Assembly (NCBI GenBank): GCA_963741945.1
Contig: CAVUKA010000005.1
Coordinates: 64,001 to 128,000, forward strand
Length of the DNA: 64,000 bases
DNA from: an uncultured Gemmatimonadales bacterium
GTDB taxonomy: Bacteria; Gemmatimonadota; Gemmatimonadetes; Longimicrobiales; RSA9
Direction of reading: 5' to 3'
Shown here in pieces: positions 1 to 64,000 of the stretch. Below the pieces are notes generated by a model. The model was not told where the DNA came from and did no database searches. It was given only the letters and a program-made list of their open reading frames with translations. Every line of letters starts with the position of its first letter. Positions within the stretch are counted from its first letter, which is position 1. The position numbers and the translations under genes were made by a program.

Positions 1-529
1 GGACGCCGCGCTGGCGGCGCTCACGACCACGCCCGCCACGCTGCTGGGCGTGCCGGAGCTGGCCCGGGTCGAGCCGCGGCTGCCCGCCACGTTCATCGTG
101 TCGCGGGGGCCGCTCTTCTCCGACAAGGGCCACGTGACCTACACGTTCGTCGAGGGTCGGCTGCAGGAGGCCGGCGGCGGCGAGGCGAAGGCGGGATCGG
201 CCGAGGAGGCGGTGGACTTCGGAGGCGAGTGGGCGATGAGCATCGACGCCCAGGGCCAGAAATTGGAGGCCACACTGGAGATCGTGCAGGATGGCGCCAC
301 GTTCACGGGCACCATGACGCTCATGGACCAGAAGCTCCCGATCCGGGATGGCACGATCGACGGCGATCGGATTTCCGGCGTCGCGGTCATGGACCAGGGG
401 GGCCAGACGCTGGAAGTGAAGATCACGGGGACCGTGGAAGGCGACGAAGCGACGGGCGAGGCGGACGCGGGGCCGATGGGGCTGGCCCAGTGGACGGCGA
501 AGCGCGCGGGACCGGGAGGTGCGCGATGA
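1..529 (+). CDS. C-terminal part of an amidohydrolase-family protein with an extra beta-rich C-terminal domain (5' end outside window)
   Basis: The frame reads ALAALTTTPATLLG...RVEPRLPATFIV, a typical amidohydrolase C-terminus. Its stop overlaps the next ATG (ATGA at 526-529). Confidence 0.6.
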   Translation, partial: DAALAALTTTPATLLGVPELARVEPRLPATFIVSRGPLFSDKGHVTYTFVEGRLQEAGGGEAKAGSAEEAVDFGGEWAMSIDAQGQKLEATLEIVQDGATFTGTMTLMDQKLPIRDGTIDGDRISGVAVMDQGGQTLEVKITGTVEGDEATGEADAGPMGLAQWTAKRAGPGGAR

Positions 530-3408
530 TCAGCGTGATGCGGACGACGAGCGGGACAGCGGGAGCGCGCGGCCACGGCCGCGTCACCGGCATGCGGTGG
601 CTGCGCCGGGCGCTGCGCCCGGTGGCGGGACTGGTGATCGCCGCCGGGATCGCCGCCGCGGGCGCACCGCGGCTGGCCGCGCAGGCAGGGGCGGCCGCGA
701 GCCCGGGGGCGGGGGCGTCGCCTGCCGCGGCAGCGCCGACGGCCGTCACGCCCACGGTCCTGACGCACCCGGACTACAAGGTCCAGATGGCGGTGGGCGC
801 GGTGGACGTGCCGCGCGGCTCGATGCTGATCCGTGACATCGACAGCGTGTGGACGGCCGCGGGGACGGTGCTCGCCCACGCGGACATCCTGATCCGGGAT
901 GGGGTGATCCGGGACATCGGATCCGGGCTCCCGGCGCCCGCCGGCGTGAAGGTGGTGGACGGGCGGGGCTACACGGCCATGCCGGGCTTCGTGGACCCCC
1001 ATTCCCACATCGCCATGGTCACGAGCAACGAGTGCACGTCGCCGGTGGTCCCGGAGGTGCGGGTGATCGACCAGCTCGATCCGGACGACTTCGGGATCTT
1101 CCGGGCCCTGACGGGCGGGGTCACCACGGCGCACGTGATGCACGGCAGCTGCAACCCGATCGGGGGGCAGAGCGCCATCATCAAGCCGCGCTGGGGGCTG
1201 AAGGACCCCGCGCAGTTCATGCTCCAGGGCGCGCCGCAGATCGTGAAGTTCGCGCTGGGTGAGAACGTGACGCGGAAGGGGTGGGCCGGCGAAGGCGTGC
1301 GGCGCTACCCGTGGTCGCGCCAGGGCGTGGAAGCGATCTACGTCCAGGCGTTCGATGCGGCGCGGGCGTACCAGGCGGAGTGGGACCGCTACCGCCGCGA
1401 CCCGAAGTCCTTCCGGGTTCCGCCGCGTCGCGACCTGCGGCTGGAAGCGCTGTCGGAGATCCTGCAGGGGAAGATCCGGGTCCAGGCGCACGCGTACCGG
1501 GCGGACGAGATCCTGATGCTCATGAACGTGGCGGAGCGATTCGGCTTCACGATCGACGGCTTCGTGCACGTACTCGAGGGATACAAGGTGGCGGACGAGA
1601 TGGCGGCGCACGGCGCGTACGCCACCACGTTCAGCGACTGGTGGCACTACAAGCTGGAAGCCATCGACGCCATCCCGTACAACGCCGCGATCCTGTGGAA
1701 CCATGGCGTGCACACGAGCCTGCATTCCGACAGCGAGGAGCTCCAGTCGCTGGCCATCTACGAGATCCAGAAGCCGGTGAAGTACGGCGGCGTGCCGAAG
1801 GAGGAGGCGCTCCGCATGTACACGCTGTACCCTGCACAGCAGCTCATGATCGCCGACAAGGTGGGCTCGCTGGAGAAGGGGAAGCAGGGGGACGTGGTCC
1901 TGCTGGACGGCGATCCGTTCGACAGCCACACGAGCGTGCGGATGACCATCATGGATGGACGCGTCTACTGGGACGCGGCGCACGAGGCCGACTACCGGCA
2001 CTTCCCCATGCGTCCGCTGCCCGTTCCCACCCGCGCGGCCGCGGCCGCGCAGCCGGTGCCGTGGGCGGCCACGAGGAAGCTCGTGGACGACGAGGCGCTG
2101 GCGGGGGGCGCCGCCCGGGCTGATGTCGCCGCGGCCCGCGAGGCCGGGGCCGACCATGGCCCATCCAGCGGCGTCGGCGAGTCCGCCGCCGCGTCCGGGT
2201 CGTTCGCGCTGGTGGGCGCCACCGTGCACACGGGCGACGGCCGGACCATCGAGAACGGCGTGGTGGTGGTCCGCGACGGCCGCATCGCCGCCGTCGGCCC
2301 CGCCGGCGAAGTGGAGGTGCCCGCGGGCGCGGAGCGCATCGACGTCGCAGGCAAGGAGCTGTTCCCCGGGCTCATCGACCTGGACACGGAGCTGGGGCTG
2401 CAGTCGATCGGGTCCGTGCCGACGGCCACGGACCAGCGCGAAGTGGGGAAGTTCAACCCGCACCTCCGGGCCATGGTGGGGATGCAGCCGCATTCCACCA
2501 CGTTCGGCGTGGCGCGGGCCAACGGCGTCACCACGGCTGTGACGCACATGTCCGGGAGCATCATCCCCGGCGCCGGGTCGCTGATCCAGCTGAAGGGAGA
2601 CACCCCGACGCGCATGTCGATCCTCGACCGGGCCGCCCTGTTCGTGGAGTTTCCACGCCCTGAAGGCGAGGAGTGGGACGAGCCGAAGCTGGAGGGCGAC
2701 GACCTCGAAGCGCTCGTCGCGCTGTTCGAGCGCGCGGAGCTGTTCGCGGAGGAGCCGACCACCGCCGAGGCGGCCGACCGCCCGTTCGAAGCCCAGGTCC
2801 ATGGCGGCGACCGCGCCATGCTCGAAGCCCTCGTGCCCGTGGTGCGCGGCGAGATGCCGGTCATCTTCGAGGCTTCACGCGAGCGGGAGATCCGTTCGCT
2901 GCTCCTCTTCCTGGACAGGTTCCCGGACGTTCGCGCGGCCATTCTGGGCGGCGATGGCGCCCATCACGTGGCCGGGGAGCTGGCTGAACGACGGATCCCC
3001 GTGATCCTCACGTCCGGGAACGGTGTCACGCGCGACCGGGACGAGTCCTACGCCGCCGCGTGGGCGAACGCGGCCGTGCTGAACGACGCGGGCGTCCCCG
3101 TGGCGGTGGCCACGGGCGGCGTGGACGCCGTACGCAATCTGCCGTACTTCGCCGCGCGGCACTGGGCGTACGGGCTGCCGCACGATGTGGCGCTGCGGGC
3201 CATCACGTCGACGCCGGCCGAAATCCTGGGGCTGGGTGGCGAGATCGGGAGCATCGCGCCCGGGAGGCGGGCGGACCTGGTCCTCACCGACGGCGACATC
3301 CTGGAAATCACCACCGACATCGAGCGGATGTGGGTCGGCGGCGAGGAAGTGGATCCCAGGGACAACCGGCAGTACGAACTCTACCAGTCGTTCCTGAACC
3401 GGCACTGA
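526..3408 (+). CDS. Exported amidohydrolase-family protein with two tandem amidohydrolase domains
   Basis: Signal-like N-terminus. Domain 1 has PGFVDPHSH, KFALGEN and VGSLEKGKQGDVV. Domain 2 has PGLIDLDT and IGSIAPGRRADLV. Confidence 0.85.
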   Translation: MISVMRTTSGTAGARGHGRVTGMRWLRRALRPVAGLVIAAGIAAAGAPRLAAQAGAAASPGAGASPAAAAPTAVTPTVLTHPDYKVQMAVGAVDVPRGSMLIRDIDSVWTAAGTVLAHADILIRDGVIRDIGSGLPAPAGVKVVDGRGYTAMPGFVDPHSHIAMVTSNECTSPVVPEVRVIDQLDPDDFGIFRALTGGVTTAHVMHGSCNPIGGQSAIIKPRWGLKDPAQFMLQGAPQIVKFALGENVTRKGWAGEGVRRYPWSRQGVEAIYVQAFDAARAYQAEWDRYRRDPKSFRVPPRRDLRLEALSEILQGKIRVQAHAYRADEILMLMNVAERFGFTIDGFVHVLEGYKVADEMAAHGAYATTFSDWWHYKLEAIDAIPYNAAILWNHGVHTSLHSDSEELQSLAIYEIQKPVKYGGVPKEEALRMYTLYPAQQLMIADKVGSLEKGKQGDVVLLDGDPFDSHTSVRMTIMDGRVYWDAAHEADYRHFPMRPLPVPTRAAAAAQPVPWAATRKLVDDEALAGGAARADVAAAREAGADHGPSSGVGESAAASGSFALVGATVHTGDGRTIENGVVVVRDGRIAAVGPAGEVEVPAGAERIDVAGKELFPGLIDLDTELGLQSIGSVPTATDQREVGKFNPHLRAMVGMQPHSTTFGVARANGVTTAVTHMSGSIIPGAGSLIQLKGDTPTRMSILDRAALFVEFPRPEGEEWDEPKLEGDDLEALVALFERAELFAEEPTTAEAADRPFEAQVHGGDRAMLEALVPVVRGEMPVIFEASREREIRSLLLFLDRFPDVRAAILGGDGAHHVAGELAERRIPVILTSGNGVTRDRDESYAAAWANAAVLNDAGVPVAVATGGVDAVRNLPYFAARHWAYGLPHDVALRAITSTPAEILGLGGEIGSIAPGRRADLVLTDGDILEITTDIERMWVGGEEVDPRDNRQYELYQSFLNRH

Positions 3409-3412
3409 GCAG

Positions 3413-3449
3413 GGTGGAGGCGCCGGGCTTCCCGCCCGGCGCCTCCATC
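3413..3449. terminator. GC-rich hairpin between convergent genes
   Basis: TGGAGGCGCCGGGC-ttccc-GCCCGGCGCCTCCA, a 14-bp perfect stem. Confidence 0.65.
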
Positions 3450-3456
3450 TCCGGGG

Positions 3457-5367
3457 CTAGGATCCCGCGCGTTTCCCGACCGAAAGCCGGTCGGGGCCGG
3501 ACGGGAGCTGATCCGCGGGCACGGGGCGGCCGGTGAGGTGGCCCTGGATGAAGTCGCAGCCAGCGCGCTGGAGCCATTGCAGCTGCGTTTCCGATTCCAC
3601 GCCCTTGGCCACCACGGCGGCATCGAGGCCGTGGGCCAGGGCGATCGTCGCTTCCACCACCCGCTCGTCGGCGGCGTCGGTGCCGATCCCCCGGATGAAG
3701 TCCTGGTGCAGCTTCAGGATATCGATCGGGAGCCGCCTCAGCTGCGCCAGCGAAGTGGCCCAGGTGCCATAATCGTCCAGGGCAATGGCCGCGCCCGTGT
3801 TCTTGAGCGCCCACACCAGGTCGGCAGCTTCGCCGGGATCCGGACCGAAAGCGCCGTCGGGCAGCTCCAGCACGAGCGTGCCCGGCTCCAGCCCCGCGTC
3901 CTCGATCGTACGGCGGATGAACTCGGGGAGACCGGGGTCCGCGAGCGAGTGCGGGGACAGGTTCACCGCCACCCACCCGGGGAGGTGTCCGGCGCCCTCG
4001 CCCCGCCGCTGCTCGGCCGCGCTGGCGATCGCCCAGCGGTCCAGCGCGCGCACCAGGCCGGAGCGCTCGGCCAGGCGGATGAACTGGCTGGCATTGACCA
4101 GCCCGCGCGTGAAGTGGCGCCAGCGGGACAGCGCTTCCGCGCCCACGCGCTCGCCGGTCGCGATGCGGAACACCGGCTGGAAGTGGAGCTGGAACTCGTG
4201 GTGCTCGAGGCCCCAGCGCATGTCCTGCTCCATGCGCAGCTCGACCTCCACCCGGTCGCGGAGCTCCGGCCGGTAGAACTGGATGCCCAGCCCGCCCGTC
4301 TTCGCCCGGTACATGGCCAGATCCGCGCATTTGAGCAGGTCCGCCAGCTCCGCGCCGTCCTCCGGAAACAATGCGACGCCGATGCTCGCGGTCACGGGCA
4401 CATCGTGCCCCTCCGCCACCGCGCGCTCCGGGAGCCCGTCCAGGATCCGATGGGCCACCCGGCCAGCCGCGTCCTCGTCGCGCACGTCCGCGAGAAGGAT
4501 CGCGAACTCGTCCCCGCCCATGCGGCCCACGAGGTCGGTCTCGCGCAGGACCCGCCGCAGCAGCCCGGCCACGTCCTTCAGCAGCGCGTCGCCAGCTTCG
4601 TGTCCCAGGAGATCGTTCACCTCCTTGAAATGATCGAGGTCCAGGTACAGCACGGCCGCGAGGCGCTCCTGCCGGCGGGACAGGGAGAGGGTGGCGGCCC
4701 CGCGCTCGAAAAAGAAGCGGCGGTTCGCCAGCCCCGTCAGCGCGTCGTAGTACGCCAGGTGCTGGATCTCGCCCTCGAGCGTCCGTTCGGGGGTGAAGCC
4801 CCGCAGCGTCACCAGCACACCGCCCACCACCGGGTCGTCGGACAGGTTCCGGGCGCGCACGTCCAGGCGAGTCTCGCCGCCTTCCGGGCGGGCGATGGTC
4901 ACCTCCAGCCGTACGCTGGCACCGGGCTGCCTGCGCACTTTCGCGAACTCCTGCAGCACCCTGCGCCGATCGCCGGGCGGGACCAGGTCGAGCAGTCCCC
5001 CGTTCTCCACCAGCCCGTCCAGGTCCGCGCCGACCACCTGCCCGAGATTCGGGCCGGTGAACAGGAGCTCACCCCGAAGCCCCACGACCATCTGCGCTTC
5101 CCGGCTCTCTTCCAGGAGGCGGCCCCGGAGGTCGGCGAGCGTGCCCTCGCGCCGGCTCGCGGCTTCCGACGCCCGGAGCTCGCGCCGGTAGAGGAGCCAG
5201 AGCACGGCGAGGCCGCCCACCCAGACCAGGGCGGCGACGGCGGCGGTCAGGATCGAGCCATTCAGGGCGAGCGTCGGCACGAAATAGAGGAGCGTGCCGG
5301 CGAGGAGCACCCCGAAGAGCGCGTCGACCGCTGGGCTGGAGCGGCGGCCGGGGTCGGGTGGTGACAT
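3457..5367 (-). CDS. Membrane-anchored PAS-GGDEF-EAL protein (diguanylate cyclase with degenerate EAL)
   Basis: Two TM segments, YYDALTGLANR, DLDHFKEVND, RMGGDEF, AEALSRW. Start placed at MSPPDP. Confidence 0.9.
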   Translation of the reverse strand: MSPPDPGRRSSPAVDALFGVLLAGTLLYFVPTLALNGSILTAAVAALVWVGGLAVLWLLYRRELRASEAASRREGTLADLRGRLLEESREAQMVVGLRGELLFTGPNLGQVVGADLDGLVENGGLLDLVPPGDRRRVLQEFAKVRRQPGASVRLEVTIARPEGGETRLDVRARNLSDDPVVGGVLVTLRGFTPERTLEGEIQHLAYYDALTGLANRRFFFERGAATLSLSRRQERLAAVLYLDLDHFKEVNDLLGHEAGDALLKDVAGLLRRVLRETDLVGRMGGDEFAILLADVRDEDAAGRVAHRILDGLPERAVAEGHDVPVTASIGVALFPEDGAELADLLKCADLAMYRAKTGGLGIQFYRPELRDRVEVELRMEQDMRWGLEHHEFQLHFQPVFRIATGERVGAEALSRWRHFTRGLVNASQFIRLAERSGLVRALDRWAIASAAEQRRGEGAGHLPGWVAVNLSPHSLADPGLPEFIRRTIEDAGLEPGTLVLELPDGAFGPDPGEAADLVWALKNTGAAIALDDYGTWATSLAQLRRLPIDILKLHQDFIRGIGTDAADERVVEATIALAHGLDAAVVAKGVESETQLQWLQRAGCDFIQGHLTGRPVPADQLPSGPDRLSVGKRAGS

Positions 5368-5444
5368 CAGCGCAATATGCCGGTGCGGGTGGCGCCCCGG
5401 CAAGAAAAGCTTCTCGCCCGTGGTGTCCGGGCCCGCGTCGCCGG

Positions 5445-7256
5445 CTACGGCAGCGCCTTGCGGTTGTCGGACCGGTCCGCCTCGATCAGCACGTGATCCG
5501 GATCGAGGAGCACGGCTTCCGGCCTGCCATCCAGGTGGAACGTGACCCGCTGCACCCGATCGGGCGACTCCAGCCGCTTCCGCTCTCCGCCCGCCTCCAC
5601 CACCACCGGCATCCACGCCTCGCCTTTGCGCACGACCTCCGCCGTGACCGTGTATGCGCCGTTCTCCTGCCGGACGGAGACATCGCCGACCGCGTAGTCG
5701 AGAAGCTCGGTCCGATCGATCCACTCCTCGAAGAACCAGTCCAGGTCACGGCCGGCCACGGATTCCATGACGTTCTCGAAGTCCGCCGGCGTGACCTGGT
5801 GGAAGCGGAACCGGTCGTAATACGCGTGCATGGCACGGAGGAACGTCTCCTCGCCGATCACGTAGCGCAGCATGCGCAGCACCGCCGCGCCCTTCTCGTA
5901 CGTCATCATGCTGTACATCGGGTAGCTGGCGAAGTCCGCCCCCGGCAGTCCCACGGGCTCGCCGCGACCCGCGGCATCGAGATGCGCCACCTCGGCCATG
6001 GTGCGCCCCCAGACGCGGTCGGGGTCGGCTCCGTCCCGCACCGCCAGCCAGTTGGACAGGAAGCTCGCCATGCCCTCATCCAGCCAGCCGTCCCGCCATT
6101 CGTTGTTCGCCAGCACGCCATGGAAGATCATGTGCATGGTCTCGTGCGTGATGGCACCCCCGCTGGTCATGAACAGCATCTCGAACTCGGTGGCCCCGCG
6201 CTCGACGCGATCGGTGACGGTGATCTGCGGCCAGGGGTACTCGCCCACCACCGTGACGATCCAGTCCAGCGCCGCCTTCTCCTGCGTCATCGTCCGCTCC
6301 GGGTCCCACCGCTCGTTCGTGGGCTCCCACAGCAGGTTGATCGGCCGGCCGTTCCACCGCCCGCCCATGTAGACGTAATCGGGGGACGTGCTCCAGGCGA
6401 AGTTGTGCACCTTCTCGGCGTGCCAGCGGATCCGCTTGCGACCGGCGACGGCATCGCCGGTCAGGAGACCCAGCGGCTGGGACGCCCCGATGTTGTAGAA
6501 GTCACGGAGGAAGCGTGGCGGCTCCGATCCCTGCACGGCCACGGCGCCCCATCCGGGGTCGCCCTCCACCGGGAGTCCCGTCGCGCCCACCACCTGATCG
6601 ACGGGAAGATCCAGCGTGACGTCATACGTGCCGAAGTTGCCGTTCAGCTCCCCGGGCCTGATGTGGGGCCGGTACTCCCAGCCTCCCGGTCCGTAGACGG
6701 CGATGCGCGGGTACCAGTGCGCCCAGTCGTAGTGCCGCCCCTTCCGCCCCTGGCGACGCGGGTGCGTGGAGAGCCGCGCCGTCCAGTCGATGACCGCCAC
6801 CACGCTGTCCCCCGGCTCGAGCGGCCGGGGCAGCTCGACATAGAAGACGGTCGAGTCCGGCGATCCGGGGTAGACCGGAGCCACCGCTTCCCCGTTCAGG
6901 GTGAACCCCGACAGTCGCTCGAACGCCTGGTCCGGCGCCGGCAGGTCCTGGTACTCGCGGTCGCCGTGCGCGAGGTCGTACTGCGCCCACGCGCTGTTGG
7001 GCCGGAAGGCGTTCAGGTACTGGTGGAAATAGAGCCGCTCCAGCGCCGCGGGGGCGTTGTTCGTGTACGTGAGGCGAGCCCGCCCGCGAAGCACGTCCGT
7101 GGCATCGTCCTGGAACGCCTCGATGCGGTAGCGCACCCCCTGCTGGAACGGGTGCGAGCGCTTCGGGGCCGCGCTCTCCTGCGCCCTCAGCGCGCCCGGC
7201 GAAAGGAGAACGGCCGAAAGGACGACCGAAGCAACGGCTGCAATGGAACGGGTCAC
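5445..7256 (-). CDS. M1-family zinc aminopeptidase, exported
   Basis: HETMH-x18-E zinc motif, WLDEG, YEKGA, signal peptide. Confidence 0.88.
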   Translation of the reverse strand: MTRSIAAVASVVLSAVLLSPGALRAQESAAPKRSHPFQQGVRYRIEAFQDDATDVLRGRARLTYTNNAPAALERLYFHQYLNAFRPNSAWAQYDLAHGDREYQDLPAPDQAFERLSGFTLNGEAVAPVYPGSPDSTVFYVELPRPLEPGDSVVAVIDWTARLSTHPRRQGRKGRHYDWAHWYPRIAVYGPGGWEYRPHIRPGELNGNFGTYDVTLDLPVDQVVGATGLPVEGDPGWGAVAVQGSEPPRFLRDFYNIGASQPLGLLTGDAVAGRKRIRWHAEKVHNFAWSTSPDYVYMGGRWNGRPINLLWEPTNERWDPERTMTQEKAALDWIVTVVGEYPWPQITVTDRVERGATEFEMLFMTSGGAITHETMHMIFHGVLANNEWRDGWLDEGMASFLSNWLAVRDGADPDRVWGRTMAEVAHLDAAGRGEPVGLPGADFASYPMYSMMTYEKGAAVLRMLRYVIGEETFLRAMHAYYDRFRFHQVTPADFENVMESVAGRDLDWFFEEWIDRTELLDYAVGDVSVRQENGAYTVTAEVVRKGEAWMPVVVEAGGERKRLESPDRVQRVTFHLDGRPEAVLLDPDHVLIEADRSDNRKALP

Positions 7257-7469
7257 GTAATGCGTCCTTGTCGCTGGTTCGCTCAGGCGGAGCTACGCAC
7301 GGGGCCGGGGCCTACCGAGGGCGCCGGGCTCCGATCGTCGGTTTCCGTACGCCGCGCCCGCCTCCGCGGTTCCGCCGAACCTCTGCCCTCGCGCGCCGGT
7401 TTGCAAACCGGGCATCCCCGCGACCATCTTGCACCCCTGTCCAATGCCACAACAGGAGACGTGAGGAAG

Positions 7470-8876
7470 ATGACGCCACGTGGGTCCCGCGCAGCCGCCG
7501 CGCTCGCAGCCGTATTCGCCCTTGTCCTCGTCCTGCCCGCCGCGCGCGCGGCCGCCCAGGCCCCCCTCACGCCCCCGGCGCGCGACCTTCGCATCCGTGA
7601 CATGGTCGACTCGATCTCCGCTGCCCGAATCGAGCAGGATGTGCGGACGCTGGTCGGGTTCGGGACGCGACACACGCTGTCGGACACGGTCTCCACCACC
7701 CGCGGGATCGGCGCGGCCCGGCGCTGGACGTATGCCGAGTTCCAGCGCATCAGCCAGGGGTGCGGCGGGTGCCTGGACGTGGAGTACCAGCGCTACCTGG
7801 TGAACGGCGATCCTCAGGGCCGGATCAAGCAGGACACCTGGGTGGTGAGCGTCACGGCCACGCTCCGGGGCACGACGGAGCCGGACCACTACGTGCTCAT
7901 GAGCGGCGACATCGACTCGCGCGTCTCCGACGCCATGAACGACACCGCCACCAGCCCAGGCGCCAACGACAACGCCAGCGGTCTGGCCGGCACGCTGGAA
8001 GCGGCGAGGGTGCTGACGAAGCACCGCTACGACAGGACCATCGTTTTCGCCGCGCTTTCGGGCGAGGAGCAGGGGCTGTTCGGCGGCACCGACCTGGCGA
8101 AGAAGGGGAAGGACGCGGGCTGGAACGTCGACGCGGTGTTGAACAACGACATGATCGGGAACATCCAGGGGATCGACGGCGTCATCGACAACACGTCGTT
8201 CCGCGTGTTCAGTCAGCCCCGGCCGGTGACGGACACCGAGCGGACCACGCGGGCGCTGCGCTTCTACGGCGGCGAGGTGGACGGGCCCTCGCGGCAGCTG
8301 GCGCGTTACGTCGCCCGCGTGGCGGATGACTACTTCGCGGCCACCCTGGACCCGATGATGGTGTACCGCCTCGACCGCTTCGGCCGCGGCGGGCATCACA
8401 GGCCGTTCAACGACCAGGGGTTCCCCGCCGTACGCATCATGGAGACGCACGAGAACTACAACCGCCAGCACCAGGATGTTCGCGAGGAGAACGGTATCCA
8501 CTACGGCGACGTCATCGAGGGCGTCGACTTCGACTACGCCCGCAAGCTCACGGGGGTGAACGTCGCCGTCCTGGCTTCGCTGGCGTGGGCGCCGCGGCAG
8601 CCGCAGGACGTGCACATTGCGGGGGCGGTGGAGCCGGCGGCGCGGCTGAGCTGGAACGTGAGCGCGGCGGACGACCTGGCCGGCTACAAGATCTACTGGC
8701 GCCTCACCACGGCCCCGCAGTGGACCCACTGGATCTACCTGCCCTGGGATGGTGAGCAGGAGGCCATGTCCCACGTCATGGACGGGCTGGTGCTCGACAA
8801 TTACCTGTTCGGTGTGGCCGCCGTGGACCGGGACGGCCACGAGAGCGTGGTGGCGTTTCCGACGCCGGGGACGTAG
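7470..8876 (+). CDS. M28-family metallopeptidase with C-terminal FN3-like domain, exported
   Basis: GDIDSR, PGANDNASG, GEEQGLFG, LNNDMIG, DRFGRGGHH. RBS GAGG precedes the ATG at 7470. Confidence 0.88.
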   Translation: MTPRGSRAAAALAAVFALVLVLPAARAAAQAPLTPPARDLRIRDMVDSISAARIEQDVRTLVGFGTRHTLSDTVSTTRGIGAARRWTYAEFQRISQGCGGCLDVEYQRYLVNGDPQGRIKQDTWVVSVTATLRGTTEPDHYVLMSGDIDSRVSDAMNDTATSPGANDNASGLAGTLEAARVLTKHRYDRTIVFAALSGEEQGLFGGTDLAKKGKDAGWNVDAVLNNDMIGNIQGIDGVIDNTSFRVFSQPRPVTDTERTTRALRFYGGEVDGPSRQLARYVARVADDYFAATLDPMMVYRLDRFGRGGHHRPFNDQGFPAVRIMETHENYNRQHQDVREENGIHYGDVIEGVDFDYARKLTGVNVAVLASLAWAPRQPQDVHIAGAVEPAARLSWNVSAADDLAGYKIYWRLTTAPQWTHWIYLPWDGEQEAMSHVMDGLVLDNYLFGVAAVDRDGHESVVAFPTPGT

Positions 8877-8914
8877 GCCTTTCACCGCCACGGCCTTGCC
8901 GATGCGGGCCGCGC

Positions 8915-9958
8915 TCAGAGCCGCAGCGTCTCTCCCATGGCCGGGATGTGAAGGCGGTCGGGGGGCAGTCCCAGGGCATCCCAGGCGGCGCGGGCGCGCG
9001 CCGGCGGCTCCAGCGGGTCCTCGTCGGTGAGGCGGAACGTGCCCCAGTGCATGGCCACCATGCGGCTGGCCCGCACGTCGAGGCTGGCCTGCACCGCCTC
9101 CTCCGGGTTCATGTGGCTGGTGCGCATGAACCATCGCGGCTCGTACGCGCCGATGGGGAGGAGCGCGGCGTCGAACGGGGGCTCGCGGTCTCCGATCTCG
9201 GCGAAAGCGGGGCAGTAGCCGCTGTCGCCGCCGAAATAGAGGCGGCGTCCGCCCACGCTCAGCGCCCAGGAGCACCAGAGGCGCGTGCGCGTGTCCCAGA
9301 AGTGGCGCCGCGACCAGTGCCTGGCCGGCAGCGCGCGGAACCCGGCGACCGCGCCCGACGCAGTGTTCAGCGCCTTCTCTCCCCACCAGTCGAGCTCCAC
9401 CAGCCGGCGCACCCGATGCTTCCGGAACCAGGGCGCATAGCCGAGTGGGGTGATCCACGCGGTGTCATAGCCACCCGCGCGTCGCCGCAGGGCCGCCACG
9501 GTGCGAGCATCCAGGTGGTCGTAATGGTCGTGGGACAGGACCACCGCATCCACCGGCGGCAGCTCGCCAACGGACAGCCCCGGGGGCGAAAAGCGTCTGG
9601 GCCCGGCCCACGACACCGGGGAAGCCCGTCCTCCGAGGACGGGGTCGGTGAGCAGGTTCAGGCCGGGGGCCTGGATGAGAAAGCTGGATTGGCCGAGCCA
9701 CGTTACCCGCAGCTCGTCCGAGTCGGGAGCGAGCGCGGGGCGCGCCACCTCGGGAACGGCCCGCGGGATCCGGCCGGGAGCCGGATCGGGCGGCAATTTC
9801 GACCAGAGCCGCTGCCACCCCCACTTCAGGACGTCCGCGCCTCCCTCCTCCGCCCGATCCTTCATCGGCCACGGATTTCTGTAGCGGCCATCGGGGGCAT
9901 GGTGAGCCGGCGGATCGTTCACGGCGATGTCGCCGGCGGGCGGGAGGTCCAGCTTCAT
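8915..9958 (-). CDS. MBL-fold metallohydrolase (NAPE-PLD/RomA-like)
   Basis: SHDHYDHLD, PARHWS, FGGDSGY, PIGAYEPRW, MHWGTF. Confidence 0.88.
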   Translation of the reverse strand: MKLDLPPAGDIAVNDPPAHHAPDGRYRNPWPMKDRAEEGGADVLKWGWQRLWSKLPPDPAPGRIPRAVPEVARPALAPDSDELRVTWLGQSSFLIQAPGLNLLTDPVLGGRASPVSWAGPRRFSPPGLSVGELPPVDAVVLSHDHYDHLDARTVAALRRRAGGYDTAWITPLGYAPWFRKHRVRRLVELDWWGEKALNTASGAVAGFRALPARHWSRRHFWDTRTRLWCSWALSVGGRRLYFGGDSGYCPAFAEIGDREPPFDAALLPIGAYEPRWFMRTSHMNPEEAVQASLDVRASRMVAMHWGTFRLTDEDPLEPPARARAAWDALGLPPDRLHIPAMGETLRL

Positions 9959-10629
9959 TCCAGGCGCTCCGCCACGCGTGCCAGGTCCTCGTCGGCCCCG
10001 GCCACGAGGATCGTGTCCGACTCCTTGAGCGGAGCGTCCGGATCGGGGACGGGGGTGATCGTGTCGTTCAGGACGTCGTGCACCGCGAGCACGCTGATCC
10101 GATGGCGGCGGGGCAGCTCCAGCTGTCGCAGCGACTTGCCGATCCACCGCTCGGGCACGGCCAGCTCCTGGAGCGAGAAATCGCGCCCGAGGCGGATATA
10201 GTTGAGGATCTCCGTGCTGACGATCCGCTCGGCCAGCCGGATCGCGGACTCCCGCTCGGGGAAGATGGTCTCGGTGACACCGAGCTGGTCCATGATCCGG
10301 GCATGGTCGCGCGAGATCACCTTGGCGTAGATCTCCCGGACCCCCACGTCGCGCAATGCCATGATCGCGAGGACGGAGGCCGCGAGGTCGTGCCCGGTGG
10401 ACACGACTGCGGCGTCCGCGTCGTCGGCACCGACGCGCTCGAGGACGGCGCGCTGGCGGGCGTCGCCCACCACGGCGCGGGACACCTGCGACCCGATCCG
10501 GTCGATGGCATCCTCGTCCAGATCGATGGCCACCACGTCATGACCCTTCGCGTGCAGCGACTCGGCCACGCCGGAGCCGAAGTTCCCGAGGCCGATCACG
10601 ACGAATCGCTTGCGTCTGCGGGTGTTCAT
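9955..10629 (-). CDS. TrkA/KtrA-family K+ uptake regulatory subunit
   Basis: Rossmann motif VIGLGNFG plus an RCK_C domain; coupled to the adjacent TrkH-family gene. Confidence 0.9.
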   Translation of the reverse strand: MNTRRRKRFVVIGLGNFGSGVAESLHAKGHDVVAIDLDEDAIDRIGSQVSRAVVGDARQRAVLERVGADDADAAVVSTGHDLAASVLAIMALRDVGVREIYAKVISRDHARIMDQLGVTETIFPERESAIRLAERIVSTEILNYIRLGRDFSLQELAVPERWIGKSLRQLELPRRHRISVLAVHDVLNDTITPVPDPDAPLKESDTILVAGADEDLARVAERLE

Positions 10630-12083
10630 CCGATCACCACGTCTTCGTAGGAGTAGCGGAAGCGTCCGGCGCGGCCGGCCCGACGCGCGAGCGCGGCGGC
10701 GAACACCAGGGGGCCGACGCGCCCGACGAACATGAGCAGGACCGTGAGCGCGCGTCCGCTCGACGACAGGTGCGGCGTGGCCCCGAGCGAGAGCCCCACC
10801 GTGTTGAAGGCGCTCACCGCTTCGAACATGTGGGCCAGGAACGGCCCGCCGCCGTGCGCGACGCCGCCCAGCTCGGTGTGGGCGTACCCGAAAATGGCGA
10901 ACGTCACGACGGCGAACGCCAGGACGAAGAGCCCGACTGCACGCTGGATCGTCTCCTCGGGGACCGAGCGGCCCCAGATGGAGATGATCTGCTCACCCCG
11001 CAGGCGGGCGAGGGCGAGGAGCCCGATCAGGGCGAACGTCGTCGTCTTGATCCCCCCCGCCGTGGAGCCCGGGGAGCCCCCGATGGACATGAGGAGGATG
11101 GTGAGGAAGTTGGTGTCGTCGCCCGCCGCCGCGTAGTTGATGGTGTTGAATCCGGCCGTGCGCGCCGTGGCGCTCATGAAGAATGCGTTCGTCAGTCGAT
11201 CGCCGACGCCGAGCTGCGAGAGAACGCCGTTCCACTCGAACAGGAGGTAGAGCCCCGTGCCGGCCGCGAGCAGCACCGCCGTGGTCAGAAGGGTGAGGCG
11301 CGTGTGCAGCGAGAGCCGCATCCCCCGGGGGTCGCGCCAGGACCCGCGCCGCAGATAGAGCTCTTCCAGCACGAGGAAGCCGATGCCGCCGGCCACGATC
11401 AGCGCCGCGATGGTGAGGAGCGCCACTTCCGACCTCTGGACGCCCATGAGGGAGTCGGAGAACGTGGAGAAGCCGGCGTTGCAGAACGCGCTGATGGACT
11501 GGAAGACCGCGTGCCACGCCGCGCCCGTGATACCGAAGCGGGGCGCCCAGAGGACGTACAGGATCACGGCGCCCGCGGCCTCGAGGATGAACGCGAAGCG
11601 GAGGATGTCGAACGCCAGCTGCCGCCGGTCCAGCTCTTCGCCCAGCTCGATCTCCGCGCCCGTCAGCGCTTCATGCCGCAGCGAGAGCCGGCGGCCCAGC
11701 GCGAGGATGATGAACGTGGTGAACGTGATGATCCCGAGCCCGCCCAGCTGGATCAGCGCCAGGATCCAGAGCTGACCCCAGAACGTGAAGTATGTTGCCG
11801 TGTCCACCACGATCAGGCCGGTGACGCAGACCGCGCTGGTGGCGGTGAAGAGCGCGTCCAGCCATGACAGCGGCGCCCCCGTATAAAGGCCTGGAAGCAC
11901 TTTGAACCCCACGGTCCCGCCCAGGATCAGGAGCGCGAAGGAGGCGATGAACAGCTGCGGGGGAGTGAGCCGCTCCCAGACGCTGCGGCGCGCCTTCCCC
12001 CGGACTTCCCATTCGACGATGGTCGGCCAGCTCCCGGTCCTCACGGGCGCCGGACCTCCTTGATGGTTTCCATACGGCGCCAA
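10626..12083 (-). CDS. TrkH/KtrB-family K+ uptake membrane subunit (start uncertain)
   Basis: Pore motifs ATSAVCVTGL, SAFCNAGFS, TARTAGFN, SAFNTVGLS. Confidence 0.92.
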   Translation of the reverse strand: MAPYGNHQGGPAPVRTGSWPTIVEWEVRGKARRSVWERLTPPQLFIASFALLILGGTVGFKVLPGLYTGAPLSWLDALFTATSAVCVTGLIVVDTATYFTFWGQLWILALIQLGGLGIITFTTFIILALGRRLSLRHEALTGAEIELGEELDRRQLAFDILRFAFILEAAGAVILYVLWAPRFGITGAAWHAVFQSISAFCNAGFSTFSDSLMGVQRSEVALLTIAALIVAGGIGFLVLEELYLRRGSWRDPRGMRLSLHTRLTLLTTAVLLAAGTGLYLLFEWNGVLSQLGVGDRLTNAFFMSATARTAGFNTINYAAAGDDTNFLTILLMSIGGSPGSTAGGIKTTTFALIGLLALARLRGEQIISIWGRSVPEETIQRAVGLFVLAFAVVTFAIFGYAHTELGGVAHGGGPFLAHMFEAVSAFNTVGLSLGATPHLSSSGRALTVLLMFVGRVGPLVFAAALARRAGRAGRFRYSYEDVVIG

Positions 12084-12201
12084 GTCTGTATCGATCCGGG
12101 CAGCGTGGCAAGCGTCATCGTGCCCCTGGCCACCTCACCACGTTCCCGATAGCATGCACGCCAGCACGCTTCGCGATCCCGTCCCGAGAGAACCCGAGCC
12201 G

Positions 12202-13818
12202 ATGAAGGACATGCGACGGCGGCGCGCCCGAGAGCGCGCGGCCATCCCCCGCCCACTCCGGACCATTGCGGCCGTCGCCCTCCTGCTGCTCCCCCTCGCC
12301 GCCACACCGCGGGCCGCCACCGCCCAGGAGCAGAGCGACATCCACCTGCTGGGGCTGGAGCACAGCGGGGACCGGCTCGTCCTGGTCCAGGCGGCCCGCG
12401 CGGTCACGGATCGGACCGGGTACGACAATCAGCCGGCATTCACGCCCGACGGACGGGCCCTGCTCTACACCTCCATCCGCGACGGACAGGCGGACACCTA
12501 CCGCTACGACCTGGCCACCGGAGCCACCGTCCGGGTGACGCGGACCAGCCGCGAGTCGGAGTACTCCCCCACGCCGATTCCCGGAATGGACCGGTTCTCC
12601 GTGGTCCGCGTGGAAGCCGATTCCGCCCAGCGGCTCTGGTCGTTCGCAGCCGACGGAACGGACCCGCAGCTGCTCCTGGAGCGGGTCGACTCCGTGGGCT
12701 ACAACGCCTGGCTCACCCCCGAGCGCGTGGCGCTCTACATCCTGGGCGAGCCCGCCACGCTCCAGATCGTCGGCCTGGACAGTGGCGAGGAGCGGGTCGT
12801 GGCCGAACGGATCGGCCGCTCGATCCAGCCGGTGCCGGCGCGCAGCGCCGTCTCCTTCACCCAGGAGTCCGGCGGCCGCTGGTGGCTGCGCGAGCTGGAC
12901 ATGGACAGCGGCCGTCTCCGCACCCTCGCCCCGCTGCTCGGGGAAGACGAGTACCACGCCTGGACGCCCGACGGGACGGTCATCACCGCGCATGGCACGC
13001 GGATCTTCCAGCTCGAGGCGGCCACGCGGAGCTGGCGACCGGTGGGCGACCTCGCCCGCTTCGGGCTCCGCGACATTTCCCGGCTCGCCGTTTCACCGGA
13101 CGGGCGGCAGCTGGCGGTGGTGGCCGCCCGTCCGGAAGCACCGACGGTCGGGGGCGGACACGTCGCCACCGGCGACGGCACCATCTTCGCCTTCGCCACC
13201 GTGGTGTTCGGCTCGCTCCTCGCCATGGTCAATCCGCTGGGGGCGCTAACCATCTTCGTCGGCCTGACCAGCGGCCAGGCCCGGGGGCAGCGGGGCCGCA
13301 CTGCGCTGCTGGCTTGTGTCTCTGCGGCCGCGATCCTCCTGGTCTTCGCCCTCTTCGGCACCGCCATCCTGCGCTTCTTCGGGATCACGACCTACGCGTT
13401 CCGGATCGCCGGCGGCATCCTCTTCTTCGGCATCGGGTGGGACATGCTCCAGGCGCGCCGCTCCCGTTCGAAGACCACGGCGGAAGAAGAGGCGGAGAGC
13501 GCGGAGCGGGCGGACGTGGCCGTGGTGCCGCTGGGCATCCCCACACTGGCCGGGCCGGGCGCCATTACGACGGTGATCGCCCTCATGGGCCAGACCACCA
13601 GTCCGCTCCACGCAGGGATCGTCTATGCGGGAATCGCGGCGGTGCTCCTCGTGAGCCTCGTCGTCCTCCTGGCCGGACCCGGGCTGTTCCGGCTCCTGGG
13701 CCAGACCGGGATCAACGTCGTGACCCGGCTCATGGGACTGCTGGTGATGGTGGTCGGCGTCCAGTTCGTGCTGGATGGCCTGAGGACCGTTGTCATGGAG
13801 ATCCTCACGGCGGTCTAG
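12202..13818 (+). CDS. Fusion of an exported TolB/PD40-like beta-propeller and a MarC-family membrane protein
   Basis: Signal peptide, YDNQPAFTPDG and SRLAVSPDG repeats, then MarC motifs NPLG, AFRIAGGIL, PLGIPTLAGPGAI and TRLMGLL, all in one frame. Confidence 0.8.
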   Translation: MKDMRRRRARERAAIPRPLRTIAAVALLLLPLAATPRAATAQEQSDIHLLGLEHSGDRLVLVQAARAVTDRTGYDNQPAFTPDGRALLYTSIRDGQADTYRYDLATGATVRVTRTSRESEYSPTPIPGMDRFSVVRVEADSAQRLWSFAADGTDPQLLLERVDSVGYNAWLTPERVALYILGEPATLQIVGLDSGEERVVAERIGRSIQPVPARSAVSFTQESGGRWWLRELDMDSGRLRTLAPLLGEDEYHAWTPDGTVITAHGTRIFQLEAATRSWRPVGDLARFGLRDISRLAVSPDGRQLAVVAARPEAPTVGGGHVATGDGTIFAFATVVFGSLLAMVNPLGALTIFVGLTSGQARGQRGRTALLACVSAAAILLVFALFGTAILRFFGITTYAFRIAGGILFFGIGWDMLQARRSRSKTTAEEEAESAERADVAVVPLGIPTLAGPGAITTVIALMGQTTSPLHAGIVYAGIAAVLLVSLVVLLAGPGLFRLLGQTGINVVTRLMGLLVMVVGVQFVLDGLRTVVMEILTAV

Positions 13819-13852
13819 CCTTCGCCGGCCGCCGGTTCGCCATCACCGACGC

Positions 13853-16800
13853 CTACACCGTGATGCCGGTCTCACCCCACACCGGATCCCCCTTCATACC
13901 CGACGCCTCCAGCTCCTCCTGGATCGCGTGCTCCTTCTCGCTGGAGACGAAGCGGTGCTTCATCCATGTGCCGAAGTCATCGAGGAACGTGTAGGCCACC
14001 GGCACCACGATGAGCGTGAGCATGGTGGACGTGATCAGGCCTCCGATCACTGCGCGGGCCATCGGGGCCCGGAACCCGCCGCCTTCGCCCAGCCCCACAG
14101 CGATCGGCAGCATGCCGAAGATCATGGCCGCGGTGGTCATCATGATGGGCCGGAGCCGGACACGGCCGGCGTCGATGAGCGCGGTGCGCCGGTCCTTCCC
14201 GAGGGCGCGCCCCTCGTTTGCGTTGTCCACGAGCAGGATCGCGTTCTTGGTCACCAGCCCCATGAGCATGATCACCCCGATCATCGACATCATGTTCAGG
14301 GTGTCATTGGTGATCAGCAGCGCCAGGAGCACGCCGATGAGCGACAGCGGCAGGCTCACCATGATGGCCAGAGGCTGCGTGTAGCTCTCGAACTGGCTGG
14401 CCAGGATCAGGAAGATCAGGATGATGGCCAGGACCAGCGCCTCGATGACGTAGCCCACGGTCTCCTGGAGCTGCTCGGTCTCGCCGCCCAGCTGGGCCGA
14501 GTAGCCCGGGGGCATGGCCATCTGGCCGATGGTCTGCCGGATCTCCGATGACGCCTCCGCCACGGACAGGTCCGGCATCAGCCCGGCCGACACCGTGGCC
14601 ACCCGCTGCAGGTCCCGCCGGTCGATCTCCGCGGGCGCGGTCCCCCGCTCCACCGTGGCGATCTGCCCGAGCGGCACCGTGATGGCGGAGCCGTCGCGCT
14701 GCCGCATGGTGGTGGCGATGGGCAGCGTCAGCAGGTCCTCCAGCGACGCGCGCTGCGATGGCGCCACCTGAACCACCACGTCGCGCAGCTCGCCACTCGG
14801 ATCCTCCCACGTGGTGGCGGTCTGCCCCGCCAGGAGCGGGCGCACGGTGGCCGAAACCTGGCCCACGTCCAGCCCCAGCTTGTTCGCCACGTTCCGGTTC
14901 ACGTCGATCCGGTACTCGGGCCGCGGCTCGCCCATGGAGGTCTGCACATCCACCACGCCGGCGATCTGCTCCATCCGGCCCCCCAGGCTGTCGGACAGCT
15001 GCTGGAGCACGTCCACGTCGGGGCCCCGCACGTTCACCTGGATCGGCTGCTGGCCTCCCCCCATGCCACTGGCGGAGATCACGGCCGTCTTCATGCCGTA
15101 CAGCCCTTTCAGCTGCTCGCGCGCCGCGACCATCAGGTCATCCTGCGAGCGGTCCCGCTCCGACCGCGGGACCAGCGCCACGTACACGTTCCCGGAGGTG
15201 ACCGTGCCGGTGGCCCCGGCCCCGACCGTGGTGTACGTGTAGTCCACCCCATGGATGCCGCGCAGCACCTGGCTCAGCTGCTCGGACTTCTGGCGCGTGT
15301 AGTCGATGGACGACCCCTCGGGTGTCTCGAAGCTCACCGCGAACTCGCTGTTGTCCGCATCCGGCATGAATCCGCCACCGATGAACGGGAACAGCATGAA
15401 CGAGCCGAGGAACGCCGCCGTCGCGATCCCGGCGGTCGCGTAGCGGTGCCGGAGCGCCCAGCCGATCACGCCGCGATAGCGGTCGGCCTGACTGTCGAAC
15501 CAGCGATTGAAGGCGACGACGGGCCGCGTTGCCACGCGCCACACGCCGCGCGCCTCCTGGTGCGGCTCCACGCCCCACCACGCGGCCAGCATGGGCGTGA
15601 GCGTGAAGGAGACGAAGAGGGAGACGAGCACGGCGAAGGTGACCGTCAGCCCGAACTGGTAGAAGAACCGGCCGATGATCCCACCCATGAACGCCACGGG
15701 CACGAACACGGCCACGATGGAGAGCGTGGTGGCCATGACCGCCAGGAAGATCTCCCGCGTCCCCCACTTGGCCGCGTTGAAGTGGTTCTCTCCCATCTCG
15801 CGGTGCCGCACGATGTTCTCGATCACCACGATGGCGTCATCGATCAGGATCCCAATGGACAGGGAGAGCGCCATCAGCGTGATCATGTTGAGCGTGAAGC
15901 CCAGCGCGTTCATGAGGATGAACGAGCTGATCACGGAAACGGGCAGCGCCATGGACGTGATGGCCGTGGCCTTCCAGTCGTTCAGGAACAGCATGACCAC
16001 GAGCACGGTGAGCAGCGCACCCAGGATCAGCTCGTGGATGACGTCGTTCACCATGGTCCGGATCGACTCGGAATTGTCCCGGACGATCTGAACCTGCGTG
16101 TTCGCCGGCAGCGACTGGTCGATCCGCTCCAGCTCGGCCTTCACATCCTCCGCGACGCGCACCGTGTTCGCGCCCGACACCTTGAGGATGTCCAGCGCCA
16201 CGGCCCGCTCCCCGTTCACGAACGCCAGCGAGCGCTCGTCTTCCGTGGCGTCCCGCACCGTGGCCACCTGACCGAGCCGCACCGGCTGGCCGTTGCGCGT
16301 GGCGATGATGATCTGTGCGAACTGGGCCGGATCCGTGATCCGCCCCGTGACGCGCACGAGCTGCTCACGCGCGCCGCGCTCCAGCCGCCCCGCCGGCACT
16401 TCGAGGTTCTGCCGCTGCAGCGCGCCCATGATCTCGTTGGCGGAAACGCCGAGCGACTGCATCGACCGCGGATCCAGGTTGATCCGGATCTCGCGGGCGA
16501 GTCCACCGGCGATCTGAACCTGGCCGACGCCGGAGACCGCCTCCAGGCGACGTCGCATGTCCTCGTCCGCCAGCCGCGTCAGTTCCGCCGCGCTCAGCCG
16601 GCTGGATGAGAGCGCCAGGGACAGGATCGGCTGCGCGGACGGGTCGAACGTCTGCACCACGGGAGGCTCGAGCTCGGTGGGCAGCGAACGCCGCACCGCA
16701 TCGATCTTGGCCCGGACATCCTGCGCCGCCTGCTCCGCCTTCCGGTCCAGGTCGAACTCGATGATGATCTGACTCACGCCCTCCAGTGACACGGACGTGA

Positions 16801-17089
16801 TCCGGTTCACCCCCTGCACCGGGTTGAATGCTTCCTCCAGCCGGCGTGTCACTTCCCGCTCCACCGCTTCCGGGCTCGCCCCCGGGTACACGGACTGCAC
16901 CACCACGATCGGGATGTCGATGTTCGGGAACTGGTCGATCGCCAGCTTGCGGAAACTGAAGATCCCGAGCACCACCAGCCCCATCATCACCATGCTCGTG
17001 AAGACCGGGCGCCGGATCGCGATCCCGCTCAGACCCCCACCCCCCTGCGCCGGGGCCGCGCCCCGGCCATCGTCACGCTGCTTCGACAT
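13853..17089 (-). CDS. RND efflux permease (AcrB/HAE1 family)
   Basis: IRRPV, YPGASPE, GILIDDAIVVIENI, KNAILLVD, RLRPIMMT. Confidence 0.95.
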   Translation of the reverse strand: MSKQRDDGRGAAPAQGGGGLSGIAIRRPVFTSMVMMGLVVLGIFSFRKLAIDQFPNIDIPIVVVQSVYPGASPEAVEREVTRRLEEAFNPVQGVNRITSVSLEGVSQIIIEFDLDRKAEQAAQDVRAKIDAVRRSLPTELEPPVVQTFDPSAQPILSLALSSSRLSAAELTRLADEDMRRRLEAVSGVGQVQIAGGLAREIRINLDPRSMQSLGVSANEIMGALQRQNLEVPAGRLERGAREQLVRVTGRITDPAQFAQIIIATRNGQPVRLGQVATVRDATEDERSLAFVNGERAVALDILKVSGANTVRVAEDVKAELERIDQSLPANTQVQIVRDNSESIRTMVNDVIHELILGALLTVLVVMLFLNDWKATAITSMALPVSVISSFILMNALGFTLNMITLMALSLSIGILIDDAIVVIENIVRHREMGENHFNAAKWGTREIFLAVMATTLSIVAVFVPVAFMGGIIGRFFYQFGLTVTFAVLVSLFVSFTLTPMLAAWWGVEPHQEARGVWRVATRPVVAFNRWFDSQADRYRGVIGWALRHRYATAGIATAAFLGSFMLFPFIGGGFMPDADNSEFAVSFETPEGSSIDYTRQKSEQLSQVLRGIHGVDYTYTTVGAGATGTVTSGNVYVALVPRSERDRSQDDLMVAAREQLKGLYGMKTAVISASGMGGGQQPIQVNVRGPDVDVLQQLSDSLGGRMEQIAGVVDVQTSMGEPRPEYRIDVNRNVANKLGLDVGQVSATVRPLLAGQTATTWEDPSGELRDVVVQVAPSQRASLEDLLTLPIATTMRQRDGSAITVPLGQIATVERGTAPAEIDRRDLQRVATVSAGLMPDLSVAEASSEIRQTIGQMAMPPGYSAQLGGETEQLQETVGYVIEALVLAIILIFLILASQFESYTQPLAIMVSLPLSLIGVLLALLITNDTLNMMSMIGVIMLMGLVTKNAILLVDNANEGRALGKDRRTALIDAGRVRLRPIMMTTAAMIFGMLPIAVGLGEGGGFRAPMARAVIGGLITSTMLTLIVVPVAYTFLDDFGTWMKHRFVSSEKEHAIQEELEASGMKGDPVWGETGITV

Positions 17090-17090
17090 C

Positions 17091-18215
17091 CTACCGCTCC
17101 CCTTCCGCCACCGGCGTCTTCGCTTCTCCAACCTGCACGGCCGCACCATCCCGGATCTCGCCCGGGCTCACGATCACGCTCTCCCCACCCTCGAGCCCTT
17201 CCTTGATCTCCGTGGTCCCCGCGGCCAGGTCGGTGCCACCCACCACCACCGGCTGGCGCACCGCCACACCGCCACGGATCACGAACACGTACTGCTCCTC
17301 CCCCTGGCCCCGCACCGCGCCCGTGGGCACCACCGCCCCCACTTCGCTCCCGCCCGTCAGGATCCTGCCCGTGGCGTACACGCCACCCACCAGGCTGCGG
17401 CCTTCGTTCGGCAGGCGAGCGTATACACCCACCTGCCGCGTACCGGGGTCGGCCGTGGGCTCCACTCGCGCCACCGTCCCGTCGAAGTGCCGCGACGGGA
17501 ACGCCGCGATCTGGAATACAACCGGCATGCCGGGGTGGATCTCCACCGCCTCGTTCACCCCGACCTGACCCGCCAGCTCCAGCTGCCTCGCGTCCACGAT
17601 GGTCAGAAGGGCCTGACCCGGATTCACGGCCTCCCCTGCACTCACCATCCGGTCGCTCACCTCGCCGGAGATCGGCGCCGTCACCGTGGCCCGGCGAGCC
17701 GACTCGCCGGCCCCCGCCGCCTGCGCCCGCGCCGCCGCCAGCTGCGCCTGCGCCGCCTCGAAGCCGGCCTGCGCCTGCTGGTACTCCAGGTCCGATACCG
17801 CACCCGCTTCATGCAGCTTGCGCGCGGACTCCAGCTGCCGCTGCGCCAGCGCCACCTGCGCCTGCGCCGCCGCCACACCGGCCCGGGCGCTCTCGGCCGC
17901 ACCGCGGATCCCCGCGGCCTCGATCCTCGCCAGCGGCTCGCCGGCTCGCACCGCGTCGCCCCGGTCCACGCGCAGACTCGTCACCGTACCCGGAACCTGG
18001 GCGCGCACCTCGACACGCCGGTACGGCTCCAGCGTGCCGCTCACGACCACGCCCGTCTGGAACGTGTCCACCTGCACCGTCGCGACGTCCTCCGGCGACA
18101 GCGCCACCACGGTCTGACCGCCGGCTTCCGCTTCCGCGTTGCCGTTCCCGCCACACGCCGCCACGCCCGCCAGCAGCGCGAGCAGCACCGCGCCGCCTTG
18201 GATCTTCGCCTTCAT
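17091..18215 (-). CDS. RND periplasmic adaptor (MFP) lipoprotein
   Basis: Lipobox VAAC, VRAQVPG, APISG, helical hairpin. Confidence 0.92.
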   Translation of the reverse strand: MKAKIQGGAVLLALLAGVAACGGNGNAEAEAGGQTVVALSPEDVATVQVDTFQTGVVVSGTLEPYRRVEVRAQVPGTVTSLRVDRGDAVRAGEPLARIEAAGIRGAAESARAGVAAAQAQVALAQRQLESARKLHEAGAVSDLEYQQAQAGFEAAQAQLAAARAQAAGAGESARRATVTAPISGEVSDRMVSAGEAVNPGQALLTIVDARQLELAGQVGVNEAVEIHPGMPVVFQIAAFPSRHFDGTVARVEPTADPGTRQVGVYARLPNEGRSLVGGVYATGRILTGGSEVGAVVPTGAVRGQGEEQYVFVIRGGVAVRQPVVVGGTDLAAGTTEIKEGLEGGESVIVSPGEIRDGAAVQVGEAKTPVAEGER

Positions 18216-18259
18216 TGCTCGCGTCATCCCGCGTCCCGGTCCATGATCGCTCCGCTCGC

Positions 18260-19750
18260 TCATCGCTCCACAATCTCCACGCCCTCACCCAGCGCCCGTT
18301 GCGCGCTCGCCAGCGCCACGTACACATCGTGATAGGCCTGCACATCGTTCAGCCGGGCCTGCTGCAGCGACAGACGCGCCTGCGACACCTCCAGCTGTGT
18401 GGCCAGTCCCTCCCGGAACCGCATCTCCGTCAGGTCGTACACCTTCTCCGCCTGCGCAACCGTGTGCCGCGCCGCCTGGATCTGGGCGCGCGCCCGCTCC
18501 AGCTCGCCCAGCGCCTGCTCGTATTGCACGCGGACGCTCTCCACCAGCTGCTTCTCCTGCAGCTGCGCTTCCCGCGCCTGCGCCTTCGCCGCGTCCACCT
18601 GCGCGTCACGAAGCGCCGCGAACACCGGCCACTTGATCGAGAATCCCACCGTCCAGTCGTCCCGCCAGTCGCCCGCGTTCGGGAACCGCATGCTCTGCGG
18701 GAACGCCTGCCGCGAGAGGTTCCCCGTCAGGGAGATCGTGGGGAAGTACGCCGCGCGTGCCATGTCCACCTGCTCCTCCCGGATCGCCACCTGCGACTCC
18801 ATGGCCCGAACCGACGCCCGCTGGTTCAGACGCTCGATCGCCTGGTCCAGCGCCGGCAGCCCCGCTTGGAACGCTTCCGCGCCCTGGGCCGGCACGATCG
18901 GCGTCGTCAGGTCCACCTCCGCGTCCAGCGGCAGGTTGATCAGCCGCTTCAGGTTGAGCATGGACAGCTCGACCGCGTTCTTCGCCTGCACCAGCTGAGG
19001 CCGCAGGTTCTCCAGCTCCACTTCCGCGCGCATCACGTCCAGCTCCGAGACGCGCCCCGCCTCGTATCGAAGCCGCACGTCGTCCCGGTGCTCCTGCGCC
19101 AGCTCCACGCTCGATTCGACGATCCGCACCGCCGACCGCGCCAGCGCCGCGTCGTAGTACGCCTGCTTCACCTGGAGCACCACCTCCCCCGCCGCATCCT
19201 CGTACGATGCCTCCGCCGCGGCCTCGTTGTGATGCGCCAGCTGAATCTCCGAGCGCACCCGCCCACCCGTGAACAACGGCTGCGAGAACGTCACCGACGC
19301 CAACCACGTGTTCTCGTTGCCGAACGGCAGGCCACTGAAAAGCTGGCCGAGGGCGCCATACGCCGCCAACGGCACCTTGTCCTCCAGGTAGCTCACCCGC
19401 TGCTCCAGCGGAGCGTTCGGGTTCGGGTCGAACTTCAGGCTGTCCGGCAGCGTGAACCCGCCCCCCACGTTCTGGAACACCGACTTCAGCGTCTTCGTGT
19501 AGCCCAGCTGCGCGCTCACCTCCGGGAGAACCGCCGCCCACGACTTTCTCGCCTGCGCCTGCGCGCCCGTCAACCGCGCCCGCGCCACACCCACTTCCTC
19601 GCTCTGGTCCAGCGCCAGCGACACCGCGTCGCCCACGCTCAGTGCCACCGCTCCCCGAGCCGTGTCCGCGGCCGCGGACGGCTCCTGCGCCACCACACCG
19701 CCAGCACCGCCGAGCAGCAGCACCACCACCCCTACCCACTTCTTGCCCAT
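18260..19750 (-). CDS. TolC-family outer membrane efflux protein
   Basis: Signal peptide, repeated OEP helices (SQPLFTGG, RYEAG, RFREG), operon context. Confidence 0.9.
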   Translation of the reverse strand: MGKKWVGVVVLLLGGAGGVVAQEPSAAADTARGAVALSVGDAVSLALDQSEEVGVARARLTGAQAQARKSWAAVLPEVSAQLGYTKTLKSVFQNVGGGFTLPDSLKFDPNPNAPLEQRVSYLEDKVPLAAYGALGQLFSGLPFGNENTWLASVTFSQPLFTGGRVRSEIQLAHHNEAAAEASYEDAAGEVVLQVKQAYYDAALARSAVRIVESSVELAQEHRDDVRLRYEAGRVSELDVMRAEVELENLRPQLVQAKNAVELSMLNLKRLINLPLDAEVDLTTPIVPAQGAEAFQAGLPALDQAIERLNQRASVRAMESQVAIREEQVDMARAAYFPTISLTGNLSRQAFPQSMRFPNAGDWRDDWTVGFSIKWPVFAALRDAQVDAAKAQAREAQLQEKQLVESVRVQYEQALGELERARAQIQAARHTVAQAEKVYDLTEMRFREGLATQLEVSQARLSLQQARLNDVQAYHDVYVALASAQRALGEGVEIVER

Positions 19751-19753
19751 GAC

Positions 19754-20248
19754 CTATGCCTTTCCGCCTTCGGTCCGCTCCCGACCCGGCGCATCCTCGT
19801 TCTCGAACTTCTCGCTCCACTCCCGCGCGGCACGCGACAGCGCTTCCACGATGTGCGTCTGGAACGCCAGCCACGTCTCCAGCCTCGACGTCACCACCGC
19901 GTCCGCGCCCGACGCCACTTTCAACGCGTCCGCAAGAAGATCCTGCGTGTCCCGCAGCTGCCGCAATCTCACTTCGAGCAGCTTCGCGTGCAGGTCCTCC
20001 GTGATCCGGTAGTAGTCCCGTCGGTCACCCGGGCGCGACGCACGCTCCACTACACCCGCGCGCTCCAGCAGCCGCGCGTTCGTGCTCGCGCTCGTCTTGC
20101 TCGCCAGCAGATCGTCCGCCATCTCGTCCAGCGACTTCGGCTCCCGCGCCAGAAGCAGGTAACCCAGGATCCGGCCCGCGATCCGAGGCAGCCCGTCCGC
20201 CTCGAACTTCAGCCCTGTCCGCTCGACGATCTCGTTCGCTCCGTCCAC
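19754..20248 (-). CDS. GbsR/MarR-family transcriptional regulator
   Basis: GLPRIAGRILGYLL, SKTSAST, PGDRRDYY. Confidence 0.85.
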   Translation of the reverse strand: MDGANEIVERTGLKFEADGLPRIAGRILGYLLLAREPKSLDEMADDLLASKTSASTNARLLERAGVVERASRPGDRRDYYRITEDLHAKLLEVRLRQLRDTQDLLADALKVASGADAVVTSRLETWLAFQTHIVEALSRAAREWSEKFENEDAPGRERTEGGKA

Positions 20249-20326
20249 TTCCTCGCCTCCACGACCGGTCCCCGCCCCGGCACCCCCTCCGGCCCGCGGC
20301 GGTCCGAACCCTAATGGTTTCCGTTC

Positions 20327-20344
20327 GTTCGGTCAACACCGAAC
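20327..20344. promoter_or_regulatory. Inverted repeat, candidate operator for the GbsR/MarR regulator
   Basis: GTTCGGT-caac-ACCGAAC in an AT-richer stretch about 80 bp upstream of the regulator start. Confidence 0.5.
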
Positions 20345-20412
20345 ATACCGTAACTACCGCTCCCGGAACCCGCACCCTGATTCCGGCCAACCGGGCGGCC
20401 GTTCCGGGACGC

Positions 20413-20451
20413 GGAAAGGCCCGGGCGGAGATGCTCCGCCCGGGCCTTTCC
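20413..20451 (-). terminator. Hairpin downstream of the ompA-family gene
   Basis: 18-bp perfect stem GGAAAGGCCCGGGCGGAG-atg-CTCCGCCCGGGCCTTTCC. Confidence 0.65.
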
Positions 20452-20473
20452 CGACTGGTGCCGGCAGTCCGGA

Positions 20474-21154
20474 CTAGAGTCCGGGGTGCTGCTGCTCGAG
20501 GTCGTTGCGCCACTGCTTGTCGGCGTAGATGACGACCTCGACGCGGCGGTTCAGCTGGCGCCCCTCCGCTGTGTCGTTGGAGGCGACGGGGTCGCTCTCG
20601 CCGAGACCGCGGGTGGAGATGCGCCCGGGGGCCACGCCCATGGTGCGGAGGTACTCGGCGGCCGAGCTCGCCCGGCGCTGCGAGAGCGCCTGGTTGTAGG
20701 GGTCGGAGCCGGTGGCGTCGGTGTGTCCGAGGATGCTCACGTCCGTGTTCGGGTACCGGCGCAGGTTGTCCGCGAGGGCGCCGAGATTGTCGCGCGCCGT
20801 GGGACGGAGGTTGGAGCTGTCGAAGTCGAACAGGATGCCGTTGTCGAACGTTACGACGATCCCCTCGCCGACCCGCGACACCGTGGCGCCTTCGACGCTC
20901 TGTTCGATGGATTTCGCCTGCTGGTCCATCTGGTGGCCGATGATGGCGCCCGCCGCGCCACCCACGGCCGCGCCCACGATGGCGCCCTTTGCCGTGGAGC
21001 CGACCTGATTCCCGACGACCGCGCCGACTGCCGCCCCCGTGCCGGCACCGATCACGGCGCCCTTCTCCTTGTTGTTCCAGCTCGCGCACGCACTGGTGCC
21101 GATCATCGCGCCCACTGCGAGCACCGCGACCGGCAGCCGCATCGCCTGTCTCAT
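20474..21154 (-). CDS. OmpA-family lipoprotein with glycine zipper
   Basis: Lipobox TSAC, GAVIGAGTGAAVG zipper, GHTDATG, NQALSQRRA, NRRVE. Confidence 0.93.
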   Translation of the reverse strand: MRQAMRLPVAVLAVGAMIGTSACASWNNKEKGAVIGAGTGAAVGAVVGNQVGSTAKGAIVGAAVGGAAGAIIGHQMDQQAKSIEQSVEGATVSRVGEGIVVTFDNGILFDFDSSNLRPTARDNLGALADNLRRYPNTDVSILGHTDATGSDPYNQALSQRRASSAAEYLRTMGVAPGRISTRGLGESDPVASNDTAEGRQLNRRVEVVIYADKQWRNDLEQQHPGL

Positions 21155-21362
21155 ATGTACTCTCCCCCTGGTTGGGATCTGGTCCATTCGCCCTTCCTCG
21201 TGGCAAGCCCGGTGCCACGCCTCCTCCTGCCGCCCCGCGGCCCGCCCTGGCGCGTCCCCCGCGCATCCGTCGCAGTGCGTTGTCGGCGCGCCCTTCGTGT
21301 CCCCCTGGGAGGACATATACCCGTCCGTGCACGGGACGCCGCGGCCGTCTTACCTTTGGGCA

Positions 21363-23969
21363 ATGACAGAATGGCGGAGAGCAGTGGCGGACCTGCCCAT
21401 CCTGGGGGTCCTCGAGGAGCTCCGGGCGGCGCTGTCGAGCCTGGGCGCCGGGGTGCTGGTGGCGCCGCCGGGCGCGGGCAAGACCACGGTGGTACCGCTG
21501 GCGTTGCTGGAAGCGGAGTGGCTCGGGGGCGGCCGGATCGTGGTGCTCGAGCCGCGGCGGCTGGCGGCGCGGGCGGCGGCGGCGCGGATGTCGTGGCTGC
21601 TGGGGGAGGGGGGCGTGGGCGGGACGGTGGGCTACCGGATCCGTGGCGACACGCGCGTGAGCCGGCGCACGCGGGTGGAAGTGGTGACGGAAGGGGTGCT
21701 CACGCGGATGCTCCAGTCGGACCCGTCGCTCGGGGGCGTGGCCGCGGTGCTCTTCGACGAGTTCCACGAGCGTTCGGTCCACGCGGATCTCGGTCTGGCG
21801 CTGGCGCTGCACTGCCGGTCGCTCCTGCGGCCGGGGCTGCGGCTGGTGGTCATGTCGGCCACACTGGACGCGTCGCCGGCCGCGGCGCTCGTGGGGGACG
21901 CGCCGGTGGTCGCGAGCGAGGGCCGGCTCCACCCGGTCGAGACGCGCTGGCGACGCGCCCCCGTGGAAGGGTGGATCGAGCCGGCGGTGGTCCGGACGGT
22001 GCTGAACGCCCTGGCGCGCGACGACGGGGACTTCCTGGTCTTCCTACCGGGCGCCGCTGAGATCCGGAGGACGGAGTCGCGGCTCGCCGAGGCCGGGCTT
22101 TCGCCGGACGTGTTCGTGGTCCCGCTCTTCGGCAGCCTCTCTCGCGAGGAGCAGGACCGGGCCATCCTCCCGAGCCCTCCGGGGCGGCGCAAAGTGGTGC
22201 TGGCCACATCGATCGCGGAGACGTCGCTCACCATCGAGGGCGTGCGCGTGGTGGTGGATGCGGGGCTGATGCGGGTGCCCCGCTTCGATCCCGGCACGGG
22301 GATGACCCGGCTGGAGACCGTGCGGGTGACGCGCGACGCGGCGGATCAGCGGCGCGGACGGGCGGGCCGCACCGCCCCGGGGGTCTGCTACCGGCTGTGG
22401 ACGCGGGCGGAGGAGCGAGGGCTGGTGCCCCACCGTCGCCCGGAGATCCTGGAGGCCGACCTGGCGCCGCTCGCGCTGGAGCTGGCCGTTTGGGGCGCTT
22501 CCGCGGACGAGCTGCGCTGGCTCGATCCGCCGCCCGCCCCTGCGCTGGCGCAGGCCCGGGAGCTCCTGCGGGAGCTGGAAGCGGTGGACGGGAACGGCGC
22601 GGCCACGGACCACGGCCGCCGCATCGCCGCCATCGGCGCCCACCCGCGCCTCGCCCACATGCTGTTGCGCGCCCGCGAGCTGGGCATGGGGGAGGTCGGC
22701 GCCGATGTGGCCGCGCTCCTGTCGGAGCGCGACATCCTCCGCGGCGAGGGGCGCGCCCCGGACGCGGACCTGCGGCTGCGCGTGGACGCCCTGTCGGCCG
22801 CGCGCGCCCACCGGAGCGCGGACGTTTCCACCATTCCTGGGCAGCTGGTGCTGGGCGCCCGGCTGCGGGCGGTGCTCCGGGAGGCATCGCTCCTCCGGTC
22901 CGCCGGGGCGAGCGCCGCGGGCAGTGAGCCGGGTGAGGGATCTCTGGCGGACCCACGCCCGGGTGGGGCATCGCTCGCAGGCGACGCGGGGGCGGCCGCC
23001 TTCGTGGGCGTGGGCGAGCTCGCGGCGCTGGCCTACCCCGACCGGGTGGGGCGGAAGCGCCCGGGGGAGCGCGGCCGGTACCTGCTTCGGAACGGTCGCG
23101 GGGCCGCGTTCACGGAGCCGCAGCCACTGGGCGGAGCGGAGTGGCTGGTGGCCGCGGAAGTGGAAGGCGGGGGCGCGGACGCCCGCATCCTGCGCGCCGC
23201 CCCCGTGTCGCTGGACTCCGTGGAGCGGCTGTTCGCTGCGCAGATCCAGGAGATGGACGAGATCGCCTGGTCCGCCGGTGAGGGGCGGGTGGTGGCACGC
23301 AGGGTCCGCCGCCTGGGCGCGCTGACGTTCTCGGAAGCGCCGCTCCGCGACCCGCCGGCGGAGCGGGTGTCGGCCGCGCTCCTGGACGGAATCCGCGACG
23401 CAGGGCTGACCGCGCTGCCGTGGACGAAGGACACGCGCCAGCTCCAGGAACGGCTGGTCTTTCTCCACGGCCTCGATCCCGCCACACGGCCGGACCGGAG
23501 GGATGCGGCGCTGGAATCATCGCTCGAAGCGTGGTTGCTCCCCTTCCTCTCCGGGATGCGCCGCCTCGGCGACCTCCGCGGCGTGGACCTGGCCGAGGCG
23601 CTGCTGGCGGGCGTCTCGTGGGACGCGCGCGCGCGCCTCGACGCCCTGGCGCCCACACACGTGGAAGTCCCCAGCGGGTCCCGGATCCGTGTCGATTACT
23701 CGGAGCCCACCGCCCCGGCCCTGGCCGTCCGCCTGCAGGAAGTCTTCGGCTGGCAGGACACGCCCCGCGTCGGCGGCGGACGCGTGCCCCTCACCATGCG
23801 GCTCCTCTCTCCAGCGCAGCGGCCCGTCCAGGTGACACAGGACCTGGCCAGCTTCTGGCGCGACGCCTACTTCGAAGTTCGCAAGGACATGCGGGGGCGG
23901 TATCCGAAGCACTACTGGCCCGAGGACCCGCTGCGCGCCACGCCCACACGCCGGGTGCGGCCCGACTAG
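21363..23969 (+). CDS. hrpB: ATP-dependent helicase HrpB
   Basis: APPGAGKTT, DEFHER, MSAT, QRRGRAGR, and the C-terminal RGRYPKHYWPEDP. Confidence 0.95.
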   Translation: MTEWRRAVADLPILGVLEELRAALSSLGAGVLVAPPGAGKTTVVPLALLEAEWLGGGRIVVLEPRRLAARAAAARMSWLLGEGGVGGTVGYRIRGDTRVSRRTRVEVVTEGVLTRMLQSDPSLGGVAAVLFDEFHERSVHADLGLALALHCRSLLRPGLRLVVMSATLDASPAAALVGDAPVVASEGRLHPVETRWRRAPVEGWIEPAVVRTVLNALARDDGDFLVFLPGAAEIRRTESRLAEAGLSPDVFVVPLFGSLSREEQDRAILPSPPGRRKVVLATSIAETSLTIEGVRVVVDAGLMRVPRFDPGTGMTRLETVRVTRDAADQRRGRAGRTAPGVCYRLWTRAEERGLVPHRRPEILEADLAPLALELAVWGASADELRWLDPPPAPALAQARELLRELEAVDGNGAATDHGRRIAAIGAHPRLAHMLLRARELGMGEVGADVAALLSERDILRGEGRAPDADLRLRVDALSAARAHRSADVSTIPGQLVLGARLRAVLREASLLRSAGASAAGSEPGEGSLADPRPGGASLAGDAGAAAFVGVGELAALAYPDRVGRKRPGERGRYLLRNGRGAAFTEPQPLGGAEWLVAAEVEGGGADARILRAAPVSLDSVERLFAAQIQEMDEIAWSAGEGRVVARRVRRLGALTFSEAPLRDPPAERVSAALLDGIRDAGLTALPWTKDTRQLQERLVFLHGLDPATRPDRRDAALESSLEAWLLPFLSGMRRLGDLRGVDLAEALLAGVSWDARARLDALAPTHVEVPSGSRIRVDYSEPTAPALAVRLQEVFGWQDTPRVGGGRVPLTMRLLSPAQRPVQVTQDLASFWRDAYFEVRKDMRGRYPKHYWPEDPLRATPTRRVRPD

Positions 23970-24053
23970 CGAGGGCCGCGGAACAGCCGCGCGCGCGGCT
24001 CCGACCGCCCGAGTGACACGCGCCCGCGACGGCCGCTCTCGCCCGCAGCCTCC

Positions 24054-25772
24054 CTACACCGCCGTCCGCTCCTCCCGCATCCGGGCCACCACATCGTGCG
24101 CCAGCGGGAACCAGCGCATGCGCTCGAAGTCGGACTCCAGGGCGGCGGGCTCGATGTCCATGCCCGGCACTTCCTCCTCGGCGTGCCGGCGGATCCGGTC
24201 CGCTTCGAGGAAGTACTCCTCGAACGCGCTCTCGTCGGCGCGGGTGTGGTGCGATCGGAAGTGGAGCTCGGCGCCCTGATAGCGTACGTCGTTCAGGCTC
24301 ATGGGCGCGTGGGCCTTCCAGTCGCGGTGTCGCCAGTCCCCGCTGCTGGCATCGAAATCGTAGTACGGGAGCAACTTCCAGCCGTGCGTGGCCACCCAAT
24401 CCACGGCCAGCAGGATGAAATCGGCTTCCTCTTCCGAGATGAAGTAGTTGAAGCCCACGCGCGTCCAGCCGGGCTTCAGGCCGCGGCACCCCTGCTCGAT
24501 CTTGCGGACGTGGTCGTCCAGCTCCCGCCCCTGGATGCCCAGGAGCCGCGCGCCATAGGGACCCGCGCACGAGCACCCGCCCCGCGCCTGGATGCCGAAC
24601 AGGTCGTTCAGCAGCGCGGTCACCAGATCGTGGTGCACGTGCCACCGCTCGCCCCAGCGGACCGCGAACGAGATGATGGCGAGCCGGTGGGCGTCGTGGG
24701 GACCGAGCACGTCCAGCCGCGGGTTCCGCTCCCACGCCGCGATGGCACGGCGCGTGAACCCGTCCTCCAACACGCGGATCGTGTCCGTCCCGACGGCTTC
24801 CTTCAGCTGGAACACCAGCCCGGCCCGGATCGCCTCGATGATCGCGGGCGTGCCGCCCTCCTCCCGCATCTCCGGCTCGGCCATGTAGCGGTGATAGCTC
24901 TCCGTCACGAACTCGACTGTGCCGCCACCCGGACGGCTCGGCACCCGGTTCTGGAACAGGCGACGCTTGGCGATCACCACGCCCGGCGTGCCCGGCCCGC
25001 CCACGAACTTGTGAGGCGAGAGGAACACGGCATCCTTGTAGTCCAGCGGATCGCCATGCCCGTTCATGGCGATGTCCACGTACGGACCCGCCGCGGCGAA
25101 GTCCCAGAACGACAGCGCTCCATGCTGGTGCAGCAGACGCGACACCGCACTGGCGTCCGTCACGACGCCCGTGACGTTCGACGCGGCGGAGAAGCTGCCG
25201 ATGCGGACGGCACGGTGCGCATACTCCTCCAGCCGACGCTCGAGCTCACCCAGGTGGATCCGGCCATCGGCGTCCTCGTGGATCACCACCACGTCGGCGA
25301 TGGACTCGCGCCACGGCAGCTCGTTGCTGTGGTGCTCGTACGGGCCGATGAACACCACCGGCCGGTCCTGCTCCGGGATGCGGTCCATCAGGTCGTAGCG
25401 CGACGACAGGTCGCTGGGAAGGCAGAGATTGAGCACCTCGATGAGCGTGTGCACCGCCCCCGTGGCGCCGGACCCGGTGAAGATCAGGACGTCCTCCGGC
25501 CCCGCGCCGGCGGCATCCTTGATCACCTGCCGCGCTTCTTCCCGGAAGCGCGTGGTCTGCCGCCCCGTCCCCGATGTTTCCGTGTGGGTGTTCGCGTAGA
25601 GCGGGAGGACTTCACGACGCACGAAGTCCTCGATGAACGAGAGGGAGCGCCCCGAGGCGGTGTAGTCCGCGTACGTGATCCGACGGTAGCCGTAGGGCGT
25701 TTCGATGGCTTCGTCGGCCCCGATCACCGACGAGCGGATCAGGGCGATCAGGTCCTGCGTGGCATGTTCCAT
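24054..25772 (-). CDS. Class V PLP-dependent aminotransferase (cysteine desulfurase-like)
   Basis: YADYTASGR, EHHSNELPW, SPHKF, RGGCSCAGPYG. Confidence 0.88.
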   Translation of the reverse strand: MEHATQDLIALIRSSVIGADEAIETPYGYRRITYADYTASGRSLSFIEDFVRREVLPLYANTHTETSGTGRQTTRFREEARQVIKDAAGAGPEDVLIFTGSGATGAVHTLIEVLNLCLPSDLSSRYDLMDRIPEQDRPVVFIGPYEHHSNELPWRESIADVVVIHEDADGRIHLGELERRLEEYAHRAVRIGSFSAASNVTGVVTDASAVSRLLHQHGALSFWDFAAAGPYVDIAMNGHGDPLDYKDAVFLSPHKFVGGPGTPGVVIAKRRLFQNRVPSRPGGGTVEFVTESYHRYMAEPEMREEGGTPAIIEAIRAGLVFQLKEAVGTDTIRVLEDGFTRRAIAAWERNPRLDVLGPHDAHRLAIISFAVRWGERWHVHHDLVTALLNDLFGIQARGGCSCAGPYGARLLGIQGRELDDHVRKIEQGCRGLKPGWTRVGFNYFISEEEADFILLAVDWVATHGWKLLPYYDFDASSGDWRHRDWKAHAPMSLNDVRYQGAELHFRSHHTRADESAFEEYFLEADRIRRHAEEEVPGMDIEPAALESDFERMRWFPLAHDVVARMREERTAV

Positions 25773-25781
25773 GGCCGGAAT

Positions 25782-26645
25782 CTAGGCCGCACCCCCCGCT
25801 TCGCTCAACGTCCCCAGCGGAGCGCCGAGCCGGATGTCGCGCCCGGGCGCCACGTCCCGCTGCAGCGCGACGCCGCGCTCGAAGAGCAGAACCACCGTGG
25901 AGCCAAGGTGGAACGCCATCAATCCATCGCCCCGCGTCACGGCCAGCGGCGGCTCGTACAGGCGCGTCTCGGCCCGCGCGCCGGTCCGGTTCGTCACCAG
26001 CGTTTCGTCGTAGTCGGCCGTGATCCGCCCCACGTTGAACGCACCCACGGCCACCACCGCCACCGCACCCCGGCCCCCGTCGGGCATCGCCCCGCCGGAG
26101 CCCCCGCCGGAGCCCCCGCCGGCCGCCGCCTCCGCTCCGCTGCCAGCGGGCTCGATCAGCGTCACCAGCCGCTCGTTGCGCGGGAACAGCCGGTCGATCG
26201 CCGCCACCGCGGGCGCGTTCACGGGCAGGAGACGACCGGGGATGTGCCGGGCCTGACGCACCTGTCCCGATACCGGCGCGTGGATCCGGTGATAATGGTG
26301 TGGCGCCAGGTACAGCGTGACGAATGTGCCATGGGCGAACCGCGCGGCCAGCGCCGCGTCGTCCAGGAGCTCGGCTACCGAGTACCAGCGCCCCTTGGCC
26401 TGCAGCGCCCGGCCCTTCCGGACTTCGCCCACCTGGCCGACGACGCCGTCCACCGGCGAGCCGGGCACCCCTTCCGCCGACGGCCACACCCGCGCCCCCG
26501 GCCGCAGCTTCCGGACGAACAGGTCGTCCAGGGAGCCGAACGACGACAGCGGCTCGGCCGCCTCGGACAGGTCCATGCGCAGAACGGCCGCGGCCGCCCC
26601 CAGTACCCGCTGGCGCAACGCCCGGGGGAGCGGCACCCGGGCCAT
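25782..26645 (-). CDS. psd: Phosphatidylserine decarboxylase proenzyme (true start may lie about 45 nt upstream)
   Basis: SPVDG, YLAPHHYHRIHAP, RNER, VGAFNVG, and the self-cleavage motif FHLGSTVVL. Confidence 0.9.
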   Translation of the reverse strand: MARVPLPRALRQRVLGAAAAVLRMDLSEAAEPLSSFGSLDDLFVRKLRPGARVWPSAEGVPGSPVDGVVGQVGEVRKGRALQAKGRWYSVAELLDDAALAARFAHGTFVTLYLAPHHYHRIHAPVSGQVRQARHIPGRLLPVNAPAVAAIDRLFPRNERLVTLIEPAGSGAEAAAGGGSGGGSGGAMPDGGRGAVAVVAVGAFNVGRITADYDETLVTNRTGARAETRLYEPPLAVTRGDGLMAFHLGSTVVLLFERGVALQRDVAPGRDIRLGAPLGTLSEAGGAA

Positions 26646-26686
26646 CCTGCCCGTCGCGCGCGACAGCAGCGCCGTGATCCAGCGGA

Positions 26687-27121
26687 TCAGCGCAGCACTC
26701 CGTTGATGTAGTCCTTCAGGTGACGGTTCTCGGCTTCCATGGTCCGGCGCACTGCGTTCACCACGTCGCCGATGGAGACGATCCCCTCCAGCTGTCCGTC
26801 CGCCACGATCGGCAGGTGCCTGACCCGGTTCTGCGTCATGATCCCCATGACGTAGTCCAGCCCGTCGTCCGGCACCGCCACCAGCACGTCCGACGTCATG
26901 GCCTCCTCCACCCGCGTGCGCTCCAGCCGGGCCGGGTCGCCGGCCGCCAGGTCCAGCACGTCACGCTCGGTCAGGATCCCCGCCACCTCGTCACCGGTCC
27001 GGACCACCAGTGCGCCGATCCGGTGCTCGGACAGGATCCGCGCGGCGGTGAGCACCGTCTGGTCCGGCGCGACGGAGATGACCTCGCTGCCCTTGGTGCG
27101 GAGAATGTCGCGGATCTTCAT
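26687..27121 (-). CDS. CBS-domain protein
   Basis: GILTERD, RHLPIV, GIVSIGDVV. Confidence 0.9.
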   Translation of the reverse strand: MKIRDILRTKGSEVISVAPDQTVLTAARILSEHRIGALVVRTGDEVAGILTERDVLDLAAGDPARLERTRVEEAMTSDVLVAVPDDGLDYVMGIMTQNRVRHLPIVADGQLEGIVSIGDVVNAVRRTMEAENRHLKDYINGVLR

Positions 27122-27224
27122 GCGGTCTCCCGTCTGTGGGTGAACGGAGTCCGACGTCGGAAGGGGGTATCAATATGCCCGGGCCATGAGGTGAAGGCCA
27201 GAACAAACCATGGCACGGGAGCGG

Positions 27225-28049
27225 CTACCGCGGCGGCCTGGGGGTGGCGGTGAGGTCGAGGACGGAGACTTCCGGGCGCGCGAACACCCGGATCGGGAGC
27301 CCGGAGGTGCCGATCCCGCGGGACGTGTAGACCTGGGTCCAGGGCCGCCGGCGGAGCCCCTGGACGTAGAGATCGGGATTTTCGGCCGAGTTCACGGGCG
27401 CGCCCACGAGCGGGATACGCACCTGGCCGCCGTGGGTATGGCCGCTGACGACCAGGTCCACGGCGTCGAAGGAGCGGCGGCACTGCTCCGCCTGGTCGGG
27501 AGAATGGGCGAGGACCACGGTAAGATCGCGGGCCCCGGGGGGCGGCAGGATCAGGCGGGGCTCGCCCTCGCTCAGGTCGTCGACGCCTGCCACGCAGATG
27601 CGGGCGCCCTCGCGATCGCGCATGATGTAGCGGTTGGTCAGGTCCGTGATCGCCTTGCGAAGCCCCACGGCCCGCCGCCACCGCTCGATCCCGCTCTTGT
27701 GGTCATGGTTGCCGGGCACCGCGAACACCCCCAGCGGCGCCGAAAGCGGCATCAGCGCGTCCAGCACGGCTTCCAGCCCGTCCGGGTCCTCGGCGAAATC
27801 CCCCGTGACGGCCACCAGATCGGGGCGAGCCGCCCCCAGCGCCGCAACGGCTCGCCGTACCAGCCGGACGCCCTTGCGGCGCTCGACGTGCAGGTCGGTG
27901 AGCACACCGATGCGGAGCCCTTCCAGCGGAGCCGGGAGCCCCGCGATGTGGATTCCCACGTGACGACGCTGGAGCCAGCGGGGCTCCACCAGCACCGCGT
28001 ACCCGAGCGCCGCAGCGGCACTCCCCGCCACCCACCACTTCTTCTTCAC
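27225..28049 (-). CDS. Metallophosphoesterase (calcineurin-like, YkuE type)
   Basis: TDLH, TGDF, PGNHD, SGHTHGGQ. GTG start at VKKKWW. Confidence 0.88.
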   Translation of the reverse strand: MKKKWWVAGSAAAALGYAVLVEPRWLQRRHVGIHIAGLPAPLEGLRIGVLTDLHVERRKGVRLVRRAVAALGAARPDLVAVTGDFAEDPDGLEAVLDALMPLSAPLGVFAVPGNHDHKSGIERWRRAVGLRKAITDLTNRYIMRDREGARICVAGVDDLSEGEPRLILPPPGARDLTVVLAHSPDQAEQCRRSFDAVDLVVSGHTHGGQVRIPLVGAPVNSAENPDLYVQGLRRRPWTQVYTSRGIGTSGLPIRVFARPEVSVLDLTATPRPPR

Positions 28050-28123
28050 GGACTCCTGCCTCCATCCCGCGGGCCGGCCGATTCGAACCATGGCCGGGTG
28101 CGGCAAGCCGCGAGCCAGCGCGA

Positions 28124-29590
28124 CTACGCCGCGGGGACCAGCCGGTCCAGCACCCGCGCCGATGACAGGACGCCCGGAACGCCGGCTCCGGGATGCGTGC
28201 CGGCCCCGACGAAGTACAGACCCTCCACGTCGGGCGCACGATTGTGGTAGCGGAACCAGGCCGACTGCGTCAGGATCGGCTCCGGCCCGAACGCCGCTCC
28301 GTCCACCGACCGGAGCTTCTGCTCGAAATCCCGGGGCGTCATGGTGGTGCGCGTGATCACGGCGTCGGTGAGTCCGGGCATGAGCCGGTGCTCGAGCGCT
28401 TCCAGGATCCGGTCGAAGTAGCCGTCCGCCTCCCGCGCCCAGTCCACACCGCTGCGCGTGTTCGGCACCGGAGAGAGCACGTAGAACGCGTCCCGCCCCG
28501 GCGGCGCCATCCCGGGGTCCGTGCGGGCGGGCGCGTGCAGATACAGGGAAAAGTCGTCGGCCAGGACCCGCTTCCGATAGATGTCGTCCAGAAGCGGACG
28601 GTAGCGCGGGCCCAGCACGATGGTGTGGTGCGCCAGCCGGTCGTACACCCGATCCGTGCCGAAATAGCCCACGAACAGGCTCGGCGACGCCCGCGTGCGC
28701 CTCGCCTTCCGCAGACCCCGGGGGACGTCGCGCTCGCCCATCATGTGGCGGTAGACCCACGACGGGTCCGCGTTGCTCACCACCAGCTCCGCCTCCAGCC
28801 GCTCGCCCGTCTCCATCCGCACGCCCACGGCCCGACCTTCGCGGACCAGCACTTCCTCCACCGGCGACCCCAGGCGCACCTCCACCCCGTGCTCCTCCAG
28901 CAGTCGGACCAGCCCGTCCACGATCGCGCCCGTCCCGCCCAGGGCGAAGTGCACGCCCCACTTCCGCTCCAGCCAGTGGATCAGGAGGTAGATGGACGTC
29001 GTGCTGAACGGATTGCCGCCCACCAGCAGCGGCTCGAACGTGAACGCCTGCCGCAGCCGCTCGTCCTCGATGTAGCGCGACACCAGGCCGTGCACCGTCC
29101 GATAGCTTCCCAGCCGGACCATGGACGGGATCACCCGCGCCATGGCAGTCCAGCGGTCGAACGGACGGTCCGCCAGCCGCGTGTAGCCCACGTCGAAGAT
29201 CCGCTCCGCCGCCTTCGCCAGGCGACGGTAGTTGTCGACGTCCCGCGGGCTGAGCGCCTCGATCTGCGCCAGCAGCCGGTCCTCGTCCCCCACGTAGTCG
29301 AACGTCGAGCCGTCCGGGAACAGGATCCGGTAGAACGGGTCCACCGGCACCAGCTCGAAGTAGTCCCGCGAGTCCCGTCCCAGCAGCCCGAACAGCTCGT
29401 GCAGCAGGTGCGGCGCCGTGATCACCGTGGGGCCCGCATCGAACCGGAAGCCGTCCTGCTCGATCACCCGCGCCCGCCCACCCGGCCGGTCCAGCGCTTC
29501 CAGGAGCGTCACGGCATACCCCTTCGCCCGCAGCCGCACCGCCGCCGCCAGCCCGCCGAACCCGCTCCCGATCACCACCGCTCGCTTCAC
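28124..29590 (-). CDS. crtI: Phytoene desaturase
   Basis: VIGSGFGGLA, FDAGPTVIT, HHTIVLGPRY, YFVGAGTHPGAGVPGV. Confidence 0.95.
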   Translation of the reverse strand: MKRAVVIGSGFGGLAAAVRLRAKGYAVTLLEALDRPGGRARVIEQDGFRFDAGPTVITAPHLLHELFGLLGRDSRDYFELVPVDPFYRILFPDGSTFDYVGDEDRLLAQIEALSPRDVDNYRRLAKAAERIFDVGYTRLADRPFDRWTAMARVIPSMVRLGSYRTVHGLVSRYIEDERLRQAFTFEPLLVGGNPFSTTSIYLLIHWLERKWGVHFALGGTGAIVDGLVRLLEEHGVEVRLGSPVEEVLVREGRAVGVRMETGERLEAELVVSNADPSWVYRHMMGERDVPRGLRKARRTRASPSLFVGYFGTDRVYDRLAHHTIVLGPRYRPLLDDIYRKRVLADDFSLYLHAPARTDPGMAPPGRDAFYVLSPVPNTRSGVDWAREADGYFDRILEALEHRLMPGLTDAVITRTTMTPRDFEQKLRSVDGAAFGPEPILTQSAWFRYHNRAPDVEGLYFVGAGTHPGAGVPGVLSSARVLDRLVPAA

Positions 29591-30549
29591 GCCCTCCCTC
29601 CTTCCGCCGACCGCAGCACTTCCCGCAGCGCCGCCAGATCCGGCACCCGCGTCACCCCCGCCACCGCGCACCGCCCCGAGGATCGACCGCCCACCAGCAC
29701 CGGCACCCCCGCCGGCAGCCGACGACGAACCTCCGCCAGCTGCTCCACCGCCTCCCCACGTGACAGCACCACCACGCTCAGCCCCACCACCGATGCCCCC
29801 GCCCGCGTGGCCGCCCCCGCGATCTCCTCCGCCGGCAGCGATGGCCCCAGGTACAGCACCCGCCATCCCGCATCCGCCGCCACCACGGACGCCAGCATCG
29901 CCCCGAACTCGTGCGACTCCCCCGACGGCGTTCCCATCATCGCCAGGGGAGCCGACACCCCCGCATCGAATTCCCCGAGCAGCCAGTCCAGAACCCGTCG
30001 CACCGCCGTCGACACCACGTGCTCCTGCGCCGGGCGCAGCGATCCCGCCTCCCACAACGAACCCACCCGCTCCAGCAGCGGCGCGACCACCGCGCCCACG
30101 AACGTCGTCACGTCCAGCCGCACCACCGCGCGCATCAGCGCAGACCGCAACGCCCCGGTGTCCATCGCTTCCGCCGCCGCAATGCACGACTCCAGGTAGC
30201 CCTCAACACGCCACCCACCCTCCCCCTCCCCGCCCACCCCCCATTCCCCGATCACCGCACCCGCATCCTCCCCCACCAGCGACACCAGCTCCTCCAGCGG
30301 CAACCCCGCCACGCTCCCGATGCTCCGCCCCCCCTCCGTCGCCCGCTTCAACAGCCCCAGACGCACCACGTCCGCGTCGCTGTATAGCCGTTGTCCACCT
30401 TCCGTCCGCCCCGGCTCCACCGCACCGTATCGCCGCTCCCACGCCCGCAGAACGTGCGGCGACAGACCCGTCCGCTGCACCACCACCCCGATCGGATGCC
30501 GGCCTTCCCCGCCTCTCGCCATCACCCCTCTCCTCTCCTGCGCCACCAC
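29587..30549 (-). CDS. carH: MerR-family cobalamin-binding photoreceptor/repressor (CarH/LitR type)
   Basis: LRAWERRYG MerR HTH, W-x9-EH (WEAGSLRPAQEH), ESHEFG and LYLG B12 motifs; lies upstream of crtI. Confidence 0.85.
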   Translation of the reverse strand: MVAQERRGVMARGGEGRHPIGVVVQRTGLSPHVLRAWERRYGAVEPGRTEGGQRLYSDADVVRLGLLKRATEGGRSIGSVAGLPLEELVSLVGEDAGAVIGEWGVGGEGEGGWRVEGYLESCIAAAEAMDTGALRSALMRAVVRLDVTTFVGAVVAPLLERVGSLWEAGSLRPAQEHVVSTAVRRVLDWLLGEFDAGVSAPLAMMGTPSGESHEFGAMLASVVAADAGWRVLYLGPSLPAEEIAGAATRAGASVVGLSVVVLSRGEAVEQLAEVRRRLPAGVPVLVGGRSSGRCAVAGVTRVPDLAALREVLRSAEGGRA

Positions 30550-30624
30550 ACCCCGTCTCCGCCCCCATCCCTCCCGCCCCCCACCCCGGTCAACGCAGCA
30601 AAGCTATGTCCCGGGCGCCGGACC

Positions 30625-30677
30625 GTCAAGGTTGTGTCGAAATAAACCTTGACAATACTTAGACGATCGGCTATCCC
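30625..30677. promoter_or_regulatory. Divergent promoter/operator of the carotenoid cluster
   Basis: Perfect inverted repeat GTCAAGGTT-N11-AACCTTGAC (30625-30653) overlapping TTGACA (30649-30654). TAGACG lies 11 bp later and TATCCC 17 bp after the -35. Confidence 0.6.
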
Positions 30678-30708
30678 TTTCGGTCCACGCGAGACGGAGT
30701 GAGAGCGG

Positions 30709-31689
30709 ATGAGCGCGACATTGGGATTCGAGGAGCGGGCGCGTCAGCCACGGCGGGAGGTGGGCGCGGGGGCGCCCGGCGCGCGTCCGGCGAAACCGGG
30801 GGAAGGCGGAGCAATGGTGGCGCGACGCGGACGGCGGTGGGGCTGGGTGGACGCGGGTGGGCTGCTGGTGCTCCTGGTGTTCTCTCTGGCGGCGGCGATG
30901 GGGTTCGCGCTGTTCGGACGTGATCCCGCGCGGGTGGCGGCGCTCGGGGAGGGCGCGGCGCGGTTCTACGCCGCGTCGTTCGGGCTGTTCGCCCGGGGTC
31001 AGGTTCTGGTGGCGGCGGCAGTGCTGGCGGTGGTGCTGATCCGCGCGGCCGGGGTGCGCTGGGTCCCGGCGCTGGTGGCGGTGTACGTGGCGAGCCTGGG
31101 GAGCGAGCTGCTCGGGACGGCGTGGGGGATTCCGTTCGGCGCATACCGGTACACGTCGCTCCTGGGTGTGAAGTGGCTGGGTCTGGTCCCGGTCCTGATC
31201 CCGCTCAGCTGGTTCTTCATGGCGGTGCCGTCGTACGGGCTGGCGCGGCGGGCATCGGGGGATCGGCGCTGGCTTCGGCTGCTGGCTGGGTCGCTTCTGT
31301 TGCTGGCGTGGGACCTGGTTCTGGACCCGGCCATGAGCGAGGTGACACGGTACTGGGTGTGGGCGGAGCGGGGCCCGTACTACGGTATGCCGCTGACGAA
31401 TCTGTTCGGCTGGTACGTCACGGGTCTGGTCCTGATGGGGGTGCTCGAGGTAACGGGTGGCCGGAGCTGGCTGGACAGGGTGTCGCCGGTGTGGCTTGGG
31501 GGCTTCTACGTGGCGAACCTGGTGCTTCCGCTGGGGCTGGCGGCGGCGGCGGGGCTGTGGGGGGCGGTGCTGGCGCCGCTCGTGGTCCTGGGCGTCATGG
31601 GCGGCGTGGCGTGGCGACTGCGCCCGCGGCAACCGGTGCGGGCCGTGATCCGTCCAGCGGCGTCGTCGGACAGGGAGGTGGTGCGGTGA
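30709..31689 (+). CDS. cruF: Carotenoid biosynthesis membrane protein (CruF/DUF422-like 1,2-hydratase)
   Basis: SELLGTAWGIPFGAYRY, LGLVPVLIPLSW, AWDLVLDPAM, YGMPLTNLFGW. Confidence 0.75.
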   Translation: MSATLGFEERARQPRREVGAGAPGARPAKPGEGGAMVARRGRRWGWVDAGGLLVLLVFSLAAAMGFALFGRDPARVAALGEGAARFYAASFGLFARGQVLVAAAVLAVVLIRAAGVRWVPALVAVYVASLGSELLGTAWGIPFGAYRYTSLLGVKWLGLVPVLIPLSWFFMAVPSYGLARRASGDRRWLRLLAGSLLLLAWDLVLDPAMSEVTRYWVWAERGPYYGMPLTNLFGWYVTGLVLMGVLEVTGGRSWLDRVSPVWLGGFYVANLVLPLGLAAAAGLWGAVLAPLVVLGVMGGVAWRLRPRQPVRAVIRPAASSDREVVR

Positions 31690-34225
31690 GGCCGGGGTCC
31701 GGCGGCGCCCTGGCGGAGGCGGCGGAACGCGTGGCGGCAGGGCTGGCGCGGGTGACGGCGGAGCTGTCGGCGGCGGGTCTGCCGGTGCCCGCGTGGGAGG
31801 GGAAGCGGATCCGTCCGGTGGTGGGCTGGGCGGCAGCCCGGCAGCTGGGGGGGATGTCCCGGGATCGCCGGAGGACATCCGCCTGTGGCGCGCCCTGGCC
31901 TCGGTCCAGCTTGCGCACGAGGCGTCGCTCCTCCACGACGACGTGATCGACGCCGCGCCCTTGCGGCGCGGTGCGGCGACGGTGGCGGCCGCGCGGGGGG
32001 TGGGCGCGGCGCTCGTGGAGGGGGACCACCTGTTGACCACGGCGTATCGCCTGGCCGCGGCCACGGGGAGCCTCGAATGGGTGGCCCTCTTCGCCCGTGC
32101 AGTGGAGCGGACGGTGGCCGGTGAGAAGGCGCAGGCGGCGGGGGCCGGTCGAGCGCTGGGCTGGCAGGAGTACGAGGAGATCGTGCTGGGCAAGTCCGGC
32201 GAGCTGCTCGGGGCGGCGCTGGCCGCGCCGGCCGTCCTGTCCGGGCTGCCGGAGTCGGCGGCTCACTATCGGCTGGGACGTCGGATCGGGCTGGTCTACC
32301 AGATGCTGGACGACCTCCTCGACTACTCCCCCACGGCCGACCTGGGCAAGGCGCCACTGGCCGACCGCGCCCGCGGCCTCTGGACCTGGCCTCTCCTGTT
32401 CGTGGACGGTGGCGAGCGCATCGAGGCCGACGAGATCGTCCGCCGGCTCGCGCTCCCCGACCCTCTTGGAGTGCGGCCCGCCGACCGGGCCGTGGACCAC
32501 CTGCGCGACGAGGCCACGGCCGCAGCCGCAGCCGCGGTGCAGCTCTTTCCGGCCGACCCGGTCCTGCGGGAGCTGCTCGCTTCCTGGATCGGGCGGGCCG
32601 AAGCGGCCGTGGCGATGCTTCCGCTCGCGCGACCCGCGGGGGCGCCCGCGGCGGCGGCGGCGCGCGGCGCCCCGCCGCTGCCACCCGTGGACGACTGGGA
32701 GCGCCTGCTCCGCACGCACGCCCGCTCCTTCCACTTCGCGGCGCGTCTGTTCCCGGCCGCGCGTCGCCGGCAGGTGATGGGGGTGTACGCGTGGTGCCGG
32801 TACACGGACGACCTGGTGGATGGGCAGCCGTTCCCGGCACCGGCGCTGGAGGCGAGGCTGGACGCGTGGCTGGAGCTCTCGCGTCGGGCGTACGAGGGCG
32901 AGCACACGGGGAACGACCTGGCGGACCACGTCATGGGGCAGATGCGCACTGCTGGCGTCCCGTTCGGATACGCCGCGGAGCTCATCGAAGGGATGCGCAT
33001 GGATGTGAGGGGTGCGTCGTACGAGACGCTGGCGGAGCTGCGCGCCTACACGTACCGCGTGGCTTCCGTGGTGGGGCTGTGGCTGTGCGAGCTGTTCGAC
33101 GTCCGCGACCCGTGGATGCTGGGTCGCGCCAGCGCGCTGGGCCACGCCATGCAGCTCACGAACATCGCCCGCGACGTGGGCGAGGACCTGCGGGCCGGGC
33201 GCGTGTACGTGCCCGCGGCGTGGCTCGCCGACGAGGGGCTGTCGCGTGACGACCTCGTCCGGATGATGGAGGACGGGCGGCCGGACGATCGGCTCCGCGC
33301 CGTCGTCGCCCGGCTGCTCCAGGCTGCCGACGACGAGTACCGCCTGGCGAGTGCCGCGATCCCGCTCCTCCCCGGATTCTTCCGCCACCCGGTGGCCGTG
33401 GCCGCGGCCGTCTACCATGGCATCCACGAGGCGCTGCGCCGCAACGACCTCGACCCGCTCACCCGCCGCGCCTACACCAGCCTCCCGGAGAAGCTTCGCC
33501 TGGGCGCGGCGGCGCTCGGGCGCACGGCGCTGGCGCGGCCGCGCGTGTGCCACTGCCGGCGTATCGCCGCCGCGCTGGGACTCGGGGTCCTGAGCTTGCT
33601 GGCGGTCACCGGCATCGCCGCCCAGGACCCCGGGGCATCGGAGCTTCCGCCGGTGTCCGTGACGACCGGGTCCACCGTCGTCGCAGCGCGCCCGGCCGTG
33701 ACGGCCGTAGCGGGACCGGCGGGCCCCGCAGACCCCGCGCTGGACGCCGTGGCCCGGCTCTGGCGCATGGGCGTGGACGACGAGGGGGCGGTGGATGCCG
33801 GTCTGGACGTGATCGCCTCCCTGCGCGCCGGTCGTCGCCCGACACCCTCGTCGCCCCTCGACCTGCTGCTGCGAGCGTACGAGGGCTCGTTCACCGCGCT
33901 GCGGGGGAAGCACGGCTCCTGGCCGCCGGCTCGCCTGCGGGCGCTGCGCTCTGGATTCGGGCTCATGGACGCTGCCGTGGCCGCGGCCCCCGACGACCCG
34001 CGGCTCCGGTACATCCGGCTCCGCAGCGGCTTTCATCTCCCCGGCATCTTCGGCCGCAAGACGGAAGTGGACGACGACCTGGCCGCGCTGGCCCGCGTCC
34101 TCCCCGAGCGGGCCGGCGCCTTCGACGACGACGCCCTGGCGGAGGTGGTGGCTTTCGTCCTCCAGCACGGCGCGCCCTCGCCTTCCGCGCGGCGGGTGCT
34201 GGAAAATCTGCTGCGATCAGGCTGA
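31686..34225 (+). CDS. Frameshifted fusion: polyprenyl (GGPP) synthase + phytoene synthase + C-terminal hydrophobic segment and helical domain
   Basis: GTG at 31686 overlaps the cruF stop. GKRIRP is in one frame. HDDVID..RRG, YQMLDDLLD, CRYTDDLVD and QLTNIARDVGED are in the -1 frame after the G7 run at 31847-31853. Confidence 0.8.
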
Positions 34226-34900
34226 GGCGCGGTCCGGGGCTTCGCCCGCATCCTCCTCCCGCCGCGGCGGACCGGCCAGGCGGCGCGCCACCGCGTCGAT
34301 CACACGCCCGCTGCGCGGCATCCAGCCGTGCCAGAGGGCCGGGATGCGCCACGTCTCGCCCGCGCCCAGGACGGACGTGCGCGGCGGGAACGACATGACG
34401 TCGAGCGGCGACCACACGGAGACGGCCACGGCGGCGAGCCGGTGGGCATCGCGCTGGAGTCCTTCCAGGAACGCGCTCCCGGGGCGCATCTGGCGCATGG
34501 CGGGGAGCGGGAGGAAGCGGGCAAGGAGAGAGCCGCCATGGGGCGTCGCCATGAGGATCAGGTGCTCCAGGCGACGCAGCCCGCCCAGCCGCTGGGCGTA
34601 CCAGCGGGCCACCAGGCCGCCCATGCTGAAGCCGACGATGGACAGCGGCCGCTCGGGCCCCAGCTCCCGGTGGATGAAGGCCGCCAGCTCGCTCCCCAGG
34701 ACCTGGAACGGCGCGCGCCCGCTGCTCGGGGCCAGGGCGTAGGTTCGGACGTCCAGGCCTTCCTCGCGCAGCCGACGCCGCATCCTGCTGAACAGGCCCG
34801 CCTCGTCGAGCCACCCGGGGATCAGCACGACCGCCCCCGGCGACCCATCCGCATCCCCAGCTCCCCCGCTCGCTTGACCGCTCCGACTTCGATCGTTCAT
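34217..34900 (-). CDS. Small alpha/beta-hydrolase (lipase/esterase)
   Basis: VVLIPG, nucleophile elbow GFSMGG, ATPHGGS. Confidence 0.8.
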   Translation of the reverse strand: MNDRSRSGQASGGAGDADGSPGAVVLIPGWLDEAGLFSRMRRRLREEGLDVRTYALAPSSGRAPFQVLGSELAAFIHRELGPERPLSIVGFSMGGLVARWYAQRLGGLRRLEHLILMATPHGGSLLARFLPLPAMRQMRPGSAFLEGLQRDAHRLAAVAVSVWSPLDVMSFPPRTSVLGAGETWRIPALWHGWMPRSGRVIDAVARRLAGPPRREEDAGEAPDRASA

Positions 34901-34909
34901 CTACCCGCC

Positions 34910-35677
34910 ATGAAACAGGCCACAATTCTCGCAGTACTCGGATTCTTCGCTCTCGGTTCCGGCACCGCGCGTGCCCAGGACACCGGGGAGGACGCGACTC
35001 CGCCCGGCCGGTGGGGGGCCGAAGTCGGCCTCTCCCTCAACAGCGCCGCCGGGAACGAGCAGCTCACCGTCCTCACCACGGAAGTCGGCATCACCCACCT
35101 GGAGACGGAACGCTACGAGCTCTCGTTCAACGGGCGATACCGCTACGGCAGAAGCGCCGGCGAGGTGGTGGCGCGCAACATCCGGGGGTCGCTCTCGCTC
35201 GACCTCTGGCCTGCCGCCGGCTGGTCTCCGTTCGTCTTCACCACAGTGGAGCAGGATCCTTTCCGGAAGCTCGATGTCCGCGCGGACGGGGGCGGAGGCG
35301 TGAAGCGGACATTCTACCAGCGGGAGTGGGACGAGGTCTCGCTGAGCGCGGCCGTCCTCTACAGCTACGAGCAGGTGCAGGCCGCCGACCCGGCCGTGGA
35401 CCCCCTGACCCGCACCGCGCGCTGGAGCTGGCGGGGCCGCGCGCGGCACCAGTTCCGGGAAGGGACCCGCCTGGAACAGATCTTCTTCTACCAGCCAGCC
35501 TGGAACGATGGCGGCGACTACATCATCGAAGCCCGGACTTCCGGGCGTCTCGCCCTCACGTCCGCCCTGGCCTTCACCGCCAACGTGCTGTACCAGCGCG
35601 ACAGCACGCCCGCGCCCGACGTCGAGCCCGATGACGTCTCGGTCGCCCTCGGCCTGAGCCTGGCGACCACCTGGTAG
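34910..35677 (+). CDS. DUF481-like outer membrane beta-barrel protein
   Basis: Signal peptide, alternating beta-strand pattern, GN near the N-terminus, C-terminal aromatic W. Confidence 0.7.
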   Translation: MKQATILAVLGFFALGSGTARAQDTGEDATPPGRWGAEVGLSLNSAAGNEQLTVLTTEVGITHLETERYELSFNGRYRYGRSAGEVVARNIRGSLSLDLWPAAGWSPFVFTTVEQDPFRKLDVRADGGGGVKRTFYQREWDEVSLSAAVLYSYEQVQAADPAVDPLTRTARWSWRGRARHQFREGTRLEQIFFYQPAWNDGGDYIIEARTSGRLALTSALAFTANVLYQRDSTPAPDVEPDDVSVALGLSLATTW

Positions 35678-35812
35678 CCGGCCGCGCCGAGCGGAACGAG
35701 CGGAGGCCCGGCCGATCCGGCGGCCGGGCCTCCCTCGCGCCTGCTCCCACGGGGCGCGGAGCAGCGGAGGGGCTCCGGGACGTACGGCGTCCCGGAACCC
35801 CAACCGCGTCGC

Positions 35813-37792
35813 TCAGGCCACCTTCTTCGCTTCCCGGTTGGCCGTGCTGTAGAAGAACCAGAGCACCAGCGGGAAGACGAGCAGCCCCAGGATGCCCTGG
35901 ATCAGCGGATCGCTGATGATCACGGGCAGCGTGAGGCCGCCCACGATGAACCCGGCGATGACCACCCCCATCAGCGCTTCCCCGGCGACGAACCCGGAGG
36001 CTACCAGGACGCCCGTGTTGTCCGCCCTCGCCCGCGGCTCCGCGGCCGCGTACCGGCGCTCCATCATCCGGTCCACGATCCAGCGGAAGACGCCGCCCAC
36101 GAAAATGGCGAACGTGCTCCAGATCGGCAGGTACATCCCGACGGCCACCAGCATCACCGACGGCGCCCGCACCAGAATCAGCATGACGGCGAACAGCATT
36201 CCGGCAATGAAGAGCGGCCACGGCATCTGCCCGTTGATGATGCCGGTGCTGACGAGCGCCATCAGCCCCGCCTGCGGCGCCGGCAGCGCCGTGGCCGGGT
36301 TCGCGCCGGGCGCACCCGCGAAGCCGTACGCCTGGCTCAGCAGCGCCAGCACGAACGCCAGGGCTGGCGCGGCGGCCACCACGGCGATCATCTCGCCCAT
36401 CTCCATGCTCCTGGGTGTGCCGCCGAGGATGTGACCCACCTTCAGGTCCTGCATCATGTCGCCGGCGATCCCCATGGCGGTGCACACCACCGCCGCCACC
36501 CCCAGCACGGCCAGGACCCCATGGTCCCCCTTGAGACCGATGGCCACCATGAGCAGGGCGGCCAGGATGAGCGTGGAGAGCGTCAGGCCGCTGATCGGAT
36601 TGTTGCTGCTCCCGATCAGGCCGACCAGGTAGCCCGCCACGGCCGCGAACAGGATCCCCGCTACCACCATGACCACCGCCGCCAGCACCGATCCGCCGAA
36701 GCTCTTCGTGAAATAGTAGTAGAGGACGGTGATCGGGATCAGCAGGCCGAAAATCCCGAAGACGATCCACTTGTAGCGGATGTCCGTTTCATGACGATCC
36801 GGCGCCTCCCTCTGGGGCGTGACGCGCTGGAGGTCGGCGAACACGCGGCCGAACCCCTGGCCGAGGCTCTTCCGCATGTTCCACAGCGTCCACGCCGCGC
36901 CCACCACCATTGTGCCCACCGCCAGCGGCCGCACCTGCTGCTGCCACACCACCTCCATGGCCGTGGCGCCGTACCCGTTCGCCGCCGCAGCGGCCATCAG
37001 GTCACGGTTCACGAACGTCATCACGGGCACCAGGCACCACCAGCCCAGCACGCCGCCCGCGAACACCACCGCGGCCAGCGAAGGCCCGATGATGTAGCCC
37101 ACGCCCAGGAGCGCCGGCGATGCGGACGGCGTCGAGGCGAACATGCCGCCCGTGTACGTGGAGCCCGCGGGGCCGCCGATCCGCTCCCCCACGGCAGTCC
37201 CCCAGCTCCACCACCCCGTCATCTCAGAGGCCAGAACACGAATTCCCGAGCCGTTCTTCATCAGCTCGATGAGCGCCGAGATCAGCCCGGCACCCAGCAG
37301 GTACTTCCCTCCGCTCGCGCCCGCCTGGCCCGCCTTGTGGATCTCCGAGGCCGCGATCGACTCCGGGAACGGCAGCCCCGATTCCTCCACCAGCGTCCGC
37401 CGGAGGATGATCACGAACAGCACCCCGAGGATGCCACCGACCATCATGATGAACGTGGCGATCCAGAGGTTGATCTCCGTCCACACGCCGGTGATCACGA
37501 ACGCAGGGATCGTGAAGATCGCGCCCGCAACCAGCGCCTCGCCCACCGAGGCGGTGGTCCGGGCGATGTTCTCTTCCAGGATCGTCCCGCCCATCGGTCT
37601 CAGCGCCGCCATCGCCACGACCGCTGCGGGGAACGTGGCCGCGATGGTCAAGCCGGCCACCATCCCGATGTAGGCGTTGGCCGCGCCCAGGACCACCGCC
37701 ATGACAACCCCGAGCAGCACCGCCCTGAGAGAGAACTCCTTGGGGTTCTGGTCTGCCGGGATGTACGGCTGGTACGGCAATTGGTCCGCCAT
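35813..37792 (-). CDS. OPT-family oligopeptide transporter
   Basis: ENIART, LPFPE, SNNPISG, MQDLKVG, LPAPQA. Confidence 0.92.
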   Translation of the reverse strand: MADQLPYQPYIPADQNPKEFSLRAVLLGVVMAVVLGAANAYIGMVAGLTIAATFPAAVVAMAALRPMGGTILEENIARTTASVGEALVAGAIFTIPAFVITGVWTEINLWIATFIMMVGGILGVLFVIILRRTLVEESGLPFPESIAASEIHKAGQAGASGGKYLLGAGLISALIELMKNGSGIRVLASEMTGWWSWGTAVGERIGGPAGSTYTGGMFASTPSASPALLGVGYIIGPSLAAVVFAGGVLGWWCLVPVMTFVNRDLMAAAAANGYGATAMEVVWQQQVRPLAVGTMVVGAAWTLWNMRKSLGQGFGRVFADLQRVTPQREAPDRHETDIRYKWIVFGIFGLLIPITVLYYYFTKSFGGSVLAAVVMVVAGILFAAVAGYLVGLIGSSNNPISGLTLSTLILAALLMVAIGLKGDHGVLAVLGVAAVVCTAMGIAGDMMQDLKVGHILGGTPRSMEMGEMIAVVAAAPALAFVLALLSQAYGFAGAPGANPATALPAPQAGLMALVSTGIINGQMPWPLFIAGMLFAVMLILVRAPSVMLVAVGMYLPIWSTFAIFVGGVFRWIVDRMMERRYAAAEPRARADNTGVLVASGFVAGEALMGVVIAGFIVGGLTLPVIISDPLIQGILGLLVFPLVLWFFYSTANREAKKVA

Positions 37793-38029
37793 CAGACCCT
37801 TCCATGATTCGAGGACGAGGACCCGTCGGCTCCCGGACTCCCCCTGGCCGCGGGCGATGGACACCATGAGCCGCTGACACGCTGCTCTCCAACGCCGCCA
37901 CTGTCAAGGAGCACACGCATCTCGATGCCTACTCCTCCCCGCTTGCGCCCGGGGCCGCGTCGCGCCCACGTTCCTCCGGCACCGCCCGCACGATCCGGCG
38001 GCGGAACCTGCAACTGCAACGGGACAAAC

Positions 38030-39127
38030 ATGCGCACCCTGATGAAGGGGAGTTTCGGGACCACGCTGGCCGCGGCCCTCCTCCTGGCCGTCGCTTCCCC
38101 TGCCGCCCCGCAGGATGACCCGCGCGAGACGCTCGAGGCCGCTCGCCGACTGCTGCGCGCCCACGAGAGCCTCGACCATCAACTCGATGCCCTCGCCAAG
38201 AACGTCGACGACATCCTCTGGTTCGACCGCGTGGGCGATGTGGCCGTGGTGGAGAAGGTGCGGATCTACGGCCCGCCGCTGGCCAACGAGCCGCACCCGC
38301 CGCCCAGCGGCCCGGGCAACCCATTCCGCTTCTACATGTACGTCTTCACGCCGCGGGCGGAGTTCGCCGGTCGAAAGCTCCCGCTCCTGCTCCTGCCGCA
38401 CGGCGGCGTGCACTCCGACTTCACCACGTACCACACGCGCATCGTGCGCGAGCTCATCGCGCAGGGGTACATCGTGGTGGCGCCGGAGTATCGCGGCTCC
38501 ACCGGATACGGCCGGGGGACGTACGAGGCCATCGACTACGGCGGCCGGGAGGTAGGCGACGTGCTCGCCGCCCGCGACTGGGCCGTGGCCAACCACCCGC
38601 GTGTCGATGCCGACCACGTGGGCCTCATCGGCTGGAGTCACGGCGGACTGATCACGCTGCACAGCCTCTTCGACCACCCGGACAAGTACGTGGTGGGGTT
38701 CGCCGGGGTGCCCGTCTCCGACCTCGTCCAGCGGATGGGGTATCTCGGCCCCTCGTACCAGGCGAACTACGACGCGCCGTACCACATCGGGAAGACGCCC
38801 GGCGAGGCGCTGGACGAGTACAAGCGGCGCTCCCCCGTCTGGAACGTGGAGAAGCTGACGCGTCCCGTCCGCATCCACGGCAACGTCCACGACGATGACG
38901 TCAACGTCATCGAGGTCGAGCACCTGGTGCAGGCGCTCAAAGCGGCAGGGAAGGACTTCGAATACGAGATCTACGACCTGCCCGGCGGGCACAGCTTCGA
39001 CCGGCTCGACACGCCCTCGGCCTGGGAGGTCCGCCGCGAGATCTACCGCTTCCTCGCCCGCTACCTCAAGCCGCCCCGCCCCGACATCCGGCTGGGCGTG
39101 GGAGCGGACGGTCGCGCAGCGCCCTGA
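38030..39127 (+). CDS. S9 (prolyl oligopeptidase-family) serine peptidase, exported
   Basis: HGG, YRGSTGYG, GWSHGG, DDDV, GGHSF. Confidence 0.88.
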   Translation: MRTLMKGSFGTTLAAALLLAVASPAAPQDDPRETLEAARRLLRAHESLDHQLDALAKNVDDILWFDRVGDVAVVEKVRIYGPPLANEPHPPPSGPGNPFRFYMYVFTPRAEFAGRKLPLLLLPHGGVHSDFTTYHTRIVRELIAQGYIVVAPEYRGSTGYGRGTYEAIDYGGREVGDVLAARDWAVANHPRVDADHVGLIGWSHGGLITLHSLFDHPDKYVVGFAGVPVSDLVQRMGYLGPSYQANYDAPYHIGKTPGEALDEYKRRSPVWNVEKLTRPVRIHGNVHDDDVNVIEVEHLVQALKAAGKDFEYEIYDLPGGHSFDRLDTPSAWEVRREIYRFLARYLKPPRPDIRLGVGADGRAAP

Positions 39128-39224
39128 CAGGCGGCTCGTACGGTCCCGGGGGACGCTTGCCTCCGGGCCACCGCCCCCGTACGCTCCGGCCGGAAACGGA
39201 ACCGCGGGCAGACGGAGTGGAGCG

Positions 39225-40922
39225 ATGAGCATGGGCGGGTGGCGACGGGTGGGGATGGCGGCGCTGGCCACGGGCGCGCTGGTGGCTGCGCCGCCCGCCT
39301 CCGTGCGCGGACAGGACGTCCCCAGCACGGTGCCGGAGCGCACCGACTATCAGCGCACGTCCACGACCGCGGACGTGGCCGCGTTCCTGGACAGTCTTGC
39401 GGCCACGGGCGCCCCGGTGACGGTCGGCAGCATGGGCCGGACGGCCGAAGGGCGGCCGATCCTCTTCGCCGTGGCCTCGGAGCCGCGGATCACGTCGCCG
39501 CGTGAAGCCGCGCGCTCGGGCAAGCTCGTGGTCTACCTGCAGGCGAACATCCACGGCGGTGAGGTGGAGGGAAAGGAAGCGGTGCAGCAGCTGCTCCGCG
39601 AACTGGCCGGGCCGCGTCGCCAGCTGCTGGAGAAGCTGATCCTCCTCGTCGCCCCCGTCTACAACGCCGACGGCAATGATGCCTTCGGGCCGGTGGAGGA
39701 GCACCGGCCCGAACAGGACGGCCCCCCACGCGTGGGGCTGCGTCCCGACGGGCTTCAGCTCGACCTGAACCGGGACTACCTGAAGGCCGAGGCGCCCGAG
39801 ACGCGCGCCTCCCTCGCCCGCGTCTTCGACACGTGGGACCCCGCCCTCATGATGGACCTGCACACAACGGATGGCACGCTCCACGGCTACCTGCTCACCT
39901 ACTCGCCGCCGCTCGACCCGAACGGCCCCGCGGGCCCGACCACGTTCGCGCAGGATACCCTGCTCCCCGCCGTCCGAGACGCGATGCAGCGGAAGTACGG
40001 CGAGCCCGTCTTCCCCTACGGCAACGTGCGCAACCCGGCCGAGCCCCGCGCCTGGACCACGTACTCGCCGCTGGCGTGGTACGGCACCAATTACGCCGGC
40101 CTCCGCGGCCGTATCGGAATCCTGAGCGAGGCCTACTCGCACGCGGACTTCCGCACCCGCGTGAACGTGACGCACGACTTCGTTCTGGAAGTGCTCCAGT
40201 ACGCGGCCGCCCACGCCGACCGTATCCGGGCCATCGTCGCCGAGGCGGACCGCCGGACCACGGCGGAGGGAGCGGGCGACGTCGCCCGGCCGGACCTCGC
40301 CATTGCCTACCAGCCGGCCGACCGCGGTACCGAGCCCGTCGTGCTGCGCCGCATGCGGCGGAGCGGGTCGTCGCCCTCCGGGCGCCCCCGGTTCGAGCCG
40401 CTGGAAGGGTACGACACGGTCGACCTCCCCGTCTACGACCGCTTCATCGCTTCCGCCACGGAGCGGATGCCGGGCGGCTACTTCCTCCCCCCCGCGGAAG
40501 CCGGGATCGCCCGCCTCCTGCGGCTCCACGGCATCCAGGTGCGACGCATCGACCGGGAATGGTCGGGACCGGGAGAGACATTCCGGATCGACAGCCTGAC
40601 CTGGACGCCGGGCGCGTTCCAGGGGCACCACATGCTGGCCGTGGCCGGAGAATGGACCGCGGCGACGCTCACGATCCCGGTGGGGGCCTACTACGTCAGC
40701 ACGGCCCAGCCCCTGGGGCGGCTCGTCTTCTCACTGCTGGAGCCGGAAGGATACGGGCTGCCGCGCTGGAACTCCTTCGATCGGCTCCTCGGCTCGGAGG
40801 AAGGCGCCCTCCCAGGACTGGTCTACGGCTCCACCCCCTTCGGGACGTTCCCGCTCTGGCGCGTGGATCGCGACCCGCGCGCCCCCATGGCCACACTGCC
40901 GCCCATCGGCGCGGAGCCGTAA
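39225..40922 (+). CDS. M14-family zinc carboxypeptidase, exported
   Basis: NIHGGEVEG, YNADG, DLNRD, DLHTT. Confidence 0.88.
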   Translation: MSMGGWRRVGMAALATGALVAAPPASVRGQDVPSTVPERTDYQRTSTTADVAAFLDSLAATGAPVTVGSMGRTAEGRPILFAVASEPRITSPREAARSGKLVVYLQANIHGGEVEGKEAVQQLLRELAGPRRQLLEKLILLVAPVYNADGNDAFGPVEEHRPEQDGPPRVGLRPDGLQLDLNRDYLKAEAPETRASLARVFDTWDPALMMDLHTTDGTLHGYLLTYSPPLDPNGPAGPTTFAQDTLLPAVRDAMQRKYGEPVFPYGNVRNPAEPRAWTTYSPLAWYGTNYAGLRGRIGILSEAYSHADFRTRVNVTHDFVLEVLQYAAAHADRIRAIVAEADRRTTAEGAGDVARPDLAIAYQPADRGTEPVVLRRMRRSGSSPSGRPRFEPLEGYDTVDLPVYDRFIASATERMPGGYFLPPAEAGIARLLRLHGIQVRRIDREWSGPGETFRIDSLTWTPGAFQGHHMLAVAGEWTAATLTIPVGAYYVSTAQPLGRLVFSLLEPEGYGLPRWNSFDRLLGSEEGALPGLVYGSTPFGTFPLWRVDRDPRAPMATLPPIGAEP

Positions 40923-41046
40923 CGGGGAATCCGCGCTGACGGCAGCGAGGCCCGCCGTGGCCGATCCCACGCGCGGGCCTCCGGGCCCCCGCCGCCCGCG
41001 AACGGGCCGGACAGGAGGGGCGGTCGGACTCGGCCGACCGCCGATG

Positions 41047-41475
41047 TCAGACCGCCTCGATCATGAACGCGAAGCGCCAGTCGCCCAGCTGCTCGGGGTC
41101 GGAAACGTCGTCCGTGCCCTGGTCCCACGGCGAGTGGCTCCCCAGGTAGCCCGAGACCGGGCCGTGGAACTCGCGACGGTACGCGTTCAGCTGGTCGTTC
41201 GCGGAGAAGGTGTCCAGCTCCTCACCGCCCGCTTCCAGCACGAACGTCTGCTCGTCCGATACCTCGCCCTCGAACACCACCGTGTTCAAGGTCACCTTGT
41301 TCATCGACGGATGGTCCGAGATGGACAGGTGGCCCTTCTCCGGGATCCGCGTCGTCTGCTCCGTCGCGCCCGTCGAGCCCTTGAACTGGAACACGAACTC
41401 GCCCTCGGCGTCCAGATCCTTTCGGTCCAGGATCTCGACGTACTTCACTGTAACGCGGATGCGCGTGCTGGCCAT
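41047..41475 (-). CDS. Hypothetical protein (beta-sandwich/C2-like, 142 aa)
   Basis: GC3-biased codons, RBS GGAG upstream of MASTRIR, downstream hairpin. Confidence 0.7.
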   Translation of the reverse strand: MASTRIRVTVKYVEILDRKDLDAEGEFVFQFKGSTGATEQTTRIPEKGHLSISDHPSMNKVTLNTVVFEGEVSDEQTFVLEAGGEELDTFSANDQLNAYRREFHGPVSGYLGSHSPWDQGTDDVSDPEQLGDWRFAFMIEAV

Positions 41476-41682
41476 TGCTTTCTCCGAATCGATAGGGGGC
41501 CGCTTGATCCGCATATCGTGCCACGAGGGCGAGGGAGTGCGCAAGTCCGGAGGCGATGAGGCGCCGCCCGCAGGCCACCGGAGGTGTTGCCGCAGCAGCC
41601 GAATTGAACCCCCAACATCCGGTATTGCGGAGTTCCGCATGCACAGTATATTGCGGCAATCACAAAAACTCAGAGGCTCCCG

Positions 41683-41964
41683 ATGCTGCTCTCTCTCCCC
41701 GACGGCAGAACGGTTCAGGGTGACTACAACCCTGTCACGCGCCGCGTCTTCGCCGAAGCGTGGCCGGACGTCCACGTGGGGCAGGTCATCACGGCCGACG
41801 GCCACCGCCAGCGCGTGGCGTGTGTCACATACCTGACGCCGAAGCTCGTGGCCGTGCAGTTGCACCCGTGGGCACCGGGCCCGGATTTCTGCCGCACGTG
41901 CGCGGGCTTCTGGAAGAGCGTGTCGTGCCGGCTGCTGCCGAACCAGGACGCCCTGAGCGCCTGA
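41683..41964 (+). CDS. Small hypothetical protein with CxxC
   Basis: RBS-like GAGG, plausible codon usage, divergent from the previous gene across an AT-richer spacer. Confidence 0.4.
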   Translation: MLLSLPDGRTVQGDYNPVTRRVFAEAWPDVHVGQVITADGHRQRVACVTYLTPKLVAVQLHPWAPGPDFCRTCAGFWKSVSCRLLPNQDALSA

Positions 41965-42769
41965 GGTCCAGCCGACCAGGCACCCGGTAGCCGGCCTCCC
42001 GAACCCGGGCTGGCGAGCAGCTCCCTCCCCTCCGGCGGAGGCCCCCACCAGAGGCCACCCGCACGGAACGCCACCCGCACGCACAGCGCAGCGCAACACC
42101 GCGCGCCCCGGACCGGTCCTACCGAGGCGTCTGGGCCTGAATACGCCAGTTCCTGCGCCCCTCGCGCCGCTTCGCCGTGCCTCGCGGCGGGTCGATATGT
42201 TACCGGAATTGTCACCCACACGCAGCCGTCACCGTTCAGACGAAGTGCGCTTTGCTTGTGGAAATGTTCGCTTGCGGAAGCGATCCCGGACGGGTTCCAT
42301 GGGGACCGCCGCGATCACCCGACATGCTGGACTTCGGGTGAGTCGCTACACCTCCTGGGTGTTCTGCCGGTTCACCCGTTTTCGGGTCCACCTGGTGACG
42401 GGCCGCTATCGGCGGTGAAGAGGCAATGGTGCCAGCGGGTACGTTCCTCCGACCAGATTGTTCCCCGCTGGAGAGAAGAAGACCCGACAGAGGTGCCCTG
42501 CGCCATCGGATGATCCCCAGCGAGCTGCCAGACGGCGCCCTCTCGGCAGCCCAGAGTTGAACGGACAGACGGATCGGTAAATGGATCGCCTCACCCATTT
42601 CTCAATCCCTCTGGCTAACGTCTCCCGCACCACCCGCAGCGGCGCCTGAACGGACGAGCTGTGTTCGCAAGGGCGAGTCGCCCGCGGTCACGCGCCAACC
42701 CCGCCCGGACTTTCCTGTCCCCGGGCCGGGGCGGGCGGCGGCCATGGCGCCCGCCGTCGGGCCAGCGTC

Positions 42770-43726
42770 TCAGCGCGCCCGCGGCCCCCCGTCTTCGCCC
42801 GCGACGTCGGTCAGCCGGGTCGCCCCGGTCCCGTCCGCATTCATGACATAGATCTCGTTGTTGCCGGCGTGGGCGGGCCGGAACGACATGAACAGGATCT
42901 CGCCATTGCGAGTCCAGGCGGGTGCGCGGCTGCACCACGCGCTGTTCGTGTCGGTGAGGTCCCTGGGGGTCAGGTTGGTCTGTCCGCTGCCGTCCGCATT
43001 CATCAGGAACACGGCGCAGTAGCCGTCGCGGAAGCTCATGAACGCCAGCCGTTGCCCATCCTGTGACCAGACGGCCATCTGGTCGAGCGTCGAGGGCAGG
43101 GCGGTGAGGCGGGTGGCGTCGCCCGTCGCGACATCGATCACGTAGATGTCCATGTCGCGGCGGATGGCCAGCCGTTTTCCGTCCGGCGACCAGTCCGGCC
43201 ACATGTCCGCGCCGGCATGCGTGGTCACGCGGCTGAGCTCGCCGGTGCGCAGCGCGAGCACGTAGATCTCGGTGTCCCCGCTCGCGTCGCCATGAAAAGC
43301 CACCCGCTGGCCATCCGGCGAGAAGCGCGCCCAGTCCTCGGCGGCGCTGGGCGTATTCGTCAGGTTCACGGTTACGCCCGTGCTCACGTCGAGCAGGAAG
43401 ATGTCGCTCTTGCCGCCCCGGTTGGAGGTAAACACCAGCGACCGGCCGTTGGGGGAGATGTCCGGGTAGTAGTCGGACGCGCCATCGTACGTCAGCCTGA
43501 CCGGGTCGCTCCCGTCCGGATCCATCCGGTATATCTCGCGGTTGCCCGCGCGATCGCTGTGGAACACGATGCTGCCCGGCGCGCCCGCGCGCTCCAGGCT
43601 CATGGTCGAGAGGTCGGGTGCCGACGGCCGAGGGCCTGTCGGGTCGTCGACGCAGGAAGCAGGCAGCACGCCAATGGCCAGTGCGGCGAGCAGCGTGCGG
43701 CGGCTCAGGGGGGTCGGACGCGGCAT
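42770..43726 (-). CDS. TolB-like (PD40 repeat) beta-propeller lipoprotein
   Basis: Lipobox-like LPASC and repeats SPNG/SPDG/WSPDG/WSQDG, EIYVMNADG. Confidence 0.88.
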   Translation of the reverse strand: MPRPTPLSRRTLLAALAIGVLPASCVDDPTGPRPSAPDLSTMSLERAGAPGSIVFHSDRAGNREIYRMDPDGSDPVRLTYDGASDYYPDISPNGRSLVFTSNRGGKSDIFLLDVSTGVTVNLTNTPSAAEDWARFSPDGQRVAFHGDASGDTEIYVLALRTGELSRVTTHAGADMWPDWSPDGKRLAIRRDMDIYVIDVATGDATRLTALPSTLDQMAVWSQDGQRLAFMSFRDGYCAVFLMNADGSGQTNLTPRDLTDTNSAWCSRAPAWTRNGEILFMSFRPAHAGNNEIYVMNADGTGATRLTDVAGEDGGPRAR

Positions 43727-43920
43727 GAGCTCGAGAGGTCTCGTTGTGACGGGGCTGGTGGTGTGCCTGGCGCTGTTGCCGATCGTGTGCGTCTGGATGA
43801 TCCTACGGATCCACGACAGGGTTCGAACTGAGCACGGCCGGCAGATCGGACTGCAGCGCCGGCTCTAGCGCCGGCCGGATCGCTTCCCGAGGAAGCCGTC
43901 AACGCGGCTCGAGCTGGCGC

Positions 43921-43989
43921 GATGACCTGCGTCCACATGTGCAGCGTCTCGACCGTATCCCGCCAATCCTCGTAGGGGAGGCCGTACAT
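43921..43989 (-). pseudogene. Relic of a DUF5996-like gene N-terminus
   Basis: Translates as LPYEDWRDTVETLHMWTQVI, and the similarity then stops. Family recognised from memory. Confidence 0.45.
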
Positions 43990-44125
43990 TGCTCGGGACC
44001 GCCTCCTGGGCGCGAATCCCGGGGTCGCTCCCATGAGACTGTGAATGCCGATGTCGCCGACAGCCGACTGTCGGCGACACCTTAGAACGCGCGGCAACCG
44101 CGGCGTTCCCGTGGAGGCCCGGCGG

Positions 44126-45106
44126 CTACCTGGGTCGGGCCACGAAACCGACCTGCTCGCCATCCGTGAGGACCGCATAGCCGGCGATGACGCCGTTCGG
44201 CGCGATCGCCGTCGGGAAGGTCTGCGAGGCACCGGGGACCATCAGCAGGCCCAGGAACCCGCCGTCCTTCCACACCCAGCCGTAGATGCCGTCCGGGAAG
44301 GTTCCACCCACGTGCCCGACGGCCGCTCCATCCACGCCGATCCCCATGGCGCAGCTCATCCAGTCGTTCTCGCCGGGGTAGTCCAGGACCGCCGTGGTCT
44401 TCCCGTTGGCATAGACGAAGCCGAGCATCTGGCCGTCAGGATCGTCGGCGTAGGTGAAGTGGCCGGCGACCTCGCCGCGGACGTTGATTGCGTAGCCCTC
44501 GGTCAGGCTCGAGCCGGCGACCATGATATCGGTGAAGCGCCCCCCCTGCAGCACGAATCCGTGGGATCGTCCATCGGCGGCCACGTAGGATCCGGCCATC
44601 ACGCCGTTCGCCCCGATGTCCCAGATCCAGGTGTCCTCCCCGAAGTGGACGCCGGCCGGGGCGTCGAAAGTCGTATACTCCCCGTGATCATAGGTGAACC
44701 CGTGCCAGGTGAAGTCCTCGTTCATGTATGTGCCGACGATCGTGCCCCGCTCATTGATGCCCAGCGCTCGGGTGTAGCGGGCTCCATCGACGTGAATCGT
44801 CTCGACCATGCCCTTGCGCAACAGGAACCCCCGCCACGCATCCCGCCCCAGGCCGTCGGTGGTGAAGTACATGCCCACGACGTCCCCCCGGGTGTTCGCC
44901 CGGTGGACGATGGTGCCGCTGGCGGCGAGGGCCGCCGGGACGCGGATGATCTCGTAGTCGAAATCGTCGGGCGTCAGGCTCGATCCCTTCAGCCGCGAGG
45001 GCTCGGGAGTCGCCGGCGCGAGGGCGAGCCCGGTGGGGGCCGCGTCGCAGGCGGCGAGCATGGCGACGGCGAGGACGAGGATTGGGAGTGTGAGCGTGGT
45101 CTTCAT
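44126..45106 (-). CDS. Lipoprotein with HAF-like extracellular repeats
   Basis: Lipobox LAAC and repeats GINERGTIVG..HGF, AINVRGEVAG..GFV. Confidence 0.8.
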   Translation of the reverse strand: MKTTLTLPILVLAVAMLAACDAAPTGLALAPATPEPSRLKGSSLTPDDFDYEIIRVPAALAASGTIVHRANTRGDVVGMYFTTDGLGRDAWRGFLLRKGMVETIHVDGARYTRALGINERGTIVGTYMNEDFTWHGFTYDHGEYTTFDAPAGVHFGEDTWIWDIGANGVMAGSYVAADGRSHGFVLQGGRFTDIMVAGSSLTEGYAINVRGEVAGHFTYADDPDGQMLGFVYANGKTTAVLDYPGENDWMSCAMGIGVDGAAVGHVGGTFPDGIYGWVWKDGGFLGLLMVPGASQTFPTAIAPNGVIAGYAVLTDGEQVGFVARPR

Positions 45107-45357
45107 GGCTACCTCTGCAGCGGTGTGGGTCCGGGTGCTCCCCGGGGATCCGGGCAACCGGGCCCGGGATGGATGCATCGATCGCGAACGGCTGAGCGAC
45201 ATCGTGTGCTCCTCTGGATTGTCGAACGAGTGGCTGTCGTGGCGATGGCGGGCGGCACGTTCCTCCACTTTGCAGACGCGCAAAACCGGCCCGATCGGGG
45301 CCAGGGGATCCGCATGCCGTCCTTGTTTACCTCGCCGCGCGGGGCCTATCTTGGCCC

Positions 45358-48009
45358 ATGAAGGTGCGCCGCCCCGCTGAAGAGCCCGTCCCCGGTCAGC
45401 CTCCCGACGACGGCCCAACGGGCGACTCCGCGCGCCAGTGGCACCGCATCAAGGAAGTCTTTCTCGAAGCCCTCGATCAGCCGCCCGCGAGCCTGCCCGC
45501 GTTCCTGGCGCGTGCGTGCGGCGGGGATACGGGACTGCGCCGCGAGGTGGAGTCACTGCTGGCCAGTGACGACGCGGCCGCCGGTTTCGGCGAGACACCG
45601 GCGGCCGCGCTGCTTTCCGGCAGCCTCCCGGACGCGCCTGTGGCTGCCAGCGGTCCCCGTCTGGCGCCTGGCGCGCGCCTGGGCGCATACGAGATCACGG
45701 GGTTCGTCGCAGCTGGCGGCATGGGCGACGTTTACCGCGCGCGCCACACGGTGCTGGGTCGGGAAGTGGCGCTGAAGACGGTGAGTGCAGAGCGGGCGGA
45801 CGAGTCCTCGTGCCGGCGTCTGCTGCGCGAGGCGCGGCACGCTTCGCAGCTGAAGCACCCCGGGATCTGCACCATCCACGAAGTGGGCGAGTCCGAACGA
45901 GGCCCCTACATCGTGATGGAGTACGTGCCCGGCCGTCCGCTGAGCGAGCTGGTGCAGGCAGGCGCAGTAACGGTGGACGGGGCGCTCGATTACGGCCTCC
46001 AGGTGGCCGCGGCGCTGGCGCACGCGCACGGGCGGGGAATCGTGCACCGCGATCTGAAGGCCTCGAACGTGGTGGTGGACGGGGCCGGCCGTGCCATCGT
46101 GCTGGACTTCGGGCTCGCGCGTCGCCTTCCGGAGATGGAGGAGGGGCGGACGCGCGAGCAGACCGTGACGGAGCTGGGCTCTCTCGCGGGGACACTCAGC
46201 CACATGGCGCCGGAGGTGCTGCTGGGCGGCGAAGCGGACGCGCGCAGCGATGTCTGGGCTCTGGGCGTGCTGCTGTACGAGATGGTCGCCGGCCGGCTGC
46301 CCTTCCGTGGGCGCACGCCCTACGAGACCACCGGCGCGATCCTGGGGGATCCCATCCAGCCGTTGGATCACAATGCGCCGATGGCGCTGCGGCTGGTGAT
46401 CGAGCGCTGCCTGCTGAAGCAGCCGGAGGCGCGCTATCAATCCGCGGGCAAAGTCGCCGTGGCGCTGGACGCCATCCGCCGTCGGCGCTCGTGGCCGCTC
46501 CTGGGTGCGCTGCTGGTGTCGGTGCGCCGACGAACGCTGATCGTGGTCGGCAGCGTGGTGATCGTGGGCACGGGCGTGCTGCTGGGCGCGCACGCCGCGC
46601 GAGGGCAGCTTGAGGCGCTGTTTCGCCCGCGTCTTTCCACGCTCGCGCTTCTGCCGCTGACGAACGACACGGGCGAGCCTGAGCAGCAGTACTACGCGGA
46701 CGGGATGACGGACGCGCTGATTGCGCAGCTGGGCGCGGCCACGGACATCCGCATCATCGCTCCCGGATCGGCCGCTCGCGCCGCCGCGAACGCGAGAGAT
46801 GCCACGGAGATCGCACAGCGGCTGGGGGCGAATGCGCTCGTGCAGGGCTCCATGCGACGCATCGATGGCAACGTGCTGGTGGACCTGCAGCTGGTGCGTC
46901 CGACCGATGGAAGTGTGCTGTGGCACGACAGCTTCCAGCGGCGCGACAGTGACGTGCCGGCCCTGCAGGCGGACGTGGTGCGGGCGCTGGTGCTCGAGGT
47001 GCGGCTCTCGCTGCGCTCGGGCGCGCGCGAGCGCCTGACCACGGTTCGCTCGGTGAGCCCGGACGTGTACGAGGCATACCTGAAGGGCCGCTACGAGTGG
47101 AACCGCCGCACGCCGGAATCGCTGCAGGACGCCATTGCCTACTTTCGCCGCGCAGTGGAGCTCGACCCCACATACGCGCCCGCGCACGCCGCCCTGGCCG
47201 ATTGCTACAGCCAGCTGGGCACGGTGATCGTAGGCACCGGCTCACCGCTCGAGTGGCGCCCCCGGGCGGCCGCGGAGGCCATCCAGGCCCTCCAGCTCGA
47301 CCCCGGTTCGGCGGCGGCGCACGCTTCACTGGGCTACGTCCTGCATTACGACTGGAAATGGGCGGCCGCGGAGCGCGAGTTCCGCCGCGCGCTCGAGCTG
47401 AACCCCAGCAACTCCATGGCGCATATCTGGTACGCGAACCTGCTCATGTCGCTGGGTCGCTGGGACGAGGCCATCGCCCAGGTCTACGCGGCCCGTGAGC
47501 TGGATCCGTTCTCACTCATCGTGAACACCAACGTCGCATGGGTGCTGGACGGCGCGGGTCGGCCCGAAGAAGCGGTGGCGGCGGCACGACGGGCGGTGTC
47601 GCTCGACTCTACCTACCTGCAGGCGCACTGGCGGCTGGCCGGCGCGCTGCAGTCGCTGGGGCGGGTGGACGAGGCGCGCGCGCAGGTGGACCGGCTCATT
47701 GCGGTCACGGACAGCGGCAGCTCCTCGCTCGCCTTCCTGGCGGGCGTGCTGGTCTCGGAGGGGCAGCGCGACAGCGCGCGCGCGATCCTGGACCGGCTGC
47801 TGCAACGCGCGCGGACGTCCTACGTGGCGCCGTACAGCATTGCCGGGATCTATCGCTCGCTGCGGGACGACGAGAACGGCGTCGCATGGATGACGAAAGC
47901 GCTCGAGGAGCGAAGCAACGGCATCGCCTATATCGGCAACGATACTGTCGGCTTCGGACGGGACCCTCGCTACCGCGCGCTGCTGGCCCGGGTGGGGTTG
48001 CCGAAGTGA
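45358..48009 (+). CDS. Hanks-type Ser/Thr kinase with TM, TolB_N-like and TPR domains
   Basis: GGMGDVY, VALK, HRDLK, DFG, GTLSHMAPE, LALLPL...YYADGMTDALI, TPR repeats. Confidence 0.93.
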   Translation: MKVRRPAEEPVPGQPPDDGPTGDSARQWHRIKEVFLEALDQPPASLPAFLARACGGDTGLRREVESLLASDDAAAGFGETPAAALLSGSLPDAPVAASGPRLAPGARLGAYEITGFVAAGGMGDVYRARHTVLGREVALKTVSAERADESSCRRLLREARHASQLKHPGICTIHEVGESERGPYIVMEYVPGRPLSELVQAGAVTVDGALDYGLQVAAALAHAHGRGIVHRDLKASNVVVDGAGRAIVLDFGLARRLPEMEEGRTREQTVTELGSLAGTLSHMAPEVLLGGEADARSDVWALGVLLYEMVAGRLPFRGRTPYETTGAILGDPIQPLDHNAPMALRLVIERCLLKQPEARYQSAGKVAVALDAIRRRRSWPLLGALLVSVRRRTLIVVGSVVIVGTGVLLGAHAARGQLEALFRPRLSTLALLPLTNDTGEPEQQYYADGMTDALIAQLGAATDIRIIAPGSAARAAANARDATEIAQRLGANALVQGSMRRIDGNVLVDLQLVRPTDGSVLWHDSFQRRDSDVPALQADVVRALVLEVRLSLRSGARERLTTVRSVSPDVYEAYLKGRYEWNRRTPESLQDAIAYFRRAVELDPTYAPAHAALADCYSQLGTVIVGTGSPLEWRPRAAAEAIQALQLDPGSAAAHASLGYVLHYDWKWAAAEREFRRALELNPSNSMAHIWYANLLMSLGRWDEAIAQVYAARELDPFSLIVNTNVAWVLDGAGRPEEAVAAARRAVSLDSTYLQAHWRLAGALQSLGRVDEARAQVDRLIAVTDSGSSSLAFLAGVLVSEGQRDSARAILDRLLQRARTSYVAPYSIAGIYRSLRDDENGVAWMTKALEERSNGIAYIGNDTVGFGRDPRYRALLARVGLPK

Positions 48010-48014
48010 GGCCG

Positions 48015-48596
48015 ATGGAGAGCGGCGCCCCCGCGGATGTCACGGGCCTGCTCCTGCAGTGGTCGCAGGGCGAGGCCGGGGCGCTCGACCGGCTGCTGCC
48101 GCTGATCTACGACGAGTGCCGTCGCATCGCCGCGCGCCAGATGCGGCACGAACGCGCGGAGCACACGCTCCAGCCCACCGCTCTCGTCCACGAGCTGTAT
48201 TTCAGGCTGGTGGATCAGCGCCGCGCCACCTGGGAGAACCGCGCGCAGTTCTTTGGCGTGGCCGCGCGCCTCATGCGCCGGATCCTGGTGGACCACGCGC
48301 GAGCGCACCGCACCGCCAAGCGCGGCGGTTCCGCCATCTTCGTATCGCTCGAGGCGGCCGGTGAGGCCCCGACGACGAGCGACGTGGCGGACGTGCTGGC
48401 CATCGATGGAGCGCTCAAGCGGCTGGAGACACGCGACCCGGACCAGATGCGCATCGTCGAGCTGCGCTTTTTTGCGGGGCTCACCGTCGAGGAGACCGCG
48501 CACGTGCTCGGCCGCTCCGCACGCACGGTGAAGCGCGAGTGGCGGCTGGCCAAGGCGTGGCTGTACCGCGAGCTGCAGGCGCCGGGTCCGCCGTGA
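48015..48596 (+). CDS. ECF sigma factor of the kinase-associated type
   Basis: HTLQPTALVHE, MRRILVDHAR, KRGG, VELRFFAGL, VKREWRLAKAWL. Confidence 0.92.
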   Translation: MESGAPADVTGLLLQWSQGEAGALDRLLPLIYDECRRIAARQMRHERAEHTLQPTALVHELYFRLVDQRRATWENRAQFFGVAARLMRRILVDHARAHRTAKRGGSAIFVSLEAAGEAPTTSDVADVLAIDGALKRLETRDPDQMRIVELRFFAGLTVEETAHVLGRSARTVKREWRLAKAWLYRELQAPGPP

Positions 48597-48639
48597 CTCT
48601 GTGCTGATCTCTCGCGACTGCGATAGCTGGACCCGCCGG

Positions 48640-48875
48640 TCGTGGCGTAGCACGTGAACTTCTCTACGAGGTTGTCCCAGGCATAGCTCACCTTGTCAGC
48701 TTCGACCTGATCCACCGCTCGGCGCCTCTCAACTACTTCACAGACCGCACGATCGCGCGGTTGTACCACCTGCTCCAGTCGTGCTTCAGATCTCCAGTAT
48801 CGGGGAAGGCGCAGGTCTCGTCGGAGAAAATGACCACATGCTGCTCGAACACGACCAGCACATCACAGACCGCAG
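48640..48875 (-). pseudogene. Degraded relic of a larger gene (nuclease-like/SEC-C-associated hypothetical family)
   Basis: CDVLVVFEQHVVIFSD...DWSRWYNRAIVRSVK*LRGAERWI has an in-frame TAG, then the reading switches frame to EADKVSYAWDNLVEKF. GC is lower than the flanks. Confidence 0.45.
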
Positions 48876-48897
48876 GGCACCGAGGGTCACCGAAACA

Positions 48898-48930
48898 GAA
48901 AAACCCGCACCGTAAGTCACGGTGCGGGTT
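48898..48930 (-). terminator. Rho-independent terminator after tRNA-Arg(CCG)
   Basis: AACCCGCACCGT-aagtc-ACGGTGCGGGTT stem, followed on the minus strand by a T-run. Confidence 0.8.
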
Positions 48931-48943
48931 CAACTTGGAACAG

Positions 48944-49017
48944 TGCGCCCGACAGGATTCGAACCTGTGACCTCATGCTCCGGAGGCATGCGCTCTATCC
49001 AACTGAGCTACGGGCGC
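48944..49017 (-). tRNA. tRNA-Arg(CCG), CCA not encoded
   Basis: GCGCCCGTAGCTCAGTTGGATAGAGC, anticodon arm CATGC-CTCCGGA-GCATG, T-loop GGTTCGAATCC. Confidence 0.95.
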
Positions 49018-49375
49018 AGAAACGCGTGGAACCACAACCTGCCGTCCACCCGCCTGCATGTCCACCCTGCGGCAAAGTGTCGTCGCGCGAAGCGTGGCGA
49101 CAACTGAGCTACGGGCGCAGAAACGCGTGGAACCACAACCTGCCGTCCACCCGCCTGCATGTCCACCCTGCGGCAAAGTGTCGTCGCGCGAAGCGTGGCG
49201 ACAACTGAGCTACGGGCGCAGAAACGCGTGGAACCACAACCTGCCGTCCACCCGCCTGCACGTCCACCCTGCGGCAAAGTGTCGTCGCGCGAAGCGTAAC
49301 GACAACTGAGCTACGGGCGCAGAAACGCGTGGAACCACAACCTGCCGTCCACCCGCCTGCACGTCGACGCTGCGG
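49000..49375. repeat. About 3.7 tandem copies of a 101-bp unit containing the tRNA-Arg(CCG) leader and its first 18 nt
   Basis: Units start at 49000, 49101, 49202 and 49303. Units 1 and 2 are identical, unit 3 has 3 substitutions, unit 4 is partial. Confidence 0.97.
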
Positions 49376-49389
49376 GCCCTCTGTTTCTG

Positions 49390-49786
49390 GCAGCGGGGAA
49401 GCGGAATAAGCCGAGTTCTGTCTCCGGCGAACCGGAGGCGAGCCATTTCTCTGGGACGGCGGTCGCCCGCCGCCTCGAGCAGCCTACCCGGGACTCTCAC
49501 GACGAATCGCGTCGGCGCGGGCCGCGCCATCATCCCTGCTTGGCCTTGCTCCGGGTGGGGTTTACCATGCGACGACTGTTGCCAGCCGCCCGGTGGTCTC
49601 TTGCACCACCCTTTCACCCTTGCCTGTGCCGGCGCCTTTCGGCTCCGGCCATCGGCGGTCTGCTCTCTGTGGCACTTTCCAGCGCCTCGCGGCGTCCGGG
49701 CGTTACCCGGCACCCTGCCCTGCGGAGCTCGGACTTTCCTCGACCGTCTCACGGACGGCCGCGGCTCGCACTCGCTTCCCTCTGCT
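49390..49786 (-). ncRNA. rnpB: RNase P RNA (bacterial type A)
   Basis: GAGGAAAGTCCGAGC, GGAAAGTGCCACAGA, GGTAAACCCC, ACAGAACTCGGCTTA, and complementary ends (GGGAAGCG/CGCTTCCC). Confidence 0.95.
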
Positions 49787-49823
49787 GTCAAACAGCACGG
49801 CCCCCGCTGCGGGGGGCCGGCAA

Positions 49824-49897
<74 letters not shown>

Positions 49898-50391
49898 AAT
49901 CCGGAGAAAGAACCGCCCGCGGTTCGCCATGCGCCCCGCGGGGTCGATTGCCCTCCCCGATCAGCCTCGGAATTCTAGTGCCGGCGCCCCGGCCTGTCAA
50001 CCGGCGGTGCCGCCCCGGACGCAATAGCCCCGGCACATATTGACCCACCCCCTCGCGATGTGGAGCTGTCGTGTTTTGGGGTGGTGGGGCGGGAGCGGTT
50101 CTGGACGGTGTGGGATCAGCTGTTTGACAGCGGGGGTGTTCGAACGCCGAAGCGCCGCAGGCGCGGGAGGCGACGCTTTGTCCTGGGAGATCGTGTTGAA
50201 CGATCACCCCGAAATTCGACCGGAGGCCCTCGCTCTTCCGCCGGTACTGCTCGAGGCTGAGTACCAGCGCGAGCAGGTGGGTCAGGATGTGCCCGAGCTT
50301 GCCGCGGTGCCGCCCCGGATCACAGCGCGGACGACAGGAATGGGGCGGCGCGCGCGCCGCCCCATTCCTCGTGGCTCAACTCCGCCGTGGC

Positions 50392-50838
50392 CTAGCGCTC
50401 CGGCTCGGCCGGCTCGGAGATCTCCTCCACGGTCCGCTCCACCTCGCGCGCTTCGCTGTCCGGCGTTTCCACGGCCAGGTCCGCCTGGGCGATCATGCCG
50501 ACCACCCGCTCGTCCTCCACCACCGGGATCCGCCGCACCTGCCCCTCCTTCATCCGGCTCATCACCGTGTCCGTGCTGTCCTCCGGCGTCACGGTGTAGA
50601 GCGGATTGCCGGACATCTCGTCGCCTACGCGGCAGCTGCCCGCGTCGTGGCCCTCGGCAACGTGACGGATGGCGATGTCGCGGTCCGTGATCACACCGCG
50701 CAACCGGCGGCTGGACGCGTCGTCAACCACTGGGATCAGCCCGACGTTGAGCTCGCGCATGAGCTGCGCCGCGCGCTGGACGGTCTCGCCCTCGCTGACG
50801 CATTCTGGATCTTCGGTCATGAGCTCGCGTGCCTTCAT
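50392..50838 (-). CDS. CBS-domain protein
   Basis: GVITDRDI, VRRIPVV, GMIAQADL; RBS GGAGG. Confidence 0.9.
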   Translation of the reverse strand: MKARELMTEDPECVSEGETVQRAAQLMRELNVGLIPVVDDASSRRLRGVITDRDIAIRHVAEGHDAGSCRVGDEMSGNPLYTVTPEDSTDTVMSRMKEGQVRRIPVVEDERVVGMIAQADLAVETPDSEAREVERTVEEISEPAEPER

Positions 50839-51150
50839 GGTGTTGCCTCCGGAGTAACTGTCGCTGAATCGGACATTCTAGACGGGCGCAATCACCATGC
50901 CTGGCAATGTGGTAACATTCAACTGTACATGGACTTAGGCGGCGGTCGCGAGGAGCGGTGGATGGGGGCCGCCACGCTGTGGTCAACCCGACTCTTCGAA
51001 GGCTCGCCCGGGGCCTCTCGTCGATCGGACAGCGAAATCTGCCGTCAACTCGACATTCCTGCGCGGGAACGGGACTGTGGAAGTCGCGTTCACTGCGATT
51101 GGCGCGGTCAAGTCGACTCAGCCCGGGAAAACGCGGCCGAGTGGTCGAGT

Positions 51151-51271
51151 TGACGCGGCCGACACCGCGAGGACGCGGCCGACACCTCGAGGACGCGGCC
51201 GACACCTCGAGGACGGGGCCGACACCTCGAGGACGCGGCCGACACCTCGGGGCTCGCGGCCGACACCTCGG
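51151..51271. repeat. Six copies of a 20-bp tandem repeat (GGACGCGGCCGACACCTCGA)
   Basis: Period 20 from 51151. The array is bracketed by a 13-bp direct repeat CGAGTGGTCGAGT at 51138-51150 and 51288-51300. Confidence 0.93.
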
Positions 51272-51320
51272 GGGTCGCGCAGCTCGGCGAGTGGTCGAGT
51301 ATCGGCCGGTCGAGCCGGCT

Positions 51321-52505
51321 CTAGAAGGCCGGGAACCCGGTGATGTCCTGGCCGAGGATCAGGGTGTGGATGTCGTGGGTGCCCTCATACGTGTAGACGC
51401 TCTCGAGGTTGGCCATGTGGCGCATGGCGGAGTACTCGACGAGGATGCCATTGGCCCCGAGCAGCCTGCGCGCTTCCCGGGCGGTGTCCGCGGCCATGGA
51501 GACCATGGCGCGCTTGGCGAGGGAGACCTGCTGGGGGCGCATGGTGCCCTTGTCCTTGAGGCGTCCGAGCTGGAGGACGAGGAGCTGGCCCTGGGTTATG
51601 TCGGTGAGCATCTCGGCCAGGCGAGCCTGCTGGAGCTGTTTGCCGGCGATCGGTGCGTCGCCGAACTGGGTGCGCTGCTTGGCGTAGCTGAGCGCCTCGT
51701 CGTAGCAGGCCATGGCGGCGCCGACGCCGCCCCATGCGATGCCGTAGCGGGCCTGCGTGAGGCACATGAGCGGGCTCTTGAGGCCGCCGGACTCCGGGAG
51801 GAGAGCGTCCTCACCCACGCGCACGTCCTCGAGGACGAGCTCGGAGGTGTCGGACGCCAGCAGGCTGAGCTTCCCCTTCTGGTCGCGGGCGGTGAAGCCG
51901 TCGGCATCCGTGGGGACGATGAAGCCGCGGATGGAGGAGGCGTCGTCGATTTCGCCGGTCTTGGCCCAGACGATGGCGATATCGGCCATGGACCCGTTGG
52001 TGATCCACATCTTGGCGCCGTTCAGCACCCAGCCGTCCCCGTCCTTGCGGGCGGTCGTGAGCATCCCCGCCGGGTTGGAGCCGAAATCGGGCTCGGTGAG
52101 GCCGAAGCAGCCGATGACTTCGCCGCGGGCCATGGGCGGCAGCCATTTCTTCTTCTGTTCCTCGCTGCCGAACGCGAAGATCGGGTACATGCAGAGCGCG
52201 CCCTGGACGGAAGCGAAGCTGCGGATGCCCGAGTCGCCGCGCTCGAGCTCCTGCATGATGAGGCCGTAGGCGACGTTGTTGAGGCCGGCTCCGCCGTATT
52301 CCTCCGGGAGGTTGGCGCCGAGCATGCCGAGCTCGGCGATCTGCGGGATCAGCTCGCTGGGGAAGCGGCGCTCGATGTACGCCTCCTCGATGATGGGGAG
52401 GAGCGCATCGTCCACCCACTGGCGGATGGTGTCGCGCACCATGCGCTCTTCCTCGGAGAGGAGGGAGTCGATCTCGTAGTAGTCCACACCCTGGAATTTC
52501 GCCAT
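51321..52505 (-). CDS. Acyl-CoA dehydrogenase (glutaryl-CoA dehydrogenase-like)
   Basis: ELERGDSG, CFGLTEPDFGS, AKMWITN, YTYEGTHDIH. Confidence 0.92.
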   Translation of the reverse strand: MAKFQGVDYYEIDSLLSEEERMVRDTIRQWVDDALLPIIEEAYIERRFPSELIPQIAELGMLGANLPEEYGGAGLNNVAYGLIMQELERGDSGIRSFASVQGALCMYPIFAFGSEEQKKKWLPPMARGEVIGCFGLTEPDFGSNPAGMLTTARKDGDGWVLNGAKMWITNGSMADIAIVWAKTGEIDDASSIRGFIVPTDADGFTARDQKGKLSLLASDTSELVLEDVRVGEDALLPESGGLKSPLMCLTQARYGIAWGGVGAAMACYDEALSYAKQRTQFGDAPIAGKQLQQARLAEMLTDITQGQLLVLQLGRLKDKGTMRPQQVSLAKRAMVSMAADTAREARRLLGANGILVEYSAMRHMANLESVYTYEGTHDIHTLILGQDITGFPAF

Positions 52506-52548
52506 CGCTCGCGTTCGTTGGGGGTTTCGGGAAGCCGCTAAACTACGG

Positions 52549-53571
52549 TCACTGGAGCCGGCGCACGATGGCGCCCGCGAACTCATCGGTCGTGGCATGG
52601 CCGCCCAGGTCGCGGGGAAGCGACTCCACATCGCATTCCCGCAGGCAGACGTCGAGGGCGCGGCGGATGCGGTCCGCCACATCCTTCTGCTCGACGTGAT
52701 CGAGCATCATGCACGCGGCCAGGATCTGGGCCGTGGGATTCGCCACGTTCTGGCCGGCAATGTCGGGGGCGGAGCCGTGCACGGGCTCGAACATGGCCAT
52801 GTCGTGGCCGATGTTCCCGCCGGGCGCCATGCCGAGGCCGCCCACGAGGCCGGCCATGAGATCGCTCAGGATGTCGCCGAACATGTTCTCCATGACCAGC
52901 ACGTCGAACCGGTAGGGGTTCATGACCAGGTGCATGGCGGTGGCGTCGATGATCATGTCCTCGAACTCGACCTGCCCATCGTACTGCTCGTACACCTCGC
53001 GGCCGACATCGAGGAAGAGCCCCTGGGTGTACTTCAGGATGTTGGCCTTGTGGGCGAGCGTGACCTTCTTGCGGCCGTTCCGCACGGCGTAGTCGAAGGC
53101 GTATTCCAGGATCCGGCGGGCGCCGAAGCGGGTGATGATCATGACCGACTCGGCCGCGGCCTTCGGGTCACCGTCCATGCCGATGTAGTGCTCCACGCCC
53201 ACGTAGAGCCCCTCGGTGTTCTCCCGGATCAGGACCAGGTCGATATCCTCGTAGCGCCCGCCCGCCATGAGCGTGACGGCCGGCCGAACATTGGCGTAGA
53301 GGTCGAACTCCTTCCGCAGCGCCACGTTGATGGAGCGGAACCCGGATCCCACGGGCGTGGTCAGCGGCCCCTTGAGAATTATGCCCGTGCGTCGTGCGGA
53401 GTCGAGCGTCTCGTCGGGGAGCGGAGTGTCCCGCTCGTGGACCGCTATCATGCCGGCCAGCTGGCGGTCGTAGTCGAGGTCGGCGCCCGCGGCGTCCAGC
53501 ACGTCCAGGGTCGCCCGCGTGATGGACGGGCCGATGCCGTCACCCGGAATCAGTGTGATCTCTGTGGTCAT
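52549..53571 (-). CDS. Isocitrate/isopropylmalate dehydrogenase family (NAD-IDH-like)
   Basis: IPGDGIGP, RSINVALRK, RENTEG, HKANI, NMFGDILSD, EPVHGSAPDIAG. Confidence 0.92.
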   Translation of the reverse strand: MTTEITLIPGDGIGPSITRATLDVLDAAGADLDYDRQLAGMIAVHERDTPLPDETLDSARRTGIILKGPLTTPVGSGFRSINVALRKEFDLYANVRPAVTLMAGGRYEDIDLVLIRENTEGLYVGVEHYIGMDGDPKAAAESVMIITRFGARRILEYAFDYAVRNGRKKVTLAHKANILKYTQGLFLDVGREVYEQYDGQVEFEDMIIDATAMHLVMNPYRFDVLVMENMFGDILSDLMAGLVGGLGMAPGGNIGHDMAMFEPVHGSAPDIAGQNVANPTAQILAACMMLDHVEQKDVADRIRRALDVCLRECDVESLPRDLGGHATTDEFAGAIVRRLQ

Positions 53572-53574
53572 CGA

Positions 53575-54126
53575 TCAGGATTTCACGAACTTTGGATTGT
53601 AGTGGTGCTGCGTGTACGCCTCGCCCCACTCGGTGAGCTCCTCGAGCTTGCGCGGGTTATCCCGCCCTTCCCGAAGCGCGTGGCCCAGCAGGTTGAGGGT
53701 GCGCCGCCAGCGAATATCGCTCAGTGTCTGTCTGCGCAGCATGGCGCGCGCCACCTGCTGGCCGTCGGGCAGCACGGTGATGACGCGCACCGCGGCCACG
53801 CCCGGGAAATCGGTGAACACCGCCCGTGTGGCGGGGGTCATCAGGTAGATGTAGGGCCCCACCCGCGCCCAGATCGACCCGCCGCGCTCGAGCTGCTGGT
53901 ACGGCTGCCCCACCGTGAGCTCCACGACGTTGCCGCTCATCACCACCGACTTCACGCCCCTGGCCGCCGCATAGTACGGCCGGACCTGTGCCGCCGTGGG
54001 TGGTGGTGGGCTGCTGCCCCGGCCCAGGAATCCCTGGACCCGGTCGCATCCCCCGGAAAACAAAACGCAGGCGATCACGCCCGCGGTTGTCAGTTGCTTC
54101 GATGTCCGTCGCACTGCTGTCACCAT
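53575..54126 (-). CDS. Hypothetical lipoprotein
   Basis: Signal peptide ending in SGGC, operon position, codon bias. Confidence 0.7.
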   Translation of the reverse strand: MVTAVRRTSKQLTTAGVIACVLFSGGCDRVQGFLGRGSSPPPPTAAQVRPYYAAARGVKSVVMSGNVVELTVGQPYQQLERGGSIWARVGPYIYLMTPATRAVFTDFPGVAAVRVITVLPDGQQVARAMLRRQTLSDIRWRRTLNLLGHALREGRDNPRKLEELTEWGEAYTQHHYNPKFVKS

Positions 54127-54187
54127 CCCGCTAGCTCAACTCCCGCGCGGGGCCGCCTTCCATCCCGTTCCGGGGGCCCCAAGCCTA

Positions 54188-54832
54188 TCACGGCGACAGC
54201 GCTCGCGCCAGCGCCGAGGCCGCCGCGGCCACGGCCGCCGCCTCGTCTCCGCCCGCTGGCGCCTCCCCGCCCACCGTGCCCATCCAGACGATCTCCCCCC
54301 CGCGCACGTTCACGAACGCCGCCGTGATCGTAGCGGCCGCCCCGTCGGGTCCCGCGCCCGCCCGGACGGTCATGGGGACGAGCGCATAGCCCGCGTCCAG
54401 CACCGCGGCCAGCTTCCGCAGGTCCCCGTACAGCGGGTCCGCCAGTCGGCGCTGGCCCCGGCTCACTTCCACCACGGTGCGGGGATCGTTCCGCAGCGTG
54501 AGCCGCCACTGGGGCGTGCGGGCCGCCACGGCCTCCAGTTTCGCTGGCAGGATCCACTCGGTGTCGGGTGCCCGGTCCTGGAGCCAGAACGCCAGCTCCG
54601 CGTCCACCTGAGCCGGCGACCCCGTCAGCGCCGGCACCAGCATGACCGTGGCGCCGCGAAGGTCCGGTGGCCCGGCCCGCTCCGGCTGCCGCGCCGTTCC
54701 CTGCTTCGCGCACCCGGCGCCGACGGCGAGAACGAGGAGGAGGAGGAGGGCGACGATGGACGGGCGAGAGCGCATCAGCGGTTTCTCCATTGGGGGCGGC
54801 GCCGGGAGCGGGGCCGGGCGGTGGTGCTTCAT
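54188..54832 (-). CDS. Hypothetical lipoprotein (start uncertain; 54775 also possible)
   Basis: Hydrophobic stretch followed by the lipobox GAGC. Confidence 0.7.
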   Translation of the reverse strand: MKHHRPAPLPAPPPMEKPLMRSRPSIVALLLLLVLAVGAGCAKQGTARQPERAGPPDLRGATVMLVPALTGSPAQVDAELAFWLQDRAPDTEWILPAKLEAVAARTPQWRLTLRNDPRTVVEVSRGQRRLADPLYGDLRKLAAVLDAGYALVPMTVRAGAGPDGAAATITAAFVNVRGGEIVWMGTVGGEAPAGGDEAAAVAAAASALARALSP

Positions 54833-54842
54833 GTCCGTCCGG

Positions 54843-55763
54843 TCAGAGGAGGTGGCCGCCGTCGACGGGGATGACGGCGCCCGTGATGTGGCGCGCCTGC
54901 TCGGAGCAGAGGAACAGGACCACGCTGGCCACATCCTGGGGATCGCCGAGACGGCCGAGGACGCTCCGCTCGCGGGCGCGGTCCAGGATCTCCGCGGGCA
55001 CGGCATCCGTGAGGCGCGTGGTGCGGATATAGCCGGGTGCCACGGCGTTCACGTTCACGTTGGACGGCCCGAGCTCGACGGCCGCGGCGCGGGTGAGCCC
55101 CATCACGCCGGCTTTCGAGGCGGCGTAGTTCGACAGCCCGAACTCCGGCTGCAGGCCGTGGATCGAGCTGATGTTCACGATCTTGCCATCCTGCTGCGAG
55201 CGGAGGAGCGGGGCCACGGCGCGGATCATGTTGAAGGCGCCGGTGAGATTGGTGGCCAGCACGTCGTCCCACTCCTCGTCGCTCATGCGCCAGAGCGCCC
55301 TGTCCCGCGCCACGCCGGCGTTGTTCACCAGGATGTCGACCCGCCCCAGTGCCTCCCGAGCCCCCGCCACGAAATCATTCACCGCGGCGGCGTCCCTGAT
55401 GTCGCATTCCCGGAAATAGACCTGCACTTCCAGCTGCCGCAGCTCCAGGGCGGTGCGCTCGGCTTCCTCCCGGACCCCGTTCCGGTCGCCCAGGAAGTTG
55501 AACGCGATCGCGGCGCCATGGCGGGCGAGCTCCAGGGCGACGGCACGCCCGATCCCGGTGGCCCCGCCGGTCACGATGGCGCCCCGGCCGCGCAGGTCGG
55601 CGAGCCACGGCGCGGCCCTGGGCTGCGTCTCCTCGACCACCTGGGCGAGCAGCTGCTCGAGGACTTCGACTTCGTCCACGACGGCGTGACCGGGGCGCTC
55701 GGGATGCGGCTCGCCGCCCGACCGCGCCCGCGGCGCTCGCTCCGACGGCTCGTGGCGCGGCAT
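54843..55763 (-). CDS. Short-chain dehydrogenase/reductase (FabG-like)
   Basis: TGGATGIG, NNAG, YAASK, VAPGYI, VDGG. Confidence 0.92.
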   Translation of the reverse strand: MPRHEPSERAPRARSGGEPHPERPGHAVVDEVEVLEQLLAQVVEETQPRAAPWLADLRGRGAIVTGGATGIGRAVALELARHGAAIAFNFLGDRNGVREEAERTALELRQLEVQVYFRECDIRDAAAVNDFVAGAREALGRVDILVNNAGVARDRALWRMSDEEWDDVLATNLTGAFNMIRAVAPLLRSQQDGKIVNISSIHGLQPEFGLSNYAASKAGVMGLTRAAAVELGPSNVNVNAVAPGYIRTTRLTDAVPAEILDRARERSVLGRLGDPQDVASVVLFLCSEQARHITGAVIPVDGGHLL

Positions 55764-55884
55764 CAACCTCTTTCGCTGCGGGGGGTGGGAATGGATGGGA
55801 CCCAACCGGGGCAGGATGGGGAGCGCGGGCGCGCGGTGTCAAGCGCGCCACTGCCCCACCGCCGCATGCGGGGGCCCGGGGGGA

Positions 55885-56583
55885 TCAGGAAGTCCCGGCG
55901 TCGCCGACGGCCGGGCCGTCCGCGTAGCCGTGCTTGATGTTGCGCCCCTCCACCATGAACACCACGTCCTCGGCGACATTCGTGGCCAGGTCGGCGATGC
56001 GCTCCAGGTTGCGCGAGACCAGGATCATGTCCATGCCGGGACCGATCTTCCGCGAGTCCTCCATCATGTGCGTGAGCAGGATGCGGAACACGTTGTCGTG
56101 CAGCTCGTCCACGCGGTCGTCCCGGCGGCCGATATCGCGGGCAGCGGTGCTGTCCGCGCGGACGAACGCGTCCAGCGCGTCATTGAGCATGTCCGTGGCG
56201 AGCCCCGTCATCTCCTCGAGCTCCGGCAGGTGCGGCAGCGGCGGCGCCTTGGCGATGAAGCCCACGTTCTCCGCGATATTGACCGCGTGGTCTCCCACGC
56301 GCTCCAGGTCGTTGCTGATCTTCATGGCCATGGTGATGAAACGGAGGTCCCGAGCCATCGGCTGCTGGAGTGCCAGGAGCTGGACCGCCTGGTTGTCCAC
56401 TTTCACCTCCAGGTCGTCCACGTCGCGGTCGCGCTCGATGACGGCCTCCGCCTTCACCACATCCCGCTCCAGCAGCGCCGCCACCGCCATGTCCACCTGC
56501 TCCTCGGCGAGGCCCGCCATGCGAACCAGGCATTCCTTGAGGCGATCCAGCTCGTCCTCGAAGTGCCGGTGCCGCTTCGTCAT
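55885..56583 (-). CDS. phoU: Phosphate signalling protein PhoU
   Basis: [35 protein letters not shown]. Confidence 0.95.
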
Positions 56584-57356
56584 CCGAACCTCCCCGTGAT
56601 GTACGATTCGGTCCGCTCCTCCACCGGCGTGGTGAACAGTGCGTCGGTGGGGCCGTACTCCACCAGCTCGCCCATGTAGAGGAACGCGGTATAGTCGGAG
56701 ATGCGCGCCGCCTGCTGCATGTTGTGCGTCACGATCACCACCGAATAGTCCTGCTTCAGGTCGAAGATCAGCTCCTCGATCTTCTGGGTCGCGATCGGGT
56801 CCAGCGCCGACGTGGGCTCGTCCATGAGGATCACGTCCGGCTCGATGGCCAGGGCGCGCGCGACCACCAGGCGCTGCTGCTGCCCGCCCGAAAGCCCGAG
56901 CGCGCTGTCCGTCAGCCGGTCCTTCACCTCCTCCCACAGCGCCGCCTGCCGCAGGGCCCGCTCCACCACGTCGTCCAGGCTCCCCCGGAACCCGTTGATC
57001 TTCGCCCCGAACGCCACGTTGTCGTAAATGGATTTGGGGAACGGGTTCGGCTTCTGGAACACCATGCCGATCCGCCGGCGCACGTCCACCGGGTCCACGT
57101 CATCGCCGTACAGGTCGGTCCCGTGGTAGCGGACCACGCCCTTCACGCGGGCGTCCACGACAAGGTCGTTCATCCGGTTGAAGCACCGCAGGAGCGTGCT
57201 CTTCCCGCAGCCGGACGGGCCGATGAACGCCACCACCTGGTTGGCCGGGATCTTCAGCGTGATCTCACGGATGGCCGCCTTCTCGCCGTACGTGACCCAC
57301 AGGTCCTCCGTATCGAGGACCGCGTCACCCGGCGGTGTCTGGATCGCCTCTGTCAT
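56580..57356 (-). CDS. pstB: Phosphate ABC transporter ATPase PstB
   Basis: [39 protein letters not shown]. Confidence 0.96.
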
Positions 57357-57375
57357 CCGTTCCCGTGTCGTTGCC

Positions 57376-58428
57376 CTAGAATACCACCTGGAGCTCGGCC
57401 ATGAACGACCACTCCGTCCCCGTCCCCGAACCCGACGGTACGTACACGTCGGCGTTCAGCATGAGCCGGCTCGCCGGCGCGAAGTACAGGTTCACGCCCG
57501 GCGTCAGCAGCACGCCCGCGTCCGACGCCCTGCTCGTGTCCGGGTCGCCCCAGCTCGCCCGCACCACCGGCTCGTACCCCCGGAAGCCCCGAGGCCCGGT
57601 GAAATAGTACGTGGCGGCAACCTGCCCGCCCACCATCGCCGGCGCTTCGCCGTCCGCCAGCAGCGCCAGGTCGTCGCCGTACATCCATTCCGCCAGCACG
57701 TGGACTCCCGGCACGCCGAACCGGCCGTACTCCGCGTCCACGCCCCAGGCCGTGCCGGTCAATTCAGCGCCCGCCACCGTGTCCCGGGCCGGCTGCACGC
57801 TCACGTCCCCGCCCAGCACCAGCGGCGCCCCGCCCCACGTCACCCGCGCCGTGTACGACTTAGAGCCGTACACCTCGCGCCGGTTCATCCCCTCGCCGTT
57901 GAACACGCCCACCGCGTAGCCGAGGCGGCCCACCTCCCCATGCGCCATCGCCCCCACCTGCCGCCCGGCATACTGCGCGGCGGCCAGCAGCCATTGCTCC
58001 TCGCCCGGCACCCCCACCGCCTTCTCGATCCCGGGGATCCGAAGCTGCCGCTCGATCGTCAGCAGGCGAGGACTGCCGTACAGGGCGAACGGGCTGAACG
58101 GCTTCTTGAACTGACCGGCGCGGACGGCCACGCCCTCCGCCAGCCGCACGTCCGCGTAGCCGTCCTTGATCGTGAGCGCGCCGTCCCCGAAGTCCACCTG
58201 GAGGAACGCCAGCACGTCGTCGGACACCTTCGCCTCGACACCCAGGTGCAGCCGCCTGAGCTCCAGCTCCGTGGCTGGCGGCGCTTTCACACCCGCCCCC
58301 ACGTCCGACGCATCCACGGACGTGGTGTGGAACTGCAGCTCCGTACGCCCGAAAACACGCACGGTCTGTCCCCGGGCGCCCCCCGCCAGGAGGAGCGCCA
58401 GGACAGCCGCCAGTGGCACGCATCGCAT
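57376..58428 (-). CDS. Phosphate-selective porin-like outer membrane protein (OprO/P-like)
   Basis: Signal peptide, [14 protein letters not shown]-terminal ELQVVF; sits inside the pho operon. Confidence 0.75.
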
Positions 58429-58509
58429 GGACCCACTCCCTTCCAGCTGCGGCTTCGCCGGCAGTGTTCGCGGGGCCGGAGAGAGAGATAGCCGGATCGT
58501 TACGCAGGC

Positions 58510-58542
58510 ACCGTAACCTACGTGTAACGGGAATGTAACCGC
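58510..58542 (-). promoter_or_regulatory. Pho-box-like direct repeats upstream of the porin gene
   Basis: GTAAC (GTTAC on the minus strand) at 58513, 58524 and 58535, an exact 11-bp period. Confidence 0.65.
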
Positions 58543-58588
58543 CACGACGCCGGCGCCGGGGGACCAGCTGACGGGACCGGGTCGGCTG

Positions 58589-60019
58589 TCAGTCGGCCGG
58601 GAGCCAGAAGTGGATCGTGGTGCCCTTCCCCAGTTCGCTGCGAGCCGTGATTGCGCCGCCCATGCTCTCCACCATGTGCTTGACGATGGAGAGACCGAGA
58701 CCGGTGCCGCCCTCGGCGCGGGAGCGGGCGGGATCGACGCGGTAGAAGCGTTCGAAGATGCGCGGGAGGGCGTCGCGGGGGATGCCGGCGCCGCTGTCGG
58801 ATACCTCCACCATCCGCCAGGGTCCGCCGGTGGCGCCGGTTCCCGGTGCGGTTTCGCTGGGGGAGACGGTGACGCGGACGCTGCCACCTTCGGGCGTGTA
58901 GCGGAGGGCGTTGTCGAAGAGATTGGCCAACACCTGCTCCAGCCCGCGCGGATCGGCGAGGGCGGCATCGCCGGGCGGGTCGGCGGCGGCATCGGCGGCG
59001 GCGGCGGCGAAGGAGACACCGGCGGCGGCGGCGCGGTCGGCGAACGGGGTCCAGGCGGCCTCGGCGTGCTGGAGCAGGTGGACGGTCTGCAGCTCGGGGT
59101 GCCAGCGTCCGGACTCCAGGCGGGAGAGGTCGAGGAGGTCGTCGACAATGTGCTGGAGCCGCCCTGCGTTGCGGGCGATCGTCGCCAGGAACTGATGCTG
59201 GTCTGCCTCCGGCAGCCCGCCCGCCATCAGCGTCTCCGTGTAGCCGCGGATGGAGGTGAGGGGCGTTTTCAGCTCGTGGCTGGCGTTGGCGACGAAGTCC
59301 CGCCTCACCTCTTCCAGGCGACGCAGGTCCGTCAGGTCCACGACCGTCGCCACCAGCCCGTCGTCCCCGGGTCCGCGGCTGGACGAGACCAGCAGCCGCT
59401 TCTCGTCCAGCACCACCTCAGCCGGCTCGGCCCCGACGTTGCCGGGGTCCATGAGGCGGCGCAGGTCGGCGTTCCGGATCAGCGACGCCGCGCGCCGCCC
59501 CACGACGTCGGCAGGCCAGCCGAGCATGTCGCGCCCGGCCCGGTTCGCCCGCACGATCCGCCCTTCCGCGTCCAGCTGGACCACCCCTTCGGAGAACGCT
59601 TCCACCAGCGCCGCCAGCTCCGCGCGCTCCCTCGCCTCCCGCTCCCCCCGCTCCCTCAGCTCCGTCGCCGTCCGCGCCATGGAGCGGACCACGTCCTGCA
59701 CTTCCGCCACCACGCTCTCGCCGCCAGGACGGTGGCTCGACTGCGTGAGCTGCTCGGCGACGCGCCGCACGCGCGCGAGTGGCCTGGCCATGGCCCGGGC
59801 CGCCACCACGCTCACGGCAGCGGACAGGACCACGGCCAGCGCGCCCCAGCGGAGGACCGCATCCCGGGCGGCGTGGGCCGCGTGCTCCGCGCCTGCTGCG
59901 GGGGCGGCGGCCAGGGTACGGGCCACATCGACGCTCACGGCGTGGGCGGCGAGGGCGGCCATGACCGCTACGACGACGCCGATGAGGACGGGGAGCAGGA
60001 CCTGGAGCGGGATGCGCAC
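58589..60019 (-). CDS. phoR: Sensor histidine kinase PhoR
   Basis: DFVANASHELKTPLT, NLFDNALRY, IFERFYRVD, GGTGLGL; two TM segments plus PAS. Confidence 0.88.
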   Translation of the reverse strand: MRIPLQVLLPVLIGVVVAVMAALAAHAVSVDVARTLAAAPAAGAEHAAHAARDAVLRWGALAVVLSAAVSVVAARAMARPLARVRRVAEQLTQSSHRPGGESVVAEVQDVVRSMARTATELRERGEREARERAELAALVEAFSEGVVQLDAEGRIVRANRAGRDMLGWPADVVGRRAASLIRNADLRRLMDPGNVGAEPAEVVLDEKRLLVSSSRGPGDDGLVATVVDLTDLRRLEEVRRDFVANASHELKTPLTSIRGYTETLMAGGLPEADQHQFLATIARNAGRLQHIVDDLLDLSRLESGRWHPELQTVHLLQHAEAAWTPFADRAAAAGVSFAAAAADAAADPPGDAALADPRGLEQVLANLFDNALRYTPEGGSVRVTVSPSETAPGTGATGGPWRMVEVSDSGAGIPRDALPRIFERFYRVDPARSRAEGGTGLGLSIVKHMVESMGGAITARSELGKGTTIHFWLPAD

Positions 60020-60036
60020 CGTGGCTCGTCCCCGTC

Positions 60037-60756
60037 TCAGGAGCCGGACTCGCTGCCGCGGAAGCGGTAGCCGAAGCCGCGGACGGTCTCGATGAGGTCG
60101 CCCGCGTCGCCCAGCTTGGCGCGCAGCCGCTGGATGTGCATGTCCACGGTCCGCGTCTCGATGTGGACGTGGATGTCCCACGCGGTCTCCAGCAGCTGCT
60201 GCCGGCTCTGCACCCGCCCCTTCCGCTCCAGCAGCGCCAGGAGGAGCCGGTACTCCGTGGGCGTCAGGTCCACCGGCTTCCCCTCAACGGTGACCGCCAT
60301 GGCCGACACGTCCACGAGCACGGGGCCAGCCCATAGCGTGCGGCCCGCCCCGCCGACGGGCGGCGCCTGGACCCGGCGGAGCACGGCGCCGATCCGCAGC
60401 ACCAGCTCCTGCGGGCTGAACGGCTTGGTCATGTAGTCGTCGGCGCCCAGCTCCAGCCCCTTGATCCGGTCCGCCTCCTCGCGACGCGCGGTGAGCACCA
60501 CCACGGGAACGTCCCGCATCTCGTCCCGCCGCCGCAGCTCCGCAAGGACTTCGTAGCCGGACCGCTCCGGGAGCATGAGGTCCAGGACGACGAGGTCGGG
60601 GCGGTCCGCCCGCACCGCTTCCAGCGCCTCGTCGCCGCTCGCCACCGTGCGCACGCGGAAGCCCTCGCGCGTCAGGTGGTACGCCACCAGCGCGGCGATG
60701 TCCCGCTCGTCCTCCACCACGAGGATCTGCGCCGAGGCCGTTGTGGCTCCTGCCAT
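60037..60756 (-). CDS. phoB: OmpR-family response regulator PhoB
   Basis: VVEDE, LDLMLP, GADDYMTKPF, RTVDMHIQRLR, ETVRGFGY. Confidence 0.88.
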   Translation of the reverse strand: MAGATTASAQILVVEDERDIAALVAYHLTREGFRVRTVASGDEALEAVRADRPDLVVLDLMLPERSGYEVLAELRRRDEMRDVPVVVLTARREEADRIKGLELGADDYMTKPFSPQELVLRIGAVLRRVQAPPVGGAGRTLWAGPVLVDVSAMAVTVEGKPVDLTPTEYRLLLALLERKGRVQSRQQLLETAWDIHVHIETRTVDMHIQRLRAKLGDAGDLIETVRGFGYRFRGSESGS

Positions 60757-60833
60757 CCGCTTCCTCTTCGGGTGAGCTCCGCCCGCGGGCGGCCGCGTGG
60801 GTCTCGTTCCGATGCTGGAGATAAGGACCCGTG

Positions 60834-60871
60834 ATCAAGGCAGGGTCACTGGCATGTAACATACATATCAC
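60834..60871 (-). promoter_or_regulatory. Degenerate Pho-box-like repeats upstream of phoB
   Basis: ATCAA at 60834, GTCAC at 60845, GTAAC at 60856 and ATCAC at 60867, an 11-bp period. Confidence 0.45.
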
Positions 60872-61059
60872 GGGCGCCGTTGCGGTACAGTACGGTGGCG
60901 AGCCTGTCACGCGGCGCCACGTTTCCTATTTTGCATGCGTGCCCATGCCATGTCGATGCTGCGCCCACCACTTGCCGCCCCGCCGCTCGCCGCTTCCCGC
61001 GGACGAGGGATCGGCACGCGCCCGCGCAACGTTCCGCCCCGCCCGTGCGTCGTGAAGAC

Positions 61060-61608
61060 ATGACGGGGGATGCGGAGCTGGTTGCCCGCACCCTGGAAGG
61101 GGACGGTGCGGCGTTCGAGGCGCTCGTGCGGAAGTACACCCGCACCGCGCACGCGGTGGCGCTGGCCGTGGTGAAGGAGCCGGCGGACGCGGACGACGTG
61201 GTACAGGACGCGTTCATCCGTGCGCTGGAGCGGCTGGAGGATTGCCGGGACCCGGGCAAATTCAGCTCCTGGTTCCTGCGGATCGTCCGCAACCGCGCCC
61301 ACAGTGTGCGCCGGTACCTGGGCGTGCGGGAAGCATCGCCGCTGGCTGCCGTGTCGCCCGCGTCGCGGCAGCCGGGCCCGGATCGGGACACGGACCGGTC
61401 GCAGCTCCGGGCCGACCTGCTGTCGGCGCTGGGCGAGCTGACGGAAGTGCAGCGGCAGGTGGTGCTGCTGCACGACCTGGAGGGATGGAAGCACCGGGAG
61501 ATCGGCGATCTCCTGGAGCTGCCGGAAGGGACGGTGCGGGCGCACCTGTTTCACGCGCGCCGCGCGTTGAGGGAAAACGAAGCGCTCCGACGCTCGATGG
61601 AGGACTAG
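61060..61608 (+). CDS. ECF RNA polymerase sigma factor
   Basis: DVVQDAF, FSSWFLRIVRN, EIGDLLELPEGTVRAHLFHAR. Confidence 0.92.
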   Translation: MTGDAELVARTLEGDGAAFEALVRKYTRTAHAVALAVVKEPADADDVVQDAFIRALERLEDCRDPGKFSSWFLRIVRNRAHSVRRYLGVREASPLAAVSPASRQPGPDRDTDRSQLRADLLSALGELTEVQRQVVLLHDLEGWKHREIGDLLELPEGTVRAHLFHARRALRENEALRRSMED

Positions 61609-61612
61609 AGAA

Positions 61613-61966
61613 ATGGAACCGCAACGGCTCGATCTATCGCCGCTGGACCCCGCGGGGGACCAGCTCGGCTACGAGCGGCTCGTGCGGCGCATCCTGGATG
61701 CCGCCGCGCCCGAGCTCCACCGCCGCGCGGCGTCCACCACACCGCTGGCCGCCGTCGCCGGCTGGGCTCGCCCCGCCCTCGCGGCCGCCGCCATCATCGC
61801 CGCCATGGCGGCAGGGGCCATGTTCAGCATGACCCGACGCGCCGTCGAGCCGGCATCCACGATGATCGAAGCCATGGGCGTGCCCGCGCCCGCCGCGGAC
61901 TGGCTGGCCGAGGGGCGCGCGCCCACGCGTGGCGACCTCGTGGTCGCCATGGAGCGGCGTCCGTGA
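61613..61966 (+). CDS. Single-TM hypothetical protein, putative anti-sigma factor
   Basis: Directly follows the ECF sigma gene; one hydrophobic helix. Confidence 0.65.
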   Translation: MEPQRLDLSPLDPAGDQLGYERLVRRILDAAAPELHRRAASTTPLAAVAGWARPALAAAAIIAAMAAGAMFSMTRRAVEPASTMIEAMGVPAPAADWLAEGRAPTRGDLVVAMERRP

Positions 61967-62391
61967 GCGCCGAGCGCGCCAACAGCCGACGCATGGTCGG
62001 CCTCGGGCTGCTGCTGGCCGTGTTCGTCGCCGGCATCCTCGCCGGCGCCGCCATCGACCGCTTCATCGCCTCCCCGGACCATGGCCGCCGGGCGGAGCGC
62101 CGGGACGACGACCGGCGCCGCTACGTCATCGACCAGGTCGACCTCACGGCCGAGCAGCGCCAGGAGATCGACGCCATCCTCGACCGCCGCGCCACCCGCA
62201 TGCGCGCCCTCTGGCAGGAGGCCTCGCCCCGCCTGGATGCCATCACGGACTCCGCCCGCGTCGAGATCATGGACGTGCTCACGCCCGAGCAGCGGGCCGA
62301 GTACACGCGGCGCCTCCAGGCGAGGGAGGCAGCCGCCCGCGCTCGTCGCCACGAGTCGGGCGACACGGTGAGCGGCGACTCCGGCAGCTGA
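61963..62391 (+). CDS. Spy/CpxP-like periplasmic helical protein
   Basis: N-terminal TM and two LTxEQ motifs (LTAEQR, LTPEQR). Confidence 0.7.
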   Translation: MSAERANSRRMVGLGLLLAVFVAGILAGAAIDRFIASPDHGRRAERRDDDRRRYVIDQVDLTAEQRQEIDAILDRRATRMRALWQEASPRLDAITDSARVEIMDVLTPEQRAEYTRRLQAREAAARARRHESGDTVSGDSGS

Positions 62392-62425
62392 GCCCGCTGG
62401 TCCGCTTCGCCGTCGCGCGGGCTGC

Positions 62426-63394
62426 CTACACGCGCAGCAGCAGCTTCCCGGAAGTTTCCCGCCCCTCCAGCCGCCGGTGCGCCTCGGCCGCGTCCTCGAG
62501 GGGAAGGACGTCGTGGATGCGGACGTGGAGCCGCCCGCTGGCGACGGCGTCCAGCACTTCACCGGCGCGCCACTCCACTTCGGCCCGGTCCAGCGTGTAA
62601 TGGCCGAGCGACGGCCGCGTCAGGAAGAGGGAGCCGCCGGAATTGAGGCGCTGGGGGTCGAACGCCTCCACCTTCCCGCTGGCCTGGCCGTAGAGCACGA
62701 GGTAGCCACGGGGCCGGAGTGACCGGAGGCTGTCTTCGAACGTGGAGCGGCCAACGGAATCGTAGACCACCGTGGCACCGCGGCCGTCGGTGAGCTCCAT
62801 GACTGCGGGCTGGAACGGCTCCTCGGTGTATCGGACCACGTGGTCGGCACCGTGGTCGCGGACGCGCGCGGCCTTCTCCTCGGTGGAGCAGGTGCCGATG
62901 ACGGTGGCGCCCCGGGCCTTGGCCATCTGGACGAGCAGCAGCCCCACGCCGCCGGCCGCCGCATGGACCACGGCCACGTCCTCCGGACCGAGCACGTAGG
63001 TGCTGTTCACCAGGTAATGGGCGGTCATTCCCTGGAGCATGACAGCCGCCGCGTGCTCCAGACTCACCGCCTCCGGTACCCGCACCAGCTTCCACGCGGG
63101 GACAACCACCGCTTCGGCATACGACCCCGGCGCCATTGCCCAGGCGACGCGGTCGCCCACCGCCACGTGCGACACCCCGTCACCGACGGCGTCCACGCGG
63201 CCCGCACCCTCCTGGCCGGAGGTGAACGGCACGTCCCGACCATAGAGCCCGGTGCGGTGATAGACGTCGACGAAGTTCACGCCCGCGAACTCCACGCGCA
63301 CGCGGCCCTCACCCGGCCCCGGCTCCGGCGCCGCGATCTGGGAGAGCTCCATGACTTCGGGACCGCCGGTCCGGCTCACGCGTATCGCGCGCAT
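62426..63394 (-). CDS. qor: NADPH:quinone oxidoreductase (zeta-crystallin family)
   Basis: GVNFVD, LQGMTAHYL, HAAAGGVG, VYDSVG, GSLFLTRPSL. Confidence 0.9.
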   Translation of the reverse strand: MRAIRVSRTGGPEVMELSQIAAPEPGPGEGRVRVEFAGVNFVDVYHRTGLYGRDVPFTSGQEGAGRVDAVGDGVSHVAVGDRVAWAMAPGSYAEAVVVPAWKLVRVPEAVSLEHAAAVMLQGMTAHYLVNSTYVLGPEDVAVVHAAAGGVGLLLVQMAKARGATVIGTCSTEEKAARVRDHGADHVVRYTEEPFQPAVMELTDGRGATVVYDSVGRSTFEDSLRSLRPRGYLVLYGQASGKVEAFDPQRLNSGGSLFLTRPSLGHYTLDRAEVEWRAGEVLDAVASGRLHVRIHDVLPLEDAAEAHRRLEGRETSGKLLLRV

Positions 63395-64000
63395 CACACC
63401 TCTCCCTTTCCGGCGGGCGCCCCGCAGCACGCCTCGATCTCCGCGGCCGTGAGCGTGTGGCCCACGCTCTTGGCCAGCTCGAAGACGCGGCGGCAGAGGG
63501 CATCATCGTCGGCGTCGTACCCGTGCTCGGCGAGCCAGTAGCGAACGTTCGACATCCCGCTCATGTGGCTGATCTCGATCTCCTGGCGCCGCCCGAAGAA
63601 GGCGGCGGGAACGCCGGAATAGACACGGTCCGCGAGCCAGTCGTCGCCCTTGTGGCGGGCCTTGATGATGGCGGAGGCGTGGACCCCGGTTCCGGTGCGG
63701 AAGGCGTCCGCTCCGATGACCGGGTAGTTGGCCGGCAGCGGCACGCCCATGGTCTCGGACACCACGGTGCAGTACTCGCCGAGGCGCGACAGGTCGTAGT
63801 CGTGGAGCCCGAGCAGCTTCAGGTTGACCAGCAGCAGGTCCATCTCGATGTTGCCCACCCGCTCGCCCACGCCCAGCGCAGTGCCGTGCACCCGGTCGAC
63901 GCCCTCCTCGATGGCGGCCAGGGCGTTGGGCACGCCCAGGCCGCGATCGCGGTGGCCGTGGAAGTCCACTTTCACGTCCTCACCGCTGGGCTCCACGATC
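63394..64000 (-). CDS. LeuA/2-isopropylmalate synthase-family enzyme (5' end outside window)
   Basis: HGHRDRG, GVGERVGN, GVHASAI, SGMSNV. Confidence 0.85.
   Translation of the reverse strand, partial: IVEPSGEDVKVDFHGHRDRGLGVPNALAAIEEGVDRVHGTALGVGERVGNIEMDLLLVNLKLLGLHDYDLSRLGEYCTVVSETMGVPLPANYPVIGADAFRTGTGVHASAIIKARHKGDDWLADRVYSGVPAAFFGRRQEIEISHMSGMSNVRYWLAEHGYDADDDALCRRVFELAKSVGHTLTAAEIEACCGAPAGKGEV

What the first reader, a model, noticed from the sequence alone, without database searches (positions are those of the whole stretch)
49000..49375. Array of tRNA 'false starts': 101-bp repeats carrying the pre-tRNA leader and tRNA 5' end, between rnpB and tRNA-Arg(CCG)
Seen: on the transcribed (minus) strand, rnpB is followed by three copies of [leader + GCGCCCGTAGCTCAGTTG + hairpin]. 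The fourth copy of that 18-mer runs on into the complete tRNA. The 18 nt are the 5' acceptor strand and the start of the D-arm. Divergence is polar: the two units next to the tRNA are identical and mutations increase towards rnpB. Known: E. coli has tandem repeats after rnpB and tyrT, but those duplicate the 3' end of the RNA gene. Integrative elements also usually duplicate the tRNA 3' end, so a 5'-end array is the unusual polarity. Inference: each copy reproduces the RNase P cleavage junction and could pair with the tRNA 3' acceptor strand (CGGGCGC). The array could then act as decoy substrates, yield ~101-nt small RNAs, or tune the supply of the CGG-decoding tRNA by copy number. It could also be neutral slippage.
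Basis: partly seen in the sequence, partly recalled or inferred. Interest (0 to 1): 0.8.

Follow-up and report, generated by a model that had tools for sequence, protein, structure and literature searches.

The report
Truncated tRNA-start repeats before tRNA-Arg
Between the RNase P RNA gene and an arginine tRNA gene this soil-type bacterium carries three tandem 101-base units, each starting with the first 17-18 bases of the tRNA followed by a conserved hairpin; the same hairpin module sits in front of several other tRNA genes in related genera, a mirror image of the poorly understood tRNA-linked repeats of E. coli.

Summary
On the minus strand lie tRNA-Arg(ACG), rnpB, a 101-nt tandem array (one partial and three full units) and tRNA-Arg(CCG). 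Each unit is tRNA nt 1-17/18, an imperfect 11-bp hairpin and a roughly 60-nt leader.

It is not a one-off. The sister species has four units. A second genus has a single orthologous unit, whose false start sits where the tRNA itself begins in 19 of 30 related loci, 5-16 nt after rnpB.

A covariance model of the hairpin hit 10 of 73 genomes of the family. Of the 23 hits at E<=0.001, 22 lie upstream of a tRNA on its strand, before Arg-CCG, Val-CAC, Gly-CCC, Gly-GCC or Ala-TGC. The hairpin covaries: 5 of 11 pairs change on both sides. The false start is 17/17 identical across three lineages, while the rest of the unit is 60-86% identical apart from one short segment.

One promoter-like site and one terminator-like site bracket the locus, so the array is probably co-transcribed. 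That is inferred, not shown.

Best reading: an old, lineage-specific tRNA-linked leader module, inserted once at the D-loop position and later amplified by unequal crossing-over. Its function is unknown; a role in precursor processing is the best guess. Decoy, small-RNA and dosage roles remain untested. Tests for an acceptor-like closing stem were negative.

The parts
49972..50000 (-). promoter-like site TTGACA-17-TAGAAT upstream of tRNA-Arg(ACG); the only one found in 48700-50200
   Evidence: 11 of 12 matches; the shuffles gave a mean of 0.0 such sites
49823..49898 (-). tRNA-Arg(ACG)
49798..49819 (-). G+C-rich hairpin with a weak T tail between tRNA-Arg(ACG) and rnpB (terminator-like by pattern only)
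49391..49781 (-). rnpB, RNase P RNA class A
   Evidence: RF00010, 259.7 bits, model positions 1-367
49321..49376 (-). partial unit (3' flank and leader only) ahead of the first false start
   Evidence: 4 differences in 56 against the tail of a full unit
49220..49320 (-). unit 1 (rnpB-proximal): false start 49303-49320, hairpin 49280-49304; 3 differences from units 2 and 3, of which the CC-to-TT change keeps the pairing
49119..49219 (-). unit 2: false start 49202-49219, hairpin 49179-49203
49018..49118 (-). unit 3 (tRNA-proximal), identical to unit 2: false start 49101-49118, hairpin 49078-49102
48943..49017 (-). intact tRNA-Arg(CCG); the only tRNA with this anticodon that ARAGORN finds in the genome
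48901..48931 (-). terminator-like hairpin (14 pairs) plus a T run directly after tRNA-Arg(CCG)

Best explanation
The array is a tandemly amplified copy of a lineage-specific 'tRNA-linked leader module'.

Origin (inferred from comparison). In the ancestor, tRNA-Arg(CCG) began 5-16 nt after rnpB. Once, in the common ancestor of two genera, a segment of about 84 nt came to lie after nt 17 of the tRNA gene, at the D-loop sequence AGTT. The segment starts with a conserved imperfect hairpin and ends with a new leader. The first 17 nt of the tRNA were duplicated, so an intact gene was kept downstream and the original 5' end was left behind as a false start. How the segment arrived is not known. Illegitimate recombination through the D-arm sequence shared by these tRNAs is my preferred guess.

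Amplification (inferred). Unequal crossing-over between the false start and the real start then changed the copy number: 1, 3 and 4 units in three species. It also homogenised the units within each species.

Transcription (inferred from sequence patterns). The only promoter-like site lies upstream of tRNA-Arg(ACG) and the only good terminator-like site lies after tRNA-Arg(CCG). The array is therefore probably transcribed inside a tRNA-rnpB-tRNA precursor and has to be removed during maturation.

Function (inferred, weakest step). The covarying hairpin and the invariant false start suggest that the module is under constraint. The most likely role is as a folded spacer or processing element of the precursor. 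It may preserve an RNase P-type cleavage context next to rnpB.
For: (1) The array is real and repeated; coordinates and scores are under the observation check.

(2) Sister species G001 has 4.2 copies of a 101-nt unit, 98% matches within the array and 88% identity to G000, with its own fixed differences.

(3) G072, of another genus, has one orthologous unit. Its false start lies 8 nt after rnpB.

(4) In 19 of 30 related loci the tRNA itself starts 5-16 nt after rnpB.

(5) In an rnpB tree, g1 and g5 form a clade (support 97/93), with an element-free genus as sister (98/98).
- Both g1 genomes carry an element at the Arg locus.
- So do all 5 g5 genomes that could be examined.
- Two further g5 genomes could not be judged: one contig end and one with no match.

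(6) A covariance model of the hairpin hit 10 of 73 family genomes at E<=0.01.
- Of the 23 hits at E<=0.001, 22 lie upstream of a tRNA on the same strand; the copy nearest each tRNA ends 7-55 nt before it. One hit is cut by a contig end.
- There were no hits in 50 + 50 genomes of two sister families.

(7) Covariation: 85% of cells are paired, and 5 of 11 pairs change on both sides. None of 500 shuffles reaches the observed value on four of the five measures (97 of 500 do on the fifth, the count of further pair types). Slid controls pair in 19-71% of cells.

(8) The false start is 17/17 identical in all three pairwise comparisons of G000, G001 and G072. The hairpin is 83-86% identical and the leader 60-81%. 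There are 0 changes in the 7 false starts of the two arrays.

(9) One promoter-like and one good terminator-like site bracket the locus, and none lies inside the array.

(10) A soil metatranscriptome contig from a relative joins the rnpB 3' end, 96 other letters and tRNA-Arg(CCG). This is only a weak hint of co-transcription.
Against: - No RNA ends, cleavage sites or expression data exist for this organism. Transcription is inferred from pattern matches only.
- The hairpin could be conserved as a DNA structure rather than an RNA one. The alignment used for covariation was fitted to the model, which leans towards the structure.
- Fold energies are not better than shuffles (z -0.2 to -1.7 for units; -0.9 for the whole leader).
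- My three attempts to show a tRNA-like closing stem all failed against controls:
  - pairing of the acceptor 5' strand with the 3' flank;
  - likeness of the 3' flank to the tRNA 3' end;
  - complementarity of the outer arms.
- The false start is degenerate or absent at other loci (Val-CAC, Gly-GCC, and Arg in G068 and G071), so it is not a universal part of the module.
- Presence is patchy. G001 and G005 have a 7-8-nt Glu-Val spacer where G000 has three 61-nt units. This fits gain and loss of dispensable DNA.
- The invariance of the false start could come from gene conversion by the adjacent real tRNA rather than from selection.
Confidence: 0.55

Rival explanations
1. A small selfish, non-autonomous mobile element (a palindromic cassette) inserts at the D-loop-coding sequence of tRNA genes that share the ..TAGCTCAGTT.. 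D-arm. It duplicates the target's 5' end, and the false starts are target duplications. The hairpin is kept because an enzyme acting in trans recognises it as DNA.
For: - The same cassette sits in front of at least five different tRNA species in 4 genera, always joined at AGTT.
- Clean empty sites occur in close relatives.
- At least three different states are seen at the Arg locus within one genus.
- Cassettes at different loci of one genome are slightly more alike (0.83, n=7) than copies at the same locus in different genomes (0.77, n=24).
Against: - The duplicated length is not fixed: 8, 12, 16, 17, 20 and 30 nt.
- No terminal inverted repeats were seen, and no copy lies away from a tRNA leader among the 23 strong hits.
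- Only three loci occur per genome.
- No long element with the cassette at an end turned up in 73 family genomes, in the exact-pattern scan of the one-genome-per-species collection, or in the viral scan.
- At the Arg locus the pattern fits one old insertion followed by vertical descent.
Confidence: 0.2
2. The false starts act as decoy RNase P substrates, pair with the 3' acceptor strand of tRNA-Arg(CCG), yield small RNAs of about 101 nt, or tune the supply of the CGG decoder through copy number.
For: - Each unit reproduces at least 56 nt of leader plus 17-18 nt of the tRNA exactly.
- The false start is invariant across species while the rest of the unit diverges.
- tRNA-Arg(CCG) is single-copy in a genome of 70% G+C.
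- Copy number differs between species: 1, 3 and 4.
Against: - Nothing here shows cleavage, accumulation of a small RNA or any effect on tRNA level.
- No acceptor-like helix is supported statistically.
- Other members of the family lack a recognisable false start, so a decoy role cannot be the general function of the module.
Confidence: 0.13
3. Purely neutral by-product. A partial duplication of the tRNA 5' region was expanded by slippage, and nothing constrains it beyond the need to keep the downstream tRNA intact.
For: - Tandem arrays flanked by direct repeats expand and contract easily.
- Copy number varies between species.
- Presence at other loci is patchy.
- Fold energies are ordinary.
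Against: - The stem shows compensatory changes.
- The false start is 17/17 identical against 60-86% for most of the rest of the unit.
- The module is retained in 7 of 7 examinable genomes of the g1+g5 clade, although a simple deletion between the direct repeats would restore the ancestral gene.
- The same cassette recurs at unrelated tRNA loci.
Confidence: 0.1
4. Assembly artefact: repeat collapse or expansion, or a chimeric join.
For: No read or contig spans the array. No run holds more than 0.35 of the sampled words.
Against: - A separately assembled sister genome has the same architecture with species-specific substitutions.
- Exact short contig pieces of one DNA run cover the unit-unit junction and the variant unit. 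That run may be the source sample.
- A single-unit orthologue exists in G072.
Confidence: 0.02

Closest known systems
E. coli tRNA-linked repeats (TLRs), including the tyrT-tyrV 178-bp repeats. Source: passages of PMC8144298 read. The primary papers (Egan & Landy 1978; Rudd 1999) were not seen.
   Same: Short non-coding units inside tRNA or rRNA operons, 1-5 per locus. Each carries 18-19 bp identical to an end of the neighbouring stable-RNA gene. They are co-transcribed, and most have no known function.
   Different: TLRs lie downstream and repeat the 3' end of the upstream gene. Here the units lie upstream and repeat the 5' end (17-18 nt) of the downstream gene. They also share a covarying hairpin cassette across different tRNA loci. 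There is no sequence likeness, and no Rfam family matched.
Repeats 3' of E. coli rnpB (recalled from memory, Reed & Altman 1983; not seen in any call)
   Same: A tandem repeat directly downstream of the RNase P RNA gene.
   Different: As recalled, those repeats duplicate the 3' end of rnpB and its terminator. Here the repeated gene piece belongs to the downstream tRNA, and rnpB itself is not repeated.
Partial tRNA repeats at the ends of integrative elements (islands, prophages) in tRNA genes (own knowledge)
   Same: A duplicated piece of a tRNA gene brackets inserted DNA, and an intact tRNA is preserved.
   Different: Those elements duplicate the 3' part of the tRNA, are kilobases long and carry an integrase. 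Here the 5' part is duplicated and the insert is about 84 nt with no gene.
Truncated tRNA copies in tRNA leaders noted earlier in this scan (e1-685909, e1-981635, e1-848998, e1-1366979, e1-863604, e1-840968, e1-4535398; AI notes, not checked by me)
   Same: 5' stubs of a tRNA gene, often with a hairpin, lie in tandem between the promoter and the intact gene. Copy number varies among relatives. In one case the stub is split in the D-loop by a folded module.
   Different: Those are in other phyla (CPR groups, other soil bacteria) with other sequences; no look-alike of this unit was indexed. Here the module lies behind rnpB, and one cassette is shared by several tRNA species.
t-elements: tRNA-like processing signals in plant mitochondrial transcripts (recalled, not checked)
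   Same: Non-tRNA sequences that mimic part of a tRNA and serve as RNase P or RNase Z cleavage signals inside longer transcripts. This is the kind of role proposed here.
   Different: They fold into acceptor/T-arm mimics. No such fold could be supported here.

Membership tests
E. coli-type tRNA-linked repeats (TLR) | Located inside a tRNA or rRNA operon | tested here: met
   The array lies between rnpB and tRNA-Arg(CCG), within one promoter-like / terminator-like bracket.
E. coli-type tRNA-linked repeats (TLR) | The 3' end of the repeat (18-19 bp) is identical to the 3' end of the stable-RNA gene immediately upstream (PMC8144298) | tested here: not met
   The shared 17-18 nt are the 5' end of the gene immediately downstream and form the 5' end of each unit. 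This is a mirror-image analogue, not a member.
Integrative-element att repeats at tRNA genes | Direct repeats of the tRNA 3' portion flank an element that encodes an integrase | tested here: not met
   The repeats are the 5' portion. Only 83-84 nt lie between them and no gene fits. The 101-nt period is not a multiple of 3.
REP/BIME or MITE-type dispersed repeats | Many dispersed intergenic copies; terminal inverted repeats and a target duplication of fixed length | tested here: not met
   The cassette (hairpin family) occurs at two loci in this genome (6 copies); a third locus (Gly-CCC) has the same layout with a different hairpin. All are in tRNA leaders on the tRNA strand. The duplicated lengths vary from 8 to 30 nt.
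Intrinsic terminator | G+C-rich hairpin followed by a U run | tested here: not met
   The scan reports no terminator-like site inside 49018-49376. The hairpin is followed by CACTTTG or GACTTCG.
Any Rfam 15 family | Match at the gathering score | tested here: not met
   The gathering scan finds only rnpB and the two tRNAs. The permissive scan of 48990-49400 gives one weak YrlA match, E 0.48, that overlaps the real tRNA start.
tRNA pseudogene or mini-tRNA (acceptor stem plus one arm) | The 3' flank pairs specifically with the acceptor 5' strand, or derives from the tRNA 3' end | tested here: inconclusive
   Helices of 4-7 pairs can be drawn, but cross-controls score as well. Likeness to the tRNA 3' end gives z -1.2 to 2.1, with a best p of about 0.05 in 2 of 16. 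Outer-arm duplex energies are not better than shuffles.

The most novel reading that the evidence does not exclude
The false-start hairpin modules are a previously undescribed class of functional pre-tRNA leader elements, the 5' counterpart of the E. coli tRNA-linked repeats. The invariant tRNA 5' segment together with the covarying hairpin is recognised during precursor processing, for example as an RNase P or other endonuclease cleavage signal. This would release RNase P RNA from the tRNA-rnpB-tRNA transcript and set the output of the single CGG-decoding tRNA. Alternatively, they are a new kind of tiny element that retargets among tRNA genes by rebuilding the gene's 5' end.
Probability: 0.2. 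Interest if true: 0.8.

Novelty: new variant of a known kind. Interest (0 to 1): 0.55.

Why it matters
Partial copies of stable-RNA genes inside their own operons have been known in E. coli since 1978, and most still have no known function (PMC8144298, passages read).

This locus gives a mirror-image case with unusually good comparative handles:
- copy-number states of 0, 1, 2, 3 and 4 at one locus across related species;
- a cassette shared by several tRNA genes;
- a false start that stays identical to the working gene;
- a position directly behind the RNase P RNA gene, whose own 3' end in relatives is probably defined by cleavage at this tRNA.

If the module proves to be processed, it would bear on two questions. 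One is how RNase P RNA is matured from a tRNA operon. The other is whether 'tRNA-linked repeats' are a general feature of bacterial precursors; earlier notes of this scan report similar 5' stubs in other phyla (unchecked). If it proves inert, it is a clean example of concerted evolution of a tandem repeat next to an essential gene.

Tried and rejected
1. Acceptor-like closing stem between the false start and the 3' flank. Helices of 4-7 pairs exist, but flanks from other tRNA types pair as well. Not supported.

2. The unit as an internally deleted tRNA copy whose 3' flank is the tRNA 3' end. Local alignment scores are not above 500 shuffles (z -1.2 to 2.1). Not supported.

3. The whole unit as a long palindrome. 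RNAduplex energies of the outer arms are not better than shuffles or cross-pairings. The fold of the whole 448-nt leader has z -0.9.

4. Thermodynamic stability of single units: z -0.2 to -1.7, with two units above zero (+0.46 and +1.00). Uninformative at 70% G+C.

5. Loose pattern search with 3 mismatches in the family.
- 72 of 73 genomes match, but the reversed-pattern control gives roughly a third as many hits.
- Only the hits with 0-2 mismatches in G000, G001 and G019 were in context.
- The 2-3-mismatch hits elsewhere were not examined one by one.

6. Exact-pattern scans.
- Genome contigs: 4 hits. One, in a Solirubrobacterales record, lies in what reads by eye as coding sequence and is taken as chance.
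- Metagenome contigs: 1 hit, which is genuine.
- Viral contigs: 6 hits. All lie in coding-like context, without the AGTT/GACTT flanks and without an adjacent tRNA, and are taken as chance.

7. Strict false-start pattern in 401 genomes of the phylum: only this genome's own Gly-CCC locus matched. That sample held few genomes of the genera that carry the cassette.

8. Reads. No run holds the stretch. The contigs laid do not span the array, so neither copy number nor RNA ends could be read. Parts of the stretch without cover carry no meaning.

9. Intragenomic homogenisation of cassettes: 0.83 against 0.77 identity, with small n. A hint only.

10. Literature (two searches were argument-format errors).
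- No paper describing repeats of tRNA 5' ends in leaders was found.
- These were word searches of an open-access library only, so this is not proof that none is in print.
- Supplements were not consulted.

Full report
WHAT IS THERE

On the minus strand the window reads, in order:
- a promoter-like site, TTGACA-17-TAGAAT, at 50000-49972;
- tRNA-Arg(ACG), 49898-49823;
- a G+C-rich hairpin, 49819-49798;
- rnpB, 49781-49391 (RF00010, 259.7 bits);
- a 56-nt partial repeat unit, 49376-49321;
- three full 101-nt units, starting at 49320, 49219 and 49118;
- tRNA-Arg(CCG), 49017-48943;
- a terminator-like hairpin with a T run, 48931-48901.

Tandem Repeats Finder scores the array at period 101, 3.7 copies, 98% matches, score 710.

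Each unit has three parts:
- tRNA nt 1-17/18;
- a 25-nt imperfect hairpin, whose first base is the last T of the D-loop AGTT;
- a leader of about 60 nt that ends at the next start.

Units 2 and 3 are identical. Unit 1 differs at three positions, none of them in the false start. Its CC-to-TT change turns a C.A mismatch into U-A and a C-G pair into U.G. No promoter-like site lies inside the array. ARAGORN finds only one tRNA-Arg(CCG) in the genome. Transcription of the array as part of the tRNA precursor is therefore inferred, not shown.

IT IS NOT A ONE-OFF

The sister species G001 carries the same architecture with 4.2 copies (period 101, 98% matches). It is 88% identical to G000 and has its own fixed differences.

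In 19 of the 30 related loci I examined, tRNA-Arg(CCG) starts 5-16 nt after the 3' end of rnpB. Three of those 30 rows come from genomes flagged unpublished (G016, G020, G026), and the count does not depend on them.

G072, of genus g5, has a single unit orthologous to the 101-nt unit. Its false start lies 8 nt after rnpB, which is the ancestral position of the tRNA. The false start is therefore best read as the original 5' end of the gene, left behind when about 84 nt came to lie after nt 17.

An rnpB tree places g1 (G000, G001) and g5 (G072, G073, G005) in one clade (support 97/93), with an element-free genus as sister (98/98). The state of the Arg locus in that clade is:
- both g1 genomes carry an element;
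- G072 has an 18-nt false start;
- G073 and G005 have an 8-nt false start joined to a Val-type flank, and G005 has two copies, one of them internally deleted;
- G068 and G071 have the cassette without a recognisable false start;
- G070 ends at a contig end and G069 gave no match, so neither could be judged;
- genus g43 has a 27-nt spacer without the cassette.

This pattern fits one old insertion followed by local remodelling and, in g1, amplification.

THE HAIRPIN IS A SHARED CASSETTE

Within this genome the hairpin core recurs at C5:395620-395782. There three 61-nt units lie between tRNA-Glu(CTC) and tRNA-Val(CAC).

A third locus, C1:1191250-1191360, has a 13-nt leader plus a 17-nt false start of tRNA-Gly(CCC). 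This is followed at the same AGTTC junction by a different, perfect hairpin.

I built a covariance model from 9 copies and searched with it.
- It hit 10 of 73 genomes of the family at E<=0.01, in genera g1, g5, g19 and g43. One further weak hit, at E 0.0046, is not near a tRNA.
- Of the 23 hits at E<=0.001, 22 lie upstream of a tRNA gene on its strand, and 1 is cut by a contig end.
- The tRNAs are Arg-CCG, Val-CAC, Gly-CCC, Gly-GCC and Ala-TGC. The contig-end copy follows a 5' stub of Phe type.
- A metagenome contig adds a 17-nt false start of tRNA-Gly(GCC) with the cassette. It also has a 40-nt tandem duplication with a 12-nt tRNA-Phe stub and no cassette.
- Nothing was found in 50 + 50 genomes of two sister families.
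- An exact-pattern scan of one genome per species gave three genuine hits, all from this family, plus one chance hit.

Record titles name these genomes Gemmatimonadaceae (two records) and Longimicrobiales (one record).

The distance from the cassette to the tRNA falls into two classes, 7-8 nt and 48-55 nt.

EVIDENCE OF CONSTRAINT

On the model-fitted alignment of 23 copies (18 distinct), 85% of cells pair and 5 of 11 pairs change on both sides. None of 500 shuffles reaches the observed value on four of the five measures; 97 of 500 do on the count of further pair types. Slid controls pair in 19-71% of cells. An A.C mismatch is kept in 13 of the 18 distinct copies. The fit to the model biases these counts towards the structure, and the copies are related to one another.

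The false start is 17/17 identical in all pairwise comparisons of the orthologous Arg units of G000, G001 and G072. The hairpin is 83-86% identical, the 3' flank 80-100% and the leader 60-81%. Selection or gene conversion from the real gene could both explain this. In G072 only 17 nt of homology is available for conversion.

EVIDENCE AGAINST A FUNCTION

- Fold energies are ordinary.
- Three separate tests for a tRNA-like or long-palindrome fold around the hairpin failed against controls.
- Several family members lack a false start.
- Presence is patchy. G001 and G005 have a 7-8-nt Glu-Val spacer where G000 has the 61-nt array.

MECHANISM

Shown by comparison:
- the insertion point (after AGTT of the D-loop);
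- the ancestral adjacency of rnpB and the tRNA;
- a single origin at this locus;
- copy-number change with concerted evolution.

Inferred:
- amplification by unequal crossing-over between false and real starts;
- spread of the cassette between tRNA loci by illegitimate recombination through the shared D-arm sequence, or by an unknown enzyme;
- co-transcription and removal of the array from a tRNA-rnpB-tRNA precursor;
- a processing or spacer role.

A soil metatranscriptome contig from a relative joins the rnpB 3' end, 96 other letters and tRNA-Arg(CCG). This is compatible with co-transcription, but DNA carry-over cannot be excluded.

COMPARISON WITH WHAT IS KNOWN

The closest described system is the E. 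coli tRNA-linked repeat family. It has 22 units at ten loci in tRNA and rRNA operons. Each unit ends in 18-19 bp identical to the 3' end of the upstream gene, and most have no known function (PMC8144298, passages read). The present units are the mirror image, carrying the 5' end of the downstream gene, and they fail that defining feature. I therefore class them as an analogue and a new variant, not a member.

No Rfam family matches. The features of att sites, REP/MITE elements and terminators are not met (see the membership table).

Earlier notes of this scan list truncated 5' tRNA copies in leaders in other phyla. I did not check them. They suggest that the general phenomenon recurs. No look-alike of this unit is indexed.

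My literature word searches found no description of such 5' repeats. They covered open-access full text only, and supplements were not consulted.

VERDICT

The finding is of moderate interest. It is a well-resolved, conserved, apparently undescribed 5' analogue of the tRNA-linked repeats, sitting directly behind the RNase P RNA gene, with signs of constraint but no demonstrated function.

Noticed in passing
window 49391-50000 (-), and loci L010-L037: rnpB sits inside a tRNA operon: promoter-like site, tRNA-Arg(ACG), rnpB, tRNA-Arg(CCG), terminator-like site. In 19 of 30 related loci the downstream tRNA starts only 5-16 nt after rnpB. The 3' end of RNase P RNA is therefore probably set by RNase P's own cut at that tRNA (inference).
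   Followed up: partly
own genome G000:C5:395620-395782 (-), locus L074 (outside the window): Three tandem 61-nt units carrying the same hairpin lie between tRNA-Glu(CTC) and tRNA-Val(CAC). The sister species G001, and G005, have only a 7-8-nt spacer at this position.
   Followed up: partly
own genome G000:C1:1189526-1191883 (+), locus L096: A dense array of about 23 tRNA genes. Inside it, upstream of tRNA-Gly(CCC), lies a 30-nt duplicate (13 nt of leader plus 17 nt of tRNA). It is followed at the same AGTTC junction by a different, perfect 10-bp hairpin. At the equivalent position G065 has the family hairpin instead.
   Followed up: partly
L109:5694-5760 and 6205-6300 (metagenome contig): A 40-nt tandem duplication carries a 7-nt leader plus a 12-nt stub of tRNA-Phe without the cassette. 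In the same tRNA array there is a 17-nt false start of tRNA-Gly(GCC) with the cassette.
   Followed up: no
leaders downstream of the cassette in L072, L074, L086, L088, and window 49040-49060: A short motif, (T/A)GGACGG, recurs 15-30 nt downstream of the hairpin in the leaders of several different tRNAs. It was seen by eye and not tested against chance.
   Followed up: no
run X9 record 25: A 244-nt soil metatranscriptome contig joins the rnpB 3' end, 96 unmatched letters and a tRNA-Arg(CCG) identical to the window's. It probably comes from a relative with a single leader module.
   Followed up: no
own genome, ARAGORN list: About ten of the 57 ARAGORN calls are 90-101 nt long with atypical 5' ends. 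They are likely false positives in G+C-rich coding DNA. One tRNA-SeC is called at C1:35510-35606.
   Followed up: no
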